The position numbers and the translations under genes were made by a program. This document shows, piece by piece, positions 1 through 12,151 of a DNA stretch of 12,151 nucleotides (position 1 is its first letter; each line of letters begins with the position of its first letter). The notes under the pieces were generated by a model, which saw only the letters and a program-made list of their open reading frames with translations, was not told the DNA's origin and made no database searches. The DNA comes from Archangium sp. (GTDB lineage: Bacteria > Myxococcota > Myxococcia > Myxococcales > Myxococcaceae): assembly GCA_031367385.1 (NCBI GenBank), contig JANLPS010000323.1, positions 1 to 12,151 of the forward strand, read 5' to 3'.

Positions 1-141
1 GCTCGGCCCCTCAGCTAATTTCCAACCCAGTAGCGGCCGCCTCCGCGAGCTTCGCTCGCTACGGCGGGTCGACCTCAGCGTTGATCAGGTGGGTCCCGGT
101 GATGTCGGTGAGATCGGATCCCACAAGCCTCGGTGGTGACA
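1..141. mobile_element. Probable end of an insertion sequence (IS21-family-like terminus); element continues off the left edge
   Basis: The minus strand from 141 reads TGTCACCACCGA..., a TG-starting terminus. Two imperfect direct repeats CACCGA-N7-GGGAYCC (plus 91-110 and 116-135, 25-bp period) lie just inside it; IS21-family ends carry repeated transposase-binding sites of this kind. The adjacent ORF turns Pro-rich and stops 18 codons after this point. No transposase is in the window. Confidence 0.5.
37..67. repeat. REP-like imperfect palindrome / stem-loop
   Basis: Plus strand CCGCC-TCC-GCGAGC-TTC-GCTCGC-TAC-GGCGG: 5-bp outer stem, 3x3 internal loop, 6-bp inner stem, 3-nt loop. Confidence 0.55.
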
Positions 142-549
142 CAGCAAGTACCCGTCACGCTCGTTGCCCGCGTACTGCTGCAGCCACCCCTCGCTGGTGA
201 AATAGCCGACGCCATCGGGGTCGACTTCAACGCTGGTGTAGTCGTGGTTCGGCACCCGAAAGTGCCCGACGAAGGCTTCGCGCCACTGCATTCGACTGCC
301 CAGCACGTACGACATGACCGTGTAGCTGGAGTCGCCGTTGCGCGCCGCGACGGGCACCTTGTTGAACTGCGAGTTGGCGAAGGCCGCGAAACGATTGACG
401 AAGTTCGGGCTCGCGAGCGCCTCGTCGATGTTCTTGGCCGACACCGGGTAGCCGCTCGCCGTGCCCATCAGCGTGCGGTAGGCCCGGCCATCGCATTGCG
501 CGGCGGCAGGTAGCGCGAGCATCAGCGAGAGCACCGTCACCAGTCTCAT
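85..549 (-). pseudogene. Secreted hypothetical protein, probably C-terminally truncated at 142 by the IS-like end
   Basis: ATG at 549 opens a clear Sec signal peptide (MRLVTVLSLMLALPAAA-Q). The sequence is protein-like through ...YAGNERDGYLL (ends at 142). It then reads CHHRGLWDPISPTSPGPT*, which is encoded by the putative IS terminus. The ORF-track start at 666 overlaps the upstream gene. Confidence 0.55.
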
Positions 550-614
550 GGTGGTGCTTTCCGCGACGGGCGAGAACCCTTCCCGAGGGGTGAGACGACT
601 TTTTTGGGGTCTCG

Positions 615-2194
615 CTACTGTTTTTCGCAATACCCCAAGTTGCACGAGGGGGTCGCGGCCGGGCATTCAGCGGGCCCGGCGCATGGCTGGCACTTGGTGC
701 CGCCGTTTTGCTTTTTCTCGTAGTAGCAGTTGCACTTGAAGGGCGGGTCATAGGCGCGCAGCGGCCCCATCTCGGCGTCGCGCGTCACCTTCATGGCGCA
801 GCTCGGCACGTTGCCAGTCGCAATGATCGCATCGAGAAGGTCGATGGGCGGTTGCGAGACCGAAAACTGGGTGACGAACGCGCGGGCAGCGCTGGTGATG
901 TCGCCGCCGGTGGCGCGCGCGTACAGGTGAATCGGCCCCCACAAGGGGTAATGGCCATCGCGAACGTTCTCTTTGTCGCGAGTGAACGACTTGAGGTCAG
1001 GCAAGAACCCGGTCAGCGCGCCCTGGGGCTGAAAATAGAGCGTGTGAATGTTGGCCTTTTCTTTGTCGGCGAAGTCAGCCGAGAGCAAACCAATGGTGGC
1101 CTCAGCCGCGGTGGTCGAGACGCTCTTGAGCTGGTCAACCATGTTGTTGGCCGACCGCTGGTCGACGCCCCATAAGTCGGTCGCTGGCACCCCCATGCTT
1201 CGGGCAAGAATGCCGCTCGTCCCCGTCGTCGCCGAACGAACCCACCACTGCTTCGAATCAGACCATGGCGCGACCGGCACGCCGGCGCCGAAGATCTGCC
1301 GCGCGGCGTCGGCGCTGATCGCTTTTTGGGTCGACGCGGAGGGCACCGCGAAAACGAACGATTGAATCGGCCCGAGGTAGGCCCTCACGTCGGCGTAGTC
1401 GCCAACGCCTGGCTGGTACAAATTGTAAGGCGTGGTGCCAGAGGGGCAGCTGGTCGCGAAGATGTCTGACTGCCCGACGTCGACCGGCTCTGAGTTCTGC
1501 GAGACTGCGCGGGGGCTGTTGCCGAGCAAGCAGGGCGTGCCGTTGGGCAGGTTCGCGTTGGTGTAAAACGCGGCGAAGTTCTGGCTCGTGTTGGTCGGGT
1601 TCTTCATCACCCGCTTCACTGGGTCGATGTTGAAGACTGAATCGGCGCCGGTGCACGAGTTGGTCGGTTGCCAGACCAGAACGAAGCCCGACGCCTCGAC
1701 GATCGGAGTCATCGCTCGAATGAAGGGCGTGAAGTTCGTCGAACCATTCATGAAGATGACGTTGGGCCTTTCGACGGCGTCGTAGCAGGTGACCGTCGTG
1801 CCTCCGTCGATTGGCGAGCTGGTGACCGGTGTCGCCGGCGGCGCCTTCACGAGCGGCGCGAGGGCGCCTCCATCGCAGCCACCCGTTACACGGCAGTTAT
1901 CGAACGAGACGAACGCCGCGCTGGTGCATGCGTTGAAAAACTCGAGGTCGGTCGCGGGCGTGCCACGAAAGCACCCGGGCGGCGCATACTCGCGGCCGGC
2001 GTCGAGCACTCCCGCGTCTTCTGGCACCGAGGCGTCTTCAACCGGGGGGGTTCGACGCAGCGGCTTTCACTGCAGATGACCGAGGGGCCAAACACCGCAC
2101 AGTCGGCGTCACGCTGACACTGCGCCGCGGTGTGATCGAGCAAGAAGGTGCAACCACTGACTCCCAGCAGAGCGAAAATGAACGTGCGTCGCAT
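615..2194 (-). pseudogene. Cys-rich lipoprotein with a PstS-like (type 2 periplasmic binding fold) domain; frameshifted at a C7 run (2044-2050)
   Basis: ATG 2194 gives MRRTFIFALLGVSG-C (lipobox-like) plus a C-x5-C..C..C module, with GAGG just upstream. The body (ORF 615..2027) is in another frame. It shows PstS-like elements: IFMNGSTNF, TNSCTG, VRSATTGTSG (cf. R..SGT) and GHYPLWGPIHLY. One extra C in the run joins the two frames into ~526 aa. May be intact in vivo if the run length is a sequencing error. Confidence 0.7.
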
Positions 2195-2504
2195 CAGCCT
2201 CAAAAAGGGGTGGGCTTCGAAGCGAGGCGTACGCGCGACTCTGCAACGTGTTTCTCGCGAAACGACTTTTTGCCCCAAACCGTTTGGAAGACACAAATAC
2301 TTCGAGTCACCAGGGGCAAACCCCAGTAATTTCAACGCTCAACCCCTGCGTTTCCTCGCTGAGGCAGATGACGCGAGGGTTCGTGAAATCTGCGAGCGCA
2401 TCGGTCTGACACCAGTGAGCAGCGCCGTGAGCTGACTGAAGCTCTGGCGACAGCTGTCGAGCCATGAATCAACGCAGGCGCTCGTCACCGAAGCCACAAA
2501 ACTC

Positions 2505-2534
2505 AAAAAGCCCCGAGCTGTGAGCTCGGAGCTT
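2505..2534 (-). terminator. Rho-independent terminator downstream of tRNA-Glu (possibly bidirectional)
   Basis: Minus strand AAGCTCCGAGCT-CAC-AGCTCGGGGC-TTTTTG: stem with one G-U pair followed by a U tract. The plus strand also has TTCTT after the stem. Confidence 0.8.
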
Positions 2535-2561
2535 CTTGACCTGGGGACGAGCCAGGATTTT

Positions 2562-2634
2562 TGACCCTGCCGGGATTCGAACCCGGGTTTGAGCCGTGAG
2601 AGGGCTCCGTCCTAGGCCACTAGACGACAGGGCC
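2562..2634 (-). tRNA. tRNA-Glu (anticodon CTC), CCA not encoded
   Basis: Cloverleaf: acceptor GGCCCTG/CAGGGTC, D arm GTCTAGTGGCCTAGGAC, anticodon arm GAGCC-CTCTCAC-GGCTC, T arm CCGGG-TTCGAAT-CCCGG, discriminator A followed by AAA. Confidence 0.95.
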
Positions 2635-2648
2635 GAAACGCGCGGCGG

Positions 2649-2677
2649 GGAATACGGAACCCCACACCTGATGTCAA
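2649..2677 (-). promoter_or_regulatory. Sigma70-type promoter for tRNA-Glu
   Basis: Perfect TTGACA (2677-2672), 17-bp spacer, TATTCC (2654-2649), then a GC-rich discriminator (CCGCCGCG) before the tRNA. Confidence 0.65.
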
Positions 2678-2687
2678 CAACCACTTG

Positions 2688-2760
2688 AGCGGCGCAAGGG
2701 GTTCGAACCCTTGACCCCGAGCTTGGGAAGCTCGTGCTCTACCAGCTGAGCTAGCACCGC
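2688..2760 (-). tRNA. tRNA-Gly (anticodon CCC), CCA not encoded
   Basis: Cloverleaf: acceptor GCGGTGC/GCGCCGC, D arm GCTC-AGCTGGTA-GAGC, anticodon arm CGAGC-TTCCCAA-GCTCG, T arm AAGGG-TTCGAAC-CCCTT, discriminator U (typical of bacterial tRNA-Gly) followed by CAA. Confidence 0.95.
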
Positions 2761-2772
2761 GTCTGCGGGCGC

Positions 2773-2801
2773 AAGGTGCCAAGAAGCTCGCGCTACGTCA
2801 A
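2773..2801 (-). promoter_or_regulatory. Possible sigma70-type promoter for tRNA-Gly
   Basis: TTGACG (2801-2796), 17-bp spacer, CACCTT (2778-2773), then GC-rich GCGCCCGC before the tRNA. The -10 match is weak. Confidence 0.45.
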
Positions 2802-2831
2802 GGACGACGAGCAGCCGCCAGACTGACGGGC

Positions 2832-3848
2832 CTACTCGAGCCCGCCGTCCTTCGGCACGAACGGCAGCTCTCGGGCGACGCCATTGCGTTGGTCTCCGAG
2901 GCAGTAATCGAACTGCACATCGAGCGGGCTCAGATCGGGCTGGGGCAGGCAGACCCGCAGCCCGGGGTCGCAGCCCAGGCCGCTGAAACATTCAGCCGAG
3001 GTGGCACATGGCCCGTAATACGATCGGCGCAGCCCGCAGACCGCTGGCGACCTGGTCGCATCGCACACCCCGAGGTCGTTGCACGGCGTCGCCTCGCACG
3101 GCTCGCCAGGCGCCGCTTTGAGTTGGCAGCGTTGATCAAACGCGCAGAAGGCCCCGGCCACGCAGCGGCTGGTCGGCAACCCGCAGGCCTCGCCGAGCCC
3201 CGGGAGCGGGCGACATCGACCATCGACCGCGAGGCGAACGCCGCCGTCAGAGAGCAGCGCGCTCCGGCCCTCGCACAACAGAGCCCCTCCGTCATCGGCG
3301 TCGGCGCAGTCTGAATCATCGAAGCACTTCTCATCGGCCCGAACGTTCGGCACGAACATGTGGGCACACGAACGGGGCTGATGTGCGTCGTCGAAGAGCA
3401 CCAGCCCCGGAGCGCACGAGTCGGCCCCGGCCTCGAGCCACGAGAGGCAGGTGCGCGCCGCCTCGATGTCGAAGTGTTGACGGCCATCGTCGAGCGCCTC
3501 GAGACGACGCTGGTACTTGCCGAAGAGCGAGAGGGTCACCGCCCGCCGGCAGGCCGTCGCGTCAACGAAGAGCGACGGCTCTTTGATCAGCGCCAAGGCC
3601 AGCCCCTGTGGCGTCAGCAGCGCCTCGGCGACGCGGGTGCGCTCGGGTTGCGAGCAACAATCGAGCAGCAACGAGCACACGTCTTTCGCGTACGAGAAGA
3701 GCACGTTGTCTTGCGAGGCGATGTCGCACAACGCCGCGGTGGGCTCAGCCGTGCAGTCGGGCACGGGGCGCCCTCCATCGCGCGTCGGGGCGAGCGGCTC
3801 TTTGCAGGCTCCCGCGAGCAGCACCACCGCGATCAGGGTCACTCGCAT
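2832..3848 (-). CDS. Cys-rich lipoprotein (myxobacterial type, tandem small disulfide modules)
   Basis: MRVTLIAVVLLAGA-C lipobox (Cys15). 27 Cys in 338 aa, with repeated GExC...C...C...C units in the C-terminal half. Starts 2 bp after the stop of the barrel gene. Confidence 0.85.
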   Translation of the reverse strand: MRVTLIAVVLLAGACKEPLAPTRDGGRPVPDCTAEPTAALCDIASQDNVLFSYAKDVCSLLLDCCSQPERTRVAEALLTPQGLALALIKEPSLFVDATACRRAVTLSLFGKYQRRLEALDDGRQHFDIEAARTCLSWLEAGADSCAPGLVLFDDAHQPRSCAHMFVPNVRADEKCFDDSDCADADDGGALLCEGRSALLSDGGVRLAVDGRCRPLPGLGEACGLPTSRCVAGAFCAFDQRCQLKAAPGEPCEATPCNDLGVCDATRSPAVCGLRRSYYGPCATSAECFSGLGCDPGLRVCLPQPDLSPLDVQFDYCLGDQRNGVARELPFVPKDGGLE

Positions 3849-3850
3849 GT

Positions 3851-5716
3851 TTAGAACCGGGCCTCGACGGTGGTGATGAAGCGCGAGTTGTCGGCGAAGC
3901 GGCCGAAGAACCCCTTGCTGTCTCCAGCGAGCACATCGACGCCGACCCGTGCCTTGACCCGATCGAAGAACGAGTACTCGACCCTCGGTGAGATCAACAC
4001 GTCGAACCGCTCGACCGAGCTAACCGCGTTCACCTCGACCCTCAGATCTTGACCGATCTCCCAGCTCACCCGGCCGAGCACCGCGAGGGGGAAAGGGTAG
4101 CGCAGCAGGTCGACGCCTTCAGTGGCCAGCGCGCCTCGCAACGCCCGCGCTCCAGTGAATTCGAGAAACAGATGCACTCGCTGATCTCCGAAGAACTGGC
4201 CCGTCTGGTAGTCGCCGCCGACGTCGAAGATCAGATACGGGTCGGCGACCCTCGAATCTCTGGCGGCCCGGTCTGCGGTCAAGAACGCCGCGCCTTCTGC
4301 CGCGAGACGCAGCTTGCCGAACACGCGCTCAACGTCGAGCGCGAAGACCTGCAACCGGCGGTATTGCCAATCGACGAACACGTCAGCCCCCAGCGGCACG
4401 CCCCGCTCGGCCACCGCTTCGAGGTGCGCGCTCGGCAAGTGATCAATCAGAAATGCGTAACCCACGCCAATGTCGGCCCCGGCCACCGAGAACTCGACCC
4501 GGGCGGCGGCTTGCGTCGTCGCGGCGCTCGGCATGGGCGACGCAAAAGGGGCCACGTGAAAAGTGAGCGGCACGCTCCCCGGCACATTGATGCTGCCGCG
4601 AAGCCAGCGCGACCTACTCTCGATGGCGCCACTGGGGCTGATGCCCGTGACCGCAGGCAGGCGGTGGGTCTCGGGCACCGGCAGGTACGACGCCTCGATC
4701 GTGAAGGGCCCGACCGTCGCCGTCATCTTGAGCATCAAGGTGCCGACCTTCTCGGGGTCGAGCGGGTCTCGATAATCAACCGGGTTGAGCACGTCGGTGG
4801 GGTTGTAGAGCGATGCCGACCCCCACGACGAAATCAACCGCCCTGCCTTCACCGACACCGACGGAAAGGTGAGGTCGACCCACGCTTCTTCAGGATCGAA
4901 GCGGTTTCGCGACGGGTCGACGAAGTCGGCTCGGGCCAACAGGCTCGCGTAGGCGGTAGCTCGGGGGTGAATCGCCTTCACGTGCACTGCCGCTTCGACG
5001 TTGTCGCGGCCTCCGAGGTGCGCCTGGTCGGGGGTCTCGAAGAACCCATAGTGCTCGAACGCCACCCTGCCCCCCACTTCGATGGCCGTATCGAGCCGAA
5101 TCGCTTCGACCACGCTCGGCGCCGAGGCCTCGGTCGCCTCTGCCACCCGCGCCGCACCAGTGGGCACGGGCGCGAACCCGGCCGTCGCGTCGTCCCACGT
5201 CGGGTCGACGGCGGTGGGCTTCGCAGTGGGCTCGGGCGGCGCGGTGGTGCCAGCAGCAGCGGGCCTGGTCACACTGATCTTCTCGGCCAGCGACGCGGTC
5301 AAGGCCTTGGCTTGATCTGCGGTGAGCCGAGATCGGCTGACCAGCACGTACGCGGCCCCCGCCTCTTTGCCATCTGCGCCGAACGCGGTCAGAAAGAACA
5401 TTCGGGCCCCAAGGCCGCTCGAAAACCGACCGGTGAGGGCGAGGTCGCACGAAAGCCGCCCGCGCAGATGCACGAGCCCCTCTGGGGTCTGCCAGGCAGA
5501 CCGGGCCAAACGAAGGGCCCGCGCCGCCACCCCGACCTTCTTGTTCGAGACAACGACGAACGACCGCGCGAGCTCGGCCTCGAGCGTCTTGACCGCGGCG
5601 GCCATCGACATCTGCGACCCGGTATCAGTGACGTCGACCAGACAGACCGACGTGGTCTGCCCCATCGCCGAGAGCGGCACCACCAACGAGAGCCCGAGCA
5701 GCCACCGAAGCGTCAC
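3851..5716 (-). CDS. Outer-membrane beta-barrel protein (resembles barrels accompanying MMPL + LolA-like pairs) with N-terminal periplasmic domain and Pro/Ala/Thr linker
   Basis: Signal peptide MTLRWLLGLSLVVPLSAMG. Amphipathic beta-strands from ~aa 205, the motif EAWVDL..VSVKAGRLISSWG...YNPTDVLNP.D, and a C-terminal BAM-type signal ending in Phe (FITTVEARF). Confidence 0.8.
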   Translation of the reverse strand: MTLRWLLGLSLVVPLSAMGQTTSVCLVDVTDTGSQMSMAAAVKTLEAELARSFVVVSNKKVGVAARALRLARSAWQTPEGLVHLRGRLSCDLALTGRFSSGLGARMFFLTAFGADGKEAGAAYVLVSRSRLTADQAKALTASLAEKISVTRPAAAGTTAPPEPTAKPTAVDPTWDDATAGFAPVPTGAARVAEATEASAPSVVEAIRLDTAIEVGGRVAFEHYGFFETPDQAHLGGRDNVEAAVHVKAIHPRATAYASLLARADFVDPSRNRFDPEEAWVDLTFPSVSVKAGRLISSWGSASLYNPTDVLNPVDYRDPLDPEKVGTLMLKMTATVGPFTIEASYLPVPETHRLPAVTGISPSGAIESRSRWLRGSINVPGSVPLTFHVAPFASPMPSAATTQAAARVEFSVAGADIGVGYAFLIDHLPSAHLEAVAERGVPLGADVFVDWQYRRLQVFALDVERVFGKLRLAAEGAAFLTADRAARDSRVADPYLIFDVGGDYQTGQFFGDQRVHLFLEFTGARALRGALATEGVDLLRYPFPLAVLGRVSWEIGQDLRVEVNAVSSVERFDVLISPRVEYSFFDRVKARVGVDVLAGDSKGFFGRFADNSRFITTVEARF

Positions 5717-5727
5717 CGAGGTGCCTT

Positions 5728-6507
5728 TTACTCAGCTTCGAGCATGCGGCGACTAAAGACGTCATCAGGAGCGCTCTTGACCTCGCGATCGATGACCGTG
5801 ACCACCGTTCGATGCTTGCGCGTCACATCGACCACCGTCGTTTGGTCTGCCCGCCAAGCCACCTTGCCGACTTGTTTGAGCCCCGACGAGTCGATTTGCT
5901 TGAGCGGCTGAAGCTTGCGGTCGAAGACGCGGGCCCGAACCACGAAGTAGTTGTCTTTGCGAACCCACAACATCGTGCGGCCATAGGGCGACTGCTTCGT
6001 CACCTTCGCCGAGGCCGGCAAGACCTCGAGCACCCAGCATTCTTGCCCCTCGATGGTCTCTGACGGGAGCAACGCATACGTGTAGTCGTCGAGCCTGCGC
6101 CGCTTGAGATCTTCATAGAAGAGGTCGGTGCCGACGAAGCGGTCTCCCAGCTCAGCCTGCGCGATGCGCCGCGTCTTCTTATACGCCGGCAGGTACAGCC
6201 ACTGCTCGTCGTCGCGGTCGGCACCATCTCCGAGCGTCTCGACCGAGAGCAGGCCCGTGCCCTGAACGTCGGCGGGGGCTTGAAATCGAATCTTGAGCCG
6301 GTCTCCGATTTTCTCGTCGTTCGCGTACCAGCTCTCGACCGTGCGCTCGCGGTTCCCGCCGTCTTTTTCCTGCAACGTCATGCGAGCCCGGGTGTGCTCG
6401 TAGGCGACCCGGTGCCGCTTGTCGGCGGTGTCGGCGATGTCACGCGCCGATTCAGTCGCGAAAGACGGCGCCGCGCATACCAAGATCAACAACAGCGTCG
6501 TTTTCAC
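5728..6507 (-). CDS. Outer membrane lipoprotein-sorting (LolA-like) periplasmic protein
   Basis: GTG start at 6507 overlaps the MMPL stop (GTGA), with an AAGGAG RBS. Signal peptide (M)KTTLLLILVCAAPSFA. Family motifs F..PADV.GTGLL, DDEQWLYLPA.KK.RRI and FVGTDL.YEDL. Confidence 0.9.
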   Translation of the reverse strand: MKTTLLLILVCAAPSFATESARDIADTADKRHRVAYEHTRARMTLQEKDGGNRERTVESWYANDEKIGDRLKIRFQAPADVQGTGLLSVETLGDGADRDDEQWLYLPAYKKTRRIAQAELGDRFVGTDLFYEDLKRRRLDDYTYALLPSETIEGQECWVLEVLPASAKVTKQSPYGRTMLWVRKDNYFVVRARVFDRKLQPLKQIDSSGLKQVGKVAWRADQTTVVDVTRKHRTVVTVIDREVKSAPDDVFSRRMLEAE

Positions 6508-8867
6508 GTGGTGACTCCTTCTTTGGGGGCCAGAGCGCTCGGTTCGACCGAAGCCGCCACCCTGGGCACGCCCAGGCGGGTACCGGTCAAGACAATCAAC
6601 GGAGGCAGCAGCAGCACCTCCGCCAGCACCCCCGCGACCATCGCGAATGAGGTGATGAACCCGAAATTGAAGGTCACCTTGAAGTTGCTGGCCATCAGCG
6701 TGCCGAACCCAAGGGTGATGATCAGCGTGATCCACAACGCGCCGACGCCTTTGGTGGCCATCGTGTGGCGTATCGCGCGCTCGAGGTCTTGGTGCTCGGC
6801 CAGACCTTGCCGCATGCTCTGAATGAAATGAATCGTGTCATCGACCGCGATGCCGAGCACGATCGCGGTCGTCATCGAGGTGCCGACGTCGAGCGGTATG
6901 CCCAGCCACCCCATCAACCCCAGGCACGCCAGAATGGGGAAAATGTTCGACGGCACGGTGAAGGCCGCTGCGCTCAACGACCCGAACACCAAAATCATCG
7001 GCAAGAAAATCAGCGCGAACGAAATCAAGAAGCTCGAGGTCTGCCCATCGAGAATGTTGTTCGTCATCACGATGTCGAGGTAGGTCGCCCCCGTCACCCG
7101 AGCCTCGTAGCCAGCCGACGCCGGAAAGTGGCTCTTCAGGTACTCGTTTATCTGCGAAAATCGATGGGTCAGCACCGCTGAGCCCGACTCCGTCGTGCGT
7201 GCACCGACGCGAGCCCACATCCACGACCGGTCGACGAACTGAAAGAGCCGATCATCGCCATTGAGCAGCACCAACTGCGCGACCTGCTCACGCGTCTGCG
7301 GCAGGTGGTTCGCCGACTCGCTCTCGTCGTTGAACGCCCGGTGCATCAGCCGAACGTGATCAGCCACCGATGCGGTCATCGTGGCCTTGACCTCGAGCGC
7401 AAGAAACGCCTGCAGGGCTTCGAGCTTCTGCAGCTCGGCCGGGTCGAGAAAGCGGTTCTCGTCGTGAGTGCGAACCGAGACGATGATCTCGTTGCTGCCT
7501 CCAAGGTGGGTGTTGACCATCTCGGTCGCGCGGCGAATCGGCAAATCACCCGTGAACTGGTCGACCGTGCTGTGGTCGATCTTGAACCAGATCAACCCGA
7601 TCGACGAGATCACCGTGAGCACGCCCATCGCGCTGAGCACCAGCTTGGGCCGGCGAATCGCCAGATCAGTGTACCGATTCACCATGCGCTCGACGCCCGC
7701 GCTGGCGGCGATGCCGCGCGATGAGATCAACCGCTCGGCTCCGAAGTACCGAACCACCAGCGCGAGCATCAAAAAGCTCGTCGCGAAGACGCCCATCACC
7801 GCGATGGCCGCCGCGATGCCGAACTCTCGCATTGCCGGTATTCGGCTGAAGCCGAACGACACGAACCCGAAGGCCGTCGTCAGCTCGCACATGAAGGCCG
7901 GCACCAAGAGCTCCTTGAGCGAGACCTCGGCGGCCCGCTCAGGCCCGACGATCTTGGTGTTTCGGGCGTACTCGGTCAGAAAATGAACCACCGTCGCGAC
8001 CGAGAGCACCATCAGCATCGGAGGCATGATCGTCGACAGGTTGGTCAACGAGCCGAAGACCGCCAGCGTGCCCATGCCGAAGATGACCGCGATGCTCGCA
8101 TTGGCGAACGCCAGCACCACGCCGGCCACCCGCCGGGTGAAGACGAAGATCAGCAGCGACAACATCACGTACGTGACCGGCACGAAGCGCTTCAGGTCGA
8201 GCATCATGCAGGTGTTCGAATCGCTCTCGATCACGGGCCCGCCGGTCACGAAGAACTGCATCTGCGACCCGGAGTGCTCCGCCAATACCCGGCGTACCGC
8301 TACCACCGCACGGGCCCGCGCCTCGTCGTTCGACCCCCGCGCCAGCCGCACCATGATCGCCGCGACGTTGGGCGAGGTGGCCGACAACAACCCATCTCGA
8401 ATCAGCCAGTTCGACCTCGCGTGCGCCCGAATGTCTTCGAGCGCGGCCGTCTCTGATGGCACCTCGTCGGGCACCAATAACACCGAACGAAAAGTCGAAT
8501 CAGCCCCTCGAACGTCTTTGACCGTCGACACGCTCACCACGTCGTCGATGAGCCCCTCGCCGGCCGCCGAGAATTGGTCGCCGATGACGCGAATTTCTTC
8601 GAGGTTCGCCTTCGAGAAGACATCGGCAGCCTGGTAGGCGACGAAGATCACGTCATCGCTCACGAATTGCTGCTCGATCGTCTTCAAGAACAGCTGGGCC
8701 GGGTCGTCATCGGCGACGAAGACGCGGGTGCCCGACTCGAGCCTCAACAGCGGCAATGCAGCCAAGCTCCCGACCACCAGCAGCGCCAAAACCCCTGCGA
8801 CCTGGCGTGGCTTGTTCACCAACCACTTCGCGGTGTGCTCCGAGATCTTCTCTAGCCCAGTTGACAT
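6504..8867 (-). CDS. MMPL-family / RND-superfamily inner-membrane exporter
   Basis: 787 aa with two repeats of (1 TM + periplasmic domain + 5 TM). Motifs VTGGPV, LTTAFGF.SF...IPAMREFG and LGIAVDDTIHF. Confidence 0.92.
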   Translation of the reverse strand: MSTGLEKISEHTAKWLVNKPRQVAGVLALLVVGSLAALPLLRLESGTRVFVADDDPAQLFLKTIEQQFVSDDVIFVAYQAADVFSKANLEEIRVIGDQFSAAGEGLIDDVVSVSTVKDVRGADSTFRSVLLVPDEVPSETAALEDIRAHARSNWLIRDGLLSATSPNVAAIMVRLARGSNDEARARAVVAVRRVLAEHSGSQMQFFVTGGPVIESDSNTCMMLDLKRFVPVTYVMLSLLIFVFTRRVAGVVLAFANASIAVIFGMGTLAVFGSLTNLSTIMPPMLMVLSVATVVHFLTEYARNTKIVGPERAAEVSLKELLVPAFMCELTTAFGFVSFGFSRIPAMREFGIAAAIAVMGVFATSFLMLALVVRYFGAERLISSRGIAASAGVERMVNRYTDLAIRRPKLVLSAMGVLTVISSIGLIWFKIDHSTVDQFTGDLPIRRATEMVNTHLGGSNEIIVSVRTHDENRFLDPAELQKLEALQAFLALEVKATMTASVADHVRLMHRAFNDESESANHLPQTREQVAQLVLLNGDDRLFQFVDRSWMWARVGARTTESGSAVLTHRFSQINEYLKSHFPASAGYEARVTGATYLDIVMTNNILDGQTSSFLISFALIFLPMILVFGSLSAAAFTVPSNIFPILACLGLMGWLGIPLDVGTSMTTAIVLGIAVDDTIHFIQSMRQGLAEHQDLERAIRHTMATKGVGALWITLIITLGFGTLMASNFKVTFNFGFITSFAMVAGVLAEVLLLPPLIVLTGTRLGVPRVAASVEPSALAPKEGVTT

Positions 8868-8885
8868 GCTTTGCTCGATTCAGGG

Positions 8886-9803
8886 TCAAACGGGTTTTTC
8901 GGCCAGCGCGCCCTCGAGCGCCTCGAACTCGGCTGAGTTCATGTCCATCACCACTTCTGGCCTCAGCCAGGCCAACCGCATCGCGGCGCGGCGGTGGGCT
9001 TGACGCAGCGCCGCGAGCTCGTCGCTCGAGCCCGGCAGGGTGATCTGCGGGTGCCGAGTCTCGACGAAAAAGGTGAACGGGTTGAAGCCAGCCGACGGGG
9101 GCTTGCCAGCAAACGCCCGGCCAAACTCAGCGTGCGCGGTCTCGAGCGGCAGATGAAGCGCGCACGAATCGGAGTTGATGCCAGGGTACCGCAGCGAGAC
9201 CTCGGTCAAGGGCACGAACCGCAACGCCGCTTCGTAGAACATCGCAATCTCGGGGCGCACCGCGGCCACCAGGTGCATGACGCCGAGCAGCTCAGATGCC
9301 GTCTTCCACATCGCTTTGTAGAGCAGCATCGTCAGGCCGTGATGCCGGTGCGCCGGCTTCACCGCGAGCGCGCCGATCTCAGCGATCAAGCCGCCCTTCG
9401 CGCGCAAGCCCTTGACCGCGTCGCCATAGGCCGTCTCGAGTGGCAAGCCGAGCTCGGAGTCTTGAACAAGCGACAGCGTGGCGACCACTTCGCCCTCGAC
9501 CAAGGCCACAAAGCGCACCGTGGTGGGCAACATCAGAAACGACGTGACCCGCACCGGCACGCCACGCTGCGGCACCAGGCCCGTCTCGACGTACGCCTCG
9601 AACAACAACCTCGAGGCCTGCTCGTGCTCCGACGGCGTCTCGGCGATCTTCACCACCAGCTCGGGTATCGTGTCGGTCTCGGCGTGAATTCGTTTCAGCA
9701 CCATCGGGTCGCGAATGCCCCTCGGCAGGCGCGACGTCATCTCGAGCGTGAGCTTCTTGAGCCGGCGGCGCAGCCAAACCCAAGCACTGGGCGCGTCAGC
9801 CAT
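8886..9803 (-). CDS. GNAT-fold N-acyl amino acid synthase (FeeM-like) protein
   Basis: ATG 9803 overlaps the FHA gene stop (TGATG); 305 aa. FeeM/NAS-like pattern: KIA....E.E.A.RL...AY...G, T..FVA...GEVVATLSLVQDS..GLPLE..Y...V..LR..G..IAEIGALAV, and LVAAVRP....FY. Confidence 0.8.
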   Translation of the reverse strand: MADAPSAWVWLRRRLKKLTLEMTSRLPRGIRDPMVLKRIHAETDTIPELVVKIAETPSEHEQASRLLFEAYVETGLVPQRGVPVRVTSFLMLPTTVRFVALVEGEVVATLSLVQDSELGLPLETAYGDAVKGLRAKGGLIAEIGALAVKPAHRHHGLTMLLYKAMWKTASELLGVMHLVAAVRPEIAMFYEAALRFVPLTEVSLRYPGINSDSCALHLPLETAHAEFGRAFAGKPPSAGFNPFTFFVETRHPQITLPGSSDELAALRQAHRRAAMRLAWLRPEVVMDMNSAEFEALEGALAEKPV

Positions 9804-10381
9804 CAGTGATCTCCGACGCTGCTGTGCCGTACCGACTCGAGCTGCAGAAACAACGTCGGCGTCGTGACAAACACCAGGTTCGCATCGCCCACGCGAATCA
9901 GGTCGCCGTCTGCCAGCTCCGTCGCACGCAGCACCGGCGAAGCGTTGCACAAGGTGCCATTGAGCGAATTCGCGTCGGCCAGCCAGACGCCCCGTGCCCA
10001 GTGCAAAGCGGCGTGGCGCTTGGAGACCGACTCTTCGCTCATTCGCAGCTGCGCTTCGGCGGAGCGGCCGATGAGCGCGTTGCCCTCGGCGCCCCCGATG
10101 AAGTCGATCTCCATGTCGCGAAAAGCACGCAGCATCAGCAACGCATCGCTCGCGGTGCCCCGGGAGCCGCTGCCCAACACCGTCGCGGCCGAGCCGAACC
10201 GCAGCAACGCGCGCTCGACGAGCTCGTCGGCTGGCAGATGCAAGAAGGCCGCGCGACCCCAACGAGCGACAAATGCGCGCACGGTGGGCTCAGGGGACCG
10301 GAGGAGCGCGCGAACACTCGAGCGCACGGTCTGGTTCGTGGTGGGTGCGGGTGATTCTGAGGGTCGGAGCTCAACGTGCAT
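9803..10381 (-). CDS. FHA domain-containing protein
   Basis: ATG 10381 with a GAAGAGG RBS; 192 aa. FHA signature residues are intact: IGR, SVSKRHA, D.NSLNGT, DGDLIRVG. Confidence 0.9.
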   Translation of the reverse strand: MHVELRPSESPAPTTNQTVRSSVRALLRSPEPTVRAFVARWGRAAFLHLPADELVERALLRFGSAATVLGSGSRGTASDALLMLRAFRDMEIDFIGGAEGNALIGRSAEAQLRMSEESVSKRHAALHWARGVWLADANSLNGTLCNASPVLRATELADGDLIRVGDANLVFVTTPTLFLQLESVRHSSVGDH

Positions 10382-10416
10382 GGGTGACCTCTTCGAGAAA
10401 TGTGATTGCAACGAAG

Positions 10417-11328
10417 CTAGGCGGCGGTCTCGGGCAACGACTTCACCAACTGGCCACGCGCCAGGCGGCGGCGAATGATCCACATCATCAGGCGCTGAAT
10501 GGGGTTGCGATTGCCCCATGGGCGCCAGGTGCGTGCGAGCTCGTTGCGGTACGAGTCGTATTGCACCGCGTGAGGCGCCGCATGCACGCGCCCCCGCTTG
10601 AGCAAGATCTTGATCGCCTCACCCGCCGCCACGCCCGCGCACATCTGGCAAGACCCACCAATTGATGGGCCGGCGCGCTGCCCCAGCTTCACCCGGCTGG
10701 CGTCGGCAAGGTAGGTGCGCTGCAACATCGCTGGCGAGAGCCCCACCATGAAGCGCAGACCCTTCTCTTCGTCGGTGACGCCCTCCCAGCCGAAGTACTC
10801 CTCGAAGGTCATCTGCCCCGGCAGAAAGTTCACCATCGCCACGCCAATGCCCAAGGGCGCGACGATGATCGCCGGTATCTTCAGATCGGCCAGCGTGCGG
10901 TACACCAGCTGCCGGGTCTCGAAGGCAAAGTAGTCGAGCGCGTCGACGTACAGGTCGACCCCTTCGAAGAACGCCTTCACGTTGTCCGGCTGAATGCCTT
11001 GGGGAAACAACCGCAGGTCGAGCTCAGGGTTGATGTCGAGCGCGGTCTGACGCATCACTTCGATCTTCTGCTTGCCGATGGTCGACATCAGCGCGCCCGA
11101 CTGCCGGTTGAAGTTGACCAGGTCGAAGGTGTCGAAGTCGGCGATGTTGAAGGCGCCGATGCCCAGCCGCGCCAACGTCACCAGATGAATGCCGCCCGAG
11201 CCGCCCAACCCGCCAATCGCGATGCGCGAGCGCTTGAGCTTCTGCTGCTCGGCTTCGGTCACCCACCCCAGATTTCTCGAAAAGGCCTTCTCGTATTCGA
11301 ACCCAATCGTCGGCGCGGGAGCGGTCAT
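10417..11328 (-). CDS. ThiF/MoeB/E1-family adenylyltransferase (stand-alone)
   Basis: FSRNLGW...EQQKL, nucleotide-binding GGLGGSGG, IADFDTFDLVNFNRQ, GKQK, VDALD and C-terminal GPS...SCQMCAGVAAGEAIKILL. Start chosen at ATG 11328; 11364 and 11367 are possible alternatives. Confidence 0.9.
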   Translation of the reverse strand: MTAPAPTIGFEYEKAFSRNLGWVTEAEQQKLKRSRIAIGGLGGSGGIHLVTLARLGIGAFNIADFDTFDLVNFNRQSGALMSTIGKQKIEVMRQTALDINPELDLRLFPQGIQPDNVKAFFEGVDLYVDALDYFAFETRQLVYRTLADLKIPAIIVAPLGIGVAMVNFLPGQMTFEEYFGWEGVTDEEKGLRFMVGLSPAMLQRTYLADASRVKLGQRAGPSIGGSCQMCAGVAAGEAIKILLKRGRVHAAPHAVQYDSYRNELARTWRPWGNRNPIQRLMMWIIRRRLARGQLVKSLPETAA

Positions 11329-11389
11329 ACTCAGTCGTTCCACGAGGCGAGGGCGAACTTCCATCACGTCGACAAAGACCGCTAAGCCA

Positions 11390-12067
11390 TCAAGGTTGCT
11401 CGGCTTTTGGCTTTTCGCCGATCACATTGAGGGTATTGCCGGTGCGCTCTGACGCGACGATGGCGAACCCCGCTGTAGTCATGTGCTCGTGCACCTGCGC
11501 CTCGGTGAAGACGTCGTGCAAGATGCCCTTGCGCATGCCCCAGGCGTTGATTCGGTTCGACAGCCACTTGAGCGGCGCCGCCCCGCTCGGCACCAGCAGC
11601 GCATTGACCGCCAGCCGGCCCCCGGGCTTGAGCACCCGCGAAAGCTCAACCAACCCCGCCCCCACGTCGGGGAAGCAGTGCACCGCGTTGGCGATGTTGG
11701 CCGAGTCGAACGTCGCGTCGGGAAAATCGAGCCGGGCCACGTCGGCTCGAAGCAACGTCACGTCAGGAGCCTCTCCGAGCCGGCGTCTCGCGCCCGCCAG
11801 CATCGGCTCGGCATAGTCGAAGCCGACCGTGTGGGTGCGTGCCAGACCGCGCAATGCGCGCCACCGCCGAATGATCGAAAACAAGGTGGCCGTGCCGATC
11901 GCCGCTTCGAGGTGGCGCGGGCCCATGTTGGCACTGAAGAACCGCACCTGCGCCCAGAGGCTGCTTCGATACGAGAAGCACAGAATGAAGAAGCCGCGAA
12001 CGTCGTACCACCACGGTGGCGAGTCATACGCTTGTTCGAGCTTCTCGAGGCTGAGTTGGTCGGTCAT
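11390..12067 (-). CDS. Class I SAM-dependent methyltransferase (UbiE/Methyltransf_11-like)
   Basis: Motif I-like HLEAAIGTA, GFDYAEPML, ADVARLDFPDATFDS and ELSRVLKPGGRL. ATG 12067 is preferred over the TTG at 12109. Confidence 0.9.
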   Translation of the reverse strand: MTDQLSLEKLEQAYDSPPWWYDVRGFFILCFSYRSSLWAQVRFFSANMGPRHLEAAIGTATLFSIIRRWRALRGLARTHTVGFDYAEPMLAGARRRLGEAPDVTLLRADVARLDFPDATFDSANIANAVHCFPDVGAGLVELSRVLKPGGRLAVNALLVPSGAAPLKWLSNRINAWGMRKGILHDVFTEAQVHEHMTTAGFAIVASERTGNTLNVIGEKPKAEQP

Positions 12068-12113
12068 GCAAGGCGGTACCCTGAGCGGGGCTCCACCTTC
12101 CTTCGCCAAAGGC

Positions 12114-12151
12114 TCAGCGGCCGCCCAGCTCGGTCTTCAGACGCAGCGCAT
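12114..12151 (-). CDS. Possible 3' end of an upstream gene (partial)
   Basis: Minus frame ...GCG CTG CGT CTG AAG ACC GAG CTG GGC GGC CGC TGA (ALRLKTELGGR*) with high GC at third positions. Too short to identify. Confidence 0.35.
   Translation of the reverse strand, partial: ALRLKTELGGR

Follow-up and report, generated by a model that had tools for sequence, protein, structure and literature searches.

An Archangium operon combines an oxazolone-type ThiF enzyme with a methyltransferase and may form methylated amino-acid lipids

To our knowledge, all characterised pathways of the ThiF family discussed here end by ring desaturation. As in the locus described below, an N-acyltransferase is combined with a ThiF domain in OxzAB of Pseudoalteromonas rubra (bioRxiv 10.1101/2020.06.11.147165) and, according to the accessible part of its description, in TrzAS (PMC12856293); in both, the second domain fused to the ThiF is a flavin oxidase of the nitroreductase superfamily (FDO). 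The same part of the latter source states that a saturated cyclised intermediate, unseen in cells, forms when the oxidase is blocked, and that oxazolones hydrolyse easily. In the N-acyl tyrazolone pathway (TyzA/TyzB/TyzC), as covered by the available excerpt of PMC10404671, the acyltransferase is separate, the ThiF is stand-alone (about 300-320 aa; 318 aa for TyzB), TyzC is the FDO, and an MmpL gene lies nearby. The candidate stieleriacine clusters, in the accessible sections of PMC12479983, have a methyltransferase adjoining the ThiF and an N-acyl amino acid synthase nearby, again as in the present locus, but they also hold a nitroreductase; their methyltransferases (e.g. Enr13x_31210) are compared here by description only. 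A 2025 review, in its available portion, lists no small-molecule ThiF-like enzyme besides OxzB as known to its authors (PMC12596934).

The window, i.e. the whole 12,151-nt stretch that was analysed, is the entire contig C291 of a 98%-complete Archangium sp. genome in 562 contigs. It carries a single operon of eight genes that begins with a gene for a SAM methyltransferase (MT) and ends with one for a predicted Cys-rich lipoprotein (Table 1), with intergenic gaps of 61 (between MT and ThiF), 35, -1, 18, about -4, 11, and 2 bp in operon order. A sister genome retains the order MT-ThiF-FHA-NAT-MMPL-LolA (NAT, FeeM-type N-acyltransferase), with an MMPL protein 78% identical to that in the window, and Logan contigs over positions 8000-12151 show the operon as continuous, in runs possibly from the source. 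No sigma-70 promoter-like site was found within 2300-12151. By inference, the upstream neighbour of the window is contig C353, with genes for an ECF-type sigma/FecR anti-sigma pair, DnaK, PhoH, and GreA/B. Contig C360 shares 141 bp with the start of the window. Two of the genes, the FHA gene and the MT gene (the latter outside 8886..11328), had been overlooked in a sequence-only reading of this DNA. That reading paired the ThiF with the NAT, which is correct in that both belong to one operon, but the two genes are not adjacent: the FHA gene, whose stop overlaps the NAT start, lies between them.

Table 1. Genes of the operon, in operon order, with their positions in the window
Feature	Position	Strand	Evidence
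Class I SAM methyltransferase (MT), 225 aa	11390..12067	-	Pfam PF08241 E 2e-15
Stand-alone ThiF-type adenylyltransferase/cyclodehydratase, PRK08223 family, 303 aa	10417..11328	-	NF006077 432 bits
FHA-domain protein, 192 aa	9803..10381	-	PF00498 E 4e-13
FeeM-type N-acyl amino acid synthase (NAT), 305 aa	8886..9803	-	PF21926 110.7 bits
MMPL/RND-type inner-membrane transporter, 787 aa	6504..8867	-	PF03176 E 8e-22
LolA-like periplasmic carrier, 259 aa, start checked	5728..6507	-	PF17131 E 1e-48
Predicted outer-membrane beta-barrel protein, 621 aa	3851..5716	-	Weak DUF1302 match
Cys-rich predicted lipoprotein, 338 aa, final operon gene	2832..3848	-	G158-cluster homologue

Compared with the Tyz pathway, as far as the available excerpt describes it, the window has a dedicated MT before the ThiF, an FHA gene coupled to the NAT, and LolA-like, barrel, and lipoprotein genes after them. 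A stand-alone ThiF is in itself no novelty, as TyzB already has this form (PMC10404671, in part). Among the features of an oxazolone synthetase pathway, the window contains a NAT of the FeeM/AHL-synthase fold and an FDO-type ThiF with an intact ATP site, but not the FDO, and TyzC has no counterpart in the window or the genome. Pfam and NCBIfam scans of the 11 window proteins confirmed a ThiF without a fused nitroreductase and found no FDO or other nitroreductase, and the proposed search of flanks and genome for a free one was equally negative: none was found among 12 scanned ORFs on C353, on C360, or, as a PF00881 protein, in the genome. Searches of the genome for an FDO with the PRK14851 model, with a 74-sequence FDO HMM in six frames (best E 0.76), and by an alignment-based approach (alignment A1) also found none. 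By the known route, the window can yield no 4-arylidene oxazolone. The stated absence of ThiS/MoaD and of a PEP-CTERM tail from the window was likewise confirmed by six-frame regular expressions, the only GG-ending frame of 60-120 aa being an Arg/Gly-rich shadow frame that does not resemble ThiS. A ThiS-like ORF is present on another contig, C408.

The ThiF protein, counted from its ATG, matches Pfam ThiF (E 8.9e-41) and exceeds the NF006077/PRK08223 cut-off of 266 bits over positions 4-288 of 296. The ThiF portions of PRK14851/PRK14852, two models of ThiF-nitroreductase fusions, match it as well (PRK14851, E 9e-88); because the ORF stops after the ThiF domain, no further domain is fused to it. 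The protein is 56-61% identical to FDO-fused ThiFs, and the residues GxGGxG, D64, N72-x-N74-R75-Q76, K88, and D129/D132 show little or no variation among 35 homologues. Its assignment to the oxazolone-type family is supported, as its relatives adjoin or fuse an FDO in 75 of 80 ThiF-centred loci (at a distance of up to 130 bp in 59 and of up to 3.3 kb in all). Trees built with FastTree (126 rows) and IQ-TREE (LG+G4, 40 rows), both without OxzB, TyzB, and TrzS and after removal of rows with <230 aligned positions, duplicates, and L005/L006, nest it among FDO-linked and FDO-fused ThiFs, with the genome's own MoeB/ThiF/TcdA-like genes as the outgroup. The MT-linked ThiFs do not form one clade (AU p 1.8e-9), indicating that the same ThiF type serves both MT and FDO; well-supported independent contrasts between the two are limited to two pairs, and the pairs test is circular by construction. 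AclA of Tenacibaculum discolor (PDB 9egb), likewise a stand-alone ThiF-fold enzyme and solved with a substrate, ranks with the best fold matches of the model (TM-score 0.71) but belongs to a different family with about 20% identity. A predicted complex of the ThiF dimer with the MT scored 0.00 in two runs and carries no weight either way.

With 110.7 bits, the NAT exceeds the PF21926 (FeeM) cut-off of 27 bits; it has FeeM (2g0b) as its best solved relative, and does not match TIGR03694. The genome holds three further paralogues, on C1, C203, and C367, and each of the four has an FHA gene at its locus. The four group together in a tree too long-branched to say more, and they share only 23%-32% identity with the acyltransferases that accompany proteobacterial ThiFs. 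The pairing of this resident, distant paralogue family with a ThiF may thus be recent. In the FHA protein, G105-R106, S120-x-x-H123, and N141-G142 are kept in 5/5 aligned copies, and an FHA gene lies within 1.5 kb of the same NAT type in only one of 11 other genomes, so this pairing is not a general one. Further downstream, the beta-barrel protein is 36% identical to a protein adjoining the FDO in a cluster of G158, another myxobacterium, and the Cys-rich lipoprotein is 31% identical (E 8e-48) to the product of the gene after that FDO, so that homologous barrel and lipoprotein genes flank the FDO in that genome. N-acyl amino acid synthases of the TIGR03694 type are reportedly associated with PEP-CTERM/exosortase systems (Craig et al. 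2011). Proteobacterial MT-ThiF loci adjoin PepA, PrsT, and TIGR03694 or FeeM acyltransferases, whereas the window encodes a FeeM enzyme and has no PEP-CTERM gene.

The MT belongs to a family of 1105 sequence clusters and reaches no NCBIfam family cut-off; its JGI label as a UbiE/MenG quinone methyltransferase was rejected (47 bits vs. cut-offs of 158-216 for TIGR01934/PRK00216). The best fold match of its AF2 model (pLDDT 87.8) is PmtA (8ys9; Z 22.0, rmsd 2.9 over 197 aa, 21% identity), and the top matches are a mixture of N-, O-, and C-methyltransferases with 16%-23% identity that does not favour C-methyltransferases, the CurJ C-MT ranking only 30 in a Foldseek search. The SAM-site residues and the non-SAM polar residues Y21, R24, N127, H130, and N155 are kept in 48-50 of 50 divergent members. 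When compared with the His-Glu dyad and Tyr of PKS/NRPS C-methyltransferases, the invariant N127-x-x-H130, Y21, and Y33 are present, with the invariant Asn155 at what we take, by spacing in unaligned sequences, to be the Glu position. In PKS C-methyltransferases, the dyad and Tyr act on enolisable substrates (accessible part of PMC9821293); no motifs or domain of this kind were found in the genome. The regiochemistry of the MT is not readable from sequence or fold. Among long MT-family proteins, a PRK08223 ThiF is fused in 14/16, in both domain orders, so that the second domain is a SAM methyltransferase where OxzAB and TrzAS have the flavin oxidase. These fusions carry source labels of Verrucomicrobia, Bacteroidetes, and Elusimicrobia. 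The long proteins also include one MT-ThiF-FeeM and two MT-FeeM fusions without ThiF (P0123, P0136), three further MT-ThiF fusions occur among the 50%-identity representatives, and P0135 unites MT, ThiF, and FDO in one protein. No MT match was found in 72,556 plasmids, and no description of the MT-ThiF pair in the literature searched.

Judged by gene neighbourhoods and fusions, FDO-less ThiFs of the PRK08223 type have the MT as their conserved partner. No MT of the window's family lies beside any of the 75 FDO-bearing ThiF loci, while MT and NAT occur in two of the five FDO-less ones. Conversely, 55 of 79 MT-centred metagenomic loci encode a ThiF (44 within 78 bp) and 15 have a match to a FeeM-type model, and an FDO was found in none of the 79, including 17 with at least 3 kb on both sides of the ThiF. 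No other oxidase family recurs near MT loci, a GMC-type or FAD oxidase occurring once and only at unrelated paralogue loci. When 401 genomes were drawn from the order that holds Thiobacillus, the ThiF was found in 72 and the MT in six, all within these 72; all six MT genomes were FDO-negative and 60 of the remaining 66 ThiF genomes FDO-positive (Fisher p 5.9e-6; with the centre genome left out, 3.5e-5; one draw whose kin are not independent). Of 30 genomes selected through their ThiF loci (28 with FDO), none contained the MT, and 8/9 MT genomes lack any FDO. As in the P0135 protein, MT and FDO do occur together in G158, where the MT is on a contig without an adjoining ThiF and the genome has three FDO matches. 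Six of the 72 ThiF genomes, the ThiF locus of a seventh genome, and the loci L035 and L036 have neither FDO nor MT, suggesting that the ring-closing enzyme can exist without a capping partner. In Thiobacillus, the two genes occupy the same slot: the arrangement hemB-NAT-ThiF is followed by the FDO in L015 and L016 and by the MT in L017; the metagenomic locus L103 has the same order as L017.

Taken from sequence, there is an even chance that the operon makes an N-acyl amino acid, closes it to an azlactone, methylates the ring instead of desaturating it, and exports the lipid. Based on its family, the NAT would acylate an amino acid, with acyl-ACP or acyl-CoA as the donor. By analogy to the chemistry of TyzB, TrzS, and OxzB, the ThiF would then adenylate the carboxylate so that the amide oxygen can close the ring. 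The MT, given its co-occurrence and fusion with the ThiF and the exclusion of the FDO, may methylate the enolisable ring. Methylation at C4 is somewhat favoured and would lead to a quaternary azlactone or, if this hydrolyses, to an N-acyl alpha-methyl amino acid; the alternative, O-methylation of the enol, would give a 5-methoxyoxazole. Either methylation would remove the acidic C4-H that the FDO would take, which would explain why MT and FDO rarely co-occur. The MMPL, LolA-like, and barrel proteins would probably export the lipid, and the FHA protein might conceivably link the NAT to Ser/Thr-kinase signalling. The sequence-only reading had proposed a saturated azlactone as chemistry different from known oxazolones; it may well be an intermediate here, but its formation with a blocked oxidase is already described in the accessible part of PMC12856293, and the upstream MT argues for methylation and against a free reactive azlactone as the end product.

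The suggestion that a protein is acylated survives as a competing explanation because proteobacterial relatives adjoin PEP-CTERM genes. In its fuller form, which we regard as rather unlikely, the ThiF makes an exported acyl donor (adenylate or azlactone) for envelope proteins or exopolysaccharide, and tailoring of this donor by the MT, as by the FDO, is optional and may concern e.g. the side chain. In agreement with this, 13/17 long MT-ThiF loci contain an ORF with a PEP-CTERM tail, often PepA with PrsT, and ThiFs without FDO or MT also adjoin PEP-CTERM, TIGR03694 acyltransferase, and LolA-like/barrel/MMPL genes. The genome itself has an exosortase-family match above cut-off on C338 and 46 rough MYXO-CTERM-like tails, but a PEP-CTERM-like tail was absent from it by regular expression and the sister genome (87% complete) gave no such exosortase match. 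Other methyltransferases accompany the Stieleria FDO clusters, where the available sections of PMC12479983 propose action on the tyrosine ring; side-chain tailoring would, however, not predict the near-complete MT/FDO exclusion, and for FDO-type clusters of these neighbourhoods, small-molecule oxazolones are the demonstrated products (bioRxiv 10.1101/2020.06.11.147165). It is less probable still that ordinary unsaturated oxazolones are formed by an oxidase of another family encoded elsewhere, with the MT only decorating them. The fragmented assembly would leave room for such a gene, P0135 shows the MT and the FDO to be able to work within a single protein, and related myxobacterial FeeM genes adjoin FAD-binding oxidases and desaturases; against this improbable route stand the MT genomes devoid of any FDO and the lack of a recurring oxidase family near MT loci.

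An off-ring role of the MT, which we consider unlikely though not as remote as the foreign oxidase, would mean that the N-acyl amino acid is methylated at the amide N or the carboxylate, before or parallel to the ThiF, which would couple another nucleophile or close a different ring. Its best fold match, PmtA, is a lipid N-methyltransferase, P0123 and P0136 dispense with the ThiF, and the small-substrate enzyme AclA, said to make a lactam from acyl-lysine, is among the ThiF fold matches. Nonetheless, the MT is tied more tightly to the ThiF than to the NAT, both in fusions and at metagenomic loci, and the FDO route employs ThiFs that are about as close to each other as the two Thiobacillus types are. 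Moreover, an N-methyl group prevents formation of a neutral oxazolone and a methyl ester takes away the free carboxylate that the ThiF needs as its substrate. Finally, we see hardly any chance that the ThiF is a housekeeping MoeB/ThiF/TcdA orthologue and a chance neighbour of the acyltransferase. TcdA and ThiF are its closest solved structures by sequence, but these matches span the ATP-binding half only, and the MoeB, ThiF, and TcdA models give 54-89 bits (cut-offs 152-377) compared to 432 for PRK08223. The protein has only two Cys (C227, C230), and PRK08223 was found in 0/14 control genomes. The proposed phylogeny check gave no grouping with MoeB or TcdA and placed the protein far from the separate genes of these types in the genome.

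If ring methylation applies, a methyltransferase in the place of the oxidase predicts a reaction new to enzymes and, as its product, a so far undescribed class of methylated amino-acid lipids ranging across Myxococcota, Pseudomonadota, Verrucomicrobia, Bacteroidetes, and Elusimicrobia. With a probability that we place just short of even, the ThiF-MT pair is a widespread device that acidifies the alpha-carbon via a transient azlactone for SAM-dependent methylation, leading to alpha-methyl (quaternary) amino-acid lipids or, if the enol oxygen is methylated, to 5-methoxyoxazoles. It is similarly conceivable, on balance slightly doubtful, that such a pair represents the enzyme version of synthetic azlactone alkylation, working off any assembly line. 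Should the methyl group be at C4, ordinary amino acids would be turned into quaternary alpha-methyl amino acids, a sought-after biocatalytic step, by a pair of small soluble enzymes or by a single natural fusion. For the role of the lipids beside PEP-CTERM floc genes, the exchange at a single locus in Thiobacillus offers a clean route.

The window spans the whole of contig C291 in a 7.97 Mb genome (562 contigs, rated 98% complete), whose closest named relative by ThiF is a Myxococcaceae MAG (88% identity). Eight minus-strand genes with intergenic gaps of 61, 35, -1, 18, about -4, 11, and 2 bp form the operon. The sequence-only reading had paired a ThiF with an N-acyltransferase (NAT, here of FeeM type), and both genes are real and unfused, but it overlooked the FHA gene between them and the SAM methyltransferase (MT) gene that opens the operon.

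Genes of the minus-strand operon, in order of transcription
Gene	Position	Strand	Remark
MT	11390-12067	-	first of eight genes
ThiF	10417-11328	-	second gene
FHA protein	9803-10381	-	third gene
NAT, FeeM-type acyltransferase	8886-9803	-	fourth gene
MMPL transporter		-	fifth gene
LolA-like carrier		-	sixth gene
Predicted beta-barrel		-	seventh gene
Cys-rich lipoprotein	end at 2832	-	eighth and last gene, two tRNA genes just beyond

The tRNA-Glu and tRNA-Gly genes (2562-2760) lie 72 bp past the last gene within a GC dip, and this region is a possible integration site. The terminal ORFs of C360, a contig overlapping the window start, resemble an IS21 istA/istB pair. Outside the operon, positions 615-2027 encode a protein of 470 aa whose ends are rich in Cys and which weakly matches a PBP/PstS-like domain.

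The ThiF is assigned by family to the oxazolone-type cyclases because of its score against NCBIfam PRK08223 (432 bits, cut-off 266), its relatives' linkage to a flavin-dependent oxidase of the nitroreductase superfamily (FDO), and its position in trees. An FDO is adjacent or fused to ThiF in 75 of the best 80 of 119 confirmed genomic relatives (those 80 being 53-66% identical, sister genome excepted), and the FDO taken as representative hits models for Rv1355c and Acg. In trees that left out OxzB, TyzB, and TrzS, the protein is nested among FDO-linked relatives, distant from the genome's own MoeB/ThiF/TcdA-like genes. It also matches PRK14851 and PRK14852, which model ThiF-nitroreductase fusions, over their ThiF portion, keeps ATP-site residues conserved across 35 homologues, and is predicted to adopt an E1/ThiF fold with 17-23% identity to every solved match. 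Assignment as MoeB, ThiF, or TcdA was rejected, these models giving 54-89 bits, under their cut-offs. The stand-alone form is not new in itself, TyzB being a known example (PMC10404671).

No FDO was found to accompany this ThiF. PF00881 had no match in the window's genome while positive in 14/14 control genomes, PRK14851 recovered ThiF parts only, an HMM of 74 neighbouring FDOs reached a best E of 0.76 against 139,880 six-frame genome segments, and alignment A1 retrieved no FDO from this genome or its sister, a close relative with the same gene order from MT to the LolA-like carrier. Ahead of the sister operon stands a TPR-like gene. Its orthologue in the window's genome (71% identical) extends past the start of contig C353, with the last residues readable at the window's right end; we therefore infer that C353 is the upstream neighbour. 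Its 12 scanned ORFs include FecR anti-sigma, DnaK, PhoH, and GreA/B among others and no nitroreductase, and C353 also has an ECF-sigma-like ORF. The second condition that would have refuted the sequence-only reading, a partner nitroreductase just outside the window, thus does not hold on this inferred neighbour. By this placement, immediately upstream of the operon on the same strand (C353, L212:1-2907) lie an outer-membrane-like gene, an ECF-sigma-like gene, and a FecR/zf-HC2 anti-sigma gene; the lone MT of another myxobacterium, G158, is near a sigma/anti-sigma-like pair too (L178).

Comparison across loci and genomes provides strong evidence for a ThiF-MT unit. Five of the best 80 ThiF relatives lack an FDO; MT accompanies two of the five, in the sister and in Thiobacillus locus L017 (50% identical), and occurs in none of the 75 FDO-bearing loci. 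A metagenome search with MT yielded 79 loci (the best 79 of 107 confirmed), with a PRK08223-type ThiF in 55, ThiF within 78 bp of MT in 44, and an FDO in none, many loci being short. Seventeen have at least 3 kb on each side of ThiF, enough to reveal nearly all FDOs; all those in FDO loci lie within 3.3 kb. Most of the 24 loci that lack ThiF end near MT, L142 being an exception. Among 401 genomes drawn from the order containing Thiobacillus, 72 encode ThiF and six MT; all six MT genomes are ThiF-bearing and FDO-negative, and 60 of the other 66 ThiF genomes encode an FDO (one a weak, distant match only). This exclusion is significant (Fisher p 5.9e-6; 3.5e-5 minus the centre genome), with significance inflated by kinship, and the co-occurrence of MT and FDO in one protein (P0135) and one genome (G158) counts against it. 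MT was found in 0/30 genomes chosen from ThiF loci and 3/401 of the window's phylum; of 8000 candidates scored, 1105 belong to its family at E 1e-30, and clustering at 50% identity leaves 83 representatives.

Fusions, a slot swap in Thiobacillus, and the scatter of MT-linked ThiFs in trees indicate that a single ThiF type serves either partner, MT or FDO, the two being nearly mutually exclusive. Sixteen MT-family proteins exceed 427 aa; 14 contain ThiF, and 13 of these 14 lack an FDO (two ThiF-MT and eleven MT-ThiF, five of the eleven from one lineage; one is MT-ThiF-FeeM), P0135 being the single MT-ThiF-FDO fusion. The remaining two join MT to FeeM, and three further MT-ThiF fusions occur among the family representatives. 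In the order hemB-NAT-ThiF-X-PEP-CTERM gene-TPR gene, X is FDO in Thiobacillus L015 and L016 and MT in Thiobacillus L017 and metagenomic L103. In G158, an FDO adjoining NAT-ThiF lies between genes homologous to those for the window's barrel and lipoprotein. In none of 200 bootstrap trees do MT-linked ThiFs form a single clade, a grouping also rejected by the AU test (p 1.8e-9); the MT-ThiF fusion P0126 and both Thiobacillus types share a group (99/96) with the window ThiF. Odd fusions include MT-ABC1/UbiB kinase-FeeM (P0123, 879 aa) and MT-PilZ (P0139, 331 aa).

By this comparison, the ThiF-MT unit is a hitherto undescribed version of the acyl-oxazolone pathway, its chemistry being predicted. 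Searches of the open literature found no paper on this pair without an FDO, and the UniProt-wide CO-ED dataset may contain the domain combination with no function attached. In the nearest published case, the stieleriacine clusters, a methyltransferase adjoins ThiF and a nitroreductase (PMC12479983). In the TrzAS network, ThiF nodes adjoin an FDO, an acyltransferase, or the two together, and that paper never uses the term methyltransferase (PMC12856293).

Saturated azlactones carry an acidic C4-H, and their enolates accept alkyl groups at either C4 or oxygen. ThiF domains of this type catalyse ATP-driven cyclisation of N-acyl amino acids; the saturated ring builds up on oxidase block and goes undetected in cells, and oxazolones readily hydrolyse or alcoholyse (PMC12856293; bioRxiv 10.1101/2020.06.11.147165). 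Standing in FDO's stead, MT would most simply act on the same saturated-ring intermediate. The structure predicted for MT is a class I fold (pLDDT 87.8) that aligns best with PmtA (Z 22.0, rmsd 2.9 over 197 residues, 21% identity). Its SAM-site residues are intact, and the family-specific Y21, R24, Y33, N127, H130, N155, and N211, each retained by 45-50 of the 50 divergent members compared, could hold an enolate. The N-x-x-H of MT is reminiscent of PKS C-methyltransferases, but by motif spacing Asn stands where Glu would be expected. PKS C-methyltransferases pair His with Glu in a dyad and also use a Tyr (PMC9821293). Fold matches favour neither C- nor N- nor O-methylation; we consider ring methylation an even prospect, with C4 somewhat ahead of O as the site. 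The MMPL, LolA-like, and barrel proteins would provide an export route, as their conserved linkage suggests. Residue 60 of MT is Ala instead of the usual SAM-loop Gly, which is probably tolerated since 10/114 matched homologues share it.

Alternatively, ThiF might supply the cell envelope with an acyl donor, with FDO and MT as optional tailoring enzymes. We regard this as less likely, although it is kept alive by partnerless ThiF loci (6/72 ThiF genomes lack both FDO and MT, their loci still lying near PEP-CTERM, TIGR03694, or export genes) and by the PEP-CTERM-tailed ORF in 13/17 long MT-ThiF loci; some ThiF loci without FDO or MT also carry a different methyltransferase. Against it, a regex search found no PEP-CTERM-like tail in the window's genome, but that genome has one exosortase-family match on another contig.

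That match (L189, G000:C338:9776-10069) is above cut-off and lies beside a VWA protein with a sorting-tail-like C-terminus. In a third class of loci (L035, L036, L215-L221), a PRK08223 ThiF without FDO or this MT adjoins export, PEP-CTERM, or TIGR03694 genes. A methyltransferase-like ORF different from MT recurs in L218, L219, and L195, and some MT-ThiF loci contain a second methyltransferase family (L157:2246-3205, L164:5827-6759, L191:8650-9501).

The window's NAT has three paralogues in the genome; all four loci contain an FHA gene but ThiF accompanies only one, so this NAT may have been recruited as a partner. The other FHA genes are at L009:10166-10714, L010:14684-15226, and L011:8646-9164. 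FHA and FeeM genes run side by side in one direction on C291 and C1, point towards each other on C367, and are 6 kb apart on C203, and all four FHA proteins have an extra N-terminal region in common; of 11 other genomes with this acyltransferase type, only one has an FHA gene within 1.5 kb of it. Nine Myxococcaceae genomes (L198-L205, L213:7942-11915) have a related FeeM gene, mostly divergent from a FAD-binding oxidase gene; in several of them a gene for a fatty-acid desaturase, a LolA-like carrier, or an MMPL transporter comes next, and the one locus read to 18 kb has no ThiF. By gene content, these FeeM and FAD-oxidase loci represent another predicted variant of acyl-amino-acid pathways.
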